Below, in pieces: positions 1 to 64,000 of a stretch of 64,000 bases of DNA. Position numbers and translations under genes: made by a program. Under the pieces are notes generated by a model that saw only the letters and a program-made list of their open reading frames with translations, was not told the origin of the DNA and did no database searches. How positions within the stretch are numbered: the stretch's first letter is position 1; the number at the start of each line of letters is the position of its first letter. The DNA comes from an uncultured delta proteobacterium (GTDB taxonomy: Bacteria; Desulfobacterota; Syntrophobacteria; BM002): contig CAVQGX010000030.1 in assembly GCA_963712115.1 (NCBI GenBank), positions 32,001 to 96,000 on the forward strand, in the 5' to 3' direction.

Positions 1-1026
1 CTCTACCTCCAAGTCGGCTGTGCCCATGGTGTAATTTCGCTGGTAAATTTCCTTAATTCCTCTGACGTTGTCAGAAATAAGCTGAATGACTTCCTGAAGA
101 TGAGCATACCCTTGCAAGCCGTGGATAGTAAGATTGACGTTGGCAATGTTGTAAACCTGTTCCTGAAAGATGTCGATCATCCTATCTATCATGTCGTTGG
201 CAAGATATTCGCTGGCCTCTGTTATGGCCATTTGTTTGCCGGTAAGACTGTTGACATGGGGTTTAGCGGCTTGGCGGGTCTCAGATACCTTAACCTCACC
301 GGTGTCAGCCCTGACCAGCTTGGCACTAACAACAGCCTGATTGCTGTTGATTCTAATATCACCAATAGTCACCTCATTAGTGGTAGCCTGGGCAGTGCCG
401 ATGAGAAGCATTTCAGCCCCATATTTGTCACCTATTACCGCGGCAACTCTCTCGTCTCCTGCCAACAGTCCCCTGACACCGTCCCGACCCAGGTTGCGGC
501 GGACAACGTCTGCATCCACTAGCTTAAAGCCGCGTTCAAGAAGCACTTTTGACACAGCATCTTCGGCTAACCTGCCACTGTTGAGATCCTGAGACAGAAT
601 CTCTTCGAAAAGTACCATGACCCGAGGTTTTCTGACCTGGCGCATGAGGATGTTGAGGGCTCGAAGGTCGTTTTTCAACTCGCCGCTAGCCACAGTGGCT
701 TGTATGGTGACCCGGTAAAGTCCCTCCTCTGCCTTTTCGTCGAGCACCTCATAGGACTGAACGTACCCCTTTGACTGAGAATAGATTTTGTCTGATAGGA
801 GTTGGTAGTTCTCGACCAGGGTCTCATTCTCAATGAGACTACCTGTGGCCTGCTCCACAGCATTGCGGAGGGCGTCTTCGATAGCTTTGTCCCGGGAAAT
901 GTCAAGGTTGCCCTGAACAATGGCTGCCACTCCCTGGCTCTCTATGGAACTGCTCTGGCTGAGTACATTCTGGGGAAGAAGGCTAAGCAGAAAAACTAAT
1001 AGCACGATCCGATAAGAACAACGCAT
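1..1026 (-). CDS. Exported protein with FlgT N-terminal-like domain (3' end runs off window)
   Basis: Not in ORF track because no stop is reached. Manual translation from ATG 1026: MRCSYRIVLLVFLLSLLPQNVLSQSSSIESQGVAAIVQGNLDISRDKAIEDALRNAVEQATGSLIENETLVENYQLLSDKIYSQSRGYV...; signal peptide plus the A..DALRNAVEQ..G pattern of FlgT_N/LPP20-like proteins; open to position 1. Confidence 0.75.
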   Translation of the reverse strand, partial: MRCSYRIVLLVFLLSLLPQNVLSQSSSIESQGVAAIVQGNLDISRDKAIEDALRNAVEQATGSLIENETLVENYQLLSDKIYSQSKGYVQSYEVLDEKAEEGLYRVTIQATVASGELKNDLRALNILMRQVRKPRVMVLFEEILSQDLNSGRLAEDAVSKVLLERGFKLVDADVVRRNLGRDGVRGLLAGDERVAAVIGDKYGAEMLLIGTAQATTNEVTIGDIRINSNQAVVSAKLVRADTGEVKVSETRQAAKPHVNSLTGKQMAITEASEYLANDMIDRMIDIFQEQVYNIANVNLTIHGLQGYAHLQEVIQLISDNVRGIKEIYQRNYTMGTADLEVE

Positions 1027-1309
1027 GATCTGTATCCAATGTAGTTAAGGTTGCCTCAAACTGGTTTGACCTAAGTAACTGGAAAGGAAGGAATACCTTC
1101 GCGAACGATGAATCAGGGAGAAACGAGCTTATCTAAGGATTCAAAATATTTAGTGAATGATAGCAAATCAATTTCTCAATTGTCAATGACAAAAAATTTC
1201 GAGGCAATGCAGGGGTACACTTTGTTAAAACCACACAAAACCCTGATTTCGATGAATATTTCCTTGCCGCTAATCCCCAGGGAGCAATCTGCTGGAGCAT
1301 GTTTTCGAG

Positions 1310-1339
1310 TTGACACACACCCGCACAGAATTTTAAGAT
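1310..1339 (+). promoter_or_regulatory. Putative sigma70 promoter
   Basis: TTGACA (1310-1315), 18 nt, TAAGAT (1334-1339). Confidence 0.4.
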
Positions 1340-1345
1340 TCGGCG

Positions 1346-1425
1346 AACAAACTCTTCCACCCCGTCGGCGGACGCCGGGGGGAAACTGGTGGGGTAATTC
1401 ACCACCTGGTCCCGGCTTCTTTATC
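1346..1425 (+). ncRNA. Candidate small RNA or structured leader
   Basis: Follows the promoter; C-rich stretch then nested hairpin GCCGGG...TGGTG-GGGTAATT-CACCA...CCCGGC followed by TTCTTT. Confidence 0.3.
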
Positions 1426-1639
1426 GGCTAGCGCAGTAGAAAGGGAGTGGCTAAGGTGCACTCGTTGTTTGACAAATCGTGTTCAAAAAAGGTATATAGC
1501 ACCAGTAGATCAACATATGGAGATGCCAGGGAAAGAGGGCCTGGTCTGGATACCGGGCCTTTTGCCTGTTTTTATGCTAATTTTTGACGTGGGGCTGGGT
1601 AAGGAAAGCCGGCCCAGGGATAGAGCGGAGGAGGATAAC

Positions 1640-2485
1640 ATGAGAAAAACTGTAGCTTTTGCCATAATTGCATTAGTGTCGGCAATTCTCATGGTGCCTG
1701 CCATGGTCTGGGCTCAAGATGAGGTGGTTCAGCAGTTTAATAATGGCAGCATCAACTGGAGCAGTGGCAAGGTTACCGCAGTGGGAATTGGTGCCCCGCC
1801 GGCCCAACCAGCTAATATGGCTCAGGCCAGGGCCATGGCCAGGCGTGCTGCCATCACTGTTGCTCGTCGAAATCTACTGGAGATTACCCAGGGGGTTCAA
1901 GTGGACTCTATGACCTTGGTCAAGGATTTCGTGGTTAAGAGTGACATTGTCCGGACTTCAGTCCAGGGAGTAGTCCGGAATGCCCAAGTGGTGGACACTG
2001 CCTACATGAGTGACGGCTCTGTGGAAGTGACAATTATGATGGACATGGGGGGCGAATTCGCCAGTGTAGTCCTGCCGCCTCCTCCCGTGATGCCTGAGGG
2101 ATTTCCAGGACCCATGGCGCCAACAGGTGCTGAGGTGCCCCCTCAAGTTTTCACTGGGTTGGTGATAGATGCCCGTGGACTGGGTACTCGTCCGGCAATG
2201 GCTCCGAAAATCCTGGATGAAAGCGGCAAGGAAATATATGGATCTGCCATGGTTGATCGAGAGTACGCAGTGCAGCAAGGCATGGTCGGTTATGCCAAGG
2301 ATTTAAGCGCTGCTCAAGGAAACAGCAGGGTTACCGACAGACCAATAGTTGTAAAAGCGTTGCGGACCTCCGGTCCGGCCAAGTGCGATGTGGTAGTGTC
2401 CAACAGCGATGCGGCAAAACTGGAAGCCGCTGGGGAAAACCTGAGCTTTTTGCAGAAATGCCGGGTAATGGTTGTTCTGGACTGA
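1640..2485 (+). CDS. Exported LPP20-family-like protein
   Basis: GGAGGAGG RBS before ATG 1640; signal peptide ending VWA; GSINWSSG, ARRAA..VARRNLLE..QGVQVDS, TGLVIDARG motifs. Confidence 0.7.
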   Translation: MRKTVAFAIIALVSAILMVPAMVWAQDEVVQQFNNGSINWSSGKVTAVGIGAPPAQPANMAQARAMARRAAITVARRNLLEITQGVQVDSMTLVKDFVVKSDIVRTSVQGVVRNAQVVDTAYMSDGSVEVTIMMDMGGEFASVVLPPPPVMPEGFPGPMAPTGAEVPPQVFTGLVIDARGLGTRPAMAPKILDESGKEIYGSAMVDREYAVQQGMVGYAKDLSAAQGNSRVTDRPIVVKALRTSGPAKCDVVVSNSDAAKLEAAGENLSFLQKCRVMVVLD

Positions 2486-2610
2486 GTCTGGAAACAGCCC
2501 GAGGAAATAGATTCCCTGGGGCCTGGCCTTAAGGGGCTGAGCATAGAATTTCTCTAGGGAGGAAACTAGCAGCAACCCGCCATTTAATGGGTTGCAGGGA
2601 GGATATGGAG

Positions 2611-3819
2611 ATGAAGAGCCATACCTATTGGAAATTATGGACACTTGCAGCCCTCCTGGTTTTTTCACTAGCATTGTTTGTCGGTTGCGCTAAGAAAAGA
2701 GCACCCGAAAGCGTGATGGATACTCCCCAACATCACACCAATAACGGCATGAGGTCTTTCGAAAAAGGGGAACTGGATGTGGCCCAGCAAGAGTTCAAAA
2801 TGGCTTTGGAGCTAGAGCCTAAATACGGCCCCGCTCATGTGGGTATGGGATTGGTCTACTCTGCCAGATATGTTCAGGTGCAGGATAAGAAAGAAAAAGA
2901 AAAGCTCCTAGACCAAGCCTTCGACAGCTTGAAAAGTGGCAAAAAATACTCCAAGGAAAAAGAGCAAAAGGTCTTTGCCCGGGTGGGCTACATTAGAGTT
3001 TACACCCTAACCAAGCCGAAAGGGTGGCTTGAAGATGCCAAACAGAACTTCGACTATGCCGTTCTAGAAGACAAGCAAGCCCCAGCACCCTACTACTTCA
3101 TGGGTGAGGCGTATAAACAGTCATATGAGTTCAGTAAAGCAGCTGATATGTATCGTAAGGTTCTCGACCTGGATACAGAATATACAGCAGAGGCCAACCG
3201 AGCTTGGGAATTGGTGCAGAAAATTGAGCGGGCTAAACCGGGTACAACTATGGGTAAACAGATCGCCCTGGTTGAGCACATTACCCGCGCCGACGTGGCC
3301 GCACTCTTTGTGGAGGAACTCAAGCTGGAGGAAGTTTACGAAAAGCTGAACGTCAAAACCTTCGACACTGAATTCAAACCGCCCAAGTCCGGCCTGGAAA
3401 TGGAGACTGAAACTGTGGTGAAGATGGCGCCTGCCACCGACATCGCTGACCATGTTCTTCGCCATGACATTAATACGGTAATCCGCATAGGTGTTCGCGG
3501 TCTGGAGCCTTATCCGAACCATACATTTCAACCTGACAAGCAGATCACCAGAGCCGAATATGCCATGATGATCGAGGACATTCTGGTCAAGGCCACAAGG
3601 GACGAAGGACTGGACACACGCTTCTTTGGAAGTCAGTCTCCCTTTCCTGACTTGCGGAGCGATTTGCCCTACTTCAACTCGGTAATGGTTTGTACTAGTC
3701 GCAATATAATGACTGTGGCCGACAAACGGACCGGCGAGTTTCAGCCCATGGGAACGGTTTCAGGGGCCGATGCCCTGCTAGCAATCAGGGAACTGAAGGA
3801 ACAGCTCAGGGTGTTTTGA
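2611..3819 (+). CDS. Lipoprotein with TPR repeats and C-terminal S-layer homology (SLH) domains
   Basis: Lipobox FVG-C; TPR-like helices; SLH motifs ITRADVA, TFQPDKQITRAEYA, FPDL. Confidence 0.8.
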   Translation: MKSHTYWKLWTLAALLVFSLALFVGCAKKRAPESVMDTPQHHTNNGMRSFEKGELDVAQQEFKMALELEPKYGPAHVGMGLVYSARYVQVQDKKEKEKLLDQAFDSLKSGKKYSKEKEQKVFARVGYIRVYTLTKPKGWLEDAKQNFDYAVLEDKQAPAPYYFMGEAYKQSYEFSKAADMYRKVLDLDTEYTAEANRAWELVQKIERAKPGTTMGKQIALVEHITRADVAALFVEELKLEEVYEKLNVKTFDTEFKPPKSGLEMETETVVKMAPATDIADHVLRHDINTVIRIGVRGLEPYPNHTFQPDKQITRAEYAMMIEDILVKATRDEGLDTRFFGSQSPFPDLRSDLPYFNSVMVCTSRNIMTVADKRTGEFQPMGTVSGADALLAIRELKEQLRVF

Positions 3820-3911
3820 GAACTAGTTTTTGCCACGAAGGGCACAAAGGAATTATCGCATAGCGTATAGCGCCGAGCGTATAAAGGGAGTGAATAACGA
3901 GCGTATTTGGT

Positions 3912-4697
3912 ATGAACTATTCTCGACGGAAGTTGCAGCCAGGCCTGTTCTGGACCGTGCTGCTGTTTGCCTCAATTCTTCTTGGCCTGAGCCCGGCAAG
4001 CTTGGCTCAGGAGTCCTTCGTTTTTCCCTTGGAGGGTGAACGAGCTCGGGTCACCTACGTGCAGGGTGAGGTGCGGCGCCAGGCTTCAGAGGAGGGTCCG
4101 TGGGCAGCTCTCACCCTTGGAGCGTTTGTCGAGGCCGGCGAGCGAATCATGACCATGAAAGGTGGACGGTTAGAACTCCAACTTCCAGACAAAAGCATTA
4201 TCCGGTTTGACGAAGAAAGCGATGTCCGCTTGGCAAAGGCAGAATATAATCCTGCCCAGTCGAAACGGGACGTTCGTTTTTCCCTCGTCCTCGGAAAAAC
4301 TTGGGCGAACATCCAGACCATTTTCGGCAGCAGCAAAGGCGTTCAGGTAGAGACAGAAAATGCAATAGTGGGAGTTCGTGGCACCGTCTTTCGCATGAAT
4401 GTGGACCTTGATAGGTCAGCGATCATCAGAGTTTACCGTGGTAGCGTGGCGGTGAGCAAACCCCACCGGATTCCTGCCCCTGGTGAGCCTGGGAGTGAGA
4501 TACAGCGGGTTCCTGGTCCAACTAGGGTGCCCGGGCCTCACCGGGTGACCGTGGAAGAATGGATTCGTATTGTGGAGGCGATGCAGCAGATTACAGTCAG
4601 TGGTGAAGGGATTCCTTCAAAACCACGAACCTTCACCATGGAGGAAGATTTGAACGACTGGGTGCAGTGGAACTTGGAGCGCGATCTCCAAATCTAA
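3912..4697 (+). CDS. FecR-domain exported protein
   Basis: Signal peptide; GERIMT..GRLELQLPDKSIIRF; ETENAIVGVRGTVF motif. Confidence 0.8.
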   Translation: MNYSRRKLQPGLFWTVLLFASILLGLSPASLAQESFVFPLEGERARVTYVQGEVRRQASEEGPWAALTLGAFVEAGERIMTMKGGRLELQLPDKSIIRFDEESDVRLAKAEYNPAQSKRDVRFSLVLGKTWANIQTIFGSSKGVQVETENAIVGVRGTVFRMNVDLDRSAIIRVYRGSVAVSKPHRIPAPGEPGSEIQRVPGPTRVPGPHRVTVEEWIRIVEAMQQITVSGEGIPSKPRTFTMEEDLNDWVQWNLERDLQI

Positions 4698-5007
4698 CGT
4701 TGCATTAGACACCTGCCTCAACATACCTTTGGGGCCAAGTTCAGGTACTGCCCAGCGCGATATAATTTAGGATGCCAACCCTGTGAAACTTCAGTTGACA
4801 AGGCGGTTGGACAAATTCTGCAAAGTGTAATTTGGAGATGATGATTGACGGGTTCAGTTAACCCGTGTGGCCCGCCTTTTGCATTACCCTTCTGAGCTGT
4901 TGATTTGAACTTCACCCCTCTTGCATGAACAAATGACGGTGGAAGTAAAGGAGCACTATTCGGCCGAGGAGTTTTGCTAACTATAGTTAGGAGACCGGAG
5001 TTGAGCT

Positions 5008-6090
5008 ATGGCCCGTATTGATGCGTTTTTCAAGCTGATGCATGAGCAGAAGGCCTCAGATTTACACCTTGTGGCAGGCCTGCAGCCTGCTCTCAGGATT
5101 CAGGGAGACATGGAGCGGGTTAAGTACAAGGTGCTAGATAACGATGAACTCAAAGGTATGCTTTATGAAATTACGCCGGAGGAGAAGATAAAAACCTTCG
5201 AAGAGACCGGCGATGTGGACTTTGCTTACGAAATACCCGGACTAGCCCGATACCGCTCTAACTTTTTCCAACAGAACTTTGGTATAGGTGCCGTATTTCG
5301 TGAAATTCCAAGTGAAATTTTATCCGTGGAGGAACTAGGTCTTCCCCAGGTGGTTTCTAAGCTGGCCCTGCTGCCAAGGGGATTGGTGCTGGTGACAGGG
5401 CCCACCGGGAGTGGCAAATCCACCACGCTTGCGGCCATAATTGATGAGGCTAATCAAAAACGCAAAGATCACATTATCACCATCGAAGATCCCATAGAGT
5501 TTGTCCACAAGAGCAAAAGCTGCATCGTTAATCAACGAGAAGTGGGCATGCATACAAAATCTTTCTCATCAGCACTGCGAGGCGCCCTGCGCGAGGATCC
5601 TGATGTGATATTGGTGGGTGAGATGCGCGATTTGACAACTATCTCTCTGGCCATTGAGGCTGCGGCAACCGGACATTTGGTATTTGCCACCCTGCATACT
5701 ACCAGTGCAGCAAAGACCGTGGATCGGATGATCGAGGTCTTTCCAGCCGAGCAGCAAGCCCAGATTCGCTCCACCCTCGCAGATGGCATTCGGGCGGTGG
5801 TTGCCCAAAACTTGCTCAAGCGCATCGATATTCCAGGACGTATTGTCTGTCCGGAAATATTGATTGCTACCCATGCCGTAAGAGCTTTAGTCCGTGAGAA
5901 CAAGACCTATCAGATCCCCACGGCGATCCAGACGGGCAAGAAATACGGCATGCAATCCTTGGATGATGCAATTATGTCACAGCTGAAGGCAAACCGGATC
6001 AGCGCGGATGAGGCCTACATGAAGTGTGATGACAAAGAGAAGTTTCGGCCATTTTTACGAAATCCGCCCACTGATTTTACTGAGGTTTAA
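5008..6090 (+). CDS. pilT: Type IV pilus retraction ATPase PilT
   Basis: ASDLHL, Walker A GPTGSGKS, TIEDPIE, LREDPDVILVGEMRD, His box, AVRALVRE (AIRNLIRE-like). Confidence 0.93.
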   Translation: MARIDAFFKLMHEQKASDLHLVAGLQPALRIQGDMERVKYKVLDNDELKGMLYEITPEEKIKTFEETGDVDFAYEIPGLARYRSNFFQQNFGIGAVFREIPSEILSVEELGLPQVVSKLALLPRGLVLVTGPTGSGKSTTLAAIIDEANQKRKDHIITIEDPIEFVHKSKSCIVNQREVGMHTKSFSSALRGALREDPDVILVGEMRDLTTISLAIEAAATGHLVFATLHTTSAAKTVDRMIEVFPAEQQAQIRSTLADGIRAVVAQNLLKRIDIPGRIVCPEILIATHAVRALVRENKTYQIPTAIQTGKKYGMQSLDDAIMSQLKANRISADEAYMKCDDKEKFRPFLRNPPTDFTEV

Positions 6091-6214
6091 ACTTGGCACT
6101 TATTTTAGCTGCTCGTAGCCTAATGGATTTTGGTTTTAGCAAGGGCTAAATGTCCCGGTGAAGCACACTTTGGTGCCGGGGTTTTTCGCTGACTCAAGGG
6201 TAAAGGAAACTAGC

Positions 6215-7393
6215 ATGCGAAAGAGAGAAATAGATCATTTTCTTCGCAAGATGCTGGATTTTCACGAGAATGTTTCTGACCTGGTGGTTACGGTAGATCG
6301 TCCCTTTCAGGTTGAATCTGACGGCGAACTCATGGCCGTTCCCATGGATGTGCCAATTGATAACCTGACTCCCTTTCAGTCTGAGACTTTCGCCCTAAAT
6401 TTGTTAGGCGGTGACAGGCGCAACATAGAAGCCCTGCTTAGCGAGGGATCTTGCGATCTTTCCTACCACCTGGCTGGCAAAGCGCGCTTTCGTGTAAATG
6501 TCTTTTCCCAGCGAGGCTACTTTTCGGTGGTTATGCGTAAACTGGAGACCCGTATCCCCAGCATAGAAGATCTGAAATTGCCACAAATCTTCAAAAACAT
6601 AGCCGCTGAGAGAAACGGTATAGTTTTCGTTACTGGGGCCACCGGCAGTGGCAAGTCAACTTCTCTTGCAGCCATTCTCAACGAAGTGAACGACCTTCGC
6701 CCGGTGCACATCGTAACCTTGGAAGATCCTGTGGAGTTCGTCCATCATCACCGGAAGGCAACTTTCAACCAAAGGGAGATGGGCACCGACTTTGATTCAT
6801 TTTCCACCGGCTTGAGGGCGGCACTGCGCCAAGCTCCAAAGATAATTCTGGTAGGTGAGATGCGCGATCGAGAGACCGTAGAGATCGGCCTCAGTGCCGC
6901 AGAAACAGGCCATCTGGTTCTTACCACCTTGCACACAGTGGATTCCGGCCAAACCATAAACCGTATCCTCGGTATGTTTGATACCGAGGAGGAGAAGCAG
7001 ATAAGAATCAGATTGGCCGACTCTATCCGCTATGTGGTGTGCCAGCGTCTTCTCCCCAAAGAAGGCGGCGGTCGTGTGGCAGCCTTCGAAATAATGGGGA
7101 AGGATATTAGGGTCAAGGAAGTCATCCTCGAAGGTGAAAGCGAGGGGAAAACATTATACGAGATCACCGAGAGTAATCGAGCTTTTGGCTGGTGTACCTT
7201 TGATGACTCCATATTGGAACTTTTCCAAGAGGGACAAGTAAGCCACGATACTGCAATGGCATTTGCTTCCAAAAAAGCCATCATGAGGCGAGGTATCGAC
7301 CGGATCAAGGCCGCTCGCGGTGAAAAGGTGACAGACATCGAAGGCCTTGAAATCGACAGGGGATATGGAAGGCCGGGAAAAAGGAAAAAATAG
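6215..7393 (+). CDS. PilT/PilU-family ATPase (second paralog)
   Basis: GATGSGKS, TLEDPVE, LRQAPKIILVGEMRD, TGHLVLTTLHT; ATG 6215 after AAGGA. Confidence 0.9.
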   Translation: MRKREIDHFLRKMLDFHENVSDLVVTVDRPFQVESDGELMAVPMDVPIDNLTPFQSETFALNLLGGDRRNIEALLSEGSCDLSYHLAGKARFRVNVFSQRGYFSVVMRKLETRIPSIEDLKLPQIFKNIAAERNGIVFVTGATGSGKSTSLAAILNEVNDLRPVHIVTLEDPVEFVHHHRKATFNQREMGTDFDSFSTGLRAALRQAPKIILVGEMRDRETVEIGLSAAETGHLVLTTLHTVDSGQTINRILGMFDTEEEKQIRIRLADSIRYVVCQRLLPKEGGGRVAAFEIMGKDIRVKEVILEGESEGKTLYEITESNRAFGWCTFDDSILELFQEGQVSHDTAMAFASKKAIMRRGIDRIKAARGEKVTDIEGLEIDRGYGRPGKRKK

Positions 7394-7429
7394 TTGCTAA
7401 TATGCAGTAAGGCCGGGGGTTAATATCCA

Positions 7430-8113
7430 GTGAGGATACAATGTAACCATTGCCAGGCTGTTTTTAACGTGTCTGCTGACAAAGTTCCCAAGGGCCAGCA
7501 GTTCAAGGCAACCTGTAGCAAATGTAGGCGCACCATCATAGTGGAACCACAGTCAGCAGCAAAGGGCTCCGTAGTCGGCGTGGATGCATCCCTTTCAGAG
7601 GTTGCGGATGCGCCAACAGCCATTGCGGCAGATCTCGACGTTACCAGCGCTTACGATTCTCCTCTAGAAGTCCTGGAAGAAGGGGCCAGGAGCGCACTTG
7701 TTTGTGTAGACGAGCCAGGACGGCTCAGGGCTGTAAAGGAAGCCCTCGAGGATCTGAATTATTACAGCAGTATGGCCTCTTCAGTCAAAGAGGCTCTCAG
7801 CAAGCTCCGCTACAATCAATATGATTTAGTGATGCTGGATGAGGAATTCTGTGGAGAAAACGCCGAAAACAATACCATTCTCCGTTATCTTCAACCCATG
7901 CCCATGTCCACCCGGAGAAACATATTTCTCATGTTGATCAGTAGCCAGGTCAAGACCCTGGACAACCTTATGGCCTTCGCCAAGAGTGTCAATGCGGTGA
8001 TACATGTTAGTGATATACAGAAAGTTAAACTCGTACTTGAACGAGCTATTGCTGACCACCGACGCTTCTACAAAGTTTACTGGGACCTTACCAAGTCTAT
8101 AGGCATCCACTGA
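7430..8113 (+). CDS. Zinc-ribbon (MJ0042-like) protein with receiver-like C-terminal domain
   Basis: CNHC...CSKC at N-terminus; YDLVMLDE receiver-like segment; follows the pilT pair. Confidence 0.75.
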   Translation: MRIQCNHCQAVFNVSADKVPKGQQFKATCSKCRRTIIVEPQSAAKGSVVGVDASLSEVADAPTAIAADLDVTSAYDSPLEVLEEGARSALVCVDEPGRLRAVKEALEDLNYYSSMASSVKEALSKLRYNQYDLVMLDEEFCGENAENNTILRYLQPMPMSTRRNIFLMLISSQVKTLDNLMAFAKSVNAVIHVSDIQKVKLVLERAIADHRRFYKVYWDLTKSIGIH

Positions 8114-8184
8114 TCCCCCCTACCACCCCAAATCCACCGTCTAATTTAGTTATCAGGACTGAAATCAGCGGCTTATGGAGTATT

Positions 8185-8311
8185 CCTGATCACCAGCAAG
8201 GTATTAGATGCAAGGCGCCGAGGAGCGACGACTGAGGCGTATGGGGCAATACGCCGCAAGGAGGAGCGATCAAAGGCAACGCCGCAGATGATGCCTTGAT
8301 GGTGGATCAGG
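8185..8311. repeat. Palindromic intergenic (MITE/REP-like) element
   Basis: Imperfect terminal inverted repeat CCTGATCACCAGCAAGGTATT...ATGCCTTGATGGTGGATCAGG around GCAAGGCGCCGAGGAGCGACGACTGAGGCGTA..TACGCCGC. Confidence 0.7.
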
Positions 8312-8477
8312 GGCACAGAAGAAGGTTGCATTCCACCGAGTATTGGAGTACAAGGTAAGTCCAGATCAAGTCCATTTCTGCACTACCCCAAAACATTCCT
8401 TCCCATCCGTCAGGTCTACGCTCAACTGTTATGGACCGGCTTCCGGCCTAGGTCGAAGATTAAATGGAGGATGGTTG

Positions 8478-8777
8478 GTGAAGTTATTCAAACGGTGGCA
8501 ACAGAGAAAAGAGATTCGCGAACTACAGCTTCGCATTGACCACTGCCGCACCACTATCGAGGAGGTGCACAGTGCACTTCTGAAAGAGGAAATCCAACCG
8601 GAGATTGCTGAACAGTTCAGGCGGTTGGAGGAGGCATTGGAACAGGTGGACGTAAACCAGTTGGGGAATCGTGATATCGAAAAGATTGAAATGGCAACAA
8701 ACAAGTTGCTTGATGAGTTTCGCAGCCTCTATCGCCAGGGCAAGCTCAGGAACATTTACGAAGGACCGGTGCACTAA
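8478..8777 (+). CDS. Hypothetical coiled-coil protein
   Basis: GGAGG RBS before GTG 8478; helical, charged 99-aa product. Confidence 0.65.
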   Translation: MKLFKRWQQRKEIRELQLRIDHCRTTIEEVHSALLKEEIQPEIAEQFRRLEEALEQVDVNQLGNRDIEKIEMATNKLLDEFRSLYRQGKLRNIYEGPVH

Positions 8778-8821
8778 AAGATTAGTGACAGACTTAATCC
8801 TTCAGGAGAAATAGCCTCTCA

Positions 8822-8891
8822 CAGAGGTCAGAAGTCGGAGATCAGAGATCAGCCTCACGCTTGCCCACTGACCTTTGACTTCTGACCTCTG
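8822..8891. repeat. Heptamer palindrome family A copy, interrupted at its right end by the IS
   Basis: CAGAGGTCAGAAGTCGGAGATCAG...CTGACCTTTGACTTCTGACCTCTG; array resumes as TGACTTCTG at 10408. Confidence 0.85.
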
Positions 8892-8972
8892 GTTAAATGA
8901 AAAACGGACGACCGTGGTGTATAAAGCGAATTATCCGAACCAACCAAAACACACCACAAAGGAGGTCGTCCA

Positions 8973-10025
8973 ATGAAAAAGGTAGCATATCTGGCTATAG
9001 ATGTACATGCCGGTCACTGTGTTCTCGGCCACATGGATTTTGATGGAACTTTTATTGGAAACAGAAGATTTCCCACATCCGAGCGACACATTATCCAGGC
9101 CCTCAAAGCTGTTAAAGCAAAGGAGAAGTATCTGGCACTGGAAGAAAGTAACCTTGCCTATTGGGCTGCCCAGGTGGCCAGACCCTATGTAACCGAAGTC
9201 ATCTCCTCTGATCCCAGGGAGAACGCCTTGATCTACCGCAGTGCCAACAAGAGAGATAAGGTTGATACCCACAAGTTGTGCCGTCTTCTTAGACTGGGGG
9301 AGTTGAACCGGGTTTATCATGCTGAAAATGATGACCGCGCCATATTTAAGTCGGCGGTTCAACACTATATAGATCTTCGCGATCAGCAGGTGGTGTTGAA
9401 GAACAAGATTAAAGCTATGTACCGTCACTGGGGTGTTATTGAGGTAACAGGCCAAGCCGTCTATGGCACCAGCCGTGATGATTATCTGCAAAGGGTGAAG
9501 CATCTTCATATTCGCAATCAACTTCATCGTCTCTATTGTCTAATGGATGAAACCGAGTCCATGCAAAAAAGAGCTCTTAAGGCAATGAAGCAACTCGGGC
9601 GTAAATATCCTGAGATCAAAGAATTCGAAAAGATGCCTGGCATAGGGGAGATTCTTTCCCATATTTTCGATGCCTTCATTCAAACTCCCCACCGCTTTGC
9701 TCATAAGCGTAAACTCTGGCGCTATTGCCGCTTAGGGATCACCGATCGCTCCAGCGACGGTAAACCGCTGGGATTTAAACGGCTGGACAGATCCGGTGTC
9801 TCAGAACTCAAAGCCTTGAGCTATCGAGCATGGCTTGGTGCCATGGGAGGCGATAACGAGGTTAGAAAGTTTTACTCACGCTCCTTGCGGCAGACTCTAA
9901 GCCATGTCCATGCCAGACTCAATACCCAGCGAAAGATCATTGCCGTCATGTACGGCATGTGGAAAAGAGGAGATGCCTATAGGCCTGAACTGTTCCTGGA
10001 TTCGCCACAGATGAACGTTGTCTAA
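8973..10025 (+). CDS. IS110-family DEDD recombinase/transposase
   Basis: LAIDVH, LALEES, KRDKVDT (DEDD RuvC-like); MPGIGEI; C-terminal RSSDG serine loop; GGAGG RBS; intact ORF. Confidence 0.92.
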   Translation: MKKVAYLAIDVHAGHCVLGHMDFDGTFIGNRRFPTSERHIIQALKAVKAKEKYLALEESNLAYWAAQVARPYVTEVISSDPRENALIYRSANKRDKVDTHKLCRLLRLGELNRVYHAENDDRAIFKSAVQHYIDLRDQQVVLKNKIKAMYRHWGVIEVTGQAVYGTSRDDYLQRVKHLHIRNQLHRLYCLMDETESMQKRALKAMKQLGRKYPEIKEFEKMPGIGEILSHIFDAFIQTPHRFAHKRKLWRYCRLGITDRSSDGKPLGFKRLDRSGVSELKALSYRAWLGAMGGDNEVRKFYSRSLRQTLSHVHARLNTQRKIIAVMYGMWKRGDAYRPELFLDSPQMNVV

Positions 10026-10029
10026 AGGA

Positions 10030-10390
10030 GACAGCACCATTAACTGGACTGAAGTGCGCAGACCAGTCCGGCGGATCCGGGTTGCCGGGTGAGTCTCGAT
10101 CAATAGAAGTCTAGCCACCCCCGATGCTTCGGGGCGACAGGCTCGACCTCTGGATAGGCCCCCGGCCTTTATACCCAATGTGACCCTAGTCATTTTCCTC
10201 TCAGGAAAAACAGACTCATATATGTGACTGGAAAGAACACGGCCCGCACTGTCATGTTGATCCGATCACCCGACTGTGTATGCACACTTCATAAGTTAAG
10301 TGATGGTCTGCTCCCACATGGCCAACAAGGCTCACGGTCGTCCTGTGAAGTCAAAAACTCGATTTCACGGTAATGGATAAGTTTTTCTTT
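10030..10390 (+). ncRNA. Putative bridge RNA/seekRNA in IS right end; target-binding loop about 10084-10166
   Basis: Outer stem GCCGGG/CCCGGC and inner stem AGCC..CCCCGA-TGCT-TCGGGG..GGCT enclose AGAAGTC (10105-10111) and GACCTCTG (10145-10152), matching the two flanks of the insertion site. Transcript ends are not determinable. Confidence 0.75.
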
Positions 10391-10455
10391 ACTTCACTTT
10401 TCATATGTGACTTCTGTCTTCGGCCTGCTGGATAAATGTTCTTTCCCTGATTTCC

Positions 10456-10484
10456 TTGACAGTCAATCAGCAAAGGTTTATAAA
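10456..10484 (+). promoter_or_regulatory. Sigma70 promoter of tRNA-Ala
   Basis: TTGACA, 17 nt, TATAAA. Confidence 0.7.
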
Positions 10485-10498
10485 AAGGCCGGCAAAAA

Positions 10499-10574
10499 GG
10501 GGACGTAGCTCAGTTGGGAGAGCGCAGCGTTCGCAACGCTGAGGTCGTGGGTTCGAATCCCATCGTCTCCACCA
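10499..10574 (+). tRNA. tRNA-Ala (anticodon CGC)
   Basis: 76-nt cloverleaf; anticodon arm CAGCG-TTCGCAA-CGCTG; G3:U70; TTCGAAT T-loop; encoded CCA. Confidence 0.97.
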
Positions 10575-10583
10575 ATGAGTGGT

Positions 10584-10610
10584 AACCGCGGCCTTGACCG
10601 CGGTTTTCTT
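10584..10610 (+). terminator. Intrinsic terminator after tRNA-Ala
   Basis: AACCGCGG-CCTTGA-CCGCGGTT then T-rich tail. Confidence 0.75.
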
Positions 10611-10663
10611 TATCCCGGCGGAGGTTTCGAGCAGGGGTCTAATCATATTTTTGGAGGATTGTT

Positions 10664-10984
10664 ATGAAGCGGAAGGCAACTGCTATTTTGGCTTTTGTTG
10701 TTATATTGAGCATGGCGGCTCTTCCGGCAAAAGTCTATAGTACCAACGACGAGTATGAGTCCCTCGAATTCTTTCTGGATCAAGCCCTAAAGCAGACAAA
10801 GGATGCCGATCAACGAACCGAGATTCTTAATCGCTACCTAATAAAGGCCTTGGGATTGGTTTACCGGCAGAATAAAGAACTCATCCGTCTTCAGCGTCAG
10901 ACTCTGGATGCTATGCAAGAACTGCGAGATACAGAAAAGAAAGAGATGCGGGACTTGGAGATACGGATGCAGAGGAGTCAGTAA
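10664..10984 (+). CDS. Small exported hypothetical protein
   Basis: GGAGG RBS; signal peptide; helical body. Confidence 0.7.
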   Translation: MKRKATAILAFVVILSMAALPAKVYSTNDEYESLEFFLDQALKQTKDADQRTEILNRYLIKALGLVYRQNKELIRLQRQTLDAMQELRDTEKKEMRDLEIRMQRSQ

Positions 10985-11014
10985 GCAGAGAAAAGCAGGC
11001 AGCAGGTAGAACTT

Positions 11015-11082
11015 AGAGGTCAGAGATCAGATGTCGGAGGTCAGGGTTAAGCTGATCTCTGATCTCCGACTTCTGACCTCTG
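11015..11082. repeat. Heptamer palindrome family A copy
   Basis: AGAGGTCAGAGATCAGATGTCGGAGGTCAG..CTGATCTCTGATCTCCGACTTCTGACCTCTG. Confidence 0.85.
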
Positions 11083-11132
11083 TGATCGAATACTTGGCCA
11101 ATTACTTGACTCTCTACGTATGGTGATCAGGA

Positions 11133-11161
11133 TTGACAGGGTTCAATATTTCCCCTATAGT
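11133..11161 (+). promoter_or_regulatory. Sigma70 promoter of hisB
   Basis: TTGACA, 17 nt, TATAGT. Confidence 0.65.
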
Positions 11162-11233
11162 TCGCTGGCACAATGTAACTTGGCGGTTTTAATCTGCTCA
11201 GATAGCGCACCAACAGATATGGGAGGAAATGGG

Positions 11234-11821
11234 GTGCCAAGAAAAGCAAATATCACCAGAAAAACTAAAGAGACCAAAATCAAGCTGACTCTCAATCTAG
11301 ATGGCAGTGGGAAAAGCTCGATCAACACCACGGTTGGCTTTCTAGACCATATGCTCACGCTGCTGGCAGCCCACGGCCGTTTTGACCTGGAACTGAAAGC
11401 CGAAGGCGATCTCCGGGTGGATCAGCACCATACGGTTGAAGATGTCGGTATTTGTCTGGGGCAGGCTTTTGCCAAAGCCTTGGGAAAAAGAGAGTCCATT
11501 CGGCGCTACGGACAGCAATTCGTTCCCATGGATGAAGCACTTGCCTCGGTAGTGGTTGATCTATCCAACAGGCCATATCTGGTATATAACGTCCCTAAGC
11601 TGAGTGAGAGAGTAGGGGAGTTCGAGACTCAATTGGTCCAGGAGTTCTTCCGGGCCTTTACCGTAAATGGGGGCGTGACCATGCATGTAAATGCTTCTTA
11701 TGGTGACAACAGCCACCACCTTATCGAGGCTATTTTCAAGGCCTGGGCTAGGGCAATGAGACAGGCCTGTGCCATAGATCCGGGCCTTGACACCGTGCCT
11801 TCAACCAAGGGAGTTTTGTAG
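11234..11821 (+). CDS. hisB: Imidazoleglycerol-phosphate dehydratase
   Basis: RKTKET, FLDHML, DQHHTVED, PMDEAL, NSHHLIEAIFKA, PSTKGVL; GGAGG RBS before GTG. Confidence 0.96.
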   Translation: MPRKANITRKTKETKIKLTLNLDGSGKSSINTTVGFLDHMLTLLAAHGRFDLELKAEGDLRVDQHHTVEDVGICLGQAFAKALGKRESIRRYGQQFVPMDEALASVVVDLSNRPYLVYNVPKLSERVGEFETQLVQEFFRAFTVNGGVTMHVNASYGDNSHHLIEAIFKAWARAMRQACAIDPGLDTVPSTKGVL

Positions 11822-12005
11822 AAGTAGCCACCAGGCTACTGCGGCTCAAGGTGCAAGGCATAAGGCTAAGGGCATAAAAGAAAACTATCTTGATCCTTGA
11901 GCCCTGGGGCCTGAGCGAGGGGGTTCACTAGAATTGAGAAATCGAGCAACCTCCGCTTGACAATTCTGTCCAGATAAAGTTAAAAATAGAGGTTGGAAAA
12001 TTTAA

Positions 12006-12082
<77 letters not shown>

Positions 12083-12085
12083 ATT

Positions 12086-12122
12086 TAAAAAAGGACTCAG
12101 GGTTGATCCCGAGTCCTTTTTT
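12086..12122. terminator. Bidirectional intrinsic terminator
   Basis: AAAAAAGGACTCAGGG-TTGAT-CCCGAGTCCTTTTTT between convergent genes. Confidence 0.8.
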
Positions 12123-12189
12123 ATTTGCCTAAGAAGACGAACCTGCTCCTGATTCTCCCCTTGGTTGAGATGCCAGACCTCTCTTGGAT

Positions 12190-12957
12190 TTAAAAGCTCA
12201 CCGAGATGCCCGCGTACAATCCCGAAGTGTTGTAATTTAATTCTAGATCATTGGTGTCTACATCTACGAAGAAGGTCCGATAGCCAGCATGAATGTCAAC
12301 AAAGGGTATAGGAGTGAAGGAGAGTTCTGCCTGGGCGTCAACCATGTAACCGTCCCAATAGCCCATCCCCGTTGCCAAGATCCGAGCTTCCAAGATGTCA
12401 GCGAGAATGCCCAAATGGAAATTAAGTCCTAACATTGGTACCGGTACGGTGTAGTCCTCCTTTTGTCTTTGGCCAGTAGTCTCGGATCTTATCTCCGCTT
12501 CAAGATCGAAGACCCTGACCCTGCCCACAAGACCCAAAGAAAAGCCGGCCAGGACATTCTCCAGGTCAAGGACATCGTATTGATAGGTAAGGTCATATAC
12601 ATCGTATTTTAGGGTGCTTTTGACCCTATCACCCGCAGGATAGGTGTCGCCACCAAAGTTGATATCCTGGTCCAACGTCTCCCTACCATCGTAGTCTGCC
12701 CGATAAAATGAAAAGCTCAGGTGATGATCGCCCAGTCCAAGAAAAATTTCACCAAAGGGATAGTATTCATCATCAAAACCCAGGTCATCTTCCAGATCTA
12801 GTTTAGTGCCCGCGAGCGAGTTGTCGCTATATTTGATGTCTCCGTCTAAAGATGGGAACCAGTAATAGGCTCGCACACCTGCCTCAAAGCCCTGGGCAGG
12901 TAGGGCAGTTAGCATCAAGGTCAATGCACTTAGGCATAGTATCAGTATTTTTTTCAT
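12190..12957 (-). CDS. Outer-membrane beta-barrel protein (TIGR04219-like)
   Basis: Start MKKILIL at 12957 with GGGGA RBS; signal peptide; aromatic beta strands; C-terminal GLYAGISVSF. Confidence 0.8.
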   Translation of the reverse strand: MKKILILCLSALTLMLTALPAQGFEAGVRAYYWFPSLDGDIKYSDNSLAGTKLDLEDDLGFDDEYYPFGEIFLGLGDHHLSFSFYRADYDGRETLDQDINFGGDTYPAGDRVKSTLKYDVYDLTYQYDVLDLENVLAGFSLGLVGRVRVFDLEAEIRSETTGQRQKEDYTVPVPMLGLNFHLGILADILEARILATGMGYWDGYMVDAQAELSFTPIPFVDIHAGYRTFFVDVDTNDLELNYNTSGLYAGISVSF

Positions 12958-13060
12958 CTTGTCCCCCTTAGAGAACACCCTCGGTGCCCGATAAATAAGT
13001 ATTATCTGCCTTTCAAACGGTTTTTGAGTTGGAAGCTGAAATGGTTCAGCCAAACAATTA

Positions 13061-13075
13061 GCATGATTCGTGCCA
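13061..13075 (-). promoter_or_regulatory. Sigma54 (-24/-12) promoter
   Basis: Minus strand TGGCACGAATCATGC, GG-N10-GC, about 100 nt upstream of the barrel gene. Confidence 0.65.
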
Positions 13076-13148
13076 CGGAGGATAGTCCCGGAAACCTGGC
13101 TCTTCCCCGCATAGCGGGATTTTCGATGGGTTAGGTGAGAGTTTACTG

Positions 13149-13226
13149 AGGTTTCAGTGTTCAGGTTTCGGGTTTCAGCGTTTGTGTTTCTTCTTCCTGA
13201 CACCTGAAAGCTGACACCCGACACCT
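13149..13226. repeat. Heptamer palindrome family B copy
   Basis: GGTTTCAGTGTTCAGGTTTCGGGTTTCAG...CCTGACACCTGAAAGCTGACACCCGACACC. Confidence 0.8.
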
Positions 13227-13339
13227 TGGAATGTAGCAGGACTGATTTAGATAAGGTGCGAATAGGTCAATTGATCCATGAAAAAGCTAACAAACTTAAA
13301 CTACAGCCTTGAACGTAAGAGAATCACCCGGCCCATTGT

Positions 13340-14797
13340 TCACAGAAGCTTGACCACAACAAGTGTCATATCGTCTTCTTGAGGGGCGTTTCCCCGAAAG
13401 ATGCTGAGTTCATTAATGATCGCCTTCTGAATAGCATCCGCGGACTTGGTGACGTTTATCCGAATTACTTCGCGCAAACGATCTAGGCCAAACATCTCTC
13501 CCTCCAGATTAAGGGCCTCCCGGATACCATCAGTTCCTACAGCGATTACACTGCCAGCATTCCAGCCCTGGCGGCTAAACTCGTGGAATTCAATATTCTT
13601 GTCCACACCTAGAGCCATACCTTCCCCGGCCAACTCATCAAAGGTACCTTCCCCTGCGTCGTAAAAAATGGCTGGATCATGACCAGCTCGAACCCAACGT
13701 AGCATTTTGCTAGAGACATCTATTTCCATGAAAAACATGGTCATGAACCGGCCCGTTTCTTTTACGTCCCTGAAGAGCTCCTGATTGACATCAGTAACAA
13801 TGCGGGCGATGTCACCGGTCATGGCCGCCCGTTGGCGGATGAGGGCCCGGGCTGTGGTCATGAGAAGAGCCGCACCCACGCCGTGCTCAGATACATCAGC
13901 AACAACCACCCCCAAGCTGCCTCTAGGAAGGGCAAGGTAATCGTAATAATCCCCCCCGGTCTCATCGCAGTATTTACTGGTACCGGCAATATCTAGCCCG
14001 GCTAGGGACGGAGGTTCTTGGGGCAGAAGGTTTTGCTGCACCTCCTCGGCCAGTTTGAGGGCGGTGACCAGTTGTATACGATGTCTTAACCCTTTAATCA
14101 TGGTATTGGTGTGTCCAGCTATAACGCCAAATTCATCGTTGGTGGCAACTGGAACGAGTTTGGAGAGGTCACCCCGACTTACACGTTCCAACACATTGGT
14201 TTCATTGTCAAAAAGAAGTTTTAGATTCCTGGAATATGAAACTATCAGGTTAACTACCCAGAGCAAGAGCACGACCATGACGAAAAATACTTCGTAGGTC
14301 ACTGATCGCTGTGCTTGAGCTACGGACATCCCACTTTGGCCGATCTTGGCAAGCCAGACCACATCGCCGGAGATCACTAGGCCGATTATGGCCGCGACAA
14401 ATAGGGTGGCGGCAAAGGCGACCAAAGAGAACTTGCGGGTCATAGGGTAGAGACGCTTTGGGGGTGACAAAAACCTATTACTCTTGGAGGCCTGGTTGAT
14501 CACAGCGCGCTCACGGGCTAGAGCTGTGTCGAGGGAGAGAAAAAACCCGGCAATAGCGCAACCGAGGACCACCTTGAGCCCGCTCAGGGCCGGAAAATTG
14601 TAGACCATGATATTGTAGGACATGACAGCAGATCCCACCGCAAGGCAGAGGATGAAGTCGAGGACAAACTGCCGCTTGGACTGGGAAGTTTCGTCTATGG
14701 AGAGCACGAACCACCGTTCCAGGGGAGTCCTCACTGCGAGCGCCGCAAGGAAGGCAGTTAGAATAATTACCCCCAGGACCACGGGGGGTAAAGTCAC
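13340..14797 (-). CDS. Membrane SpoIIE/RsbU-like PP2C phosphatase with HAMP domain
   Basis: About 5 TM helices; HAMP (GDLS..VPV.TNDEFG); VQQNLLP, GGDYYD, ADVSEHG, TDG, DDMT. Confidence 0.9.
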   Translation of the reverse strand: MTLPPVVLGVIILTAFLAALAVRTPLERWFVLSIDETSQSKRQFVLDFILCLAVGSAVMSYNIMVYNFPALSGLKVVLGCAIAGFFLSLDTALARERAVINQASKSNRFLSPPKRLYPMTRKFSLVAFAATLFVAAIIGLVISGDVVWLAKIGQSGMSVAQAQRSVTYEVFFVMVVLLLWVVNLIVSYSRNLKLLFDNETNVLERVSRGDLSKLVPVATNDEFGVIAGHTNTMIKGLRHRIQLVTALKLAEEVQQNLLPQEPPSLAGLDIAGTSKYCDETGGDYYDYLALPRGSLGVVVADVSEHGVGAALLMTTARALIRQRAAMTGDIARIVTDVNQELFRDVKETGRFMTMFFMEIDVSSKMLRWVRAGHDPAIFYDAGEGTFDELAGEGMALGVDKNIEFHEFSRQGWNAGSVIAVGTDGIREALNLEGEMFGLDRLREVIRINVTKSADAIQKAIINELSIFRGNAPQEDDMTLVVVKLL

Positions 14798-15170
14798 CAG
14801 GAAAGGTCAGACCTGTCCGCCATATAAGGTCAGTACCGTAAGTGCAAAGATGTAATGCAGAGCTAATCGCAACATGCGGATTATCCTCAACTTCAAAAAT
14901 TAAGATTACGGTTTGGAATTGCTGTTGAACGCAGCTGATCCTTGTCATCACTTGAGATTAATAGTAAGGTCCAATTGTCCGGTTTTCAACTCTACCTGCT
15001 ATTCAGTAATGATGATTCGGTGTGGTTTGGTGAAAAAACTCCCCCTTTTAGCCTTTATAAAAATAATCTTGTATACTACTAAAGATTCTATAAATCTTTG
15101 ATATGGTATCATATCATCTTTAATCCTAGTTTGTTGGTACCTCAATTAAACCTCGGAGGAGCTTTCTGTC

Positions 15171-17696
15171 ATGAGAAAGGTTAAACCCCCTGTGGTAAAC
15201 AGGTCGCTTTCGTCCTGGATTTTAACTAGCAATTTAAAACTCCAGGCGTTGCTCCTTGTGGTCATTGTCATTGCTGTCTTTACCCGGGTCCTTCCTCTGG
15301 AGATGCAGAAGCGAATAGTCAATGAGGCTATTCGTTTCGGTGAACTAGAAATGCTTTTTCGCTACTGTGCACTGTATCTTGCCGCTGTTGTTCTCGCCGT
15401 TGGTTTGAAATACCTTATCAACGTTTTGCAAAATCTCATCGGCGAGACCGTGTTGGCCGACATGAGAAAGGAACTCTATCATCACATTCTCACCCTACCC
15501 CTAAATTTCTTCAGAAAGACCCAACCCGGCTTGGTGGTCTCGTCCTTGGTGACAGAGCTCGCCACCGCCGGTAGCTTCGTAGGTATGGCCATAGCCGTCC
15601 CGGTGACCAGTGTTTTAACCCTGTTAGCTTTTGCGGCCTACCTCCTCTGGCTAAACCCCCTTCTGGCAGTTATCTCTCTCAGCATCTATCCTCTGGTCCT
15701 GATTCTGCTGCCCAGGATTCAGCGAAGAGCCAACCTAGCCAACAAGGAGCGAGTGGACGTTACCAGGACACTATCTGGAAAAATTGGCGAGGCCATCAGC
15801 GGAATTCATGAGATTCACGGCAATGGTTCTTACCGCATTGAGAACCGCAAATACGACAAGATGGTCGAAGCCTTGCGCAAAGTCAGAGTCAGCTGGAACC
15901 TCTATAAATTTGGGGTAAAAGTATTAAACAATTTCTTCAACAGCTTAAGCCCTTTTCTGATCTTCATCGTAGGGGGTTACCTGGCCATTAAGGGGAGATT
16001 GGATTTAGGTGCCCTGGTTGCCTTTATCTCCGCCCAGGAAAAGCTCTATGAGCCGTGGAAGGAACTGATAGAATTCTATCAGGTTTATCAGGATGCCACT
16101 GTTCGTTACAGCCGGACCATGGAATACTTTGACGGCATGCCAGAGCACACTCTCGAACCTGAAGGCCGCAAGCCTTATGAGTTGGCAGGCAGCATAGAGG
16201 TCAAGGACCTGTCCTTTGAGGCTGAGGGGGGGATACAGCTCTTGGACAATATCAATCTCGAACTAAAACCAGGCGAACAACTGGCTTTGGTAGGTTTTTC
16301 CGGCAGTGGCAAATCCACATTAGCCCAATGCATCGGACAACTGCACAGTTACACGAGCGGTCATGTTTTCTTGGGTGGTAAAGAGGTGAAAGATCTATCG
16401 AAGAAAGACGTGGTTTACAACACGGGCTTTGTCTCTCAAACACCATTTACCTTCGAAGGGACTATCAGAGAAAATCTGCTCTACTCGTGTGCCTCGGTTA
16501 TCAATGGTGATGAAACTGTTGAGGGTGAGGCCATGCCCAGTTTGGACGACATGATCGAAACCTTGCAGCAGACGGGTATCTTTGTGGACGTCCTGCGATT
16601 CGGCCTCAATGCGATTCTCTTATATGACGAACACCAAGAGCTAGCTGCAAAACTTGTTCGGGTCCGCGAGAATTTCAAGCGCGATTTTGGCGAGGAGCTG
16701 GCAGATTATGTGGAGTTTTTCCATGAGGACGAGTACCTTTATCACTCGAGCGTCGCGGCAAATTTGACTTTCGGCTCCCCAAACAAAGAGACATACACCA
16801 TGGAAAGATTGCCTGAAAATGACTATTTCATGCGGTTTACAGGCGAGGCCGATCTTACCAGACCGCTGTTAACTCTTGGAGCTGATCTCTGCAGACAAAC
16901 CGTGGATATTTTGGGCAACCTACCGCCTGAGAATGTCTTTTTTGAACAAAGCCCAATATATGCAAATGAGTTAGAGGGGTATAAAGAGCTGGCAAAACGG
17001 TATGCCAAGAAAAGACTGCATCAACTAAGCTCTCAGGATAGAACCAACCTCTTACGACTAGCGCTGCGTTTTACTCCTAGCGTACACAAGATGGTAAGAA
17101 TGCCAAGCATTTTTGAAGAGTTGATTCTTGAGGGTCGCGCCCTGTTCAAAGAGAAGATTTCCCACGATGACCCCGAAGCTATCACTTTCTATCAGACCTC
17201 AGAGTACATATATTCGCAGACCATCCTAGATAATATACTTTTTGGAAAGACTAAAACAGTTAATCCACAAGCGGAGGAAAAAATCAACCAGTCCATTATT
17301 CAAGTACTTATCGAAGAAGATTTGTTGGAGACCATTGTTGAGATAGGCATGGAATTCGAGGTGGGCAGCAAAGGCGACAGGCTCTCCGGAGGCCAACGTC
17401 AGAAGTTAGCCATAGCTCGCATTTTCCTCAAGGCACCAGGTGTGCTTATCATGGACGAGGCTACGTCGGCCCTCGACAACAATTCTCAGTCTCGTATTCA
17501 GGGTTTACTTGATAGCCGATGGAAGGGAAAAAGCACCCTGATTGCCGTGGTGCACCGTTTAGACATTATCAGGGGCTATGACAAGATTGCAGTAATGAAA
17601 GCGGGAAGAATCGGTGAAATAGGGACCTACGAAGAACTCATCAACAAGAAGGGGATGTTGCATGAACTTATCTATGGAAAGAAGGCAGCCGCCTGA
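15171..17696 (+). CDS. ABC exporter (fused TMD+NBD) with large NBD insertion
   Basis: ABC membrane domain; GFSGSGKS; LSGGQRQ; ILMDEATSALD-type Walker B; H-loop VVHRL. Confidence 0.88.
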   Translation: MRKVKPPVVNRSLSSWILTSNLKLQALLLVVIVIAVFTRVLPLEMQKRIVNEAIRFGELEMLFRYCALYLAAVVLAVGLKYLINVLQNLIGETVLADMRKELYHHILTLPLNFFRKTQPGLVVSSLVTELATAGSFVGMAIAVPVTSVLTLLAFAAYLLWLNPLLAVISLSIYPLVLILLPRIQRRANLANKERVDVTRTLSGKIGEAISGIHEIHGNGSYRIENRKYDKMVEALRKVRVSWNLYKFGVKVLNNFFNSLSPFLIFIVGGYLAIKGRLDLGALVAFISAQEKLYEPWKELIEFYQVYQDATVRYSRTMEYFDGMPEHTLEPEGRKPYELAGSIEVKDLSFEAEGGIQLLDNINLELKPGEQLALVGFSGSGKSTLAQCIGQLHSYTSGHVFLGGKEVKDLSKKDVVYNTGFVSQTPFTFEGTIRENLLYSCASVINGDETVEGEAMPSLDDMIETLQQTGIFVDVLRFGLNAILLYDEHQELAAKLVRVRENFKRDFGEELADYVEFFHEDEYLYHSSVAANLTFGSPNKETYTMERLPENDYFMRFTGEADLTRPLLTLGADLCRQTVDILGNLPPENVFFEQSPIYANELEGYKELAKRYAKKRLHQLSSQDRTNLLRLALRFTPSVHKMVRMPSIFEELILEGRALFKEKISHDDPEAITFYQTSEYIYSQTILDNILFGKTKTVNPQAEEKINQSIIQVLIEEDLLETIVEIGMEFEVGSKGDRLSGGQRQKLAIARIFLKAPGVLIMDEATSALDNNSQSRIQGLLDSRWKGKSTLIAVVHRLDIIRGYDKIAVMKAGRIGEIGTYEELINKKGMLHELIYGKKAAA

Positions 17697-18189
17697 GTCC
17701 AGCGAATTTCAGCAGAATCTGGAGCTCCTGCGGCAGATGGATTTTTTTTCAGCCCTGCCGCTTGAAGCTCTCAAAGTTTTTGCCTATCTTTTCACTAGGG
17801 AGAAATTCAAGCCAGGAGATCATCTCTTTCAGCAAGACGATAATGACGGCAAAGCTTTTTATATTATCTCCGGAAGTGCTGATATAGTCAGGGAGGATGA
17901 AAGAGGTGAAACGATTTTGGGGAAATTCGCTCAGGGCGAGTTTTTAGGCGGCCTGGCACTACTAGGGGATATGCGCCGTCTTTTCTCTGTGAGGGCTCAG
18001 ACAGACCTAATGTGCTTGGTGATGACCCGCGAGAAGTTCACCAAAGCCATAGAACAATTCCCAGAACTCATGCCGAGAGTCTTGGAGGTCATGGTTAGGG
18101 AAATTCGCCTCTGGGAAGAGAGACTCCTCATAGAACCTGGGGGACTTTGCGACCAATGTCGAAAGAAAGTCGGTGTAAGCTTGATCTAA
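17662..18189 (+). CDS. Cyclic-nucleotide-binding (Crp-type sensor) domain protein
   Basis: LFQQDD..FYIISG..GEFLG..R.FSVRA; start may be 17674; overlaps ABC gene end. Confidence 0.82.
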   Translation: MNLSMERRQPPESSEFQQNLELLRQMDFFSALPLEALKVFAYLFTREKFKPGDHLFQQDDNDGKAFYIISGSADIVREDERGETILGKFAQGEFLGGLALLGDMRRLFSVRAQTDLMCLVMTREKFTKAIEQFPELMPRVLEVMVREIRLWEERLLIEPGGLCDQCRKKVGVSLI

Positions 18190-18279
18190 ATGGGCTAAGA
18201 TCCATAGTGATACTGGGTCAGCTTTCGGCTAAACAGAAGCTGATTGCTGAACTCTTATAAAGAAAGAAAGGTTGCAGTG

Positions 18280-18705
18280 ATGATCGCGGACGGAGTTTCA
18301 TTAGAACTGAGGAACAGCCTTTCCGAACTAGATACACTATGCCAAAGCCTGCAGCAGTTTGGAGAAGCGCTGGGCCTCTCTAACAAGGCCTTATTTCAAA
18401 TCTGTCTCGCCATGGAGGAGATTTTTAGCAATATCATATCCTATGGGTACACCGACGATGCTGTTCACTGGATCAAAATAGCCATTTCACATGATCAAGG
18501 AATTCTTATGATACGGTTGGAGGATGAAGGCATTCCCTTTAATCCGCTGTGGGCGGATGAACCAGATTGTGAATGTCCCGTGGAGGAGCGGAAAGTAGGC
18601 AACCTTGGTATCCATCTCTGCAAAAAAGTTATGGATGACATGATCTATGAAAGATGTGGGAACAAAAACATACTAACCCTAAAAAAAGACATAAAGGTTA
18701 CCTAG
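18280..18705 (+). CDS. Anti-sigma factor/Ser kinase (RsbW-like)
   Basis: LAMEEIFSNIISYG, D.G.PFNP, GNLGIHL. Confidence 0.88.
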   Translation: MIADGVSLELRNSLSELDTLCQSLQQFGEALGLSNKALFQICLAMEEIFSNIISYGYTDDAVHWIKIAISHDQGILMIRLEDEGIPFNPLWADEPDCECPVEERKVGNLGIHLCKKVMDDMIYERCGNKNILTLKKDIKVT

Positions 18706-18816
18706 TCAGGATGTCGAGCCAGTTTTTTTCAGCTTTACCGGATAGTAGGACGGTTGATGCCCCACCCGGGATGAGCAGTTGCCTCAAAAGAGAACGAGGC
18801 AAGGAGGGGAGAATAA

Positions 18817-19149
18817 ATGGAAGTATTGGAGAAAAGACAGGACGGGATTTGTATCTTGGGACTCCTTGGACGCCTTGATTCAAATACCTCTCCGGAATTC
18901 GAGAAAAAAATCTTTGAGGTAATCGATGATGGGACTAGAAGTGTGGTCGTGGATTTTGCCAGCTTGGATTACATTTCTAGTGCCGGATTACGGGTATTGT
19001 TAAAAGCGGCCAAGGAACTAAAGCGCTCAGATGGAAAAATAGTACTTTGTTCTATGAAAGATTACATCAAGGAGGTTTTTGAAATAGCGGGATTTGTTTC
19101 CCTCTTCCCCATAACCTCCTCGGTGGGAGATGCTGTAAAAGAGTTTTAG
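18817..19149 (+). CDS. STAS anti-anti-sigma factor (RsbV-like)
   Basis: GRLDS, LDYISSAGLRVL, EVFEIAGF. Confidence 0.92.
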   Translation: MEVLEKRQDGICILGLLGRLDSNTSPEFEKKIFEVIDDGTRSVVVDFASLDYISSAGLRVLLKAAKELKRSDGKIVLCSMKDYIKEVFEIAGFVSLFPITSSVGDAVKEF

Positions 19150-19487
19150 CCCGGGCTAGCGCTCAGCTTTGTCCTGGGGAGTGAGAGTTTTTTGTTGCCG
19201 CCGATACCTTTAGTGGTTTTGCTTTCACCGGACCGTAGAGGGACTGCGAGGAACTTTAAATCTAAAGTGGCAGTACATAGCAGTTTACAATGTATAGCAA
19301 TATATATCTAAATTGGGAATATATGTTTAAATTCTCCCTCCCCTCTGATTGACCAGACAGTTCAGGAATATTGCTGCACAAGTTGAGAACCGTCACAATA
19401 AGCGTAACTCATTTTAATCATAATAAAAGTTAGAACTATCGTCACGCTCTAAAGAAGGAAGACCATTTTGGCTTCCTCTTTTTCTTG

Positions 19488-19502
19488 TGGCACGGATCAT
19501 GC
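19488..19502 (+). promoter_or_regulatory. Sigma54 promoter of FHA gene
   Basis: TGGCACGGATCATGC, GG-N10-GC, 48 nt upstream of ATG. Confidence 0.7.
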
Positions 19503-19550
19503 TTTCTACTTAGTTGTCACAGTTAAAAGAGGACACGGAAGGAGAACCGC

Positions 19551-20096
19551 ATGGAGGAAGTGCATCATGAAACGTTGCTTGATTACCTGAACAGCTTTAA
19601 AGGCTTAGGAGCCAAGCAGTTTCTGGAAACATATACCCATCCGTTCTTGGTGGAGAATTATCTGGCCCCCTCCAGTAAAATAAAGCTAGGCAGGGTGGAA
19701 ACCATCACCGAATTTGAACTGAATGATACTCTTCCGGTAAGTGGCAAAGGAGAAGATGAAGCTATTCTGCAAGCACGAGTGATACCCCTGGAAAAGAGAG
19801 AAATAGGTTCCTCTGAGCGCATGATTTTCGTGGGGCGTGCCGACAATAACGATATAGTCCTGGCAAACAAGATGGTATCAAAACTTCACGCTTACTTTTG
19901 TCAAGTTCCCGGCAGCGGAGTTATGCAATTAGTTGACATGACTTCTACCAACGGTACTTTTGTCAATGGCACCAGACTCTCGCCGTCAGTGAAGTCAAGT
20001 TTGCAGGACGAAGATGTAATTTCCTTTGGTCCCGAAACCAAACTAGAATATTTCAGCCCTGCCTTCTTCTGTCAACTCCTTCAGGAGCTTTCCTAA
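19551..20096 (+). CDS. FHA-domain protein
   Basis: VGR..NDI, VSKLHA, STNGTFVNG. Confidence 0.9.
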   Translation: MEEVHHETLLDYLNSFKGLGAKQFLETYTHPFLVENYLAPSSKIKLGRVETITEFELNDTLPVSGKGEDEAILQARVIPLEKREIGSSERMIFVGRADNNDIVLANKMVSKLHAYFCQVPGSGVMQLVDMTSTNGTFVNGTRLSPSVKSSLQDEDVISFGPETKLEYFSPAFFCQLLQELS

Positions 20097-20288
20097 CCCG
20101 GATATCTCATGAATAACTTGCTGCGACCACGGATATGGCCGTCCCTCCAGGCGTCCTCGGGTGTCGGCCCCTGCGACGTACCGTTCAGGTACGCCTCGGA
20201 ACCAATCCCGCGGTACCGCGGGACGGTTACCAGGTGGCCCGCCCATCTTCGCGCTCTCGCGACAGCAATTCATGAAATATCCGGGTTG
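20094..20288. mobile_element. MITE-like palindromic element copy 1 (short form)
   Basis: TAACCCGGATATCTCATGAAT...ATTCATGAAATATCCGGGTT; left end is the FHA stop codon. Confidence 0.8.
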
Positions 20289-20355
20289 ACTCGCGTATTT
20301 CGTGGGTTGTCCTTCGGTTGGTTTAAAAGATTAAGCACTCTAGTTAATAATTTTC

Positions 20356-20384
20356 TTGACCAATTAATCACAATAAGGTAAATT
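20356..20384 (+). promoter_or_regulatory. Sigma70 promoter with no downstream CDS
   Basis: TTGACC, 17 nt, TAAATT. Confidence 0.5.
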
Positions 20385-20390
20385 GTCCAA

Positions 20391-20470
20391 CATAGGGAGA
20401 TGCCAGTCTCCCTTGGTGCCCCTTGCCCCTATCGGCCACCGTGCGCCGGGCCGATAGGGGATCTTTTTTT
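20391..20470 (+). ncRNA. Candidate ~80-nt small RNA
   Basis: Promoter upstream; hairpin AGGGAGA-TGCCAG-TCTCCCT; terminator CCCCTATCGGCC...GGCCGATAGGGG plus T7 on the + strand. Confidence 0.5.
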
Positions 20471-20479
20471 GGGGTCCAA

Positions 20480-21451
20480 TCAATAGAAAATTGTCCGCGT
20501 TCGATGATAGGGCAGGGCGCGATAAGCATCCTCTTGCCCCAAATACCAGAGCCAGTTATCTAACTGAGCGGAATTTACCCTGAGGCCCTGGTTGGTTAGC
20601 TTTTGCCGAAGTAGTTCCACAGCCCAAATAGTTGCCGCGCGAATCTCCACTTCTTGAGGACTACCCGCGGGTATATGCACTAGGTTCTGGATGAGGTTTG
20701 CCAATTTTGGTTTGTAGTGAAGTATAGCCAGATGGCGAAGGACCTGGGGTAATTTGTAATCAGCGAAACCGGTGAGGTGTTCCAGATCAGAGAAATTTCC
20801 CCAGGACTGACCCGAGAAAGTGCACCGAAGATCGTGCACCAGCAATTGGGCGCGTTTGTAAAAATAGACCTGCTTGCCGCCGTAGGTAGCTGTGTCGTTG
20901 AAACTAGGAAACTCCCTTGCTAACAAATCAACCAACTTTGTGGCTGAACCGCCAGCCTCCTCAAGCACATGAATAAAGCTCCCCTTGAATCGATCTATTA
21001 GAACCCGTCCGGCTTGACGAAGATTTTTCAGTCGTTCCTCAAAGAGGGGAATCCTACCTCTCCCCCGAAAGATGTGGGCCAGGGTCTGTGAGTCCAGGTC
21101 AGCAAGAGTTGTTGCCCGGTGGATGGGAAATCCCTCCTCGATAGCACGTTTTAGACTGGCAGCCAGCGCCCAGTAACCGGAGAGCGCTTCGTTGTTGTAA
21201 TGAACAGTCCAGCGGGGGGAGCCCACATCTGGCCAGAAGCAATGGTTGACAGTATCAAGCAGGAAAAGCCACTCTGCGGTGGCGGCGGTGGAGTCAAAAA
21301 AGTGGTATGGGGCAGGACCAAGGGTGAGGGGCGAGATTGTAAGATGCGAATTATCAGCTAGAAGGTTTGATATGGCCTTAGTGTCAATATGCACATATTT
21401 GCTCTGTTCCACAACTGCCAAACAAGAGGAAAGAACAGAGAGTAGACTCAT
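20480..21451 (-). CDS. Queuosine salvage nucleotide hydrolase (Qng1/DUF2419 family)
   Basis: LDTVNHCFW, GYWAL, FPSFND, FYKRAQL, FADYKLPQVL, EVEIRA, HRTRTIFY. Confidence 0.9.
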   Translation of the reverse strand: MSLLSVLSSCLAVVEQSKYVHIDTKAISNLLADNSHLTISPLTLGPAPYHFFDSTAATAEWLFLLDTVNHCFWPDVGSPRWTVHYNNEALSGYWALAASLKRAIEEGFPIHRATTLADLDSQTLAHIFRGRGRIPLFEERLKNLRQAGRVLIDRFKGSFIHVLEEAGGSATKLVDLLAREFPSFNDTATYGGKQVYFYKRAQLLVHDLRCTFSGQSWGNFSDLEHLTGFADYKLPQVLRHLAILHYKPKLANLIQNLVHIPAGSPQEVEIRAATIWAVELLRQKLTNQGLRVNSAQLDNWLWYLGQEDAYRALPYHRTRTIFY

Positions 21452-21514
21452 GAGCTCTAACGTTTATCGCCAATGGGGTAAGATTTTGCTGCTCTGTCCG
21501 GCGAAATACCTCGA

Positions 21515-21614
21515 GGAGTGTTGGAGTATTGGAGTACTGCAAAGACGTTAATAGACAGATATAGTTTTAAATGAGCTTTTCCATTACTCCATCGCTCCAG
21601 TACTCCATTACTCC
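21515..21614. repeat. Octamer-built palindromic repeat (GGAGTATT / TACTCCA)
   Basis: GGAGTGTTGGAGTATTGGAGTACTG ... CCATTACTCCATCGCTCCAGTACTCCATTACTCC. Confidence 0.75.
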
Positions 21615-21625
21615 CTTCTTTTCGT

Positions 21626-22015
21626 CTAAGAACTGGCTAAGGATGCAGCCTGCAAGGTAATCCGTCGCAGCCTTCGCACCAGGGTGCGGATGATTTTACG
21701 GAAGTCGGGAGAGAGGCTGTCGTATTCCCGCCTTAGTTTGTCACGATCTAAAACCCCTAACTTTACCTCCCCCTCAGCTACCACTGTGGCCGAACGGGGC
21801 TCCTTTCCCAGGTCCAAGAATTCAAGTTCACCGATAAATTCGCCCTCGCCGAGCTTGGCAACGGTAACTTTGCCTTTTGGGGTGCTCTTGGTTACCTTAA
21901 CCTGACCCTCCATGATTACATACACCCAGTCGCTGAATCCTCCTTCGTCGAAGATAACCGTGCCGTCCGGGTGCGATTCTTCATCACGAATATAAAGCAG
22001 ATCTATCACTTGCAT
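21626..22015 (-). CDS. Stand-alone cyclic-nucleotide-binding protein
   Basis: IFDEG, YVIMEG.V, GEFIGE, PRSATVVA; AAGGAG RBS before ATG 22015. Confidence 0.85.
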   Translation of the reverse strand: MQVIDLLYIRDEESHPDGTVIFDEGGFSDWVYVIMEGQVKVTKSTPKGKVTVAKLGEGEFIGELEFLDLGKEPRSATVVAEGEVKLGVLDRDKLRREYDSLSPDFRKIIRTLVRRLRRITLQAASLASS

Positions 22016-22275
22016 CTCCTTCCGCCTTGGCATTAAACTTGGTGAACCACAATAAGTATAGTGTTTTTACTGGCCTTTGTTCAAGCCAAAAGCACAAAGT
22101 TGAAGCTTCCACACCCAGAGGACCTGGCATTGAGTTGGCCTCGGCAGAAGTTTGTGAGGCAGCCACACCGCTTGCTGCAGAAGTAAGTGATGGAGTGACA
22201 GTAATTGCAGAGTTGCAGATTGCAGATTTTAGATTTAAGATTAGTGATTGTGAATATAGATTGAGGAGACAAGCG

Positions 22276-23787
22276 ATGCGAGCTAGTGATTTCCCAGCTG
22301 ATATTCAGCCCCATCTTATTCCTCTTCCTTCAGGTGATCTCGTCTATCGTTGCCTAAAGTGCGAGGAAATCTTTACCATTGAGTCGCTACTCTATACCTG
22401 CCCTGAGTGCAAGAGCATTCTCTTGATTGAAGATCGTCAATGGGAACGGTTGAAAGAGTTCAGCGGATCATTCTGGCGGCGTCTGTTTGACTACCGTAAG
22501 ATGCTCAACCACCCTGCCTTGAAGGGAATTTTCCTTTTCTACGAGATAATTGCCCCAGTGATACCGTTGGAGGACATTATTTACTTGGGTGAGGGTCATA
22601 CCCCGGTAGTTCGGGCGAACGATGGACTGCGAGATTGGGTAGGAGTCGATTTCTACTTCAAAAATGACGGGCAAAACCCGAGCGCTTCTTTTAAAGACAG
22701 AGGCATGGCATGTGCCTTGAGCTATTTGAATTATATTGTCCGCAGTCAAAACTTGACAGAAGTGCTGTCCATATGTGCCTCCACTGGAGATACTTCAGCA
22801 GCCGCAGCTCTCTACTCTGCCTACATGAGCAAAAAGGTTAAATCGGCGGTCCTCTTGCCTCACAAAAAGGTAACGCCCCAACAAATCTCTCAGCCTCTGG
22901 GAAGCGGTGCTCGGGTCTTCGAGATCCCCGGGGTATTTGACGACTGCATGAAGGTAGTAGAGCATCTTGCTGATAATTACCATGTGGCACTGCTCAATTC
23001 AAAGAACGCCTGGCGCATCCAAGGGCAAGAGTCCTACTCCTTTGAAGTAGCTCAGGGCTTTGACTATGACCTGGCAAACAAGGTGGTTATAGTGCCCATC
23101 GGGAATGCTGGTAATATTACCGCGGTTATGGGGGGTTTTCTGAAGCTCCTCGACCTTGGAGTGATAGATACTCTGCCCAAGATTATTGGCGTCCAGTCGG
23201 AGCATGCCGATCCAGTCTATAGGTACTATCGAGAATCCGACCCAAGTAAAAGGATATTTCGTCCTGTGACTGTCAGACCCAGTGTGGCCCAAGCAGCCAT
23301 GATAGGTAATCCCGTTTCCATGCCCAGGGTAATACGTTTGGTTGAAGCTTACGAAAAGGTTCCAGGCAGTCCCGGGGTCTTTGTAGTGCAGGTAGGTGAA
23401 CAGGAGATTATGGACTGCCAACTAATTGCCAACCGAAATGGCCATATCGCTTGTACTCAAGGGGGAGAATGTTTGGCTGGTTTGCTTAGGGCCCGACAAG
23501 AAGGGATTGTATCAGAAGGAGAGGTTGCGGTGCTTGATGCTACCGCTCACGCTCTCAAATTTGCCGGCTTCCAAGAAAACTATTTTGGCGACAAGTTGGA
23601 CGCAGCCTATGAAATTGTGCCGAAAGATGAATTGAGGAATTTCCCCACTCTGATTGAAGCTCCGGGAGTGAAAAGAATGCCCGCACCGGGGAAACCCTTA
23701 CCTGAAAATGAGTTTCAGAATTTCGTGGAGGCAACCGCCAGTGAAATTGCCCGAGAACTTGACCTGAAAGCGAAAGGGTCGGGATAG
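22276..23787 (+). CDS. thrC: Threonine synthase
   Basis: N-terminal CxxC/CPxC, LGEGHTP, NPSASFKDRGM (PLP Lys), CASTGDTSA, VPIGNAGN; GAGGAG RBS. Confidence 0.92.
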   Translation: MRASDFPADIQPHLIPLPSGDLVYRCLKCEEIFTIESLLYTCPECKSILLIEDRQWERLKEFSGSFWRRLFDYRKMLNHPALKGIFLFYEIIAPVIPLEDIIYLGEGHTPVVRANDGLRDWVGVDFYFKNDGQNPSASFKDRGMACALSYLNYIVRSQNLTEVLSICASTGDTSAAAALYSAYMSKKVKSAVLLPHKKVTPQQISQPLGSGARVFEIPGVFDDCMKVVEHLADNYHVALLNSKNAWRIQGQESYSFEVAQGFDYDLANKVVIVPIGNAGNITAVMGGFLKLLDLGVIDTLPKIIGVQSEHADPVYRYYRESDPSKRIFRPVTVRPSVAQAAMIGNPVSMPRVIRLVEAYEKVPGSPGVFVVQVGEQEIMDCQLIANRNGHIACTQGGECLAGLLRARQEGIVSEGEVAVLDATAHALKFAGFQENYFGDKLDAAYEIVPKDELRNFPTLIEAPGVKRMPAPGKPLPENEFQNFVEATASEIARELDLKAKGSG

Positions 23788-23807
23788 TCGATGAATCTTT
23801 CATACAA

Positions 23808-24066
23808 AGCATGGAGCATAGGGCATAGAGCATAGGGCATAGAGCATAGAGTAAGGAGCCAGAAGTCGGAGGTCAGAGATCGGAGGACAGACGACAGACG
23901 ACGGATGCATTCAAGTTCAAGGTTCAAAGTTCCAAGTCCAGAGCTAAGAATGAACGGTTTCCACTGCTCACGGCTTACCGCTTACTTTAGGTTTTAACGG
24001 TTTAAACGATTTGAACGGCTTGAAAGAGTTGACTTTACGCTGTGCGTTTGGCGTTCTGCGCTCTGC
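23808..24066. repeat. Mosaic of short tandem repeats (AGCATAG heptamers, family A half-site, TTGAACGAT-type 9-mers)
   Basis: AGCATGG AGCATAG GGCATAG AGCATAG GGCATAG AGCATAG; AGAAGTCGGAGGTCAGAGATCGG; TTTAACGGTTTAAACGATTTGAACGG. Confidence 0.75.
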
Positions 24067-24097
24067 GGCAGACTCTTTTTGCACTTTGTGGTAAAAA

Positions 24098-24388
24098 TCA
24101 CCCCTCGACGCTCTGAGACAAGTTGCCTAGGCTTCGGCAGGTTTTTTCCAGAGTTGCAGATGGATTGAGGTAATATTGCCGCATTTGATTGGCATCGAGT
24201 GCCTCGAATATTATGCGATGGCGGTCAAGTTCCTCCAAAGCGCTGACTAGCGACTCGGGTCTGTCATTCCAAAATGTTCCCGCCGACTCAATAGTAATCG
24301 GCGTACCACTTTCGGCAAGATTGCAGATTAGTATATAGGCCGAAGTGGCTTCCACAGACAAATTCAAACTAAAAATCTTCCGATCCAT
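24098..24388 (-). CDS. Hypothetical protein (possible winged-helix-like)
   Basis: 96-aa ORF with plausible composition; no firm motif. Confidence 0.65.
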   Translation of the reverse strand: MDRKIFSLNLSVEATSAYILICNLAESGTPITIESAGTFWNDRPESLVSALEELDRHRIIFEALDANQMRQYYLNPSATLEKTCRSLGNLSQSVEG

Positions 24389-24464
24389 GACCTTAGATCT
24401 CCTTGTTCTCTAGCGGGTAGCAGGGGCTATAATAATATCTTATGAAGCACAAGGAAAGACTTCG

Positions 24465-24784
24465 AGCCCGGATATTTCATGAATTCACGCCCTGGCGTGA
24501 CTGCGACCACGGATATGGCCGTCCTTCCTGGCGTCCTCGGGTGTCAGCCCCTGCGACGTACCGTTCAGGTACGCCTCGGCTTCGATCTTGGATTTCGGAT
24601 TTCGGATCTCGGGTTTTTGACTACAATTGATGATAATGAACTCAACAGTTCAGGTTTTGCCATTTGTTCTCTGGTTCTCACAAAATTTTCAGCAAATTTT
24701 CAATCCGCATTCCGCAATGGTCGACCCGGTGGCACGCCCATCTTCGTGGTCTCGCGACAGCAATTCATATAATATCCGGACTAG
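24465..24784. mobile_element. MITE-like element copy 2 (long form)
   Basis: AGCCCGGATATTTCATGAATT...AATTCATATAATATCCGGACT with internal ~130-nt extra segment. Confidence 0.8.
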
Positions 24785-25006
24785 ACGATTAAATGTTGAA
24801 CACTCTGGATCTTTCACCGTTTTTTGCATAGGTCAGTCCACCCCAAAAGAGGGTATGTCACTAAAAATGGCGCTAATATGATTACATTTTTGTAGTTGCA
24901 AGTGATTTTGTTATTGAGTATGTTTTTTTTGATTCAAACACCTTCACCTAATACTTTCGCAGGGTTTGTGGAGGACGGTGAAAGATATTTAGGACAGGAT
25001 AAAGCA

Positions 25007-27310
25007 ATGGCAAATGTCTATGATAACGTCCTAGAGCTAATCGGCAACACACCTTTGATTCGGGTAAACCGCCTCAATTCCAATGCAAAGGTGACCATTT
25101 ATGCCAAGCTGGAGTCTCGAAACCCCGGTGGTTCAGTTAAGGATCGCATTGCTCTTCAGATGGTCGAGCAGGCGGAGCTTAGAGGAGAGCTTACGCCGGA
25201 AAAGACGATAATCGAGGCCACCAGTGGAAATACTGGCATTGGTTTGGCCGTGGTGGCCGCAGTGAAAGGATATCGCATTACCCTGGCCATGCCTGAGACT
25301 GCCAGTCAGGAGCGTCAGAAGATTCTCAAGGCACTTGGTGCCGAGATCTTACTTACCCCTGGGACCCTAGGAACGGACGGTGCAATCGAAAAGGTTTATG
25401 AGCTGGCACGCCAGTTTCCAGGTCGCTATTTCATGCCTGACCAGTTCAATAATGAAGACAACTGGAAGGCGCACTATTTCTCAACTGCCAAGGAAATCTG
25501 GGAACAGACTGAGGGTAAAGTTACTCATGTTATAGCAACTCTTGGCACTACCGGCACGGCTATCGGCATAACGAAACGCTTGAAAGAGTACGACCAGGAC
25601 ATCTGCGTTATTGCTGTGGAGCCCTATATGGGACACAAAATTCAAGGGCTCAAGAATATGAAAGAGTCATATGTTCCCGGGATTTTTGACAAAGAAATCT
25701 TGGATGAGATAGTTCATATTGAGGACGCCGAGGCTTTCGAAACAGCCAGGAGACTGGCCCGGGAAGAAGGCCTTTTTGTGGGAATGAGCGGTGGGGCTTC
25801 CATGGCGGCGGCCCTCCGCACTGCAAGCACCTTGGAAGGGGGATACATTGTGGCCATCCTCCCCGATGGTGGTGAACGTTATCTCAGCACGAACCTATTT
25901 ACCACTCTGTCGGAGCCGGATTTTCGCTTTTACAATACCTTCTCGCGTCAAAAAGAAGAATTCAAGCCGATCTCGGAAGGCAAAATCTCTCTTTTTACCA
26001 CCGGTCCAACGGTGGGGGAATCACTCGAGCTAACCGAGAGTCGCCGTTTGGTGGTGGCCGATCTCCTCCGGAGGTATTTGGAATATAAGGGTTTTGAGGT
26101 AAGCCAAGTGGTCAACATAACCGACATGGGAGAAAAAGCCATATTGGATTCTAGTTATGACTTAGATACTGACGCCGAGCGGTACATGGAGATCTGCCGG
26201 CGGGATACAGAAGTCTTGGGTGTACAACCGGCCACTTACTATCCCCGCACAAGCGAACACGTGGATGATATTCTGAACATTAGCAAGGCATTGATGGAAA
26301 AGGGTGTCGCCTACGAAAAACTCCGTTCGGTATATTTTGACATCTCCAAATTCGCTGACTACGGTAAACTATCTCGGGTGGATCTGCAAAAAATAAGGCT
26401 GGGTAAGACCGTTGACCTTGAAGCTTATGAGAAGGAGAACCCCCGTGATTTCACTCTCCTTAGACGGGCTACTCTGGCCGAGCTGAAACGGGGGATCTAT
26501 TTAAAAACCACCTGGGGAAACGTGCTGCCCTCCCTGCATCTCGAGACAGTAGCTCTAGCCACTAAACAATTGGGGGTGACCATAGACATTCATGTAAGCA
26601 GTTTAGACTTTTTATTTCCCCACAACGAAAACGAAATCGCCATCGCCCAAGCAGCTACGGGTAAACCTCTCGCCAACTACTACATTCATTGCGAGCGGGT
26701 GCTTATGGATGGCAAGAAGATGTCAAGGGAAGGTGAAGGTAGGGAGACGGTGCAGCAACTGCTAAATCGGGGCTACAGTGGCAGACAGATACGCTACTGG
26801 TTGTTGGCTACACATTATCGTAAGCCACTGCACTATGAAGAGGACAGATTAGAGGAAGTTGCACGGAGTCTGGAACGGTTGGATGAATTTATCCAAAGGT
26901 TGCACCATGTGGTTACAGGCAAGGCTGCTGAGGAGGTCAATCAGTTAATCTATGAAGTTGAGCAGAATTTTGACGAGGCAATGGGCGACGACCTGAACAT
27001 ATCATCAGCCCTTGCTGCTGTCTTCGGTTTTATCCGCAAACTCAATCCATACATTTCCGAGGGCAGTCTGAGCGAGGGCCAAAAGGAAGCGGCACTTGCG
27101 GTGATGGGACGACTGGATTCTGTACTGAATATTATTCACTGCCCTGAGGTTGATCTTGATGAGAAAACCTGTAGACTTCTGGAAGCCAGAGCTGAGGCCA
27201 GACGGAGTAAGCGGTGGGAAGAGGCTGACCGGATTCGCCAAGAACTTCTGGAGCTTGGTATCAGGGTTGTTGATACTCCGGAGGGCACTCGCTGGAAACG
27301 GGCGGACTAA
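25007..27310 (+). CDS. Fusion: PLP cysteine synthase (CysM/CysK-like) + degenerate cysteinyl-tRNA synthetase-like domain
   Basis: N-half IGNTPL, NPGGSVKDR, TSGNTG, GTTGT, PDGGERYLST; C-half FYNTFSRQKEEFKP, NITD, FPHNENE, KMSR, ADRIRQEL..GI.VVDTPEGTRW. Confidence 0.9.
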   Translation: MANVYDNVLELIGNTPLIRVNRLNSNAKVTIYAKLESRNPGGSVKDRIALQMVEQAELRGELTPEKTIIEATSGNTGIGLAVVAAVKGYRITLAMPETASQERQKILKALGAEILLTPGTLGTDGAIEKVYELARQFPGRYFMPDQFNNEDNWKAHYFSTAKEIWEQTEGKVTHVIATLGTTGTAIGITKRLKEYDQDICVIAVEPYMGHKIQGLKNMKESYVPGIFDKEILDEIVHIEDAEAFETARRLAREEGLFVGMSGGASMAAALRTASTLEGGYIVAILPDGGERYLSTNLFTTLSEPDFRFYNTFSRQKEEFKPISEGKISLFTTGPTVGESLELTESRRLVVADLLRRYLEYKGFEVSQVVNITDMGEKAILDSSYDLDTDAERYMEICRRDTEVLGVQPATYYPRTSEHVDDILNISKALMEKGVAYEKLRSVYFDISKFADYGKLSRVDLQKIRLGKTVDLEAYEKENPRDFTLLRRATLAELKRGIYLKTTWGNVLPSLHLETVALATKQLGVTIDIHVSSLDFLFPHNENEIAIAQAATGKPLANYYIHCERVLMDGKKMSREGEGRETVQQLLNRGYSGRQIRYWLLATHYRKPLHYEEDRLEEVARSLERLDEFIQRLHHVVTGKAAEEVNQLIYEVEQNFDEAMGDDLNISSALAAVFGFIRKLNPYISEGSLSEGQKEAALAVMGRLDSVLNIIHCPEVDLDEKTCRLLEARAEARRSKRWEEADRIRQELLELGIRVVDTPEGTRWKRAD

Positions 27311-27312
27311 TA

Positions 27313-28086
27313 TCATTTCCTTAGTTGGCGAATCTCAACATCCGATCCGTTACCTACCACCACAATACGAAGGGAAATGGCTTTTTGCTTCTGGGGATTG
27401 GCCAATCTGTGAACCTCCACCTGACTTTGATCCAAGTGACCTATCCTTTGCAATTCGCGGAGTAGATGGGAAAAACGTTGCCCTGGCACTTCGACATCGA
27501 TCAAACGAGCCGAACTGGAATTAAGGGGGCGAGTAGGCTCCCTTTCCTGTATCATTGAACCGGAGATAGAACGAAGCATAGATTCCAGCTCGCGATCAGC
27601 CCTAGAGAAATCTTTGACTCTGAGGACCATTACCGGGACAGGAGGTTGGCCCGCCCCACGTCTCGTTGTGAACTTGGCCGTTGGCTGACTAGCAGGTTCG
27701 CCTATAATCAAGTTATTATTTTGGTCTGATACAAGAGACCTGAGGGAAAAGGATGGCAGCAGAACCTGCCAGAGGGTAAGGGAGATGACTAATACTACCG
27801 CTGCACCCACCCCCAGTGGGAGCCACCTTGGGAGATAGGTGAAAGGCCAAATAAGCTTTCGCAGGCGACGTTCCTTCAACCTTGCCATTACTACTGCACT
27901 GAGATGTGCGGGAGGATGCAGATTTGGCAGTCGGCTCAAGATTTCCTTGGTTTTCTGCAGAGAGTTCCATTTGCGATAGCAAGACAAGCATTTCCGCAGA
28001 TGGAACTGCAGTGTTTCGCGCTCCTCCAGAGAAAGCTCGCCGTCCAGATAATCATTGAACTGTGATACGTACTTACGGCACTCCAT
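27313..28086 (-). CDS. Zinc-binding (zf-HC2) membrane anti-sigma factor
   Basis: YLDGEL..HLRKCLSC; one TM helix; directly after ECF sigma. Confidence 0.85.
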   Translation of the reverse strand: MECRKYVSQFNDYLDGELSLEERETLQFHLRKCLSCYRKWNSLQKTKEILSRLPNLHPPAHLSAVVMARLKERRLRKLIWPFTYLPRWLPLGVGAAVVLVISLTLWQVLLPSFSLRSLVSDQNNNLIIGEPASQPTAKFTTRRGAGQPPVPVMVLRVKDFSRADRELESMLRSISGSMIQEREPTRPLNSSSARLIDVEVPGQRFSHLLRELQRIGHLDQSQVEVHRLANPQKQKAISLRIVVVGNGSDVEIRQLRK

Positions 28087-28089
28087 GGG

Positions 28090-28713
28090 CTACTCTAGTT
28101 TATCTGCCAAACATTGCTGCAAAGTGGCTCTAGCGCGATGTAGTCGCGATTTCACTGTGCCCGGGTTAAGGGAGAGCATTTCACCCAACTCCTCGTAGGA
28201 AAAACCCTGCACATCTCTCAACACCAATATCTTCCTTGCCTGGGGAGCCATCTGATTAAGGCATTGCTGCACCTGGGTGGCCATGCTTTTCGTCAATGTC
28301 CACTGCTCCGGTGTTGGAGCGCTGTCAGCCAGGAACTCTGGGTTTTCCCAGGGGCTTTCTTCTCTGTACTGTGTTCGCCTGCTCTGCTTGGCAAAAAAGT
28401 CTCTTCTCGATAAGTATTTTATACGATTGCGTGTTTGATTTAGAGCGATCCGATAGAGCCAGGTAGAAAACTTGGACTCGCCGCGAAATCTCCGGATGCC
28501 CCTGAAAGCAGCCACGAAGATATCCTGAGTCAAATCCTCAGCCTCTTCCTCGTTTCCTAACATGCGATAAGTGAAATTGTAGATCTGTTTTTCATGTAGT
28601 CTCATTAGCTGAGCAAAAGAATCTCGGTCTCCTTGTCGACAACGATCAACGAGAAGTTGTTCCTCCTCACGCTTAACAGATCTACTTTGTTGAGCCAAAG
28701 GTCTCGTTCCCAT
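28090..28713 (-). CDS. ECF sigma-70 factor
   Basis: AEDLTQDIF, F.TWLYRIA.N, SYEE..L..GTVKSRLHRAR. Confidence 0.93.
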   Translation of the reverse strand: MGTRPLAQQSRSVKREEEQLLVDRCRQGDRDSFAQLMRLHEKQIYNFTYRMLGNEEEAEDLTQDIFVAAFRGIRRFRGESKFSTWLYRIALNQTRNRIKYLSRRDFFAKQSRRTQYREESPWENPEFLADSAPTPEQWTLTKSMATQVQQCLNQMAPQARKILVLRDVQGFSYEELGEMLSLNPGTVKSRLHRARATLQQCLADKLE

Positions 28714-28879
28714 TTGTGGGGATTAGACAACTACAACCGGAAAAAGTTCTATCCGGTTTCCGTCAAAAAATAACATAAATTACTCCCCTTTGTCCAAAAC
28801 CCAGCTCTTGAACGGATAGGGGGAGGGGGATAAGCTTTTGGGAGCAGTGCAAGTATGAAGTTTTGATGGAATTTTTAAA

Positions 28880-28961
28880 CCGCAGAATATCGAACAAGGA
28901 ATATCGAATATTGAAGTCATCACTTCATGATTCTGCGGTTTCTTGTTCTACATTCGATATT
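28880..28961. repeat. Palindromic AT-rich repeat (GAATATCGAA units)
   Basis: CCGCAGAATATCGAACAAGGAATATCGAATATTGAAGT..ACTTCATGATTCTGCGG..ATTCGATATT. Confidence 0.65.
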
Positions 28962-29108
28962 AAATGGTCTCAACCAGTGGCAATCATCTCTGAAAACAGC
29001 CGTGTCTCAAGTATGTATAGAGATCAACCCGTTGAGGGGGAGGAAATTTTGAGGTTGCCGGGCAATCTCTATCTGGATTTTTCAGTTGTATTTAGAAAGG
29101 CAAACCCA

Positions 29109-29744
29109 TTAAAAGTCAGAAAGGGGCATCTTGGCCAAAGGTTTGAGGTAGGAGGTGTCGTTAAGGAAGGCAATGATCCATTGCCCGTCCCTGTAAATGA
29201 ACAGATTGGTGCTAGCGGTGTCCTGTTGAATGCGCCAGAAGTGACTGTTGTCCAAGCCCAGCATAGCGCAACAGATTACTTTGTTCGGAACCCGGTGGGC
29301 AACCAGGACAAAATTCTCATTTTTATGTTTAGCCAGAAGATCTTCCAAACCCTTCATAGTGCGGGATCGGACCTCATCAAGGCTCTCACCTCCAGGAAAC
29401 TTGATTTTGTGAGGTTCGCGCTGCCACAAAGCGTGGAGTTCTGGATACTTTTTCTTGACCTCTTGGTTTTCCAGTCCCTCCCATTCTCCGTAACTTATAT
29501 CGATTATGGCATCAAAGGGTGTAACCGGGATGTTATGAAACTTCGCTATGTTCTCAGCTGTTTCTATGGATCTGGAAAGGGGGCTGCTGTACACAGCATG
29601 GAGGGTCTCATCTTTGAGTGCTTCACCCGCCAGGTGCACTTCTTGTTTTCCCGTCTCATCTAAGGGGATATCCGCCCGTCCTCGAAAGATTTCACCCACG
29701 TTCCAAGCAGTCTGGCCATGGCGCACCAGGTAGACTTTGGACAC
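29109..29744 (-). CDS. Histidine phosphatase (phosphoglycerate mutase/CobC-like)
   Basis: LVRHGQT, YSSPL.R, GEWEG, PGGES, LVAH. Confidence 0.9.
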   Translation of the reverse strand: MSKVYLVRHGQTAWNVGEIFRGRADIPLDETGKQEVHLAGEALKDETLHAVYSSPLSRSIETAENIAKFHNIPVTPFDAIIDISYGEWEGLENQEVKKKYPELHALWQREPHKIKFPGGESLDEVRSRTMKGLEDLLAKHKNENFVLVAHRVPNKVICCAMLGLDNSHFWRIQQDTASTNLFIYRDGQWIIAFLNDTSYLKPLAKMPLSDF

Positions 29745-29747
29745 TAT

Positions 29748-30788
29748 CTACCCCTCCATTTCTGAAAGATCCTTAATTTGCTGATGCAACTCTTTGGTCT
29801 TTTCCCTCCTGGCTCGATCACGATCTTTTACCAAACGGAGAAGATTCTCCTCCACCGTGACCAGTTCGCCGTCTGTGGGATCTCTATCCTGAAGATGACC
29901 ATCGATAAGAATCCGGTAGCAACGAATCATCTGGCCGATGAGTGAGACAGGGTACTCGCGCCCCTGGACTTTGAGGGTTTGCAAACCTAAATCAATGTAT
30001 TGCTTCAACTCTTGGCCCTGGATGGCGAAGGCCACGTTAGGCTGTCTACGAATTTTTTCATTAATAGCAGATATTTCATTGGCGCTTTTGCCTTTACGGC
30101 GCATCAATTTTTCTCTCTGGACTTCGGTGAGGAGACAAAAGCGAAAACAGCTCCCACTCCTATCGGGCCAGCCCTCATACTCGACTATCTCGTTGCCGTC
30201 CTCATCCTTGTAGACTTTCTTAACGTATGAGTCGTTGGTAATTTCGTGAAACAGGCAGTTACCCACGCCACCGATGCAGCGATTGCCGTGGATTAGCACT
30301 TCGGTGAGGACCCCGGCTTCGTCAGCCTCTTTTTTGAAATAGGCCAATTTGTCCACCGTATTGATTTCGGTGGAGGCCACAACTTGGGAAGCACCAGCTC
30401 CTCGGTAGTACTCCATTTCCTCTCTAGAACGGATATTACAGCCCACACTGGCGTGAATGACCAGTTCAGGGAAGTCGCGCTTGATGAGCCGCATTAGTTC
30501 AGGGGTCTTGGCAATTACCCCCTCTGCACCCCATTGGGCCCACTTGGTTGCCTTGCCTAGTAAACGAAAGAACTTGTTTTCTGGAATATCAGTGTTAATA
30601 GCTACCCGGATCCTTCCACCATAATCGGCAGCAATACTTATTGCTTCTTTAATCTGGCTATCCTCTAATTCCCAGGCGCATTTTCTTCGACTGAATCCCT
30701 TCGCGCCAACATAGACAGCATCAGCACCATTGGCAAAAACTTCTGCCACCATTTCGAGGCTGCCACCGGGTGCCAGCAACTCATTCAT
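29748..30788 (-). CDS. Peptidase U32 family Fe-S protein
   Basis: [29 protein letters not shown].....NC, C...C, LKVQGR. Confidence 0.85.
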
Positions 30789-30906
30789 CTTGCAAGGTCC
30801 TCCTTAATCCTAAAGTTGCTATATTAGAAGGCGGTGATTAAATCGGAGTAAGGTAGCACCAAACATCCCCCATAGCAACCATTTTGAGCTCGTGATAATT
30901 ATAACA

Positions 30907-30935
30907 ATTCTAAAAAATACTGCAACAACTGTCAA
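30907..30935 (-). promoter_or_regulatory. Sigma70 promoter of U32 operon
   Basis: Minus strand TTGACA, 17 nt, TAGAAT. Confidence 0.65.
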
Positions 30936-31054
30936 AGCATTTTTGTCTTGGGCTTTTACCGGCTCCACCCACAGTTGATATTATAACACGTATAGCATAG
31001 AATTTTTCGGATAGCCCGGCTATTTCTGTCGGCAGCCGTTGGATGAAAAAAGAT

Positions 31055-31091
31055 AAAAAAAAGGAGGCGGCCCTCTTTGAGGACCACCTCC
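31055..31091 (-). terminator. Intrinsic terminator
   Basis: Minus strand GGAGGTGGTCCTC-AAA-GAGGGCCGCCTCC then T run. Confidence 0.75.
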
Positions 31092-31124
31092 GAAGCGAAG
31101 GGTAGAAAGTAGCTTAGGGGCAAT

Positions 31125-31433
31125 TTATTTATTCATTACTGCTGCAAGACTAAGGGTGCCTGCATCGGTTCTGAGAATAAGGGTGCGGTCAACCAACTCC
31201 ACCTCTCTCACATTAACCCACCTGCCGTCAAGCAAGACAGTCATAATCGAACCATTCCTGCTAAGACATATAACTTTATGGGCGGCGAGGGTGTCGGAGA
31301 TTATCTTGCTTTCAGAATGGCTTTCCTTTGCGTAGGCTTTCGCACCAAAAGTACCAAGATGAGGACCGTTCACAAAAAAGCTTAGCATGACTAATAGCAC
31401 AGTAAAAGTGAGCAAGAAGCCATTTGTTTTCAC
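31125..31433 (-). CDS. Small exported hypothetical protein
   Basis: GAGGAG RBS before GTG 31433; hydrophobic N-terminus; bounded by sigma54 promoter and terminator. Confidence 0.65.
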   Translation of the reverse strand: MKTNGFLLTFTVLLVMLSFFVNGPHLGTFGAKAYAKESHSESKIISDTLAAHKVICLSRNGSIMTVLLDGRWVNVREVELVDRTLILRTDAGTLSLAAVMNK

Positions 31434-31468
31434 ATTGCTCTCCTCTTTGATATTTTCCTGATTATCAA

Positions 31469-31483
31469 GCAAGCCACATGCCA
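31469..31483 (-). promoter_or_regulatory. Sigma54 promoter
   Basis: Minus strand TGGCATGTGGCTTGC, GG-N10-GC. Confidence 0.7.
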
Positions 31484-31750
31484 AGGATGTAAAGGAGGGA
31501 TAGTGCCAGCAAAGGTTATACTCAGAGGTGGTCAAATAGTTGGTGAGAAGAAAAAGTCAAGATAAATTGATAAGTTAAGAATGAGGTTAACAGGCTTGTT
31601 CTGGTCTTGGCATTCACTAGAAGGAGGAAAGACCAAACCACTTTGGTGCACAGAGAGATACCAAAGGTATTTTTTTGTGCATCTCAGGAGAAATTGAGAC
31701 CTAATAATTATAATGGGTTTTTGGGATAATTTTCTAATTCTTGTGCAAGG

Positions 31751-32164
31751 TTATTCTACGAATTCTGCTTTGCCGCTCAGCCACATGAAGTAGGTAAGGA
31801 CCTCAACGTCCGGGAAGAGGGATTTGAGCATAGCCCTTGCACTTTTTAGATCGTCTCGATGGATGGCGAGTTCCTCTTCGCTGTCCGGGACATCCTCTAG
31901 ACCATAGGCCCCGCAGTCCTCGTGATTAATGAGGTAGAACCGGCGCACCCCATGGAGATCATATGAGACATTTAGCATTTCCAACAAAAAGTCACGATCT
32001 CTGCTTTGTTTCGGCTGGGCAATGCTCTTTATTGCTCCGGCAACCCGGATGATGTCCGCACCAGCCTCAACAAGTTCTTGTTCAGCGAGGAATTTGGCGA
32101 GTGAATCATGGAGACGAAAATCCATACAATAGACCAGACAAGCCTTGCATTGGTGTGCTCCCAT
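31751..32164 (-). CDS. Small beta-carbonic-anhydrase-like protein
   Basis: CMDFR and NHEDCGAY zinc-binding motifs. Confidence 0.78.
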   Translation of the reverse strand: MGAHQCKACLVYCMDFRLHDSLAKFLAEQELVEAGADIIRVAGAIKSIAQPKQSRDRDFLLEMLNVSYDLHGVRRFYLINHEDCGAYGLEDVPDSEEELAIHRDDLKSARAMLKSLFPDVEVLTYFMWLSGKAEFVE

Positions 32165-32685
32165 TACCCTTAATCCTTTCGTTGGCGAATGTGGTTGAGC
32201 GATATTTTTCCGGGAAAAACCAGAAAAGGAAACAAGTGCTAAAGCTTATACTCGTTATAGGAAGTTCGCTGGAGTTTACCCCAAGTTGACGAAAACATGC
32301 AAGAGTCAAGACTCCAGGAGTTTTCCCAAAAAAGAGTCGATCATTCTTCTTGCCTGTGTTTAAGAGCCGGTTTACCTTGGTGTGTCAATAAAAGTGGTTT
32401 TGCTGATGTCTCTTCTGTTGTTCCCTCCGGGGCTTAGACCCCTACGGGCCGGAGGCCAGAGCTCATCGGCCTGCGCGGAGTCACTTCTAGCCCTGCTGTC
32501 ACCGGAGGCAGACTGCAGGGGTCATCAATTGCTCGTTGCCGAGTAGCTTTCCCGTAGCCTAGGTGACAAAAATATTTTTGGGAAACTTCTGACGATTTAA
32601 AGGTTGAATATTTTTCCAAATGGGGTAAAAGAAACAGTTGACTTTGAGGAGGATTTTAGTTGGCTTTGATAAGGAGTAACTCATA

Positions 32686-33651
32686 ATGCGCATTCTTTCA
32701 GGTATTCAACCTTCAGGCAGCCTGCACATAGGCAACTACTTCGGCATGATGAAACCCATGATAGCCTATCAAGAGGAAAACGAGCTCTATTGCTTTATTG
32801 TGAACTATCACGCCATGACTTCAGTGACAAGCAGAGAACAACTTGCTACGGGGACCATGGAAGCGGCAGTCGACTTCCTTGCCCTCGGATTGGATCCTGA
32901 CAGGGCAATCTTTTGGGTACAATCAGATGTGCCTGAGGTGACCGAGTTGACCTGGATCCTTAACAATGTTACCCCCGTTGGCCTCTTACTCAGGAGCCAT
33001 TCCTACAAAGATAAAATCGCCCAGGGGATATCGCCAAGTCACGGCCTTCTTTCTTATCCGGTACTTATGGCCGCAGATATTCTTCTTTACCAGTCACAGA
33101 AGGTACCAGTGGGGCAAGACCAGCAGCAGCATTTGGAAATTGCACGAGACATCGCCATTAAGTTTAATCATTTGTTCGGGGAGACCTTTGTAATTCCCGA
33201 GGCGGAAATCAATCCCAATATACCTACTGTTTTGGGGATAGACGGCAGGAAGATGAGTAAGTCGTACGACAATACCATTGAAATTTTCGCTGAAGAGCAA
33301 GTGCTACGAACAAAAATTGCCTCCATAGTGACCGATTCCAGCCCTGTGGCCGCACCCAAGGACCCGGACAAATGTAACCTCTTCGCCATTGTCTCCTTGT
33401 TTCTAACTGAGGGGGAAAAGGCTGAGCTAGCGGACCGGTATCGTCGTGGGGGTCTAAAATATAGTGATATCAAGGAAAAACTTTTCAGTTTGATTTGGGA
33501 TTTTTTTGCAGAGGCCCGTAGCAAGCGTGAGCGATTGCAGCGCAATCCTGACCAGATTCGTGACATCTTGAAAGCCGGCGCTGAGAAAGCCAGGAGAAAG
33601 GGTCTTCCAACCCTAGAGATGGTAAGAAAGAAGGTAGGACTGGCTTACTAA
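32686..33651 (+). CDS. trpS: Tryptophanyl-tRNA synthetase
   Basis: SGIQPSG.LHIGNY, YPVLMAADIL, VPVG.DQ.QH.E, KMSKS. Confidence 0.97.
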   Translation: MRILSGIQPSGSLHIGNYFGMMKPMIAYQEENELYCFIVNYHAMTSVTSREQLATGTMEAAVDFLALGLDPDRAIFWVQSDVPEVTELTWILNNVTPVGLLLRSHSYKDKIAQGISPSHGLLSYPVLMAADILLYQSQKVPVGQDQQQHLEIARDIAIKFNHLFGETFVIPEAEINPNIPTVLGIDGRKMSKSYDNTIEIFAEEQVLRTKIASIVTDSSPVAAPKDPDKCNLFAIVSLFLTEGEKAELADRYRRGGLKYSDIKEKLFSLIWDFFAEARSKRERLQRNPDQIRDILKAGAEKARRKGLPTLEMVRKKVGLAY

Positions 33652-33689
33652 GGAATAAAATATGAAGGGATAAACTGTTTCAGCCGATA

Positions 33690-34463
33690 TTACTCATCTT
33701 CAAGTTGATTTATATCCTCTACCATGCGCTTTGTATGCCAATCAATCTGACGGCAGATGCCGCGAATTATCTTAACATCCCGCGCTTGAAGTCCCACCCT
33801 GGAAAAGAAACGTCGGATGTTTTGCATCCAGTAGTCCGGGTTTTCCGTATTGATAAAGTTGATCTTGAGAAAGGTCTCCTTTAACTGTTCATACATGCCG
33901 TCGAGCTCCCGCCGGGTTGCCAGCCGTGGGACGAACTGCTCAACCGGTTGGTTTCCTGCCAGCCTGAGTTCATAGCAGAGGATCATAACTGCCTGTGCCA
34001 GATTCAGCGAGGAAAAGGTTGAAGTGGGAATTGTAACCAGGGAGTGACAATAGCGTAGTTGAGCGTTGGTGAGCCCCCGATCCTCGGGACCGAATAGCAA
34101 GGCAACCCTGTTGTTGTGGCAGATTGGTACCAACTCTGATGCTATTTCCCGAGGGGTTTCCAATTGCCTCCGGTGCCCTCCGGTACGAGCCGTGGTTCCA
34201 ACCACGTAATTGAAGGATTGCAGGGCGGTGCGCAGATCTGAAAACAGCTCCATATTTTCCACTAGGTCGGCCACCGAAAGAGTCGCCACTTTAAGTATTC
34301 GAGTAAGGTCACAATTCTTCGGAGAAACCAGTATTAGCCGGGAGATCCCCATGTTAGCGGCTGCCCGCGCTACAGCTCCTATATTTTCAGGGATTTGCGG
34401 GCGATGCAACACAATCGCTATCTGGTCTAAGTAAGATGTAGAGTCTTTCATGGATCGCCTCAT
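33690..34463 (-). CDS. trmJ: SPOUT tRNA methyltransferase (TrmJ/TrmH family)
   Basis: PENIGAVARAAANMG, VGTTAR, LFGPEDRGLTN, SLNLAQAV. Confidence 0.85.
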   Translation of the reverse strand: MRRSMKDSTSYLDQIAIVLHRPQIPENIGAVARAAANMGISRLILVSPKNCDLTRILKVATLSVADLVENMELFSDLRTALQSFNYVVGTTARTGGHRRQLETPREIASELVPICHNNRVALLFGPEDRGLTNAQLRYCHSLVTIPTSTFSSLNLAQAVMILCYELRLAGNQPVEQFVPRLATRRELDGMYEQLKETFLKINFINTENPDYWMQNIRRFFSRVGLQARDVKIIRGICRQIDWHTKRMVEDINQLEDE

Positions 34464-34596
34464 TGTAAGTACAGGTTAGCTCAGGGTAGTATACCTCAGC
34501 TTCACCTTTGTTTTAAAGCCGTCAGCCGAGCTTAGTGGGAAGTGAGATGCTGTGGAACTTCCATGGGCAGAAGACAGCTGGCAGCAGGTACAACTT

Positions 34597-34658
34597 AGAG
34601 GTCAGAGATCAGATGTCGGAGGTCAGGGTTAAAGCTGATCTCTGACTTCTGACCTCTG
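34597..34658. repeat. Heptamer palindrome family A copy
   Basis: Near-identical to 11015-11082; includes GATCTCTGACTTCT (34637-34650). Confidence 0.85.
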
Positions 34659-34808
34659 TGATGGACGCCTTCAACTTGGAGACCTTGTTGACATGAATCA
34701 GACCTCCCTATTAGAATAGGATCGATTCATCAGCGCTGAAAATAAATGTTACTTATCTCGCCTCGCTCCTAGCCTGCCCTCAAAGACACGAAAGGTTGCG
34801 CTGACAAG

Positions 34809-36338
34809 ATGGCTCTCCGATTTCTATTTGTTGTCACCCTGGCCGTCTCATTTGTATTGTTCACCAGCTCCAACACTCCTGACGCGGCCGCCATGGAGGG
34901 TAATACTATGCCGTTGGAACAAACCCGTGAGTCGGTGATTGCCGGGTCGTGGTATCCGGGGAATGCCTCTCTTCTGCAGCAAGAAGTCCAGGCCTATCTG
35001 AGCCAGGCTTCGGTTGCGGATTTCAAAGGGCAACTGATCGCACTCATATCGCCCCATGCTGGTTACCGCTATTCTGGACAGGTTGCTGCCTATGCTTACA
35101 AGACCTTGGAAATGCACAAATTCGATACTGTAGTGGTAATTGCTCCTAGCCATCGGGCCTACTTTAAGGGCGTATCAGTGTATGACCGAGGGGGCTACCG
35201 CACGCCACTTGGAGTGGTGCCACTAGACAGGGAATTGGTGGCAGCACTCAAACAACGAGAAAGTAGAATTAGCTATGTTGCCAAGGCCCATAGCCAGGAA
35301 CATTCCCTTGAGATCCAGCTTCCCTTTCTTCAGGTTGTCATGCCTGAAAGCAAACTTGTTCCTCTTGTAATGGGGGATCAGAGTTTTGACACCTGTCAGT
35401 GGTTAGCCCAAGCGCTGGCGCACTGCATCAGGGACAAATCGGTGGTAGTGGTAGCCAGTTCTGATCTGTCCCATTTCCATCCTTACAACGAGGCAAAAAT
35501 ACTGGATCAGGTGGTGGTCGACAGGGTAAATGAATTCGATCCGCGGGGGCTTAGCAATGATCTTGCCGGGGGCAAATGTGAGGCCTGCGGTGGCGGTCCT
35601 ATGGTTACTGCCATGCTGCTTGCCCGTGAGTTAGGGGCAAATAAGAGCCGCGTGTTGCACTACGCCAATTCTGGCGACGTTACTGGTGATCACAGCGGCG
35701 TGGTGGGATACATGGCTGCTGCCTTGTGGGCGAATCCTAAGAAAGCCAGAGGGCAGAAGCAGGGAGATCAACGGGTTGGTGTGGATTTGGGGCTCACCTC
35801 AGGGGAGAAAGTGCAGCTGTTGAAAATTGCTCGAGATGTTGTGGAGACCTACTGCCGGGGCGGGAAGCCCCCTAAACTCGAGGTTGACTCTCCCACTCTG
35901 AATGAGCCAAGGGGTGCATTTGTGACCCTCCACAAGGATGGAAAGCTCAGGGGGTGCATAGGTCACATACGGGCGCGAAAACCTTTGATTGAAACCATTG
36001 TCGAGATGGCAGAGGCCGCTGCCTTCCAGGATCCCCGTTTCCCCCCCGTAACTTCAGAGGAATTAGGCCAGCTGGAATATGAGATCTCTGTTCTCACCCC
36101 ACTTCGACGAATAAAAGATGTGGAAGAAATACAAGTTGGCATACACGGAATCTATATGAAACGTGGGGTCTCAAGTGGACTGCTACTGCCGCAAGTGGCA
36201 ACTGAATGGGGCTGGGACCGTACCACTTTTTTGAAGCACACCTGCACCAAGGCCGGCTTGCCGGAGGATGCCTGGAAGGATAAGAAAACAGAGATCTATA
36301 TCTTCTCTGCTGATGTGTTCTCTCCAGATGATCTGTAA
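34809..36338 (+). CDS. AmmeMemoRadiSam protein B (Memo) fused to protein A (AMMECR1)
   Basis: AGSWYP, PHAGYRYSG, EHSLEIQLPFLQ, SSDLSH, ACG; then GAFVTL, LRGCIG, DPRFPP, LLPQV. Alternative start at 34908. Confidence 0.92.
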   Translation: MALRFLFVVTLAVSFVLFTSSNTPDAAAMEGNTMPLEQTRESVIAGSWYPGNASLLQQEVQAYLSQASVADFKGQLIALISPHAGYRYSGQVAAYAYKTLEMHKFDTVVVIAPSHRAYFKGVSVYDRGGYRTPLGVVPLDRELVAALKQRESRISYVAKAHSQEHSLEIQLPFLQVVMPESKLVPLVMGDQSFDTCQWLAQALAHCIRDKSVVVVASSDLSHFHPYNEAKILDQVVVDRVNEFDPRGLSNDLAGGKCEACGGGPMVTAMLLARELGANKSRVLHYANSGDVTGDHSGVVGYMAAALWANPKKARGQKQGDQRVGVDLGLTSGEKVQLLKIARDVVETYCRGGKPPKLEVDSPTLNEPRGAFVTLHKDGKLRGCIGHIRARKPLIETIVEMAEAAAFQDPRFPPVTSEELGQLEYEISVLTPLRRIKDVEEIQVGIHGIYMKRGVSSGLLLPQVATEWGWDRTTFLKHTCTKAGLPEDAWKDKKTEIYIFSADVFSPDDL

Positions 36339-36410
36339 GCAGAGGTCAAAGGTGAGAGGACAGAAAACAGCTGGCAAGAGGCAGAAGGCAGCCGGCAGCA
36401 GGTAGAACTT

Positions 36411-36479
36411 AGAGGTCAGAGATCAGATGTCTGAGGTCAGGTTTAAAGCTGATCTCTGATCTCCGACTTCTGATCTCTG
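36411..36479. repeat. Heptamer palindrome family A copy
   Basis: AGAGGTCAGAGATCAGATGTCTGAGGTCAG..CTGATCTCTGATCTCCGACTTCTGATCTCTG; 9-mer repeats follow. Confidence 0.85.
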
Positions 36480-36535
36480 TGATGGACGCCCTCAACGACT
36501 TGAACGATTTCAAGGGTTTCAACGGTTTTAAACAA

Positions 36536-37699
36536 ATGAAAGAAAGGATTAGTAGGCGAGATTTTTTGAAAAAATGCGGCCGCTGCGCCCTCCTAAGTTT
36601 GACCCTGGAGTCCGCTGTCTTAATAGCCACGACCTCCCATTCGCAGGCTTTGGGGTTAAAGAAAGGTTACCTGGGCCGCAAGCTTTCGCCTTTTTTCACT
36701 CCCCTCGAAGACGGTAGCGTGCGCTGCGAGCTTTGCCCCCACCTCTGCGAAGTGGAAGAGGGAGAAAGGGGTTATTGTGAAGTGCGGGAAAACATTGGTG
36801 GTCGTTACTATTCACTAGTCTACGGTAACCCCTGTGCAGTGCATGTGGATCCCATAGAAAAGAAGCCATTTTATCATGTCCTTCCCACCAGTCGGTCTTT
36901 CTCCATTGCCACCGCGGGATGCAATTTCGATTGCAAATTTTGTCAAAACTGGGAAATCTCACAAGCCCGGCCGGACGACACCCACAATTACGACCTGCCC
37001 CCTGAACAGGCGGTGGAGTTGGCCTTACAGTATAAATGCCAATCAATCGCCTCCACCTATGTAGAGCCCACAATCTTTACCGAATACATGATCGACATTG
37101 GTATGCTTGCTCAGAAGCATGGGGTTTTGAAGGTCATGCATTCCAACGGGTACATCAACTGGGCCCCTCTTCAGGAACTAGGTAAGTATCTGAACGCTGC
37201 CTGCATTGACCTGAAGGGTTTTAGTGAGTCCTACTATCGAAATCTTACCGAGGGATCTCTTGAGCCCGTTCTGGAGACACTTAAACGGCTGAAGAATTTG
37301 GGTATCCACACTGAAATTGTCAATTTGGTAATTCCGGGAAAGAATGATGATATGGAAGAGGTGGCTGCCATGTGCAGGTGGATCAAAAAAGAACTGGGGC
37401 CAGATGTGCCGCTGCACTTCAGTCGGTTTTATCCCCTCTACAAACTGAAGAGTTTGCCGCCAACCCCGGTATCTACGCTGGAGCGGGCTCGTGACACGGC
37501 CCTCAAGGAGGGCCTCTATTTTGTCTACATTGGAAATGTGCCCGGTCATCCTGGCGAACACACTGATTGTCCCCGATGCAAAACCAGGATTATTCAGCGC
37601 TGGGGATACAAGGTTCAGGTGTTACATTTAAAAAAAGACCGCTGTGACCAGTGCGGTCAGCCAATACCCGGGATTTGGCAACTTCCTCAGAAGACGTAG
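36536..37699 (+). CDS. AmmeMemoRadiSam radical SAM enzyme with Tat-like leader
   Basis: SRRDFLK leader; CELCPH.C, DPIEKKP, CNFDCKFCQNWEISQ, LHFSRF.P, VYIGN, CPRC..CDQC. Confidence 0.92.
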   Translation: MKERISRRDFLKKCGRCALLSLTLESAVLIATTSHSQALGLKKGYLGRKLSPFFTPLEDGSVRCELCPHLCEVEEGERGYCEVRENIGGRYYSLVYGNPCAVHVDPIEKKPFYHVLPTSRSFSIATAGCNFDCKFCQNWEISQARPDDTHNYDLPPEQAVELALQYKCQSIASTYVEPTIFTEYMIDIGMLAQKHGVLKVMHSNGYINWAPLQELGKYLNAACIDLKGFSESYYRNLTEGSLEPVLETLKRLKNLGIHTEIVNLVIPGKNDDMEEVAAMCRWIKKELGPDVPLHFSRFYPLYKLKSLPPTPVSTLERARDTALKEGLYFVYIGNVPGHPGEHTDCPRCKTRIIQRWGYKVQVLHLKKDRCDQCGQPIPGIWQLPQKT

Positions 37700-37727
37700 T
37701 TTCTCAACTGCCAAATAGCCCGGCTAC

Positions 37728-38705
37728 CTAGTCTACTCCTTGAAAGAATTCTTTGGCCAGGTCAGTTGCAGTCGCCAGGGAATCCGCATTGTGGACCAGA
37801 CTCCATAGGGTGTGACCAAAGGCATAGTTTTGGGAGAAGTAAAAAGTAAACCGCTTGAGGAGAGGAAGGGTATATTCAGGTTCCATTGAGTTTTCCAAGA
37901 GTGAAATAAAACGGTTAAAGGCCTCGACCGGATCTGGACATTTGTTGTGGTAAAGCTCAGGTGAGAGCAAATTGGCTATTTGGTGGAAGAGCCATGGGCT
38001 CTGGACCGCAGCGCGGCCAATCATAACCCCGTCGCACCCAGTAAACTCGAACATGCGCATGGCAGCCTGGGGTGAATTGACGTCGCCGTTTCCGATAACA
38101 GGTATATCCAGAAGTTCTTTTATCCTGCCAATATACTCCCAGCGAGCCGGCCTCTTGAGCCTATCCTGCTTCAGCCGTGGGTGTACACAAACCGCATCCA
38201 CCCCATTGTCCTGAAGCATGAAACAAAAATCCCGCAGCCCGTTCCAGTTCAATGTCCAACCCAAACGGATTTTTGCGGTGAGCGGCAGGTCAGTGGCTTT
38301 GCGGCTAGCTCTGACTATGGCTTGTGCCCGCTTTGGCTCTTTCATCAAGGCGATGCCGCCTCCGCGTTTGGCTATCAATGCGGTGGTGCATCCCATGTTC
38401 AGATCGATGCCATCTCCGCCGCAGGACTCGACCTTTTCTATGGCAGCTGGCAGTTCCTCGGGGTGGGATACCAGTAATTGGTAAGTAATTGGCCGTTGTT
38501 GAGCGGTGCTCCGCAGCCAGGGCGATGAATCGGGCGCCTCTGAGGGAAGAGCTCGGGCGCTAAGCATTTCGGTGTAGAAGAGACCGCAACCACCTAATTC
38601 AGCCACTAGCTGTCGCAAAACAGTGTGAGTAAGCCCACTCATGGGAGCTAGCATCAGAGGTGGATCCACTTTGAGGTTTTTGATGTAAAAAGATTTTGCT
38701 TGCAT
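37728..38705 (-). CDS. tRNA-dihydrouridine synthase family protein
   Basis: LAPMSG, IDLNMGC, KIRLGW, VHPR, IGNGDV, DGVMIGRAA. Confidence 0.9.
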   Translation of the reverse strand: MQAKSFYIKNLKVDPPLMLAPMSGLTHTVLRQLVAELGGCGLFYTEMLSARALPSEAPDSSPWLRSTAQQRPITYQLLVSHPEELPAAIEKVESCGGDGIDLNMGCTTALIAKRGGGIALMKEPKRAQAIVRASRKATDLPLTAKIRLGWTLNWNGLRDFCFMLQDNGVDAVCVHPRLKQDRLKRPARWEYIGRIKELLDIPVIGNGDVNSPQAAMRMFEFTGCDGVMIGRAAVQSPWLFHQIANLLSPELYHNKCPDPVEAFNRFISLLENSMEPEYTLPLLKRFTFYFSQNYAFGHTLWSLVHNADSLATATDLAKEFFQGVD

Positions 38706-38775
38706 CGAGCTTTATCCAGCCAATTATCGGCTGTTTTCTGGTATTATCGTCCCTACGGCGCTTCACCGATAAAAT

Positions 38776-38893
38776 GGCGAGACGGGCGAGACGGGCGAGA
38801 CGGGCGAGGCGGGGGAAACGGTATCAAACTATTGTCTAAAGTATCCACGCTATTTTCTCTCGTCTCGCTCGACCTCTCGACCTCACGTCTCGT
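38776..38893. repeat. 9-bp tandem repeat (GGCGAGACG x3-4) with degenerate inverted arm
   Basis: GGCGAGACG GGCGAGACG GGCGAGACG GGCGAGGCG ... CTCGTCTCGCTCGACCTCTCGACCTCACGTCTCG. Confidence 0.7.
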
Positions 38894-38965
38894 ATGGCAA
38901 AACGCTTCGTGTTTTGCCATAATAGTTTAAGTAGTAACCAACCAAGAGTAAAGAGTGAGGTGTAT

Positions 38966-39793
38966 ATGTTTTGGCTTCTTTTGCTCCTGTTATTTTGGTT
39001 AATGGGTGTTGCTTTTACCTATGTGCTTTTCTATTACGAGTCTGCCAATGGTCCACACCTGGAGGTTCTGCGCTCACGAGGTTCGGTGCCTATTATGATT
39101 CTCAGGGGTTTTCTCTGGAGTCTATACAGCCATTTGCTCGTCTTAGTGACCACAGCAACTGCTTTACACCGCAAATACTACAGCTTGCCACCTGGCCCAG
39201 CCAATAGAACTCCGATTATTTTTGTCCATGGACTTTATCACAACCACACGGCCTGGTACCTTTATCTCCGCTGGTTTCGCCGCTGGGGTTGGAGCCATAT
39301 GAAAGCTATTAACCTGCGGAGAAAATTTCGAACGATCCACGAGTTTGCCCGGATTCTGGCGGACGAAGTTGAAAAGGTAATGGCCGAAAGCCAAAGTGAC
39401 CAGGTGGATTTGGTCGGTCAGAGTATGGGCGGACTTGTGATCAGATCCTATCTGGCGGAAGGCTCTAGCCGAGCTAAAATCCGCAGAGTTGTTACCCTTG
39501 GAAGCCCACACGGAGGCACAAAGCTGGCAGTTTTCGGTCTGGGTCAAGCAGCAAAAGAAATGGTTCCCGGGAGTGCATTTCTGGAATCACTGAATCAGGG
39601 TGTCCAAATTCCAGAAGGTGGTCGTTTTTACGCTATTTACACTATTGTGGACAACATGGTTCTGCCCAACGAATCCACGAAGCTTGCTTGGGATGGGGTG
39701 AAGAATCTGGAGACTAGAATTGTAAATCACGTAGGCTTGGCGTATTGCAAACATACGGCACGGTTAGTAAAAGAGTGCCTGGATGAGGATTAA
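38966..39793 (+). CDS. Membrane-anchored alpha/beta hydrolase (lipase/esterase-like)
   Basis: FVHG, nucleophile elbow GQSMGG, TLGSPH.GT, D..V.P, late His. Confidence 0.85.
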   Translation: MFWLLLLLLFWLMGVAFTYVLFYYESANGPHLEVLRSRGSVPIMILRGFLWSLYSHLLVLVTTATALHRKYYSLPPGPANRTPIIFVHGLYHNHTAWYLYLRWFRRWGWSHMKAINLRRKFRTIHEFARILADEVEKVMAESQSDQVDLVGQSMGGLVIRSYLAEGSSRAKIRRVVTLGSPHGGTKLAVFGLGQAAKEMVPGSAFLESLNQGVQIPEGGRFYAIYTIVDNMVLPNESTKLAWDGVKNLETRIVNHVGLAYCKHTARLVKECLDED

Positions 39794-39974
39794 CCCGGAT
39801 GTTTCATGAATTGCTTACTACGACCACGGATATGGGCATCCTTCCGTGCGTCCTCGGGTGTTGGCCCCTGCGACGTACCGTTCAGGTACGCCTCGGGACC
39901 AATACCCTGCGGTTGCCCGGTGGCACGCCCATCTTCCTGGTCTCGTGACAGCAATCCATGAAACATCCGGGTTA
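39791..39974. mobile_element. MITE-like element copy 3 (short form)
   Basis: TAACCCGGATGTTTCATG...CATGAAACATCCGGGTTA; left end is the hydrolase stop codon. Confidence 0.82.
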
Positions 39975-39989
39975 GGACAGGAGCGGAAA

Positions 39990-40160
39990 ATGGATCGATT
40001 CCAGTGCGCCCAGTGCAATGAAATCTTCTACTTTGATATGGAACTGGAGGGTATGGAAGCTAAAGCGGGTGAGAAATTGTCTTTGGCCTGTCCTCATTGT
40101 GAGCATCAGTGGTCGTATTATATGCCGGAAGATGTTGACAGGGAGATTACTATTCACTGA
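39990..40160 (+). CDS. Small zinc-ribbon protein (56 aa)
   Basis: AGGAG RBS; CAQC...CPHC. Confidence 0.65.
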   Translation: MDRFQCAQCNEIFYFDMELEGMEAKAGEKLSLACPHCEHQWSYYMPEDVDREITIH

Positions 40161-40274
40161 GTAAAGCGGAGGAATTTATAAGTCAGCTGGTCCGCGCGAG
40201 ATCCGCAGTTTAAGAAAAGAAGACAGGTCTGAAGGAAATGTCAATAGAGATACTAGCTGAACTAGTAACCAATT

Positions 40275-40466
40275 TTAGGCAGCGCGAAGACGGGCGGAAA
40301 ACCAGTGTACTTTCTCTTCTTGAAACCTTACCATGGCTCTTTGAAAGGCCGCTAGTTTGTCACACTCTCTCATGCACAGTTCTCGATCTTCATCTAGCCT
40401 AGGGCAGCCGCGGCAAGGACTCTCAACGGTCTTGATGATCATCCTTTCATTGTAGTCCATATCCAC
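40275..40466 (-). CDS. Small Cys-rich hypothetical protein
   Basis: SPCRGC...C...C..L..FQ; TTGACA-16-TAAAAT upstream (40520-40547). Confidence 0.6.
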   Translation of the reverse strand: MDMDYNERMIIKTVESPCRGCPRLDEDRELCMRECDKLAAFQRAMVRFQEEKVHWFSARLRAA

Positions 40467-40579
40467 CCCCTCTCGCCCCTAAAGCGAGTTTGGGGTTCAC
40501 AATCATTTAATCTTTTTTCATTTTAGCAAACCTGTTATTTCTGTCAATAGAAACAGGAGAACAAACACCACCTGGACTA

Positions 40580-40643
40580 AGGTTTCAGTATTCAGGTTTC
40601 AGCCTCTCTGTCTCTTCCTCCTGACACCTGAAACCTGACACCC
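40580..40643. repeat. Heptamer palindrome family B copy
   Basis: GGTTTCAGTATTCAGGTTTCAG...CCTGACACCTGAAACCTGACACC. Confidence 0.78.
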
Positions 40644-40820
40644 AGAGTGCTGAGATCGGAAATTTGATGCAGTGGAGGCTTCTATTGTTAGGGTAGGGCA
40701 ATTTTGTTATAGTGAGCCCGCTCTAAGCTACTAGGCCGCATCGAGACAATCTACTTAGTGGCCTTGGCGTCCTTTGCCGATTAATTTTTAAGACTGGTAA
40801 ATTCTGATAGGACGAAAAAA

Positions 40821-42542
40821 ATGACCGAGTGGCAGCAGAGATTGGCCAGGAGGATTGAAGCGGCCAGGGGTGATAGACCCGTGGATCTCCTTTTTCGGGG
40901 GGCAAAGGTGGTCAACGTCTTTACAGGCGAGCTGGCCTCAATCTCAGTTGCCGTATACGATGGCGTGGTTGTTGGCTTTGATGATCGTCGAGCAAAGGAG
41001 GTTGTAGAACTCAATAATGACATTCTCTCACCAGGTTTTATTGACGGCCATTTTCACCTGGAAAGCACCCTTCTTGTGCCAGGCGAATTTGCTAAAGCAG
41101 TACTTCCCCATGGAACCACTACGGTGGTGGCTGATCCTCATGAGATAGCCAATGTTGCCGGTGTCTCCGGTGTTGAATTTATGCTCGAGGCAAGCGAGAA
41201 CATCGGGCTTGAAATTTTCTATATGGCCCCTTCCTGTGTGCCGGCAACTCACCTGGAGACAGCCGGAGCGCAATTAAACGGGAATGATATTGAGAAATTA
41301 GCCCAAAATCCTAGAGTTATAGGACTGGCGGAGATGATGAATTTCCCGGGTGTGATTTGTGGAGACCCTGCAATTTTGGACAAACTCGAGCGTTTTCGGG
41401 ACAAGGTAATTGATGGACATTCGCCGGGTCTTAGCGGAGCTTCACTGGATGCCTATTTGTGTGGTGGGATTGGGTCGGATCACGAGTGTACTCGGTTGGA
41501 AGAGGCAAGGGAGAAGCTCGCCAAAGGGATGCACATTATGTTGCGGGAAGGGAGCCAGGCCCGAGACCTAGAAGCACTAGCTCCTTTGGTAACCGCTCAA
41601 ACAAAACACCGTTGTATGTTGGTGAGCGACGACTGTCATCCGGAAGATCTACTAGAACAGGGGCATATGAATCGGGTTCTGAAGAGGGCTATGGAGCTGT
41701 CCATCGACCCAATAAGCGCTATCCAGCTGGCCAGTCTTAATCCGGCCCGCTACTTTGGCCTGCGCAAGCTTGGTGCAATTGCTCCTGGCTATCAGGCGGA
41801 TATAGTGGTGCTCGGATCACTGGCATCCTTGGAAGTGTCCAGGGTTTACAAGAAAGGTCGACTGGTTGCCAAAGATGGCAAATGTTTGCTGCCCGAGGTC
41901 TCAGCAGCAAAAGAGAGTAAACTTATTTCTATGAAACTCGAGGAAGTGAAAGAAGAAGACCTGCGCATTCAGGTTGCAGGCTCGGGGGTAAGGGCTATCC
42001 GAGCTGCAGCCAATACCCTGATAACAGAAGAGGAGATTCTCCCCGTGGGGGGCAAAGGAGGTGAGGCCGCGAGTGAGCCGGACCGGGACTTGCTCAAGAT
42101 GGCTGTTATAGAGCGACACCACGGGAGCGGTCGCAAGGGTTTTGGTTTCATCCGCGGTATTGGTCTCCGCCGGGGAGCACTTGCCTCAACCGTGGCTCAT
42201 GATTCGCACAATTTAATTGTAGTGGGGGCTAATGACTCGGATATGGTAGTTGCGGTGAATGCCTTGCGGGAGTTGGGAGGCGGTCTGGTGGTGGTCGAGG
42301 GTGGCCAGATTCGAGCACAGCTACCCCTGCCTGTTGCCGGTCTTATGTCTACTTCTTCCTTGGAACGAGTGGTGGAGTTGAAAAAAGAGGTCAACCAAGC
42401 TGCCCTAGCGCTTGGGGCCACCCTGGAACAACCATTTATGGCCCTGTCATTTATGGCCTTGCCGGTTATACCTAAACTCAAGCTAACAGATCAGGGACTT
42501 GTTGATGTTGAAAGCTTCAAACATGTACCACTGTTCGTCTAA
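40821..42542 (+). CDS. ade: Adenine deaminase
   Basis: PGFIDGHFHLES, DPHEIANV, LAEMMNFPG, DGHSP, SDHEC, ERH, AHDSHN, LPVIP.LKLTD.GL. Confidence 0.95.
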   Translation: MTEWQQRLARRIEAARGDRPVDLLFRGAKVVNVFTGELASISVAVYDGVVVGFDDRRAKEVVELNNDILSPGFIDGHFHLESTLLVPGEFAKAVLPHGTTTVVADPHEIANVAGVSGVEFMLEASENIGLEIFYMAPSCVPATHLETAGAQLNGNDIEKLAQNPRVIGLAEMMNFPGVICGDPAILDKLERFRDKVIDGHSPGLSGASLDAYLCGGIGSDHECTRLEEAREKLAKGMHIMLREGSQARDLEALAPLVTAQTKHRCMLVSDDCHPEDLLEQGHMNRVLKRAMELSIDPISAIQLASLNPARYFGLRKLGAIAPGYQADIVVLGSLASLEVSRVYKKGRLVAKDGKCLLPEVSAAKESKLISMKLEEVKEEDLRIQVAGSGVRAIRAAANTLITEEEILPVGGKGGEAASEPDRDLLKMAVIERHHGSGRKGFGFIRGIGLRRGALASTVAHDSHNLIVVGANDSDMVVAVNALRELGGGLVVVEGGQIRAQLPLPVAGLMSTSSLERVVELKKEVNQAALALGATLEQPFMALSFMALPVIPKLKLTDQGLVDVESFKHVPLFV

Positions 42543-42580
42543 GGCAGAGAGCATAGAGCAGAGGGAAATACAGCTGGCAG

Positions 42581-42684
42581 CCCTTCGACAGGCTCAGGGG
42601 AAGCTTGCAGCTGGCAGTTGGCAGGACGCAGAGATCAGAGGTCAGAGTTAAGTCTGATCTCTGATTCCCGACTTCTGACCTCTG
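42581..42684. repeat. CCCTTCGACAGGCTCAGGG mini-repeat followed by family A palindrome
   Basis: 42581-42599 REP-like unit; 42629-42684 CAGAGATCAGAGGTCAGA..TCTGATCTCTGATTCCCGACTTCTGACCTCTG. Confidence 0.75.
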
Positions 42685-42706
42685 GAATAGACGACTTGAA
42701 CGGTCG

Positions 42707-45604
42707 ATGAATATGCAAAGTTTTATCGAATTTCTCAAGACGGCCCAGCTTCCGGGAGCGCGCTTGGTGCATCATGAGTTCATCCCAAGTCGGAAAGCCG
42801 TATATGGGAATGTCCAGCCACCTCTTACCCCGCCACTGAAGTCCGCTTTGGCCAAGCTAAATATCACCAGATTGTATAGCCATCAGGCGGAAAGTCTCAC
42901 TAGCTTGCGCAAGGGTGAAAATGTGGTGGTAGCCACGCCCACCGCCAGTGGCAAATCTCTCATCTACAACCTAGCTCTAGTGGAGTTGCTAAGCCAGCAA
43001 GCTGCTGGCCACGGACTTTACCTTTTTCCTCTCAAAGCTCTGGCGCAAGATCAATACCAGGCCTTTGTCGCACTCAATCAAGAGCTGCCAAGGGAACTCC
43101 AATTGGAAGCTGCTGTTTATGATGGGGATACCCCCTCGAGTCAGCGCCGTCGAATTAAAGAAAACCTGCCCAATTTGCTCATTTCGAACCCAGATATGCT
43201 TCATTTGGGGTTTTTGCCCTTCCATCAACAATGGGAGAGTTTTTTTCGTAATCTCCGTCTTGTGGTAATCGATGAAATACACACATATCGAGGTATTTTT
43301 GGCTCACATGTGGCGCAGGTTCTGCGAAGACTACAAAGGGTCTGCCGGCTCTATGGATCGCAGCCCAGGTACATTTTGCTCTCCGCTACCATCGAGAACG
43401 CCAGAGATTTCGCTAGTCGATTAACCGGCCTGGAATTCCGGGCGGTGGAGCAAAACGGTGCACCCCAGGCAGGAAGGCATTTCTTTTTTGTAAATCCTGA
43501 TATAAGCGCCACTACTGTGGCCGCCCGTCTGTTCGTCAAAGCACTGCAAAGTAACCTTAAAACGATCGCTTTTACCCAGGCTCGAAAGCTCACCGAAATC
43601 ATCCACATGAACGTGGCTGAAGCAACCCCGGCACTTGCCTCTAAGGTCAGCTCATATCGGGCTGGTTTTCTTGCTGAAGAGAGGCGAGATATAGAACAAG
43701 GTTTGGCTAGCGGTTCAGTGGCCGGAGTAATCTCCACCAGCGCTTTGGAGATGGGCATCGACATTGGCGGTCTGGACGCCTGCATTTTAGTTGGATATCC
43801 CGGCACTATCATCAACACCTGGCAGCGCAGTGGCAGGGTTGGGCGAGGGCGGAGCGATTCGTTGGTGATTCTCATAGCCCAGCCAGATGCTCTCGACCAG
43901 TACTTCATGCGCCATCCTGCAGATTTTTTCCAACGTTCTTTCGAGGCGGCGGTGGTTGATCCAGATAATCCTGAAGTTGTGGACGCCCATCTACCTTGTG
44001 CTGCCGCTGAGATTCCTCTGAATGGAAGTGATGACCTTTACAGTAATGGAGGTCTTCTAGCTTCTCGAGCACCGGTGCTTGAGGCAAGCGGTGCCCTGTT
44101 ACGAAGCGCAGATGGCAATGTCTGGTATGCAGCTAAGCAACGGCCTCAGCGTTTGGTGGATATAAGGAGCGTGGGCGAAGGTTATGTCATCCTAGATAAG
44201 TCCAGTGAGAAAGCGGTAGGCAAGAACGACGGAGTCAGGGTTTTCAAAGAATGCCACAAAGGGGCAATTTACCTCCACAGGGGCCAGCAACACCTGGTGA
44301 CCCATTTAGACCTGAAAAGGAAAAACGTTTTTGTGAAGCCCACCAAGGTTCGCTATTATACCCGGGCCCTAAGTGAGAAAGAGACTGAAATCTTAGCGGT
44401 GGAACTGAGCCGGCCGGTTGCCAATTTCATCGTCCGGTTGGGTCGTGTCCGAGTTACCGAGCAGGTTGTTGGGTACGAGAAGCGCAATCTCTACAGCGGA
44501 GAGCTTTTGGATAGTCTATCTCTAGAGCTGCCTTCGCAGAGTTTTGAGACCATCGGTTTCTGGCTGGAGATCGAGGACATTCTCCAGGAAATGGTGCGGC
44601 AAAGGGCGCTCCATTTCATGGGGGGGATCCACGCCCTTGAGCATGCCCTGATCAGCATGTTTCCCCTCTTCGCCTTGTGCGACCGCAATGACATTGGGGG
44701 CATTGCCGTGCCCCGCCATTTGCAGTTACAAAAGAGTGCGGTTTTTATTTACGACGGATACCCCGGGGGGGTTGGTTTAGCGGCAAGAGGATTCGACATG
44801 ATAGAGGAACTCCTAAAAAAGACTGTCGAACTTATTGCAGCTTGCCCGTGTGATTTGGGATGTCCTTCCTGCATTCATTCACCAAAGTGCGGTGGAGGCA
44901 ACAAGCCCCTGGATAAAACCGCGGCTTTATTTCTGGCCAGGGGTTTGCTTGGCGAATTTCCCTTAGAACTGAAGCTTAAAGAGGACGATCATTTAGTTGT
45001 GGCCCATGAAGTCGCGGCAGAAAAAATCAGTAGTGAACCGAATGTGGCCTTTTTTGACCTTGAAACACAGCGGTTGGCTGAGGAAGTGGGCGGCTGGGGA
45101 AACGTCCACCTGATGCGCCTGGCGGTGGGGGTACTTTACGATAAGGGTGCCAATGGATTCGAGGTCTTTGCAGAGGAGCAGGTTGAAAACTTGATCGAAC
45201 GGTTAAGGGGGTTCGATCTGGTGGTGGGTTTTAATGTCAAACGGTTCGATTATCGGGTGTTGGGAGCTTATACGGGTTTCGATTTCCGCCAGTTACCCAC
45301 CTTCGATATCCTGGAAGATATCTACCAACGCTTGGGGTTTCGCCTAAGCCTGGGGCACCTGGCTGAACAGACCCTGGGAAAAACCAAGATAGCCGATGGC
45401 ATCCAGGCGGTTCGCTGGCTCAGAGAAGGAAAACTTGATGCAGTGGTTGAATACTGTAAAGATGATGTGGCCATTACCAGAGATCTCTTCGACTTCGGTC
45501 TCAGCCAAGGTTATCTAGTCTATCAGACAAAAAATGGGCAACCGGTCCGACTGCCGGTAAATTGGAATTTGGACGATATCCTTAGGGAAGCAATTCGGAG
45601 CTGA
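42707..45604 (+). CDS. MrfA/Hrq1-like DEAH helicase with DUF1998, fused to C-terminal YprB/MrfB-like DEDD exonuclease domain
   Basis: TPTASGKS, PLKALAQDQ, DEIH, SATI, QRSGRVGR, CPC..GCPSC; then FFDLET, GFN...FD, YC.DDV. Confidence 0.9.
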   Translation: MNMQSFIEFLKTAQLPGARLVHHEFIPSRKAVYGNVQPPLTPPLKSALAKLNITRLYSHQAESLTSLRKGENVVVATPTASGKSLIYNLALVELLSQQAAGHGLYLFPLKALAQDQYQAFVALNQELPRELQLEAAVYDGDTPSSQRRRIKENLPNLLISNPDMLHLGFLPFHQQWESFFRNLRLVVIDEIHTYRGIFGSHVAQVLRRLQRVCRLYGSQPRYILLSATIENARDFASRLTGLEFRAVEQNGAPQAGRHFFFVNPDISATTVAARLFVKALQSNLKTIAFTQARKLTEIIHMNVAEATPALASKVSSYRAGFLAEERRDIEQGLASGSVAGVISTSALEMGIDIGGLDACILVGYPGTIINTWQRSGRVGRGRSDSLVILIAQPDALDQYFMRHPADFFQRSFEAAVVDPDNPEVVDAHLPCAAAEIPLNGSDDLYSNGGLLASRAPVLEASGALLRSADGNVWYAAKQRPQRLVDIRSVGEGYVILDKSSEKAVGKNDGVRVFKECHKGAIYLHRGQQHLVTHLDLKRKNVFVKPTKVRYYTRALSEKETEILAVELSRPVANFIVRLGRVRVTEQVVGYEKRNLYSGELLDSLSLELPSQSFETIGFWLEIEDILQEMVRQRALHFMGGIHALEHALISMFPLFALCDRNDIGGIAVPRHLQLQKSAVFIYDGYPGGVGLAARGFDMIEELLKKTVELIAACPCDLGCPSCIHSPKCGGGNKPLDKTAALFLARGLLGEFPLELKLKEDDHLVVAHEVAAEKISSEPNVAFFDLETQRLAEEVGGWGNVHLMRLAVGVLYDKGANGFEVFAEEQVENLIERLRGFDLVVGFNVKRFDYRVLGAYTGFDFRQLPTFDILEDIYQRLGFRLSLGHLAEQTLGKTKIADGIQAVRWLREGKLDAVVEYCKDDVAITRDLFDFGLSQGYLVYQTKNGQPVRLPVNWNLDDILREAIRS

Positions 45605-45620
45605 GGTTTTTCGAGGGGGA

Positions 45621-46229
45621 TCACCTCTGGCAGGCGGGAGTCCACTGCCAGGCCGGACAACCTAAGACACTGAACCAGAAACCATTGCGGACCATCCACT
45701 GACCATGGGTACTCCATTCTGGAGGGCCTTGTGGATTCTCCCGGTTGAACATCTTGAAACTGTACTGGTAATCTGTCAGGCCGTTGTTGTGGAAACCCTC
45801 GTTGGTCCGCAATGATAATACCAGGGTCTGGTCGAAGAGTTCTGGCGTTTGTACATTTACAGCCTTGATCCTGTAACCACGATGGCTGTCAGGCTGGAAC
45901 CCCATGGCGAGTTCCGGAATGAAATATTTGCCTGAGGAAGCAGGACGGTCGGATGGGCTCCAGCCGATCTCGATTACCGCCCCTGATTCGCTGGTCTTCT
46001 CACCGGGTTTTAGAGGGTAGAAGTTTTTATTGTCCTGATAATACAAATCCTGAGCACTGAGAAAGTCGATTACCGAAGTGCGGCATTGAATCTTGCGCTG
46101 TCGGAGGGAATAGGCGGTGAAGGTCGGCATTGCCAGCGCCACTAGCAGCCCCACCACTCCCAGGGTCACTAGCAGTTCCAAGACGTTAAAACCGCCGTTT
46201 TTTTGGCACCCCAGATGCTTTCTGGACAT
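45621..46229 (-). CDS. Type IV pilin/pseudopilin-like protein
   Basis: Prepilin cleavage G-FNVLELLV followed by hydrophobic helix. Confidence 0.8.
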   Translation of the reverse strand: MSRKHLGCQKNGGFNVLELLVTLGVVGLLVALAMPTFTAYSLRQRKIQCRTSVIDFLSAQDLYYQDNKNFYPLKPGEKTSESGAVIEIGWSPSDRPASSGKYFIPELAMGFQPDSHRGYRIKAVNVQTPELFDQTLVLSLRTNEGFHNNGLTDYQYSFKMFNRENPQGPPEWSTHGQWMVRNGFWFSVLGCPAWQWTPACQR

Positions 46230-46235
46230 GGTGGA

Positions 46236-46835
46236 CTACTTTTCTGTCTGTATAGGATATATATCCAGTTTGGTGGCAACCAGATTCTCGCCGGACAAAG
46301 GGGAATCCGACTTGATTCGCATTAAGTAACCATTCTTCGCGTCGAGATTGTATTCAAGATGACGCAAGGCCGTCCTATTTCCTCCTAAATCGGGTAAATA
46401 GACCGGAATAAGTTCGTAGAGACTATCGGGATAACTATTTCCGTGATCAACTGCATAGTGTTCCAGTGTTCCCTGCAAAGCGGCAAGAAGTTCCACCGGG
46501 GCACTGATGTCCAAAATAACCTGGGGCCTGGGTTCGGTCTGACTCCAGTACAATCTTAGGGCCAAGAGAATAAGTATCCCTGCTAGTCCAACCGCAAGAA
46601 CCAAATTAATGTAAGTGGGGCGCCACTTCTCCTGAAGACCTACAAGGCGATCCTCTTCTTCCTGTTCCCTCAAAGTCGTTTCGCTTTTCACATCTTCGAG
46701 GGAAACTGCCAGCATGCACCTGTGACATAAGGTCCGACCGTCCTCAAGGCGTATGATGCAGCCTTCACAGAGGGCTGCCTCGCAATGATCACAGAATGCA
46801 ATATTGTCTCGATCTGGGTGATAAACACAGCTCAT
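46236..46835 (-). CDS. B-box zinc finger membrane protein
   Basis: CVYHP, CDHC, C..C, C..C; one TM; YP.SL.EL.P.YL pseudopilin-like tail. Confidence 0.7.
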   Translation of the reverse strand: MSCVYHPDRDNIAFCDHCEAALCEGCIIRLEDGRTLCHRCMLAVSLEDVKSETTLREQEEEDRLVGLQEKWRPTYINLVLAVGLAGILILLALRLYWSQTEPRPQVILDISAPVELLAALQGTLEHYAVDHGNSYPDSLYELIPVYLPDLGGNRTALRHLEYNLDAKNGYLMRIKSDSPLSGENLVATKLDIYPIQTEK

Positions 46836-47024
46836 AGGTCCGGCCCCAGGTTCAGGATGAATCAAGACAAGGTAACTGCTGCTAATAACAAATATTATTG
46901 GTAAAATCAATAAGTTGTTCGATCAGCTGATCTTCTTGGGCCAAATCGTCAAACTGTATTAGTCAGGGTGTGACTGCGATTCTCGGCCAAAAACGAGTCT
47001 TTGCAAGTTGCAAGCCAGCCAGTC

Positions 47025-47103
47025 CAGAGATCAGATGTCAGAAGTCAGAAATCAGAGGTAAATCTGCTGTCAGATCTCTGACCTCCGACTTCCGACCTCT
47101 GAC
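47025..47103. repeat. Heptamer palindrome family A copy
   Basis: CAGAGATCAGATGTCAGAAGTCAG...CTCTGACCTCCGACTTCCGACCTCTGAC. Confidence 0.8.
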
Positions 47104-47129
47104 GCCTGCAGGCTGGTTTCTGGAAGGGG

Positions 47130-48302
47130 CTATGAATAGAGTAAATAGGGTCCACGGAGTTGGCGAAACTCCTTTAATTGGGGTTCCCAACTTCGCTCCA
47201 GTTCCTCTATGGGCACACCTGCCTCCAACTGGGTGTGCAGGTCAGTGCTGCCGAGAATAATCTCTATGGGAAGGTGGTTGAATTCGTATTCATAAGGAGG
47301 TGAGATCCATTGGAACTCTTCCCCGTGGCAGGTTACAACTGTCTGAAGCAGGGTAAGAGAGGTTGTGTAGGGGCGGTAGGTTTCGGGATTGGTGAGGTGG
47401 ATTTGGAACCCGGCGCAACTCTCACCTTGCCATTTGTCAAAAGATGGCGTGAAACGAGAGGCTCGTAATACAAGACCGGAAAGTTTCTTATCGGCGAGAA
47501 ACTCCAGAAGCGGTTCTGGCTTGAGATATGGTGCACCCCACAGTTCGAAGGGGGTGGTGGTGCCACGACCCTCTGAAAGGTTGGTTCCCTCCAGAATAAC
47601 TTGGCCTGGATACACCAAGGTTGACTCGGGGGTAGGCAAATTAGGTGAGGGAGGCACCCAATACAGATCCGTCTGGCGATAGAGCATGTCACGTGTCCAG
47701 CCATGCAAGGTAAATACCTGCAGAGGAGCGCCAATATCGAAAGCTTCATTGTAAAGACGAGCCATTTCGGCCATGGTAAGGCCATGGCGCATGGGAATTG
47801 GGAAACGGCCCACGAAAGAGCGGAGCTCGAGATCAAGGAGGTTTCCTTCACAGTGGTGTCCGCCGATGGGATTTGGCCGGTCAAGAACCGCCACCAAAAC
47901 GTCATGACTCCGAGCAGCCTCCATACACAGAGCCAAAGTGGTACCGAAGGTATAGACTCTTGTTCCTACGTCCTGGAGATCAACTAGCAAAACGTCAATG
48001 TATGAAAGCATGTCCTCCGTGGGTTTACGGGTCTGACCGTAGAGGCTAAACACCGGGATACCAAGGCGATGATCGACGAAATCGTCCGACTCTATCATGT
48101 TGGCCTGCTGTTCACCGAAATAACCATGCTGCGGGGCAAAAAGTGCTGTGATTCTAGCACCGGCTTCGAGGAGTCGATCTTTGCTGTGTCGAAGACTACC
48201 ATCAACTGATGCCTGATTGGCGAGCAGGCCAATCCTGGCGGTTTTTAACCAGGCCGGCTGAGTTACAAGCAGGTTATCTATGCCTAACTGGACAGATGCC
48301 AT
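47130..48302 (-). CDS. Exo-beta-N-acetylmuramidase NamZ (DUF1343) family
   Basis: FAPQHG, SLYG, DLQDVG.R.YTF, LDRPNP, RHGLT.AE, PPSPN, SEGRGT..PFE. Confidence 0.9.
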   Translation of the reverse strand: MASVQLGIDNLLVTQPAWLKTARIGLLANQASVDGSLRHSKDRLLEAGARITALFAPQHGYFGEQQANMIESDDFVDHRLGIPVFSLYGQTRKPTEDMLSYIDVLLVDLQDVGTRVYTFGTTLALCMEAARSHDVLVAVLDRPNPIGGHHCEGNLLDLELRSFVGRFPIPMRHGLTMAEMARLYNEAFDIGAPLQVFTLHGWTRDMLYRQTDLYWVPPSPNLPTPESTLVYPGQVILEGTNLSEGRGTTTPFELWGAPYLKPEPLLEFLADKKLSGLVLRASRFTPSFDKWQGESCAGFQIHLTNPETYRPYTTSLTLLQTVVTCHGEEFQWISPPYEYEFNHLPIEIILGSTDLHTQLEAGVPIEELERSWEPQLKEFRQLRGPYLLYS

Positions 48303-48640
48303 GAGTTAAACTCCCTATGCAAGTGAGCACTAGACACTCAACCCTAGAACTCGAAATGGGCAACGCTCAATATCAAATTCGAAATCCTAAGCACCAAGCA
48401 CTAAACAAATCCTAAATTATAATGCTCCAATGCTCGAAACAACAGAAACCAAAATGCAGTCAAAGCAGGTTTTGGTCATTGGAATTTGAGAATTTTGAAT
48501 TTGTTTCGGATTTATTAACAATTTCCGCGTGACGACTTCCGCGTTCTTGTCCCTACTTCCTATATCCTGCTGGGCTCAGCATCATGCTGCTCCCAGAGTT
48601 ATTATAGGAAAGCTTGTTCTGCAGTCAAGGGCAGTATCAC

Positions 48641-48669
48641 TTGACCTTTTGGGTATTATCTAGTAGAGT
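48641..48669 (+). promoter_or_regulatory. Putative sigma70 promoter, back-to-back with a minus-strand promoter at 48601-48628
   Basis: TTGACC-17-TAGAGT on +; TTGACT-16-TATAAT on -. Confidence 0.5.
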
Positions 48670-48761
48670 CGCCTTGTTTCTGGGATGAGCTGAGTGGGCC
48701 TCTAGAAAACACCACTATTATTAGGGATACTCCGCCAACGGATGTCTGATTGGAAGTATGC

Positions 48762-49985
48762 ATGGCCCGCAAGTCCACCTATAACATTCTCATGTATTCC
48801 CACGATACTTATGGCTTGGGGCATATTCGTCGGACCTTAGCCATTGCCTCCCATTTGCGGACACCCAATGTTAACATCCTCATCATCACAGGATCACCTA
48901 TAGTTGGCCGATTCTCTTTTCCCCCCCAGATCGATTTCGTCCGCGTCCCAGGCATGATCAAAATGACCAATGAAGAGTACCTGCCCCTGTCCATTAAAAT
49001 CAATACCCAGCACGCCCTTAAAATACGCCAAACTATAATTACCAGTACCGCCAAGGCCTTTCAACCACGACTGTTTATTGTGGATAAAGCACCTTTGGGT
49101 CTCAAAAGGGAAATTATCCCCACTTTGCAGTGGATCAATCGTTGCCATGGACATACTAAGACCGTACTCGGACTCAGGGATATCATGGACGATGCTGCTA
49201 GCACAAAAAAGGACTGGGAAGAAAAGGGCGTCTATGATGTGCTGGATCGTTACTACTCAGAAATCTGGGTGTATGGCAATCAGGAGTTCTATGACCCAAT
49301 CCGTGAATACGATATCCCGAAAAACATCAGTCAAAAAATGATCTTTACTGGATACATACCTCGAGCGTTGCCCAAAGCGGGAGAGATAAATGAGGTGAGA
49401 AGGGAACAGCGTCTTGACCGTGGCCAGAAGCTTGTGGTGGTCACCACTGGAGGTGGTGGGGACGGCTATGACCATATGGACGCCTACCTCAGAATGCTTG
49501 AGGCATGGGGCGAGTCGCCTCCTTTTCGAACAGTCATGGTTACGGGACCCTTTATGCCCAAAAAGAGAAGGACGGAGATTTTCAACAGAGCAAGGCGGAT
49601 TCAGGTGCGCACTTACCGGTTTTACAGGCGCATGGAGAGATTAATAGGGGCTGCCGATGTTGTCGTGTGCATGGGCGGATACAATACAGTTTGTGAAATT
49701 TTGAGCCAGGGGAAGCCTTCGCTTATTATTCCCAGGGAGCAACCCCGTCGGGAGCAGTTAATTCGAGCTCAGATTTTGTACGAGCACAACCTGGCAGATT
49801 TCATTCCTTGGTATCAGGTGGACCCAAATCTTTTGCGACATAAGCTCCTTGCTATGATCGAGAAGCCGGAACCCTATCACCAAGCAATAAGTAATTTCCG
49901 CTTCACAGGTCTGGAAGTAATGAGCGAGCGATTGGCCGAGTTCCGCGGCGAGGTTTCCGGGGAGAAGAAGGTATTACATCTTTAA
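48762..49985 (+). CDS. Predicted glycosyltransferase (COG4671/GT28-C-like)
   Basis: YSHDTYGLGHIRR, LGLRDI.D, TTGGGGDG, MGGYNT..E, IPR....EQ..RA. Confidence 0.87.
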   Translation: MARKSTYNILMYSHDTYGLGHIRRTLAIASHLRTPNVNILIITGSPIVGRFSFPPQIDFVRVPGMIKMTNEEYLPLSIKINTQHALKIRQTIITSTAKAFQPRLFIVDKAPLGLKREIIPTLQWINRCHGHTKTVLGLRDIMDDAASTKKDWEEKGVYDVLDRYYSEIWVYGNQEFYDPIREYDIPKNISQKMIFTGYIPRALPKAGEINEVRREQRLDRGQKLVVVTTGGGGDGYDHMDAYLRMLEAWGESPPFRTVMVTGPFMPKKRRTEIFNRARRIQVRTYRFYRRMERLIGAADVVVCMGGYNTVCEILSQGKPSLIIPREQPRREQLIRAQILYEHNLADFIPWYQVDPNLLRHKLLAMIEKPEPYHQAISNFRFTGLEVMSERLAEFRGEVSGEKKVLHL

Positions 49986-50334
49986 CCAGGATGTTTCACG
50001 AATCGCTTACTGCGACCACGGATATGACCGCCCTTCCGTGCGTCCTCGGGCGTCGGCCCCTGCGACGTACCACTCAGGTACGCCTCGGCTTCGATCTTGG
50101 ATTTTGGATGTCGGATTTTTGACTACAATTGATGATATCGAGCTTAACAGTTCAGATTTCGGCATTTGTTCTCTGGTTCTCAAGAGCTTTTCAGTAAATT
50201 TTCAATCCGCGTTCCGCAATCCGCATTCCGCAATCGTCGACCCGGTGGCCCGCCCGCCTCGCCTTGCTCGCATGGCGGGCAGGCACGCCCATCTTCGTGG
50301 TCTCGTGACAGCAATTCATGAAACATCCTGGTTA
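49983..50334. mobile_element. MITE-like element copy 4 (long form with nested mini-palindrome)
   Basis: TAACCAGGATGTTTCA...TGAAACATCCTGGTTA; left end is the GT stop codon. Confidence 0.82.
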
Positions 50335-50378
50335 GCACTAGAATTTTAAAGAGTTATAGATAGCAAATTTGCAAATAG

Positions 50379-50402
50379 AGTCCGCCGCGGCGGACTTTTT
50401 TT
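50379..50402 (+). terminator. Palindrome with T tail
   Basis: AGTCCGCCGCGGCGGACT followed by T run. Confidence 0.55.
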
Positions 50403-50406
50403 GTTG

Positions 50407-50778
50407 CTAAGGAATCAACATTACACCTGATTCTCTCTGGACAGCAGCAGAGATAAGCCAACTGCTCTTGTCGGAGATATCGGTAAAGCTTATACCTATC
50501 TCATAATATGCGGGTTTATCACAAGCACTGCAGTGGATTACTCGAGCAGGAATATTTAGCGGACGGACTAGGGAGGGTACATGGATAGTGATATCAACTT
50601 TCTCTTCTGGCTCTAAAGGCTCCTGACAGAGGATGAGGGCTCCATCTACTGTAATGTTCAGTGTTTCACCTTTGATTTTCCCTTGATCGGTCTGGACGAT
50701 CACGGACCATCTGACTTTAGCTCTGGGACGTTGGCGCTTTTCGCTGTCGTATGACACGGTTATGCCTCTCTGGAACAA
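50407..50778 (-). CDS. PilZ-domain (c-di-GMP-binding) protein
   Basis: EKRQRPR (RxxxR) and NITVDG (NxSxxG-like). Confidence 0.82.
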   Translation of the reverse strand: MFQRGITVSYDSEKRQRPRAKVRWSVIVQTDQGKIKGETLNITVDGALILCQEPLEPEEKVDITIHVPSLVRPLNIPARVIHCSACDKPAYYEIGISFTDISDKSSWLISAAVQRESGVMLIP

Positions 50779-50971
50779 CCAAACTCGTCAATTGGCATCG
50801 GAGCAATGGAGCGGTCAAGTGAATTGGCACACCTTAACAGAAAGTTACAAACCATGTAAGTTAAAAGATATGATCCAGAGTCAAAAATCGATGGCTTTAT
50901 CGCTAAAGACGGCGAGCTGTTTTGGACTACTGTCATAATGGAGGAATAGAAATTCCAAATCACAATCACTA

Positions 50972-51056
50972 AGGTGTCAGGTTTCGGGTGTCAGGTGTCA
51001 GGAAAAAAACCACAAAGACTAAAAGCTGAAACCTGAACACTGAAACCTGAAACCCG
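50972..51056. repeat. Heptamer palindrome family B copy
   Basis: AGGTGTCAGGTTTCGGGTGTCAGGTGTCAGG...CTGAAACCTGAACACTGAAACCTGAAACCCG. Confidence 0.8.
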
Positions 51057-51284
51057 GAAATCTGGTGCTTGGAGTTTGAGATTTCATAGAATCCATCACT
51101 CCGGCTGAAGGAAAGCCTCTAAAATGTTCCTCTCTGGACTGGAGATTTACTGCGTGATAGTATCGAGGACTCTGGTTTCAATTATAGTGAAGAGAGAGTT
51201 CGTAAATCTCAAATCCCAAGCACGAAACAAGTCAGATGCCCGATGTGGGATATGAGATGTGAGATATGATAAAGGTCAAGGAAT

Positions 51285-52547
51285 TTGAGCAAAATCCAAA
51301 AGACAACTATCGGTTACATCCTCAAGGGTTATCCCCGTATTAGTGAAACCTTTATTTCAAATGAAATATATTTGCTGGAACAACTCGGTTTCTCACTTCA
51401 TCTTTTTTCCATGCGCGAGCCCCGCGAATCGTTCACTCACGAGAGTGTGAACCAAATTCGGGCAGCAGCGGACTATCTTCCTTCCACTCTTCTCAAGCCT
51501 TTGCCGCGCCTGCTCTACCACAATTTCAAACTGGCGAGACAGCGTCCCGAAGCTTATTCTGAAGCCTTACGGTTGATGATCACCCGCTTTCGGCGGACCA
51601 GGAAAATCGCCACCATTAAGCACTTACTCCAGGCAGGCTACCTCGTCCATGCTCTGCTTCCAGGTACAGGTGTTCGCCACCTGCACGCTCACTTTGCTCA
51701 TTCACCGACATCAGTGGCATTGTTTGCCCACAAACTATGCAATCTACCCTTCAGCTTCAGCGCCCATGCCAAGGATATCTATACTTCCGACCAACGTCAG
51801 CTCCAAGAGAAAATCGCTTTGGCTAAATTCGTCGTTACCTGCACTGAATACAACCGTCGTTTTCTGCAAGAATTGGCTTCAGATGGGCCCTCTATTCACC
51901 GAGTCTACCATGGCATCGATGCCGGACTTTTTTCAGGGCAATCTGAGTCTCGGAAACCTTCACCTCCATACCGGATCCTCAGCATTGCCCGTCTGGTTGA
52001 GAAGAAGGGTCTACCCACTGTTTTTCGTGCACTGCGGAATCTCCTCGACCATGGATATTCGCTACACTACACTCTAATCGGCGATGGCGAAGAGAGACGA
52101 TCAATCTTGAATCAACTACATAATCTGGGGCTCGAAACTATTTGTACTTGGCTGGGCACCCAGCCTCACCACAGGGTCATTGATGAGTACAGGAAAGCTG
52201 ACCTTTTCGTCTTGGGATGTGAAGTGGCAAGCAACGGCGACCGGGATGGTATTCCCAATGTTTTTCTGGAGAGCATGGCCATGGGAGTACCAGTTTTGGC
52301 CACCCGAGTCTCGGCTATCCCAGAACTTGTGGAGGATGGTCGAACTGGACTCCTAGTGGACCCTGGTGAACACGAGGAAATGGCGCAATGCATGGTTAAG
52401 TTGCTAGGTGATGAGGAACTGCGGCACAGGATAATTGCCGCAGCGCGCCGGCGTGTCAGGAAAGAATTCAATAACCGAGAGCTCATTCAACAGTTAGCGG
52501 CGGTATTTGAAGAGGCTGGACTAAAGAGGACAAGCAAGGGAGATTAA
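51285..52547 (+). CDS. Glycosyltransferase family 4 (WcaL-like)
   Basis: YPRISETFI.NEI, HAHFAH, HAKDIY, RLVEKKG, DGIPNV..E.MA.G.PV. Confidence 0.9.
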   Translation: MSKIQKTTIGYILKGYPRISETFISNEIYLLEQLGFSLHLFSMREPRESFTHESVNQIRAAADYLPSTLLKPLPRLLYHNFKLARQRPEAYSEALRLMITRFRRTRKIATIKHLLQAGYLVHALLPGTGVRHLHAHFAHSPTSVALFAHKLCNLPFSFSAHAKDIYTSDQRQLQEKIALAKFVVTCTEYNRRFLQELASDGPSIHRVYHGIDAGLFSGQSESRKPSPPYRILSIARLVEKKGLPTVFRALRNLLDHGYSLHYTLIGDGEERRSILNQLHNLGLETICTWLGTQPHHRVIDEYRKADLFVLGCEVASNGDRDGIPNVFLESMAMGVPVLATRVSAIPELVEDGRTGLLVDPGEHEEMAQCMVKLLGDEELRHRIIAAARRRVRKEFNNRELIQQLAAVFEEAGLKRTSKGD

Positions 52548-52571
52548 TCCGTTTTTCATCGGAGGTAAGCG

Positions 52572-53786
52572 TTGGATCCCGAACCATCCGGTGTTCTTCA
52601 GGGCAGGACGCATGCTCGTATGCGCATTGCTTTTTATGCCCCTTTAAAACCGTTGGACCACCCCCGTCCCTCCGGGGACCTGGTAATAGGTACCGGTCTT
52701 TATCATTTTCTGCAAGGTCGTGGACATGGGTTAGGAAAAATCAGCCGGCTCCGCGCTCGCTGGATTTACTGGAAACCTTGGCTTTGGCCCCAGGTTGTTC
52801 GACATCGAAATCGGTCCTTTTACCATTGCCGCAAAATGGCAGCTGATCTTTGGCTGACCTATCACAGCTATTACAAAGCACCGGACCTACTTGGTCCACA
52901 CTGTTGCCGCCGTCTCGGCATACCCTATGTGATCTTTCAAGGCATCTACTCAACTAAGCGGCGAAAGCACTGGACTACTTGGGGTGGGTTTGTCTTGAAT
53001 CGGCAAGCACTTTTGGCTGCGCACCACGTTTTTACCAACAGGAAAGAAGATTTGGTCAACCTGGCAAGAATAGTGCCCGAAAAAAGTCTTACCTATGTGG
53101 CGCCTGGTATCTTTCCCGAACAGTTCTGTTTTGATTCGTCGTCTCGTAAGCAACTGCGGCGGCATATGGACATTTCTGAAGGGATAGTAGTGGTTACCGC
53201 TGCCATGTTCCGACCAGGGATCAAGACCGAGGGACTCTCTTGGGTAATTCGCTCATGTGGCGAGCTTTATAGAGAGAATGTTCCTTTGTATTTGCTCATA
53301 GCTGGCGATGGTAAAGAAGGCCCCCGTCTTCGCCAGATGGCCGATCACTGGCTCCCAGGGCGAGTTCGATTTCTTGGCAAGGTGGCACGAGAGGAGATGT
53401 ATCGTTTTTACAGCGCCGGAGATTTATTTGTCTTTCCCGGTATTCGTGAGTCCTTGGGTATGGTTTATTTAGAGGCTCAGTCCTGCGGTCTACCGGTAGT
53501 GGCCTTTGCTGACGGGGGTGTACCGGAGGTGGTTGAAGATGAAGTGAGCGGATTTCTGGTGCGGCCCTTCGATCTAAGGGGATTCAATCAAGCTATTGCT
53601 CGGCTAATGAATGATTCCGGCATGAGAAGACAAATGGGAAAGGCTGCGAGCAGTTACGTTCGGAGTCGGCACGATCTGAATAAAAATTATCGAATCGTGG
53701 AGGATATTTTGCTGGGGCTTGTTCAGGACCAGAGATCAGAGGTCGGAGGTCAGAGGTCAGAGGTCAGGGTTAAAGCTGATCTCTGA
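52572..53786 (+). CDS. Glycosyltransferase family 4
   Basis: RIAFYAPLKP.DHP.PSGD, YHSYYKAPD, ESLGMVYLEAQ..GLPV. Confidence 0.9.
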   Translation: MDPEPSGVLQGRTHARMRIAFYAPLKPLDHPRPSGDLVIGTGLYHFLQGRGHGLGKISRLRARWIYWKPWLWPQVVRHRNRSFYHCRKMAADLWLTYHSYYKAPDLLGPHCCRRLGIPYVIFQGIYSTKRRKHWTTWGGFVLNRQALLAAHHVFTNRKEDLVNLARIVPEKSLTYVAPGIFPEQFCFDSSSRKQLRRHMDISEGIVVVTAAMFRPGIKTEGLSWVIRSCGELYRENVPLYLLIAGDGKEGPRLRQMADHWLPGRVRFLGKVAREEMYRFYSAGDLFVFPGIRESLGMVYLEAQSCGLPVVAFADGGVPEVVEDEVSGFLVRPFDLRGFNQAIARLMNDSGMRRQMGKAASSYVRSRHDLNKNYRIVEDILLGLVQDQRSEVGGQRSEVRVKADL

Positions 53787-53806
53787 CATCCGACCTCTGA
53801 CCTCTG
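53730..53806. repeat. Heptamer palindrome family A copy overlapping the GT4 3' end
   Basis: CAGAGATCAGAGGTCGGAGGTCAGAGGTCAGAGGTCAG..CTGATCTCTGACATCCGACCTCTGACCTCTG. Confidence 0.85.
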
Positions 53807-53862
53807 GGATGGACGACTTGAACTCATTGACCAATTGACGAACTGACTTTTAGCAAGGAAGA

Positions 53863-54465
53863 GTGAGCCAAATGGTTACCCGTTTCGCCCTGCTGCGGCA
53901 TGCTGAGACCGAATGGAACCGAGAGAAACGCATCCAGGGTCAACAGGATGCACCTCTAACATCCCACGGGCGACAGCAGGCACAGCGGTGGGGGCTAGCT
54001 CTTGCACGCTATGAATTGGATCATATGATTACCAGCGACCTGGGGAGAGCGAGCCTTACAGGCACATTGATAAACCTAAATCTGGATCTGCCTCGCTCCG
54101 AGGAACCCAGGCTAAGAGAGCAGGACTGGGGTCGCTGGGCAGGCCTTAATTTTTCTGATCTTCTCAAGGTGAAAGAACTCAGAGCACAGGAAAAAATGGG
54201 ATGGCATTTCCGGCCACTTGAGGGTGAGAGTCGTCTGGAGGTTCTTGAGCGAAGCCGTCAGGCACTGATGGATGCTGCTAGCAGATTGAAAGGTAAACGG
54301 GTGCTGGTAGTCACCCATGGAGGAGTAATTAAATGTCTCCTTTATCGGCTTTTTCGCAGAGATTTCTTGCCAGAGGAACCTCCATTGCTGGAACCATATC
54401 GCTTGCATTGGCTGAGTTACGATGGCCGGGGTTTTCAAATTGATCGGTTGAATGAAGAAATTTAG
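53863..54465 (+). CDS. Histidine phosphatase family protein
   Basis: LLRHAETEWN, SDLGRA, EQDWG.W.G, GES, VTHGG. Confidence 0.9.
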   Translation: MSQMVTRFALLRHAETEWNREKRIQGQQDAPLTSHGRQQAQRWGLALARYELDHMITSDLGRASLTGTLINLNLDLPRSEEPRLREQDWGRWAGLNFSDLLKVKELRAQEKMGWHFRPLEGESRLEVLERSRQALMDAASRLKGKRVLVVTHGGVIKCLLYRLFRRDFLPEEPPLLEPYRLHWLSYDGRGFQIDRLNEEI

Positions 54466-54499
54466 AATAGTACGCCAAGCTCCAAATCCCAGTATTCTT

Positions 54500-54616
54500 G
54501 GTGTCAGGTATCATTTAGCTACCAGGTCTCGGGTGTCAGGGCTGTGGGTTTCAGGTTTCGGGTGTCAGGAAAAAGAAAAATAGAGGGTAAAACCTGACAC
54601 CTGAACACTGAAACCT
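54500..54616. repeat. Heptamer palindrome family B copy
   Basis: GGGTTTCAGGTTTCGGGTGTCAGG...CCTGACACCTGAACACTGAAACC. Confidence 0.78.
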
Positions 54617-54729
54617 TAATAATTGTGATTTGTCTGAAATTTTCACTTACCCTCGTGCTGTAATGCTCTAGGAAACTTCAACCATGGTACATGGGTTGTT
54701 TACACATAAGAGGTTTTAGCGGGAAGCGG

Positions 54730-55905
54730 ATGAGAATCATCCAATATTGCCAACATGTCTTGGGTATTGGCCACTATTTTCGCAGCTTAGAGATTGCTCG
54801 GGCTCTCCACCGTCATGAGATTGCGCTGGTGACCGGTGGTCCCCCATTGGAGGTCAATTTGCCAAGCCATGTCACCGAATACAGGCTGCCGGGATTGCAG
54901 ATGGATGGAGCTTTCACTGTTGTATCCCCAACCGATGCAAACCGCTCCTTGGATGAGGTGAAGGAGGAGAGAAAGACACTCCTCTATTCACTTTTCGAAA
55001 AAACCGCACCTGACCTTTTTCTGATTGAGCTCTACCCCTTCGGACGAAAAAGTTTCGGCTTTGAGATACTGCCCCTATTAGAGGCTATTCACCGGGGTGA
55101 CTTCTCCTCAACCAAAGTAGTCTGCAGCCTGCGTGACATTTTGGTGGAAAAGAAAAGTCAGAAAACTTACGAGCAAAGGGTATTGGATGTCCTTAATAAA
55201 TATTTTGATGGACTATTAGTGCATGCCGATGAAACCCTGGTATCTCTAGGCGAGACCTTCGAAAGCACAGACAGAATCAAAATTCCTGTAGTCTACACAG
55301 GCTTCGTCACTCCTCGGCCAAACGCTGATCGAGGGAGAAAAATCAGAAAACGCTTGGGCCTTAAAAGGGATGAAGCCTTAGTTGTAGCCAGCGCCGGGGG
55401 AGGAAGAGTAGGGGATAGTCTTCTCAGGGCAGTGGTTGAGGCCTATGCTCGGTTGACTGGCGAAAGACGATTACGCCTCTGCGTTTTCACCGGTCCCTTT
55501 ATGGCAGAGGCGGATTTCTCGGCCCTCTCAGACCGGGTAGCCTCATTGCCTGGCGTACAGTTGGAGCGATTCACTGCCGATTTCCTTTCCTATCTGGCTG
55601 CGGCAGATCTTTCTATTAGTATGGCGGGCTACAACACTTGCATGAATATTTTGGCAGCGGAGGTTCCTTCACTGGTCTTTCCATTTGCTCAGAATAGGGA
55701 GCAGCGAATTAGGGCGGAAAAGCTCGCAGCCCTAGGGGGTTTGAGTCTACTAAAGGAGGAGGATCTGGAACCGTCACGTTTGGCGAGCCTCATGGCTGAA
55801 GTCCTCAATTCAGGAATAAAGGTTGTCAGGGTAGCAGTCAATCTGGATGGAGCCCGAGAGACAGCACGGTGGCTTGAGCATTGGCATGAAAGCACATCCC
55901 CATGA
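54730..55905 (+). CDS. Predicted glycosyltransferase (COG4671-like), second paralog
   Basis: QHVLGIGH..R, E.YPFGR, SLRDILV, SAGGG.VG, SMAGYNT, EQ..RA. Confidence 0.87.
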   Translation: MRIIQYCQHVLGIGHYFRSLEIARALHRHEIALVTGGPPLEVNLPSHVTEYRLPGLQMDGAFTVVSPTDANRSLDEVKEERKTLLYSLFEKTAPDLFLIELYPFGRKSFGFEILPLLEAIHRGDFSSTKVVCSLRDILVEKKSQKTYEQRVLDVLNKYFDGLLVHADETLVSLGETFESTDRIKIPVVYTGFVTPRPNADRGRKIRKRLGLKRDEALVVASAGGGRVGDSLLRAVVEAYARLTGERRLRLCVFTGPFMAEADFSALSDRVASLPGVQLERFTADFLSYLAAADLSISMAGYNTCMNILAAEVPSLVFPFAQNREQRIRAEKLAALGGLSLLKEEDLEPSRLASLMAEVLNSGIKVVRVAVNLDGARETARWLEHWHESTSP

Positions 55906-56711
55906 GTTGGAACAAAAATTCTCTCCCCCTATACCGTCGGGTACCTTTTGACATCGAGCATCTTTTGCACAGGTGCCTGGAGGAAGCTGCAGCTAAACTT
56001 CAAAAAGGCACCAGAGTTAGCGTTTTTTTTAGGGCGGATGACATTGGTGTGCCTGGAGAAGGCTTTGCTAAGCTGGTTGATCTTTTTCGCCGTAAGCGGG
56101 TTCCTTTAACTCTCGCTGTAGTCCCGGCTTGGCTTACCAGACCTCGCTGGCAACAGCTGCAAGACCTTTGTGGTAAAGACCGGCGGTTGTGGTGTTGGAC
56201 CCAGCATGGCTGGCGCCATGTCAATCACGAGCCCCGGGGAAAGAAGCTGGAGTTCGGCCCTAGCAGACCAGCTTCCCGAAAGCGGGAAGACCTTTGGTTA
56301 GGTTTTCAGCGGTTGAGCGAACTTATGGGTGAGGTATTCGTTCCCGCCTTTACTCCACCCTGGAACAGGTGCGACGAAGAAACTCTCAATGCTCTACAGG
56401 GGTTGGGTTACCAGGCCCTATCCAGGAGCTTGGGTGCGCAACCACCTGCTCCAGTCACAGTTACTGAGTATCCTGTAAGCGTAGACCTCCACACCAGAAA
56501 AGAACAAGATGCTGGCGATGGCTGGCAGAACCTTTGTGGAGAACTTAGAGAGAATTTGGCTAATGGCTTCTGCGGAGTTATGGTTCACCATCAAAGGATG
56601 AATCAGGAGGCTTTTGTTTTTTTGGATCTACTTTTGGATAAGCTCAAGCGATGGCACTATGGGCGACTTGTCCATCTGGGTACCCTGATGGACGAAGATT
56701 ATAAACCGTAG
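55902..56711 (+). CDS. Polysaccharide deacetylase (CE4/NodB-like)
   Basis: FFRADD, QHGW.H, F.PPWNR, GVM.HH. Confidence 0.85.
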   Translation: MSWNKNSLPLYRRVPFDIEHLLHRCLEEAAAKLQKGTRVSVFFRADDIGVPGEGFAKLVDLFRRKRVPLTLAVVPAWLTRPRWQQLQDLCGKDRRLWCWTQHGWRHVNHEPRGKKLEFGPSRPASRKREDLWLGFQRLSELMGEVFVPAFTPPWNRCDEETLNALQGLGYQALSRSLGAQPPAPVTVTEYPVSVDLHTRKEQDAGDGWQNLCGELRENLANGFCGVMVHHQRMNQEAFVFLDLLLDKLKRWHYGRLVHLGTLMDEDYKP

Positions 56712-56798
56712 GAGGTAGGGAGTTGATTCGCTGTTTCCCCCGTATCCCATTTATGTTATTTTGATCATCTTTGACCTATTAATATTTAGAGCAGCGAA

Positions 56799-57488
56799 GT
56801 GGTCATGTTAAATAAAGCCACAGGTAAGAAAACAGAGATCTCCAGGCAGGTGGTCCTTCCTTTTAAGAAATCTCTAGAAATCAGTTTTAAAAGCATCCGG
56901 GTTAGATTTTTTCGCTCTATGATTACCACCATGAGTCTGGTACTGGCTGTTTCATTTCTGAGTTTTGTGCGGGTTGGTACGGATGCAGCCAATGGCCTAC
57001 TGGCGACTGGAGATCCAGAACTGCATCAGAGTTTGTTAAATGCCGGTTATGACTTGGAACCGGGGGTCACTTCCACAGGAAGCAGTGCCAAGGAACGTTG
57101 GATCGTTATTCTCTCACTGCTCGTTTGTGTGGTGGGTATCGTTAATGCCCAGCTCATGGCAGTGACTGAACGTTTTCGTGAAATTGGCACTATCAAGTGC
57201 TTGGGGGCATTGGACAGTTTTGTCTTGCGCCTTTTTGTTTTAGAAGCAGGGATGCAAGGATTGGCAGGTGCCGGTCTCGGCTCTCTCTTGGGAGCTGTGG
57301 CTGCTTTGCTCAGTGGCCTTATTCGTTTCGGATTTGTGGCCTGGCAGAATATCTCCTGGTTGGCGGTGTTGTTGTCCATTGCCTTTGCTACAGCCATAGG
57401 CTGTCTTCTGAGCCTGCTGGGTGTCATGTATCCAGCCATGGTCGCCGCCCGGATGCAACCAGTAGAAGCCATGAGGGTTGAGCAATGA
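56799..57488 (+). CDS. Short FtsX-like ABC permease
   Basis: 4 TM; V.ER.REIGT.KCLGA; YPA..AARM.PVEAMR. Confidence 0.85.
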   Translation: MVMLNKATGKKTEISRQVVLPFKKSLEISFKSIRVRFFRSMITTMSLVLAVSFLSFVRVGTDAANGLLATGDPELHQSLLNAGYDLEPGVTSTGSSAKERWIVILSLLVCVVGIVNAQLMAVTERFREIGTIKCLGALDSFVLRLFVLEAGMQGLAGAGLGSLLGAVAALLSGLIRFGFVAWQNISWLAVLLSIAFATAIGCLLSLLGVMYPAMVAARMQPVEAMRVEQ

Positions 57489-57524
57489 GGCTATGGCAAA
57501 TGAGCTAAAATGAAGCAAAGCATT

Positions 57525-57566
57525 TAAAATGCCTAAAGTGTCTAAAATGCCTAAAGTGTCTAAAAT
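57525..57566. repeat. 18-bp tandem duplication
   Basis: TAAAATGCCTAAAGTGTC x2 plus TAAAAT. Confidence 0.7.
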
Positions 57567-57611
57567 AGTCATGTCAACAAATTTGATGCTTACTGTAGCG
57601 ACCGAATAGAT

Positions 57612-58349
57612 ATGACAGAAATGCACAACATAGTTCGAGTTTCTGCTGTTACCAAAGTCTTCAAGCTCAAGAAGCACAGAGTGGAAGCCCTCCGTGGTGT
57701 TGATCTGGAAATCCGTTCCGGTGAGTACCTCTCAATCATGGGGCCGTCGGGATCAGGCAAAAGCACACTTTTCAACATGATCGGAGGCTTGGACAAGCCC
57801 ACTTCCGGTAAGGTTTTTATCGATGAAGTGGATATCGCCCAACTGGATGCCTACGAGTTGGCCTGGCTGCGCTGTCGAAAAATTGGCTACATTTTCCAAA
57901 CATTCAACCTGATCCAGGTTATGACTGCCCTGGAGAACGTAACTCTGCCAATGATCTTTGGCGGAATGCATAATGATGCTGCGGTACAAAAAGGTTTAGA
58001 TTTACTGGGCCTGGTGGGTCTGGGAGATAGATTCAACCACAAACCCTCCGAGCTATCTGGAGGTCAACAGCAGCGTGTGGCGATTGCCCGGGCAATGGCA
58101 AACGACCCAGCCATTATCCTGGCGGATGAGCCTACGGGAAATCTGGATCTGACTACAGGCGAAGAAATCATTGAATTGCTGAAACGGTTGAGTGAAGAGA
58201 AAGGTGTCACCATCATTTCGGCCACCCATGACTTCAAAATGCTTAGCGTCTCTGATCGTGTCGTCTGGATTCGAGATGGCCGAATAGATAAGGTCGAGGA
58301 GCGAGAACAACTGTCCATCTCGGTGGGTGAAATAGCCCACCGCCCCTAA
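57612..58349 (+). CDS. ABC ATP-binding protein (LolD/MacB-like)
   Basis: GPSGSGKS, LSGGQQQRVAIARA, ILADEPTGNLD, ATHD. Confidence 0.93.
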   Translation: MTEMHNIVRVSAVTKVFKLKKHRVEALRGVDLEIRSGEYLSIMGPSGSGKSTLFNMIGGLDKPTSGKVFIDEVDIAQLDAYELAWLRCRKIGYIFQTFNLIQVMTALENVTLPMIFGGMHNDAAVQKGLDLLGLVGLGDRFNHKPSELSGGQQQRVAIARAMANDPAIILADEPTGNLDLTTGEEIIELLKRLSEEKGVTIISATHDFKMLSVSDRVVWIRDGRIDKVEEREQLSISVGEIAHRP

Positions 58350-58396
58350 CCCAACATCCCTAAACGGGAGCAATCCCGGATAGCAATAACCGTGAC

Positions 58397-61300
58397 ATGG
58401 GCAAATTCACTGAGCTATTTCGCAGGTCCAAAGTCTGGCAGGTAATCAGTCCCTTGATTTTGATCGGTGGATTATTTTGTTTTGCCGCCCAAGTTGTCTG
58501 GGCCGCTGAGACCAGTGAAGATCTGATCAGACAACTAGCTGAACTAGGGGACCGGAGTACAGGAACTCCCGGCTGCAGTAAGGCGGCAGACCAGATTGAA
58601 AAGGCTTTTAAAGCTCTGGGAATTGAACGCGTGGGCCGGCAACGTTTTCTTCTGCCAGTCACCCAATACCAGCCTTCCTATCTCACCCTAAAGGGGCAAC
58701 GCACGCCGATAAAACCACTTCGGCTCAACGCACTGAGCCCACAAGCTACCCCGGCGACGGGTATTGAAGGACCTCTTTATTATGTGGGACGAGGCCAACT
58801 CCAGGATTTCAACTCCATCAAGGTGGCAGGTAGCATCATCCTGATGGAGTTGGATTCTGGGAAGAATTGGCTAAATGCTCCTATGCTGGGAGCAAGGGCC
58901 CTGATCTACGTGGACCGCGGTCCTACTTCCAAATGGTTCTTTGAAGATAAACGTGAGCTGACCTCCCTGGAATTTCCCCGCTTTTGGCTGCCACTTTCCC
59001 AGGCAAGATCGTTATTTGGCTCTTTTGAAACCGCAGCGAATGGTTTGATTGCTTCTAAGGTATTGCTCAATTCCAGTGGCGGATGGCGGCGAGTTCAGGG
59101 GGAAAACATCTACGCACTCATCGAAGGAAAAAGCCCAGAGCTCAAAGAGCAGCTTCTTGTGGTGGAGGCGTTTTATGACAGCACGGGTTTGATACCAGGT
59201 ATGTCTCCTGGTGCTGACGAGGCTAGTAGCATCTTCTCCCTGCTAAATCTGGCCCGTAGTCTCAGTGATAATCCTCCAGGAAGATCTGTACTTCTATTGG
59301 CGACCAGTGGGCATGCCCAAACCCTCGCTGGGATGAGAGAGTTTACTTGGCCTCTTCGATCCAAAAGAAGAGATCAAAAAAAGGTGGAGAGCGAACTGAA
59401 AGACCGCATCAAGCGAGCCAATGAGGCTCTGGAAGTCCTAGAAGAGCCTCTGGTTCTTGAGCAAGCGAGGGGAGAGGCGGCTGACCGCTTGCGCAAAACT
59501 TTGGCAGAGCAGATCAAAAGCGAGGTGGATTCACTAAGTCAGAGGCTGATAAAGCTTCGCCTGGAGCAGGGTGGGGAGAAAAATCAAAGACTGATAGATG
59601 AGCTGGCTGAGCGGCGCCTTCTTCTGCGCCGGCTTGGCTGGCGTAGTTCTTACCAGGGTATTGAGGGTGAAGAGCTGAAGCTATTGGAGGAGTTGATTCC
59701 GGCGGCAATCGAGGAAAACCAGACCATTCTCGAGGACGGTCGGGAGCAAATGAAATGCTGGCGGAGCACTGGTCGGTTGCGAAGGCTCATGAGCGATTTT
59801 GAACTCACCGCCTTCATTTCACTGCATCTTTCCAGCCATGGCAACGGAGTTGGCGCTTTCAATTACGGTTTTATGTATGATTTGAAACCACAAATTAATC
59901 GCACAGGGATCTACGCACCCATCAACCGTATATTGAATCGTCTGAGTCAAGAGGTTGAAAAGGAACTGGGCCTGAGCAATCTTTTTCAGGACACCTTGCG
60001 GCCTAGCCCATTGCGACCATGGCAGAGCTACCTTCCCGACCGACCTGCCCTGGGTGGAGAGGTAAGTGCACTGGCGGGATTTCTGGGACTTACCTTGGCC
60101 ACCCTGAACGACGCCCGCCCATTCTGGGGAACACCCTATGATATGCCAGGGAAGTTGAACCTGGCTTATCTGGAGCAACAAAGTCGATGGATTTCTTCTC
60201 TGATTGAGAAGCTGACCTACGAGCCGGAATTGGTTTCTGATCGTCTTCCCCTGAGGGGTTTTTCATCCCTTGTCGGTCGGGCAAACTTTATTCGCCAGGG
60301 AGAACTGTTCGCTGATCAACCTGCCCCTGGAACTCTGATTCTCGCTTATCAGGGACCCAGCCTGTTTTACACCATGGTAGACTCCGGCGGTTTGTTTAGT
60401 GTTAGAGGTCTTGTCGACCGCAAAAACACCAGTCACAAAGCTATTCTGGAAGGTTTTCGTTTCAGTCAAAAGAGCGGACAGATCATTTGGGCTATTGACA
60501 AGGCCGCGACCGGCAAAGACGCCTACCGGATCAAGATGACACGCAGCTTAATGGAGGCGGACCTAGTCATGTTCGCTTGTCGGGCGACCACCTTGTTCAA
60601 TCTCCTGGAGCCCCGCACTTTCAGCTATATGACAAGGATTAACTTGATAGACGGGAGGAGCGAGGCTAAACCACTGCGCTACTGGTGGAGCAGAATCGAT
60701 ACCCGCGCTTCCACTCTGGCCAACATATTTTTAGAGCCTATTACACCATTCAAGCTGACCCTTTCGGATACAGTGCTCAAGAGGAAACTTATTTTGCTAA
60801 ATTCCGATGCCTCCAAACCAGAGGGCAGAGGATATCGAGTTGAGCAGTGGCCAATCATTGCTGCCACAGAATACCGGGTTGCAAGAGATATGTGGCACCT
60901 CCTGCTACCGCGTATAGCCAATTTGGAGAATCACGGTATCAAGAATGAACGAATTCGCGCACTTCAAAGGGAAGGCATTGAGGCTCTGGAACGCGCCGAG
61001 GAAGCACTGGAAAATCTGCGTTACGATCGCTTTATGGAAGAGGCCAGGACCTCCTGGGCTTTGGCCAGCCGTATTTACAATGATATAGAAAAAACACAGA
61101 AAGACGTTCTCTTCGGGGTGCTATTCTACATAGCCCTTTTTGTTCCTTTCGCCTATTGCCTCGAACGTTTGCTTTTTGCTTTGGTTGATATCCACAAAAG
61201 AATCGTTGCCTTCTTAGCGATTTTGGGGCTGATTATCGCAGTGATTTACCTGGTCCATCCGGCATTTCGGCTCACCTACAGTCCTTTAGTGGTAATACTT

Positions 61301-63232
61301 GCCTTTTTTATCCTCGGTTTATCGGCGCTCGTGGCTCTAATTATCATTGGCCGGTTCGAGCAAGAGATGGTATTGCTCCAACAGCGAGCCCGCCAGATGA
61401 GAGGCTCGGAGATAAGCCGGACCAAGGCATTCATAGCTGCCTTTGTTTTAGGTGTTAGTAACTTGCGACGTCGACCTATCCGGACAGTACTCACATGCGT
61501 CACCCTGATTATCCTCACCTTCACCATCATGAGCTTCACTGCTGTTAAGAGTTTGCGTCATCGTGGTCGGCTTCGCTTGGAGGAAGGATCCCAGTATAAA
61601 GGTTTACTCATGAAGATCCTCAATTGGGATAGCCTGCCGCCTGAAGCTCTGGCTACAACCGAGAACAAATTCAACGGCGAGGCCCTAGTGGTGCCAAGAG
61701 TTTGGCTGGAAAATGAAGATCGCACACAGGCGCCGGTGGTTTCCATCCGATTGGGCGGAAAAGAAATTTTGGCTAAAGGTGTAGTGGGTTTGAGTGCTCA
61801 GGAACCAAAAGTTAGCAATCTCGGGGGCACACTTAGTTGCGGGCGCTGGTTTCGACCGGATGAGCGGAAAGCTGTGCTTCTTCCTGACAGGGTTGCAAGA
61901 AGCCTGGGAGTTTCGCTCGAGGAACCTGAGAAGGCTATAGTGTCAATCTGGGGGACGGATTTTCGCGTGGTGGGTTGTTTCAGGGGCGAAGGATTGGAGA
62001 GTCACCTAGATCTAGATGGTGAGCCCCTAACTCCAGTGATCTTCCCCAGCGAAGCGGTGATGGAGGTCACCGAGGTGGAGATGGAGGCCATAGAGGCCGG
62101 GGAGGAAGTACAGGTTTTTCAAAGCCGTTATCAGCATATTCCTGGCGATCTGATCGCAATAATGCCTTTTCAGACTCTCATGGCTTTAGGCGGCAAGCTC
62201 AAGGCCCTCGCTATCCGACCACACTCCCCTGAGGATACCAGCGGACTTGCCACAAAGCTGGTGGACCGTTTTGGTTTAACCCTTTTTGCCGGAGAAAAAG
62301 AGGGCACCTTTATGTATTACGCCTCTGATGCTCTCAGTTACAGCGGGGTACCCAACATCCTCATCCCTTTATTGATATCCGTGCTTATAGTTTTAAACAC
62401 AATGATCGGCAGTGTATATGAACGAAAGCGAGAGATTGCGGTTTACACCTCGGTAGGGTTGGCACCTGTTCACGTTTCTTTCCTTTTCATCGCCGAAGCG
62501 CTGGCATTCGCGGTCCTCAGCGTGGTTTTGGGTTATCTACTGGCTCAGACCAGTGCCGAAATTTTTGCTGGTACTTCTCTCTGGCAGGGAATTACGGTGA
62601 ACTATTCGTCCCTGGCCGGAGTGGCAGCCATGGTACTGGTAATCTTGGTGGTGTTGGTATCAGTGATCTATCCGTCTCGGGTGGCGGCGTCCATTGCCAT
62701 TCCTGATGTAACTCGTGCTTGGACTTTGCCAGAGCCTGAGGGCAGCGCAATGAAACTCACCCTGCCATTCTTGATGAAATACAAGGAGCAACTGGGAATT
62801 GGAGGGTATCTGCGCGAATACTACTTCGCCCATAAGGACGTTTCACACGGGCTCTTCACCACCGATGACATTTCCTTGGAGTTTTACTGCCCCAGTGAGC
62901 AATTGTCTGGGCTCAGCGGTCCAAATCACTGTGAAAAGGACTGCATCCAGGTCAAGACCAGGGTCTGGCTTGCACCTTTTGATTTCGGGGTAAAGCAGTT
63001 CATTCATTTGGAATTCTGCCCGTCAACAGAGGACCCTGATAACTACGTGGAGATTCAGGTAACCTTGCAGCGTGAGGCCGGTGAGGCCAACTACTGGAGA
63101 CGGATCAACAAGGCTTTTATAAACGATTTACGAAAACAGTTACTCATTTGGAGATCTCTCGACAACGAAGCACAGGCCCATTATGCTACATTGCTGGCAA
63201 CTGAACACGCTCTCGAGGGGACCACTACCTAG
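58397..63232 (+). CDS. Giant membrane protein: degenerate M28-peptidase-like domain + FtsX/MacB-like permease
   Basis: DRSTGTPG, NIYALIEG, AFYDS, PGADEASS; later NLRRRPIRT.LT, VYERKREI....SVGL, YPSR. Confidence 0.82.
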   Translation: MGKFTELFRRSKVWQVISPLILIGGLFCFAAQVVWAAETSEDLIRQLAELGDRSTGTPGCSKAADQIEKAFKALGIERVGRQRFLLPVTQYQPSYLTLKGQRTPIKPLRLNALSPQATPATGIEGPLYYVGRGQLQDFNSIKVAGSIILMELDSGKNWLNAPMLGARALIYVDRGPTSKWFFEDKRELTSLEFPRFWLPLSQARSLFGSFETAANGLIASKVLLNSSGGWRRVQGENIYALIEGKSPELKEQLLVVEAFYDSTGLIPGMSPGADEASSIFSLLNLARSLSDNPPGRSVLLLATSGHAQTLAGMREFTWPLRSKRRDQKKVESELKDRIKRANEALEVLEEPLVLEQARGEAADRLRKTLAEQIKSEVDSLSQRLIKLRLEQGGEKNQRLIDELAERRLLLRRLGWRSSYQGIEGEELKLLEELIPAAIEENQTILEDGREQMKCWRSTGRLRRLMSDFELTAFISLHLSSHGNGVGAFNYGFMYDLKPQINRTGIYAPINRILNRLSQEVEKELGLSNLFQDTLRPSPLRPWQSYLPDRPALGGEVSALAGFLGLTLATLNDARPFWGTPYDMPGKLNLAYLEQQSRWISSLIEKLTYEPELVSDRLPLRGFSSLVGRANFIRQGELFADQPAPGTLILAYQGPSLFYTMVDSGGLFSVRGLVDRKNTSHKAILEGFRFSQKSGQIIWAIDKAATGKDAYRIKMTRSLMEADLVMFACRATTLFNLLEPRTFSYMTRINLIDGRSEAKPLRYWWSRIDTRASTLANIFLEPITPFKLTLSDTVLKRKLILLNSDASKPEGRGYRVEQWPIIAATEYRVARDMWHLLLPRIANLENHGIKNERIRALQREGIEALERAEEALENLRYDRFMEEARTSWALASRIYNDIEKTQKDVLFGVLFYIALFVPFAYCLERLLFALVDIHKRIVAFLAILGLIIAVIYLVHPAFRLTYSPLVVILAFFILGLSALVALIIIGRFEQEMVLLQQRARQMRGSEISRTKAFIAAFVLGVSNLRRRPIRTVLTCVTLIILTFTIMSFTAVKSLRHRGRLRLEEGSQYKGLLMKILNWDSLPPEALATTENKFNGEALVVPRVWLENEDRTQAPVVSIRLGGKEILAKGVVGLSAQEPKVSNLGGTLSCGRWFRPDERKAVLLPDRVARSLGVSLEEPEKAIVSIWGTDFRVVGCFRGEGLESHLDLDGEPLTPVIFPSEAVMEVTEVEMEAIEAGEEVQVFQSRYQHIPGDLIAIMPFQTLMALGGKLKALAIRPHSPEDTSGLATKLVDRFGLTLFAGEKEGTFMYYASDALSYSGVPNILIPLLISVLIVLNTMIGSVYERKREIAVYTSVGLAPVHVSFLFIAEALAFAVLSVVLGYLLAQTSAEIFAGTSLWQGITVNYSSLAGVAAMVLVILVVLVSVIYPSRVAASIAIPDVTRAWTLPEPEGSAMKLTLPFLMKYKEQLGIGGYLREYYFAHKDVSHGLFTTDDISLEFYCPSEQLSGLSGPNHCEKDCIQVKTRVWLAPFDFGVKQFIHLEFCPSTEDPDNYVEIQVTLQREAGEANYWRRINKAFINDLRKQLLIWRSLDNEAQAHYATLLATEHALEGTTT

Positions 63233-63330
63233 GTCCAAGGGCTCTGCATTGCAATTTTAGACTACTGGGCACCAGGCCGGCTCTCGTCTCTTTGTTGAAG
63301 TGATTATCAGCAGCAGAAACAGAAGCGAAA

Positions 63331-64000
63331 ATGGATCAAAATAGGGTAAGAATACGGGCTATAATCCTCGGCGTTATGCTGGGAATCATAATTTGCGCCC
63401 TTACCCCTTTTAACAATTCCTACCTCAATGCAACGCCTCTTGGGGGCGGACATTTTCCCCTGGCTGCGTTTTTTGTTTTTTTCTGGCTATCCATTGGAAT
63501 CGCAGCCCTCGGCAGATTTCGCTTTTCTGCCAACTGGCTGAGTGGTCGCGAACTGTTCGTCGTCTGGATTCTTATGGTCATAGCTTCTGGCATTGCCTAC
63601 ACTGGTCTGGTTCGCACTTTCTTTATCAACCTAACCGCTCCCTACCATTTTGCCAGCGTCGGCAATCGCTGGGCGGAGGCGATTCAGCCCTTACTGCCTC
63701 GGGGTTGGTATCCGGGCGACCCGAACTCCATTAGTCTTCTTTACAATGGACTGGAGGGAGGCAGTCAGATGGGTTGGTGGCAAGTTGTCCAGAAAATTCC
63801 CTGGGGTTGCTGGCTGCCACCCCTCCTTACCTGGGCAGGCTTTGTTCTGCTGTGCTATTGGGTAATGCTCTGTTTGGTTGATATCTTTAGTGAACAGTGG
63901 ATAACCAACGAAAAGATGAATTTTCCTCTCCTCCGGGTGCCTCAGCTCATGGAAGAGGCTCTGGCCGAAAAAAGGCTATTCCGTTTGCTCGCCAACCGTT
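63331..64000 (+). CDS. Polytopic membrane protein, DUF6785-like (truncated by window end)
   Basis: Manual translation MDQNRVRIRAIILG...LSGREL...W..PL..W...QW...EK..FPL; no stop before 64000. Confidence 0.7.
   Translation, partial: MDQNRVRIRAIILGVMLGIIICALTPFNNSYLNATPLGGGHFPLAAFFVFFWLSIGIAALGRFRFSANWLSGRELFVVWILMVIASGIAYTGLVRTFFINLTAPYHFASVGNRWAEAIQPLLPRGWYPGDPNSISLLYNGLEGGSQMGWWQVVQKIPWGCWLPPLLTWAGFVLLCYWVMLCLVDIFSEQWITNEKMNFPLLRVPQLMEEALAEKRLFRLLANR

Follow-up and report, generated by a model that had tools for sequence, protein, structure and literature searches.

The window, the whole 64,000-nucleotide stretch of DNA that was analysed, carries at positions 8890-10407 what we take, with a probability of roughly 0.85, to be an insertion sequence, intact and probably still mobile, that belongs to the IS110 superfamily and has an IS1111-type architecture, with RNA guides in its right end that match the tandem array in which it sits. 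This RNA-guided reading was already that of the original prediction, and at the level of sequence it is now supported by copies found at the same site, by the covariation of guides with flanks, by the order of the guides, and by the domains, residues and predicted fold of the recombinase.

The insertion site and the copies of the element

The element is inserted in the 3' arm of a pair of inverted heptamer arrays, for which TRF gives rows at 8822-8852 and 8868-8891. The features of the site and of the ends of the element are as follows.

8819-8889, no strand assigned: pair of inverted heptamer arrays, intergenic, with the left arm at about 8822-8852 and the right arm at 8868-8889
8884-8889, plus strand: left target half GACCTC, identical in all three full copies and the mini-element, and matched by the B guide
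8890-10407, plus strand: 1518-bp insertion sequence, including one TG core
8897-8903, plus strand: ATGAAAA, left subterminal inverted repeat, conserved at this end in relatives
8906-8916, plus strand: arm GGACGACCGTG of an 11-bp perfect inverted repeat, with its partner at 10333-10343
10333-10343, plus strand: partner arm CACGGTCGTCC of the 11-bp inverted repeat, conserved in 40 aligned non-coding ends
10398-10404, plus strand: right subterminal inverted repeat TTTTCAT, conserved in relatives
10408-10415, plus strand: copy of the TG core and right target half ACTTCT, from comparison of the copies and the empty site in G010

At the left junction GACCTC is followed directly by TGGTTAAATGAAAA, and at the right junction TTTTCAT is followed by ATG (10405-10407) and then by TGACTTCT; since the TG core stands at both junctions, assigning one copy of it to the element is arbitrary. 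The orthologous intergenic site in a genome of the same genus (G010, locus L075) is uninterrupted and reads CTGACCTCTGACTTCT, an exact 14-mer, in the context ...agccctCTGACCTCTGACTTCTctctcc..., with the core standing once in the empty site and once at each junction and no target duplication. This element-free site directly supports the earlier claim that deletion of 8890-10407 restores GACCTCTGACTTCT; indeed the coordinates first given for the junctions, stems and guide words were all confirmed on the sequence. The uninterrupted orthologue is predicted to fold into a hairpin (-28.7 kcal/mol, with a z-score of only -1.45) whose 3' arm holds the target, and look-alikes of the array pair, about 80 nt long, are scattered through the genus. 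The subterminal inverted repeats are 7 bp long here and 9 bp in relatives with TAATATGAAAA, and a passage of PMC11208160 defines the IS1111 group by subterminal inverted repeats of 7-17 bp.

The genome contains three full copies, one mini-derivative of 594 bp (C30:24581-25174), which is made up of a piece resembling the left end together with the RNA region and right end and lacks a recombinase gene, and one fragment that spans element positions 428-1436; copies elsewhere in the genome have identities of 100, 99.6 and 99.4%. It had been asked whether other copies would be found at the same site, and all three full copies and the mini-element are: the four copies with intact ends are inserted in GACCTC-TG-AC(C/T)(C/T)CT, in the wider context (C/T)TGACCTC before and TGAC(C/T)(C/T)CTG after. 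The three full copies differ in only 11 alignment columns (8 substitutions and 3 gaps of one base), and all have open reading frames. Two of the three substitutions private to copy 3 fall in guide positions (10108 and 10224), the guide AGAAGTC is found in only two copies, with AGACGTC in copy 3 and the mini-element, and mismatches of an element's own T guide number one in copies 2 and 3 and two in the mini-element.

Unoccupied exact 14-mer sites number 26 in the genome, with a further 97 empty sites at one mismatch, and GACCTCTGACCTCT occurs 29 times; given just two copies with AGAAGTC against 26 perfect empty sites, transposition activity may be low or past. The window itself has five sites at no more than one mismatch where 0.01 would be expected from shuffles: the near-cognate sites (13/14) reported at 23861-23874 on the minus strand and 34637-34650 are real, and there are three more at 8870, 53752 (minus strand) and 53792. 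The description of the target as the heptamer repeat of this genome stands in so far as it is an abundant intergenic heptamer, but CTGACCT is one of many such families and only the fourth by a crude count. Among 17 genomes of the genus three hold a relative of the element. Four pairs of other IS110-family elements from this genome were examined and none lies in heptamer arrays; the heptamer-array habit is one of this lineage.

The recombinase and the predicted right-end RNA

Between its ends the element carries a recombinase gene followed by a long non-coding region, with these features.

8893-8898, plus strand: TTAAAT, a putative -10-like hexamer, TAATAT in many relatives
8960-8965, plus strand: ribosome-binding site AGGAGG, which is AGTAGG in copies 2 and 3
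8973-10025, plus strand: recombinase (transposase) gene, 350 aa, recognised by Pfam, catalytic residues and AF2/Foldseek
10026-10407, plus strand: non-coding region of the right end, 382 nt long (83 nt at the left end), with an MFE z-score of -4.58
10051-10291, plus strand: predicted extent of the guide RNA (~240 nt), with a long-range closing helix at about 10051-10077/10262-10291
10084-10166, plus strand: target-binding domain of about 83 nt, with three stems and an apical hairpin
10105-10111, plus strand: T guide AGAAGTC, reverse complement of GACTTCT, predicted to pair with the top strand, G+ACTTCT, right of the core
10145-10152, plus strand: B guide GACCTCTG, the same as the left flank with the TG core, predicted to pair with the bottom strand
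10188-10216, plus strand: second-domain hairpin, five pairs (helices 7 and 8) with compensatory changes
10220-10229, plus strand: candidate donor-side guide ATATGTG, matching the element's last five bases and the TG core
10388-10393, plus strand: TTTACT, a putative -35-like hexamer 14 nt from the right end, TTGACT in many relatives

Both Pfam domains expected of the family are found in the recombinase, the N-terminal DEDD domain PF01548 (1.4e-9, 38.3 bits with a cut-off of 29) and the C-terminal domain PF02371 (6e-8, 33.4 bits with a cut-off of 21.3). The NCBIfam model for IS110, NF033542, gives only 82 bits, below its cut-off of 140, though the match is full-length (residues 6-333), and nine other IS110-family genes of the genome exceed this cut-off. 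In alignments of 14 and 41 sequences, which took in divergent IS110-family proteins at 14-38% identity, D95, D98 and S261 are invariant and D10 and E57 are kept in 90% or more of the sequences; in the motif GL-P----S(t)G, which here reads RLGITDRSSDG, the serine is aligned and the G and P are replaced. Identity is at most 24% to those annotated IS110-family transposases that were compared, and sequence similarity to IS621 is limited to the C-terminal domain (E 7e-5). The AF2 model (pLDDT 86.1, pTM 0.71) has only IS621 or ISCro4 chains among its top ten Foldseek matches (E 8.7e-13 to 8.5e-11), the best of them IS621 8wt9_A at E 8.7e-13; these leading matches are recombinases in bridge-RNA complexes (TM 0.63/0.68). 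Together these support the prediction of a DEDD/serine enzyme with a bridge-recombinase fold. The family to which it belongs numbers 1423 proteins at E <= 1e-3 and has been overlooked, being abundant yet under the curated IS110 cut-off and publicly named just "transposase".

From its sequence and predicted folding we infer that the right end encodes a structured guide RNA, either a bridge RNA or a seekRNA, that would be expressed and active, though there is precedent for not taking such function for granted. The target-binding domain is closed by an outer stem of GCCGGG (10084-10089) with CCCGGC (10161-10166), within which lie a second stem (10093-10096/10156-10159), an inner stem (10113-10115/10141-10143) and the apical hairpin (10119-10134). 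Across the alignment 98% of cells in the RNA stems are paired and seven pairs show compensatory change, giving a covariation score of 0.113 against 0.064 for shuffled alignments (0 of 500 reach it) and at most 0.042 with the partners slid. In RNAalifold of 36 sequences the long-range closing helix has little compensatory support. Three relatives (L037, L038 and L050) carry an extra 140-165 nt at the tip of the second-domain hairpin.

An Rfam scan of the right end found no family at E <= 1, the only match being the neighbouring tRNA-Ala, mislabelled as tmRNA. The right end is represented among RNA-library contigs (9985-10305, for instance, with two differences), and those of three studies begin or stop near 10064-10068 and 10305-10310, a weak hint only, as contigs cannot show strand, ends or transcription. 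A joint of 10407 to 8890, as in a circle, was absent from four RNA-library runs, which carries no weight since these too are contigs. A scan of 8800-10500 for sigma-70-like promoters found none where 2.0 would be expected.

Covariation of the proposed guides with their targets

The flanks are matched in the 382-nt right end by a 7-mer and an 8-mer in the order and spacing seen, which by rough arithmetic would happen by chance with a probability of about 1e-5. For comparison 59 relatives at 63-99% amino acid identity were collected, three close ones from genomes and 56 from metagenome loci. In 54 aligned RNA segments (4 of the element's own and 50 others) the scaffold is near-invariant and most of the variation falls within the two proposed guides. 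Among the 43 flanks available for the T guide, representing 37 unique events, the best match to the right flank averages 5.46 of 7 positions against 3.80 when flanks are permuted, and for the B guide and left flank the mean over 35 unique events is 6.23 of 8 against 5.12; taking one event per distinct guide gives 5.38 against 3.76 for 26 T guides and 6.17 against 4.95 for 23 B guides, none of 10,000 permutations reaching the observed value in any of the four comparisons, although these permutations leave in the kinship among elements and hosts. The matches are imperfect, and just 16 of the 26 distinct T guides and 13 of the 23 B guides match the flank of their own element as well as or better than any other flank. 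That the guides covary with their targets, as originally proposed, is thus borne out in the sense that two segments variable within a conserved RNA track the flanks across the 59 relatives.

The T guide needs two registers. A single fixed register fits heptamer targets and fails octamer targets, and the signal obtained with it is weaker (3.27 against 2.40, reached by 1 of 10,000 permutations). How T guide and flank change together is seen in close loci that share the same B guide: the complement of the T guide is GACACCA and the flank TGACACC in L058, and GAAACCA and TGAAACC in L059-L061. Metagenome contigs may be chimeric at repeats, as with L027 and L028, which share 200 nt of right flank and differ on the left. 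The targets of all relatives share a C-TG pattern, and of the clade's 34 distinct insertion sites 25 are tandem repeats of 7 or 8 nt, which is true of 6% of random 42-mers. Distant relatives at 32-38% identity (L009, L010 and L070-L072) had no recognisable shared ends or RNA. Taken together, the sequence comparisons support the view that both guides would jointly select GACCTC-TG-ACTTCT, two adjacent units of the tandem heptamer array.

The second RNA domain is proposed to recognise the donor through a segment that equals the right end plus the core. The right-end variant ATGTG occurs with the guide ATGTG in five of five events and ATACG with ATACG in four of four. The ACT that follows the donor-side guide is the same as the first three target bases past the core, and across relatives the base after this guide is identical to the first base of the target in 24 of 33 events, where permutations average 11.9 and none of 10,000 gets as high; this target-following base resembles the "handshake" bases of IS621. 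RNA alignments and structure models were also searched for a left-end guide and none was found; GTGACCC (10180-10186) was considered and rejected, as it ignores left-end variants, is invariant and is predicted to be base-paired.

It would seem very improbable that the site is chosen without RNA, by the recombinase or by the hairpin shape of the array, with the flank-like words being captured repeat or parts of stems. The two guide words are indeed nearly complementary, so that in the free RNA they can pair together in the MFE structure, and across relatives they are pairable in 65% of cells against 55% in shuffles; furthermore the target is part of a hairpin arm and the common C-TG pattern is one that a protein could read. 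Those parts of the guide words that are not mutually complementary nevertheless still track the flanks, the words change whilst the surrounding 80-nt scaffold is fixed, a captured repeat would not be split around a conserved hairpin as it is in 54 of 54 aligned sequences, and the solved complexes of the family use RNA guides.

Improbable also is that the RNA of the 3' end is an independent module, a selfish or regulatory small RNA riding along and dispensable for transposition, like Ssr9 on ISPpu9, since the RNA matches both target halves and the donor end and co-varies with them. PMC12288879 describes the small RNA downstream of ISPpu9 as dispensable and moving as its own module, and the 594-bp derivative, which keeps the RNA region and right end without the recombinase gene, could be seen in the same light; it lies, however, in the same target, as expected of a non-autonomous element mobilised in trans with its own guide. 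Scarcely probable at all is that the copies are relics, RNA-guided once and no longer mobile in this genome. There are just three full copies despite the many perfect and one-mismatch empty sites, the ribosome-binding site is weakened in copies 2 and 3, a further copy is only a fragment and no promoter-like site lies inside the element, but the full copies are nearly identical with open frames, catalytic residues are intact, presence varies among genomes of the genus and the G010 site is empty.

Proposed mechanism and relation to known elements

If 8890-10407 is the intact RNA-guided element that we favour, it may excise as a circle, as is proposed here by analogy with IS621 and ISEc11, and the junction of this circle would join the -35-like and -10-like hexamers 17 nt apart. 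The guide RNA would bind the recombinase, with one internal loop presenting both T and B guides; AGAAGTC would pair with the top strand just right of the TG core and GACCTCTG with the bottom strand over the core and the bases to its left. The RNA-protein complex could then pair the circle junction with the target and exchange strands at TG, leaving no target duplication. We infer the transcription, processing and protein binding of the RNA, the circle with its promoter and the chemistry of strand exchange.

The assignment to the IS1111 type holds for architecture, that is for the subterminal inverted repeats, the 3' non-coding region, the order of the guides and the length of the protein. The elements ISEc11, ISKpn4 and ISPa11 (Siddiquee et al. 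2024, PMC11187229) share the downstream non-coding region and subterminal inverted repeats, and their proteins of 330-350 aa fit the 350 aa found here. In IS1111 seekRNAs the match to the top strand precedes that to the bottom strand, and here likewise a domain of about 83 nt has T 5' of B, the matches overlap in the target and there is no duplication (PMC11187229). Unlike that group, the element described here has at most 24% identity to the compared IS110-family transposases, an altered GL-P----S(t)G motif, an evident second domain with a donor-end match, and a short tandem repeat as its target rather than attC, a transposon end or REP.

With IS621 and ISCro4 (Durrant et al. 2024, PMC11208160; PDB 8wt6-8wt9, 9t56) it shares the predicted fold, the DEDD and serine residues, a dinucleotide core and loops with one guide per strand; the differences are that the RNA here lies in the right end and not the left, that the core is TG and that no left-end donor guide was identified. 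ISPpu9, ISPpu10 and other REP-inserting IS110-family elements (PMC12288879) have a dispersed intergenic hairpin repeat as a multi-copy landing site and RNA-only modules beside full copies, both of which are found here as well. Unlike the REP inserters, this element uses a tandem array of 7-8 nt, both its guides read neighbouring units, and further units remain beside it after insertion.

What is known already is the bridge RNA or seekRNA mechanism and the targeting of REP among host repeats. Insertion of IS110-family elements in REP sequences was reportedly described by Tobes and Pareja in 2006. What is new is a divergent lineage, at no more than 24% identity to the annotated IS110 transposases compared, and the class of target. 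No paper was found on an IS110-family element that targets short tandem heptamer arrays, and the supplementary tables of PMC11208160 and PMC11187229 may bear on this novelty; one mention in PMC2700814 is of inverted tandem heptamers, MTYCTGA, in Geobacter metallireducens.

A wider and rather unlikely proposal, offered tentatively, is that these elements form an undescribed deep-branching IS1111-like clade of sediment Desulfobacterota, specialised on arrays of 7-8 nt, which retunes its two guides to the repeat "dialect" of the host and shifts register by one base between 7-mer and 8-mer arrays. In this proposal the complex could also recombine array against array, since target units recur head-to-tail and in inverted arrays genome-wide, giving deletions, inversions and changes in array length. 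If true, the element would be a driver of repeat and genome dynamics and more than a passenger in a safe harbour.

With 26 different T guides and 23 different B guides carried by a single conserved scaffold, and the natural site of each known, the clade constitutes a natural reprogramming series and as such is material for working out what governs specificity and mismatches in the guide RNAs of the IS1111 type, far less studied than IS621. The landing of IS110-family elements in host repeats would furthermore be extended from REP hairpins to short tandem arrays, where insertion leaves the site usable.

Boundaries, copies and the empty site

The original prediction had described the junctions, stems and guides of an IS1111-type element, and on re-reading of the window sequence these statements were exact. 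The left junction lies at 8889/8890 (GACCTC/TGGTTAAATGAAAA) and the right at 10407/10408 (TTTTCATATG/TGACTTCT), with the following layout.

Features of the element (window positions)
left non-coding end, 83 nt
8893-8898, -10-like hexamer TTAAAT, left end
8897-8903 and 10398-10404, subterminal inverted repeats ATGAAAA and TTTTCAT
8906-8916 with 10333-10343, second inverted repeat, perfect, 11 bp
8973-10025, recombinase ORF, 350 aa, the single ORF between the junctions
right non-coding end, 382 nt
10105-10111, T guide
10145-10152, B guide
10188-10216, hairpin of the second RNA domain, downstream of the target-binding domain, with many compensatory changes
10388-10393, -35-like hexamer TTTACT, right end

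In a circular form TTTACT, 14 nt of right end, TGG and TTAAAT would follow one another, the two hexamers being spaced by 17 nt in the manner of a promoter; they read TTGACT and TAATAT in many relatives. A tRNA-Ala (CGC) lies at 10499-10574, 92 nt downstream of the element, and is labelled tmRNA by a permissive Rfam scan at a score below gathering.

In the genome (4.9 Mb, 70 contigs; completeness 94%, contamination 6%) the element is present as three full copies of 99.4-100% identity, a fragment (positions 428-1436) and a right-end piece. That piece is a 594-bp mini-element (C30:24581-25174, minus strand, ~6.8 kb upstream of the window start). Its first 167 nt resemble a left end, akin to that of the element but coming from a different relative; the rest corresponds to element positions 1092-1518 and supplies the guide-RNA region and right end, the recombinase gene being absent. 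It has the appearance of a non-autonomous derivative with a guide of its own.

Flanks of the copies
one full copy: ctGACCTC/../TGACTTCTG
another full copy: ctGACCTC/../TGACCTCTG
the remaining full copy: ttGACCTC/../TGACCTCTG
mini-element: ctGACCTC/../TGACTCCTGACC, the same heptamer target as the full copies

It had been expected that other copies would sit in the GACCTC-TG site, and all three full copies and the mini-element are indeed flanked by GACCTC. That removal of 8890-10407 restores the target was likewise borne out, the orthologous intergenic region of a same-genus genome (G010) being uninterrupted and reading CTGACCTCTGACTTCT at the insertion point, which fixes the element boundaries up to the TG found at both junctions and means that there was no target duplication. 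The exact 14-mer GACCTC-TG-ACTTCT occurs unoccupied 26 times in the genome, and a further 97 sites differ from it at a single position; within the window there are 5 target sites at ≤1 mismatch, against 0.01 expected.

A putative guide RNA and its match to target and donor

Alignment of 54 RNA segments (4 from this genome, 50 from elsewhere) revealed a nearly invariant scaffold, GGCGGATCCGGGTTGCCGGG...TAGC-hairpin-GCTC...TGGATAGGCCCCCGGCC, in which the bases that vary freely are the seven at 10105-10111 and the six before CTG at 10145-10150. The reverse complement of the T guide was compared with the right flank, and the B guide with the left flank plus TG. The 43 right flanks with 12 nt or more represented 37 unique events, for which the mean best match over three registers was 5.46/7 against 3.80 with flanks permuted, and 3.95 against 2.84 in a fixed register; for the B guide (35 unique events) it was 6.23/8 against 5.12. 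With one event per distinct guide the values were 5.38 against 3.76 (T, n=26) and 6.17 against 4.95 (B, n=23). Both guides covary with their own flanks, as had been predicted, at 0/10,000 permutations in each of these comparisons, statistics from which shared ancestry is not removed and which include metagenome flanks of which some may be chimeric.

The fit is by no means perfect: only 16/26 T and 13/23 B guides have their own flank as best or tied-best partner, and among the copies of this genome the T guide mismatches its flank at one position in copies 2 and 3 and at two in the mini-element. Changes in guide and flank together, looking independent on sequence comparison, were found in relatives L058 (guide complement GACACCA, flank TGACACC), L059-L061 (GAAACCA, TGAAACC), L032 (GCGTCCG, TGCGTCCA) and L055 (GCGCTCT, TGCGCTCT). 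The T guide covers positions 2-8 of targets with 7-nt units, starting at the second core base, and positions 3-9, one base further, of those with 8-nt units (TGCGCCTC, TGTGCCTC and similar); these two registers are offered as a description rather than an established rule. Two metagenome contigs, L027 and L028, have 200 nt of right flank in common and differing left flanks, to be explained either by a chimeric assembly joined across the IS or by copies that rearranged with one another.

In 36 sequences (a set from which copy 3, on the minus strand, and three sequences with insertions at the hairpin tip were excluded) 98% of cells in stems outside the guides are paired, with a covariation score of 0.113 against 0.064 shuffled (0/500) and ≤0.042 with partners slid. 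When more flank is added, RNAalifold predicts closure of the whole RNA by a helix of ~10051-10077 with 10262-10291, which has little compensatory support. Because the target is a tandem repeat the T and B guides are partly complementary (65% of cells against 55% shuffled), and the free RNA may therefore close its guide loop. Rfam holds no family for the right end. In three relatives the second hairpin is longer by 140-165 nt at its tip (L037:1178-1506, L038:1368-1699, L050:1260-1567), which suggests that the tip tolerates cargo.

Directly after the second hairpin stands CATATATGTGACT, in which ATATGTG (10220-10226) is identical to the element's five right-terminal bases followed by TG. Among 33 unique events, right ends in ATGTG have guide ATGTG (5/5), those in ATACG have ATACG (4/4) and those in ATATG have ATATG in 16/24, the remaining 8 being one base off. 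The base after this segment is the first target base past the core in 24/33 events (permuted mean 11.9; 0/10,000) and in none of them the G that a circle junction has after its core. The segment behaves like a donor guide that would extend into the target; a left-end counterpart was looked for in the RNA and not found.

The recombinase and its relatives

The ORF carries both Pfam domains of IS110-family transposases and falls short of the cut-off of the NCBIfam IS110 model, with 82 bits against 140. Members of the IS110 family that share 14-38% identity with it all have D95, D98 and S261, and nearly all have D10 and E57. Its AF2 model (pLDDT 86.1, pTM 0.71) matches the IS621 and ISCro4 bridge recombinases over the full length (E 8.7e-13, TM 0.63/0.68), and sequence search finds IS621 by the C-terminal domain only (E 7e-5).

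Among species-representative genomes, one scan recovered three relatives at 88-91% amino acid identity, the same three being met again in 3/17 same-genus genomes, and two at 33-37%; a search of metagenomes added 56 loci at 63-99% and three more at about 33%. The family is large, 1423 of the 2532 candidate proteins falling at E <= 1e-3; identity is 71% or higher throughout the best 120, and the named ones among these are called only 'transposase'. The best of the annotated relatives borne on plasmids show about 24% identity or less.

The genome also has 11 further IS110-family recombinase genes of several other subfamilies (L084-L094, on contigs C41, C48, C42, C36, C18, C54, C9, C29, C34, C3 and C13), 9 of which exceed the NCBIfam cut-off; the subterminal repeats of L084 and L085, TATGAAAAAGC, resemble those of the element studied.

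Tandem repeats as a target class

The element has inserted into one of the two arms of an inverted pair of heptamer arrays between genes. Tandem heptamer arrays of many unit sequences are present throughout the genome, often as inverted pairs between genes; examples in the window are at 11015-11082, 23808-23902, 36355-36479, 50203-50235 and 53730-53806. Many heptamer families occur, the commonest units being AATCCGC, AAATCCG, AGAGCAT and ACCTCTG, with CTGACCT fourth by a crude count. For Geobacter metallireducens, PMC2700814 mentions comparable inverted arrays of the unit MTYCTGA. A dispersed repeat of ~190 nt at 8127-8314 has more than 20 copies here (88-98% identity) and many in same-genus genomes, with no Rfam match.

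At least two adjacent 7- or 8-nt units, at ≤1 mismatch, were found at 25 of 34 unique clade insertion sites with at least 21 nt either side, against 305/5000 random 42-mers of the genome; the other 9 sites are without a 7- or 8-nt period. Of this genome's other IS110-family elements, none of the four pairs examined lies in heptamer arrays.

IS1111 elements are described in the accessible text of Siddiquee et al. (PMC11187229) as having a downstream non-coding region, subterminal repeats, proteins of 330-350 aa and a seekRNA of 82-96 nt with the top-strand match before the bottom-strand match; as far as that text goes, the present element agrees in every one of these features. According to the part of Durrant et al. 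available (PMC11208160), 93% of IS1111 elements have a predicted bridge RNA, with target and donor loops, at their right end. REP-targeting IS110-family elements are already known, and in the case described in the available portion of PMC12288879 the downstream sRNA is dispensable, which calls for caution in reading the RNA of our element as required. No report of tandem-heptamer targeting was found in the literature searched, a search with supplementary material outside its scope.

The original observation is thereby confirmed, and the reading of an RNA-guided IS1111-type recombinase aimed at an intergenic repeat is supported, with a putative RNA that covaries with the flanks and the donor end. 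The element is a new, divergent member of the known RNA-guided IS110/IS1111 systems, its RNA expression and activity being predicted; its target class, short tandem repeat arrays, is unusual.

Follow-up and report, generated by a model that had tools for sequence, protein, structure and literature searches.

The 64,000-nucleotide stretch of DNA analysed here (the window) encodes a protein in which a CysM-type cysteine synthase is fused to a full-length paralogue of cysteinyl-tRNA synthetase (CysRS). The CysRS-like half has lost its catalytic signatures, keeps its anticodon-binding end and is held under purifying selection. We propose that this half may act as a non-catalytic tRNA-Cys-binding module coupling or gating the fused cysteine synthase, a reading of the sequence for which we consider the chances evenly balanced.

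The reading frame is open in the window from 24896 to 27310 on the plus strand. The real start is the ATG at 25007, because in five close homologues (L010, L011 and L013-L015) the frame upstream of the equivalent methionine is open for just one codon. The 767-residue product consists of two halves, matched in Pfam by PALP at residues 9-287 (3e-74), then by tRNA-synt_1e at 319-618 (1.8e-66), DALR_2 at 654-708 and CysS_C at 716-763. The NCBIfam cysS model (TIGR00435) covers residues 307-765 with 339.4 bits for a cut-off of 340; in a six-frame search of the genome it reaches 341.2 bits at this locus. The linker has about 6 residues, the CysM match ending at 298-299 and the cysS model starting at 307, and its EPD(F/I) motif is kept in 10 of 10 members from the class of the window's host (hereafter the class). 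Residue 306 or so corresponds to window position 25922, in agreement with the boundary of about 25920 given in an earlier note on this DNA. The parts of the gene are the following.

25007-27310, plus strand: whole coding sequence of the CysM-pseudoCysRS fusion, 767 amino acids and stop (open reading frame, translation, start fixed by homologues, Pfam and NCBIfam matches, AF2 model)
25007-25903, plus strand: CysM/CysK-type PLP sulfhydrylase half, residues 1-299 (cysKM model, 2jc3_A, Foldseek, motifs)
25904-25921, plus strand: short conserved linker, residues 300-305 (..LSEPD..), leading into the first strand of the CysRS-like half (ends of the domain matches)
25922-26866, plus strand: Rossmann and CP portion of the CysRS paralogue, its degenerate 'catalytic' part, residues 306-620 (tRNA-synt_1e; alignment to 8qhp, 3tqo and 1li5)
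26000-26002, plus strand: T332 at the position of Zn ligand C28 (alignment to 1li5_A)
26027-26038, plus strand: ELTE (341-344) at the position of HIGH (alignment to 1li5_A)
26534-26548, plus strand: LHLET (510-514) at the position of WHIEC, with Leu for W205 and Thr for Zn ligand C209 (alignment)
26717-26731, plus strand: KMSRE (571-575) at the position of KMSKS (alignment)
26867-27151, plus strand: stem-contact and helical-bundle part, residues 621-715, with DALR_2 at 654-708 (Pfam)
27152-27307, plus strand: anticodon-binding domain, residues 716-767 (CysS_C, 37.3 bits for a cut-off of 23; alignment)

The N-terminal half carries the four motifs of the CysK/CysM family (TIGR01136). SVKDR contains the PLP lysine, Lys45; TSGNT (72-76) is the Asn loop, GTTGT (180-184) is the phosphate loop, and the serine of MSGG (260-263) hydrogen-bonds N1 of PLP. 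These motifs are invariant in 62 family members and also in 10 class members. The half exceeds the cut-off of the NCBIfam cysKM subfamily model (386.2 bits; 344.15 required) and misses both equivalog cut-offs, with 375.1 bits against 394.2 for cysM and 345.8 against 350.95 for cysK. Its best sequence match in the PDB is CysM (2jc3_A, 7.4e-82, 278 bits). The half resembles the O-acetylserine sulfhydrylases CysM and CysK, compared here through CysM of E. coli and Salmonella (2bhs, 2jc3), in all PLP and substrate motifs. It differs from them by a nearly invariant lid loop of its own, GHKIQGLKNMKESYVPGIFD at residues 209-228, and by the 460-residue C-terminal CysRS-like extension. We infer from the motifs that the N-terminal half is a catalytically competent CysM-type sulfhydrylase, which would synthesise cysteine with an activated serine and a sulfur donor as substrates.

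The second half is homologous over its full length to class I CysRS (EC 6.1.1.16; E. coli 1li5 and 1u0b), with Rossmann fold, CP, stem-contact fold, helical bundle and anticodon-binding domain; its best PDB match is 8qhp_A (8.3e-87). Residues were mapped by a residue-by-residue alignment of the fusion to E. coli CysRS (1li5_A). The ATP-binding HIGH motif (H-x-G-H/N), H37-I-G-H40, is replaced by E341-L-T-E344. K266-M-S-K-S270 is replaced by K571-M-S-R-E575, the second lysine becoming an arginine. We take the Zn ligands of CysRS to be C28, C209, H234 and E238, and W205 to serve cysteine selection. T332 aligns with C28, T514 with C209 and L510 with W205; H539 and E543 keep the positions of H234 and E238, so that two of the four ligands are lost. 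HGGG has become HVSS. Because C28, C209, W205, HIGH and the second KMSKS lysine are missing, this CysRS paralogue is probably unable to bind Zn and cysteine in the canonical way or to form cysteinyl-adenylate. The earlier note had described intact SVKDR, TSGNT and GTTGT motifs in the first half and, in the second, the changes TGPTV, ELTE, PSLHLET, HVSSLDF and KMSRE beside a persisting FPHNENE and a persisting C-terminal motif, ADRIRQELLELGIRVVDTPEGTRW. All are found in the translation, the changes being placed by the 1li5_A alignment. Its description of a pseudo-synthetase is borne out by the losses listed above.

Comparison of 163 fusion-family sequences (not independent of each other) with 40 canonical CysRS shows how far these losses extend. 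Position 28 is a cysteine in 40/40 canonical enzymes; in the fusions it is cysteine in 67/163 and threonine in 91/163, and the cysteine at position 209 is likewise kept in 67/163. His37, present in 40/40 canonical CysRS, is found in 41/163 fusions. At position 40, the fusions have asparagine in 10/163, and histidine is not among the five commonest residues. Lys269 is present in 40/40 canonical sequences, whereas the fusions mostly have arginine (102/163), with lysine again outside the top five. Across 37 canonical CysRS, 112 columns show conservation of 90% or more; of these, the window protein retains 64 out of the 96 that fall in the catalytic part and 15 out of the 16 in the C-terminal tRNA-binding part. 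Many active-site residues stay invariant despite the lost catalysis, for example NITD, DIH, FPH.EN, R346 and D352.

The decay is not the same throughout the family. In the window's class, the Zn/cysteine pocket is destroyed by C28T, C209T or C209A, and in sister families of this class also by E238V. These sister families are more degenerate (10 class members compared), with H224, E238 and the whole of KMSKS gone; they keep RExAR....W..ADRIR....G..V.DTP.G..W and every CysM motif. In most members outside the class, the Zn/cysteine pocket is kept and the ATP motifs have decayed. Some members outside the class keep C28, C209, HxGN (HLGN) and KMSRS and, judging by these motifs, might be active. Inactivity may therefore not extend to every member of the fusion family.

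At the other end of the protein, the anticodon-binding domain matches CysS_C above its cut-off and keeps the residues that contact G34 in E. coli CysRS; the earlier note had described this domain as persisting. In the 1li5_A alignment, R728, R732, W737, D741, R744 and D756 correspond to E. coli R423, R427, W432, D436, R439 and D451. R423 is present in all 163 fusions, which without exception also have an aromatic residue at 432; R427, D436 and D451 are each kept in 162 of them and R439 in 161. Passages of PMC12684709 and PMC13449415 describe contacts of R427, D436 and W432 with G34 and place R423 in a water network; R439 is among the four anticodon-domain residues picked for mutagenesis in PMC13449415. 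The alignment indicates that the fold and the residues reading G34 of the GCA anticodon are preserved in the fusion.

The stem-contact and helical part is the least conserved region, with 31-38% identity to nine of ten sampled class members; identity to L101, a member of the same family, is 56%. It is the part expected to touch the anticodon stem, and its variability is a counterpoint to tRNA binding. Another counterpoint is that the kept anticodon-domain residues could serve structure instead.

Selection was estimated in the close clade of the window protein from 55 pairs among 11 sequences. The CysM half has a median dN/dS of 0.059 and the catalytic part of the CysRS-like half one of 0.061; for the helical and anticodon-binding part, the median is 0.112. 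In 6 pairs from 4 genomes, the dN of the CysRS-like half is 0.056-0.148, and the canonical CysRS that these genomes carry gives 0.064-0.160. The dead half is maintained by strong purifying selection, as strong as that on real CysRS. Neutral decay of the domain, an outcome that the earlier note had raised when calling for a check of selection in homologous fusions, is excluded because selection on it equals that on the intact enzyme.

The host genome has separate cysteine machinery besides the fusion. An intact stand-alone cysS is located about 109 kb away on the same contig (576.2 bits, all motifs intact), and the real charging enzyme is this separate cysS. The genome also has cysE, cysK and one ordinary tRNA-Cys(GCA) with U73. 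SepRS was not found in this genome, which is 94.4% complete (best TIGR00470 match 21.1 bits, cut-off 380.65). Of the genes that the earlier note had asked about, a separate cysS and cysE are there and sepRS was not detected.

The fusion is an old, widespread family, not a local oddity. In the window's class it belongs to the core genes, being found in 115/122 genomes, 63/67 high-quality genomes and 31/31 genera. A full-length open frame is present in 104/116 class matches; among the 12 shorter ones, several lie at contig ends and four fall within open frames of 634-778 amino acids. In one relative (L052/L092), the fusion copy is broken by at least 3 frame changes. Outside the class, records labelled Acidobacteriota, Myxococcota and Planctomycetota contain the fusion as well. 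In a tree, 41 fusion halves lie on one side of a branch and 40 canonical CysRS on the other (SH-aLRT 100), so the fusion appears to have a single origin. A separate CysRS was found in 32/32 class genomes checked (3 as partial matches) and in 25/30 fusion-bearing genomes from several phyla (2 in pieces); it was not found in 5/30 fusion-bearing MAGs, which are incomplete. No tRNA-Cys gene was found near the fusion in 42 loci, and no partner gene conserved across phyla was found around it. RNA-library contigs from three studies span both halves and the joint region with 95-99% identity; this is weak evidence of expression, because DNA can occur in such libraries.

The AF2 model of the fusion has a mean pLDDT of 84 and a pTM of 0.73, with pLDDT below 50 at linker residues 300-302. 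Target-normalised Foldseek TM scores are 0.89 to CysRS 8qhp_A, 0.77 to tRNA-bound 1u0b_B and 0.92 to CysM 2bhs. Docking of the two halves gave a score of 0.37, the best control giving 0.00. The docking mark is reached by 58/80 solved complexes and 2/110 mismatched pairs, and 7/80 solved complexes and both of the passing mismatches reach it with scores of 0.60 or less. Docking runs agree in at least 81% of contacts, with a partner pLDDT of at least 82. The predictions weakly suggest that the two halves dock on each other.

A tRNA-Cys-binding module is the most likely reading because a separate cysS does the charging, the dead half is under selection, and the fold and the G34 residues are kept. 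The CysRS-like module, rigidly attached to the cysteine synthase, would dock tRNA-Cys via the anticodon and present its acceptor end, free or cysteinylated, to the fused enzyme. Cysteine synthesis would thereby be tuned to the state or amount of tRNA-Cys. A more explicit version, which we hold to be doubtful, is a tRNA-gated biosynthetic enzyme: the GCA anticodon would be docked and the acceptor end swung to CysM, where the pace of cysteine synthesis might be set by Cys-tRNA-Cys plugging the enzyme as a product would, or by uncharged tRNA-Cys activating it. In its boldest form, the tRNA-bound residue would be the substrate of the PLP enzyme, giving a third tRNA-dependent route to cysteine or a derivative. 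Several results count against the tRNA-binding reading: the 42 loci with no tRNA-Cys gene nearby, the failure to find a conserved partner gene, the weak docking signal, and the members outside the class that keep more motifs or whose genomes yielded no separate CysRS. As to charge sensing, it needs the acceptor end, yet the active-site cleft is heavily remodelled.

HisZ offers a model for a function without tRNA. It is a HisRS paralogue and the regulatory subunit of the short-form ATP-phosphoribosyltransferase, in which binding of the end product gives allostery; it is a separate subunit and has lost the anticodon-binding domain. By analogy, the dead CysRS half could be an allosteric or structural domain that binds cysteine, O-acetylserine or a nucleotide, or that stabilises or oligomerises the enzyme, the anticodon-domain residues being structural. 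As in HisZ-HisG, an inactive synthetase paralogue is physically linked to the enzyme that synthesises its cognate amino acid, and a separate real synthetase is present in the genome. The many invariant residues of a non-catalytic active site, the pocket kept by most members outside the class while ATP motifs decay, the short conserved linker and the weak docking signal are in line with such a role. PMC9734150 describes HisZ as a regulatory protein through which histidine inhibition is exerted. However, the fusion, a covalent one, keeps its anticodon domain, with G34 contacts retained in 161-163/163 sequences while catalytic residues vary freely. Moreover, the Zn/cysteine pocket is destroyed in the window's class, and a cysteine sensor of canonical type is therefore excluded there. 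Overall, we judge a tRNA-free role unlikely.

The remaining alternatives attribute chemistry, or no function at all, to the CysRS-like half. SepCysS and SelA act on tRNA-bound residues, and a PLP beta-replacement enzyme joined to a tRNA-Cys-recognition module with retained anticodon-binding residues is formally analogous. The module could then hold seryl-, O-acetylseryl-, phosphoseryl- or cysteinyl-tRNA-Cys, and the PLP enzyme would convert the bound residue to cysteine or a derivative. We find this quite improbable, given the SepRS result, the presence in this genome of an intact cysS as well as the canonical cysE/cysK route, and the invariant TSGNT loop. This loop binds the free alpha-carboxylate in CysK/CysM and argues for a free amino-acid substrate; further, we know of no enzyme that would load the precursor onto tRNA-Cys here. 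A working if unusual CysRS, which would make the protein both a cysteine synthase and a ligase, channelling newly made cysteine onto tRNA, would agree with a cysS score of 339-341 bits at the cut-off, with the name cysteine--tRNA ligase given to relatives by NCBI and JGI and with the possibly active members outside the class. It is very improbable in view of ELTE for HIGH, threonine at two Zn ligands, leucine at W205, VSS for GGG and arginine for the second KMSKS lysine, and of the separate CysRS in this genome and in all the class genomes checked. Finally, the CysRS half could be a neutral relic carried by a useful CysM, as the loss of every catalytic signature and the interrupted L052/L092 copy might suggest. 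This is scarcely credible for a domain with dN/dS of about 0.06 and dN equal to that of an essential CysRS, with full-length frames in most class matches, a confidently folded predicted model and conservation across phyla.

The interpretation of the earlier note thus stands in part. Its pseudo-synthetase with a persisting anticodon end, the separate cysS and the selection all hold; the alternative cysteine route of Sep-tRNA type that it considered is unlikely, as SepRS was not found and the TSGNT loop is invariant. Channelling to the canonical CysRS does not fit easily with the fusion and the canonical enzyme presumably using the same tRNA surfaces. Regulation by tRNA appears the most plausible of the three roles it had put forward.

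There are precedents for catalytically dead synthetase paralogues, which serve as regulators in the case of HisZ and as tRNA sensors in that of GCN2. In this eukaryotic eIF2alpha kinase, a HisRS-like domain senses tRNA and binds many uncharged tRNAs. Like GCN2, the fusion joins a degenerate synthetase-like domain to an effector enzyme; unlike it, the host is bacterial, the effector is a biosynthetic enzyme and the preserved residues seem to point to one anticodon, GCA. The logic of the proposed mechanism would resemble that of the GCN2 HisRS-like domain or of HisZ, built into the biosynthetic enzyme itself. In E. coli 536, CysK is the activating partner of the tRNase toxin CdiA-CT, bound non-covalently through the site of CysE-tail mimicry. 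There too a cysteine synthase is part of a complex acting on tRNA, but the toxin complex has no homology to the CysRS-like half.

The sections on CysRS paralogues in a 2022 review of synthetase duplications (PMC9437257) name only MshC and CysRS*. There, CysRS* of Desulfobacterales is described as an active synthetase without anticodon-binding domain, coupled to selC*/selB*; the fusion, with a dead core and a kept anticodon domain, is the opposite. MshC, the mycothiol ligase, keeps adenylation chemistry and works without tRNA. The fusion scores 142.5 bits with the MshC equivalog model (cut-off 485.1) and was rejected as an MshC. In the searchable literature, we found no description of a CysM-pseudoCysRS fusion, of a dead regulator derived from CysRS, or of one fused to the biosynthetic enzyme of its amino acid.

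Compared with CysRS, the second half of the window protein lacks HIGH, the second KMSKS lysine, two Zn ligands, W205 and GGG, is fused to CysM, forms a clade separate from 40 canonical CysRS and coexists with a canonical CysRS. Public annotations call the relatives of the fusion 'cysteine--tRNA ligase' or 'cysteine synthase'; the former name is probably wrong for the window's class. The fusion belongs to the core gene set of an entire class of sulfate-reducing and syntrophic bacteria and is no curiosity of one MAG. If the CysRS-like half does bind tRNA-Cys, it would be a directly testable case of control of bacterial amino-acid supply at the level of tRNA, and would show, by an example from nature, what evolution retains of a synthetase when tRNA recognition alone is needed.

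The fusion of a CysM/CysK-type sulfhydrylase with a degenerate CysRS paralogue (25007-27310, + strand) lies in a frame open over 24896..27310 (+). We placed its start at the ATG at 25007 because in five close homologues the open frame reaches just one codon 5' of the equivalent methionine. The product contains the following domains.

Pfam matches of the 767-aa fusion product
Residues 9-287: PALP (3e-74)
Residues 319-618: tRNA-synt_1e (1.8e-66)
Residues 654-708: DALR_2
Residues 716-763: CysS_C, the CysRS anticodon-binding domain

In NCBIfam, the CysM half belongs to the cysKM subfamily (386.2 bits, cut-off 344.15) and narrowly misses the equivalog cut-offs of cysM and of cysK alike. The CysRS-like half stands at the very edge of the cysS model (339.4 bits, cut-off 340). 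Its membership of MshC was ruled out by profile score. The AF2 model of the fusion is confident (mean pLDDT 84, pTM 0.73), the only weak stretches being the CysM lid loop, the linker, loops 377-380 and 466-472 of the CysRS-like half and the KMSKS-equivalent loop. The solved structures nearest to the CysM half are CysM (2jc3_A, 7.4e-82; TM 0.92 to 2bhs with Foldseek), and those nearest to the other half are CysRS (8qhp_A, 8.3e-87; 1li5/1u0b, 1.7e-66), with Foldseek TM values of 0.89 to 8qhp_A and 0.77 to tRNA-bound 1u0b_B. Every match among the 50 listed by Foldseek aligned one half of the model per target. Docked as separate chains, the two halves scored 0.37 (best control 0.00), with at least 81% of contacts shared between runs and a partner pLDDT of at least 82. 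The docking mark is passed by 58/80 solved complexes and 2/110 mismatched pairs; scores past the mark yet no higher than 0.60 come from only 7 of the 80 complexes and from both passing mismatches. Support from docking is weak.

HMMER alignment of the fusion to E. coli CysRS (numbering of 1li5_A) places each of the motif changes that the earlier note had listed for the CysRS-like half. T332, L510 and T514 correspond to C28, W205 and C209. E341-L-T-E344 replaces H37-I-G-H40, H529-V-S-S replaces H224-G-G-G and K571-M-S-R-E replaces K266-M-S-K-S, while H539, N540 and E543 face H234, H235 and E238. C28, C209, H234 and E238, whose numbering the alignment confirms, are the Zn ligands of the E. coli enzyme. 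Residues needed for the canonical CysRS reaction are absent from this half. The sulfhydrylase motifs described as intact (SVKDR, TSGNT, GTTGT) are present in the translation, together with MSGG, and the CysM half is likely active. Cysteine persulfide synthesis is a PLP-dependent activity of CARS. We set aside such a function for the fusion, where the KIIK motif reads KAIL (D-D-N/K-T-I in relatives).

The pattern of loss and retention was then quantified in 163 fusion-family sequences (112 database proteins, 41 loci and 10 members of the window's class, Syntrophobacteria; many closely related) against 40 canonical CysRS.

Residues at E. coli CysRS positions in canonical CysRS and in fusions
C28: canonical 40/40; fusions 67/163
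H37: canonical 40/40; fusions 41/163
H/N40: canonical 40/40; fusions Asn 10/163, His outside the five commonest
W205: canonical 40/40; fusions 90/163
C209: canonical 40/40; fusions 67/163
K269: canonical 40/40; fusions Arg 102/163, Lys outside the five commonest
R423: canonical 40/40; fusions 163/163
R427: canonical 32/40 (8 Lys); fusions 162/163
Aromatic at 432: canonical 40/40; fusions 163/163
D436: canonical 39/40; fusions 162/163
R439: canonical 40/40; fusions 161/163
D451: canonical 40/40; fusions 162/163

No part of the synthetase half is kept more faithfully than the anticodon-reading residues. The persistence of the anticodon-binding domain, noticed earlier, is borne out by the CysS_C match and by the equivalents of R423-R439, found in 161-163 of the 163 fusions. 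According to the accessible text of PMC12684709, hydrogen bonds link G34 of tRNA-Cys to Arg427 and Asp436, Trp432 is its stacking partner and Arg423 takes part in a water network; Arg427, Trp432, Asp436 and Arg439 were targeted to alter anticodon recognition in work reported in the accessible part of PMC13449415. The window protein retains 79 of the 112 columns whose conservation among 37 canonical CysRS reaches 90% or more, distributed as 64/96 in the catalytic part and 15/16 in the C-terminal part. Ten class members of five other families or genera show further loss: DIH becomes DIQ, DIY or DV, FPHHENE becomes FPHLENV, WHIEC becomes WHIAA and KMSKS is gone altogether. All CysM motifs persist in these ten, as do the lid loop GHKIQGLKNMKESYVPGIFD, the EPDF linker and the pattern RExAR....W..ADRIR...L...G..V.DTP.G..W. 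Identity to the window protein in nine members of other families is 68-73% in the CysM half, 41-51% in the Rossmann/CP part, 31-38% in the helical part and 44-60% in the anticodon domain. A CP-domain segment, K.R.GKTVDLEAYEK.NPRDFTLL(R/K)RATLAELKRG...W (P0001, the fusion product, residues 462-508; window 26390-26530), is invariant or nearly so in the fusion family. It stands where canonical CysRS has NP.DF.LWK..K.GEP.W and forms a family signature.

The fusion is an old, widespread family. All of the best 120 protein-database matches are CysRS-like and 118 of them also carry PALP, the two others being proteins of about 510 aa on contigs of 1.7-2.7 kb. In species-representative genomes, 44 of 80 retained loci hold the fusion (41 usable, full-length), and the other 36 are ordinary CysRS matching just residues ~300-767. 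Record titles of fusion loci name Syntrophobacterales, Desulfobacterales, Desulfobulbia, Desulfofervidaceae, Acidobacteriota, Myxococcota, Phycisphaeraceae and others. Within the window's class, the search matched 115/122 genomes at E <= 1e-100, covering 63/67 high-quality genomes and 31/31 genera. A quick maximum-likelihood tree separates 41 fusion halves from 40 canonical CysRS across one branch (SH-aLRT 100), with the window clade on a long stem (0.58) and the canonical CysRS of fusion-bearing genomes grouped among canonical enzymes; because its comparators, mostly Bacillota, were selected for their similarity to the query, it does not fix the sister group.

A separate CysRS over the cut-off accompanies the fusion in all 32 class genomes examined (29 full-length, 3 partial), and a separate CysRS is present in 25 of 30 fusion-bearing genomes of several phyla (2 in pieces), the two sets overlapping in part so that the counts are not additive. 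Only the fusion was seen in the remaining 5/30, all of them MAGs. The canonical cysS appears split in a single closed genome belonging to the window's family (G002/G051): a piece at C1:4276118-4277278 covers model positions 103-465, and another, some 270 kb away at 4550729-4551040, covers 1-104. A third CysRS-like gene, matching cysS model positions 1 to ~400 only (260-310 bits) and without an anticodon-binding domain, occurs in genomes G072, G076, G077, G079, G081, G086, G099, G103, G130, G131, G136, G140, G143, G145, G013, G018 and G027; TGA, TAG or TAA codons stand in frame in four of these genes. This third gene may be of the CysRS* type described for relatives in the accessible part of PMC9437257.

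The window's own genome (94.4% complete) has no need of the fusion for charging, because it encodes a separate intact cysS, a gene whose presence the earlier note had left to be checked. It lies on the same contig, ~109 kb downstream (576 bits), with CG.T, HVGH, PGWHIEC, HGGG, FPHHENE and KMSKS. Of the other genes named there, cysE is present, in two cysE-cysK pairs with equal scores; a profile search of this genome found no SepRS, and the SepRS route was rejected as unlikely. The cysE-cysK pairs, at C30:2946-4409 and C65:11198-12661, have practically identical scores, and repeat matches around the C65 pair mirror those on C30; they may represent a duplicated region or assembly redundancy, given 6% contamination. 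The genome has a single ordinary tRNA-Cys(GCA) with U73. A search for unusual tRNA-Cys or extra isoacceptors found none there, nor did ARAGORN call a tRNA-Sec.

RNA-library contigs from three studies cover both halves and the joint region at 95-99% identity.

Examples of RNA-library contigs on the fusion
25277-25948: X1
25887-26322: X2
24913-25917 and 26253-27527: X4

They are a weak sign of transcription, because they are contigs and such libraries may contain DNA. Runs X5-X14, whose shares are small, and bins lacking cover were given no weight as evidence. Rfam at gathering score finds two tRNAs only in the window, and nothing at E <= 1 within 24300-25050, which spans the region 5' of the fusion and its start; a promoter and terminator scan upstream of the gene was no better than shuffles. 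A leader RNA at 24381-24888, where RNA-contig depth is very high, was ruled out, this being an interspersed repeat with >100 genome copies. The repeat is MITE/REP-like (24465-24783; further copies at 20121-20284, 39794-39970 and 50009-50328), with terminal inverted pairing, CCGGATATTTCATGAAT ... ATTCATATAATATCCGG, >100 blastn matches on ~45 contigs of the genome and, at 24465-24783, no Rfam match at E <= 1. In most copies, of ~190 nt, 20-30 nt separate the two conserved arms; an extra ~145-nt middle is present in about ten, among them that at 24465-24783. RNA-library contigs heap on the latter copy to a summed depth of up to ~920, versus ~8 on the fusion gene.

Clustering over 43 loci, with Pfam scans of 20 neighbours, confines synteny to the window's close clade. 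The neighbours there are a 96-aa ORF, a ThrC-like gene, an anti-sigma/ECF sigma pair and, named by eye, histidine phosphatase-like and peptidase U32-like genes. No partner gene common to different phyla was found among the 43 loci, and no tRNA-Cys gene adjoins the fusion in 42 loci. The 96-aa ORF (24098-24388, - strand) matches nothing in Pfam or NCBIfam; its position upstream of the fusion is kept in 8 close loci, which makes a genuine small gene probable. The threonine-synthase-like PLP enzyme (22027-23787, + strand), whose gene precedes the fusion in 6 close loci, matches thrC from residue 171 onwards (173.6 bits, cut-off 167.1). Its long N-terminal extension includes a CxxC...CxxC zinc-ribbon-like stretch, and the TTG start given for this gene probably sits too far upstream. 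In a single case, in Phycisphaeraceae (L040:10461-10922, +), the gene directly 3' of the fusion encodes a YbaK/ProX-type domain for aminoacyl-tRNA editing (tRNA_edit, 1.5e-24); this family clears Cys-tRNA-Pro, according to the accessible text of PMC3973320.

As a two-domain gene, the fusion is genuine, conserved and under constraint. Nei-Gojobori estimates for the window and 10 close-clade loci (55 pairs; 26-42 usable per region once saturated pairs were removed) give median dN/dS values of 0.059 for the CysM half, 0.061 for the CysRS-like catalytic part and 0.112 for the helical and anticodon-binding part. In the same genome pairs from four genomes, dN of the CysRS-like half (0.056-0.148) equals that of canonical CysRS (0.064-0.160). 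The selection test proposed earlier for this half thus finds it constrained, not decaying, and neutral decay, which would leave a synthetase remnant drifting beside the sulfhydrylase, is hardly credible. One locus, L092 (G030:C1:1863500-1867500, the same place as L052), has the fusion gene in at least 4 pieces over three frames on a 2.95-Mb contig, reflecting either a pseudogene or indel errors from assembly.

Residual synthetase activity of the fusion is very improbable. A few fusions outside the window's class have HLGN, KMSRS and all four Zn ligands; we rate these nearly canonical because many canonical CysRS carry HxGN in place of HxGH (34/40 comparators), and they could keep some activity, judging from these motifs. 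Chemistry on tRNA-bound substrates by the fusion is also improbable, if slightly less so. The main competitor, itself unlikely, sees the half as a HisZ-like domain with an allosteric or structural role that has given up tRNA. We give about even weight to a CysRS-like half that serves as a non-catalytic tRNA-Cys-binding module gating or coupling the fused cysteine synthase, and leave the rest to functions other than those named.

No description of a cysteine synthase-CysRS fusion was found in the searchable literature, including the accessible parts of PMC2922099, PMC8762117, PMC9437257 and PMC5389517; subscription journals and supplementary files (e.g. those of PMC5389517 and PMC8762117, which could conceivably list CysRS variants) fell outside this search. 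The CysRS paralogues named in the accessible part of a 2022 review are CysRS* and MshC only (PMC9437257). As a tRNA-Cys-binding module, the synthetase half, which probably binds tRNA-Cys, would dock it, and docking would be coupled to, or gate, the fused cysteine synthase. In kind, the CysRS half of the fusion is akin to known pseudoenzymes derived from synthetases, HisZ and the GCN2 domain among them.
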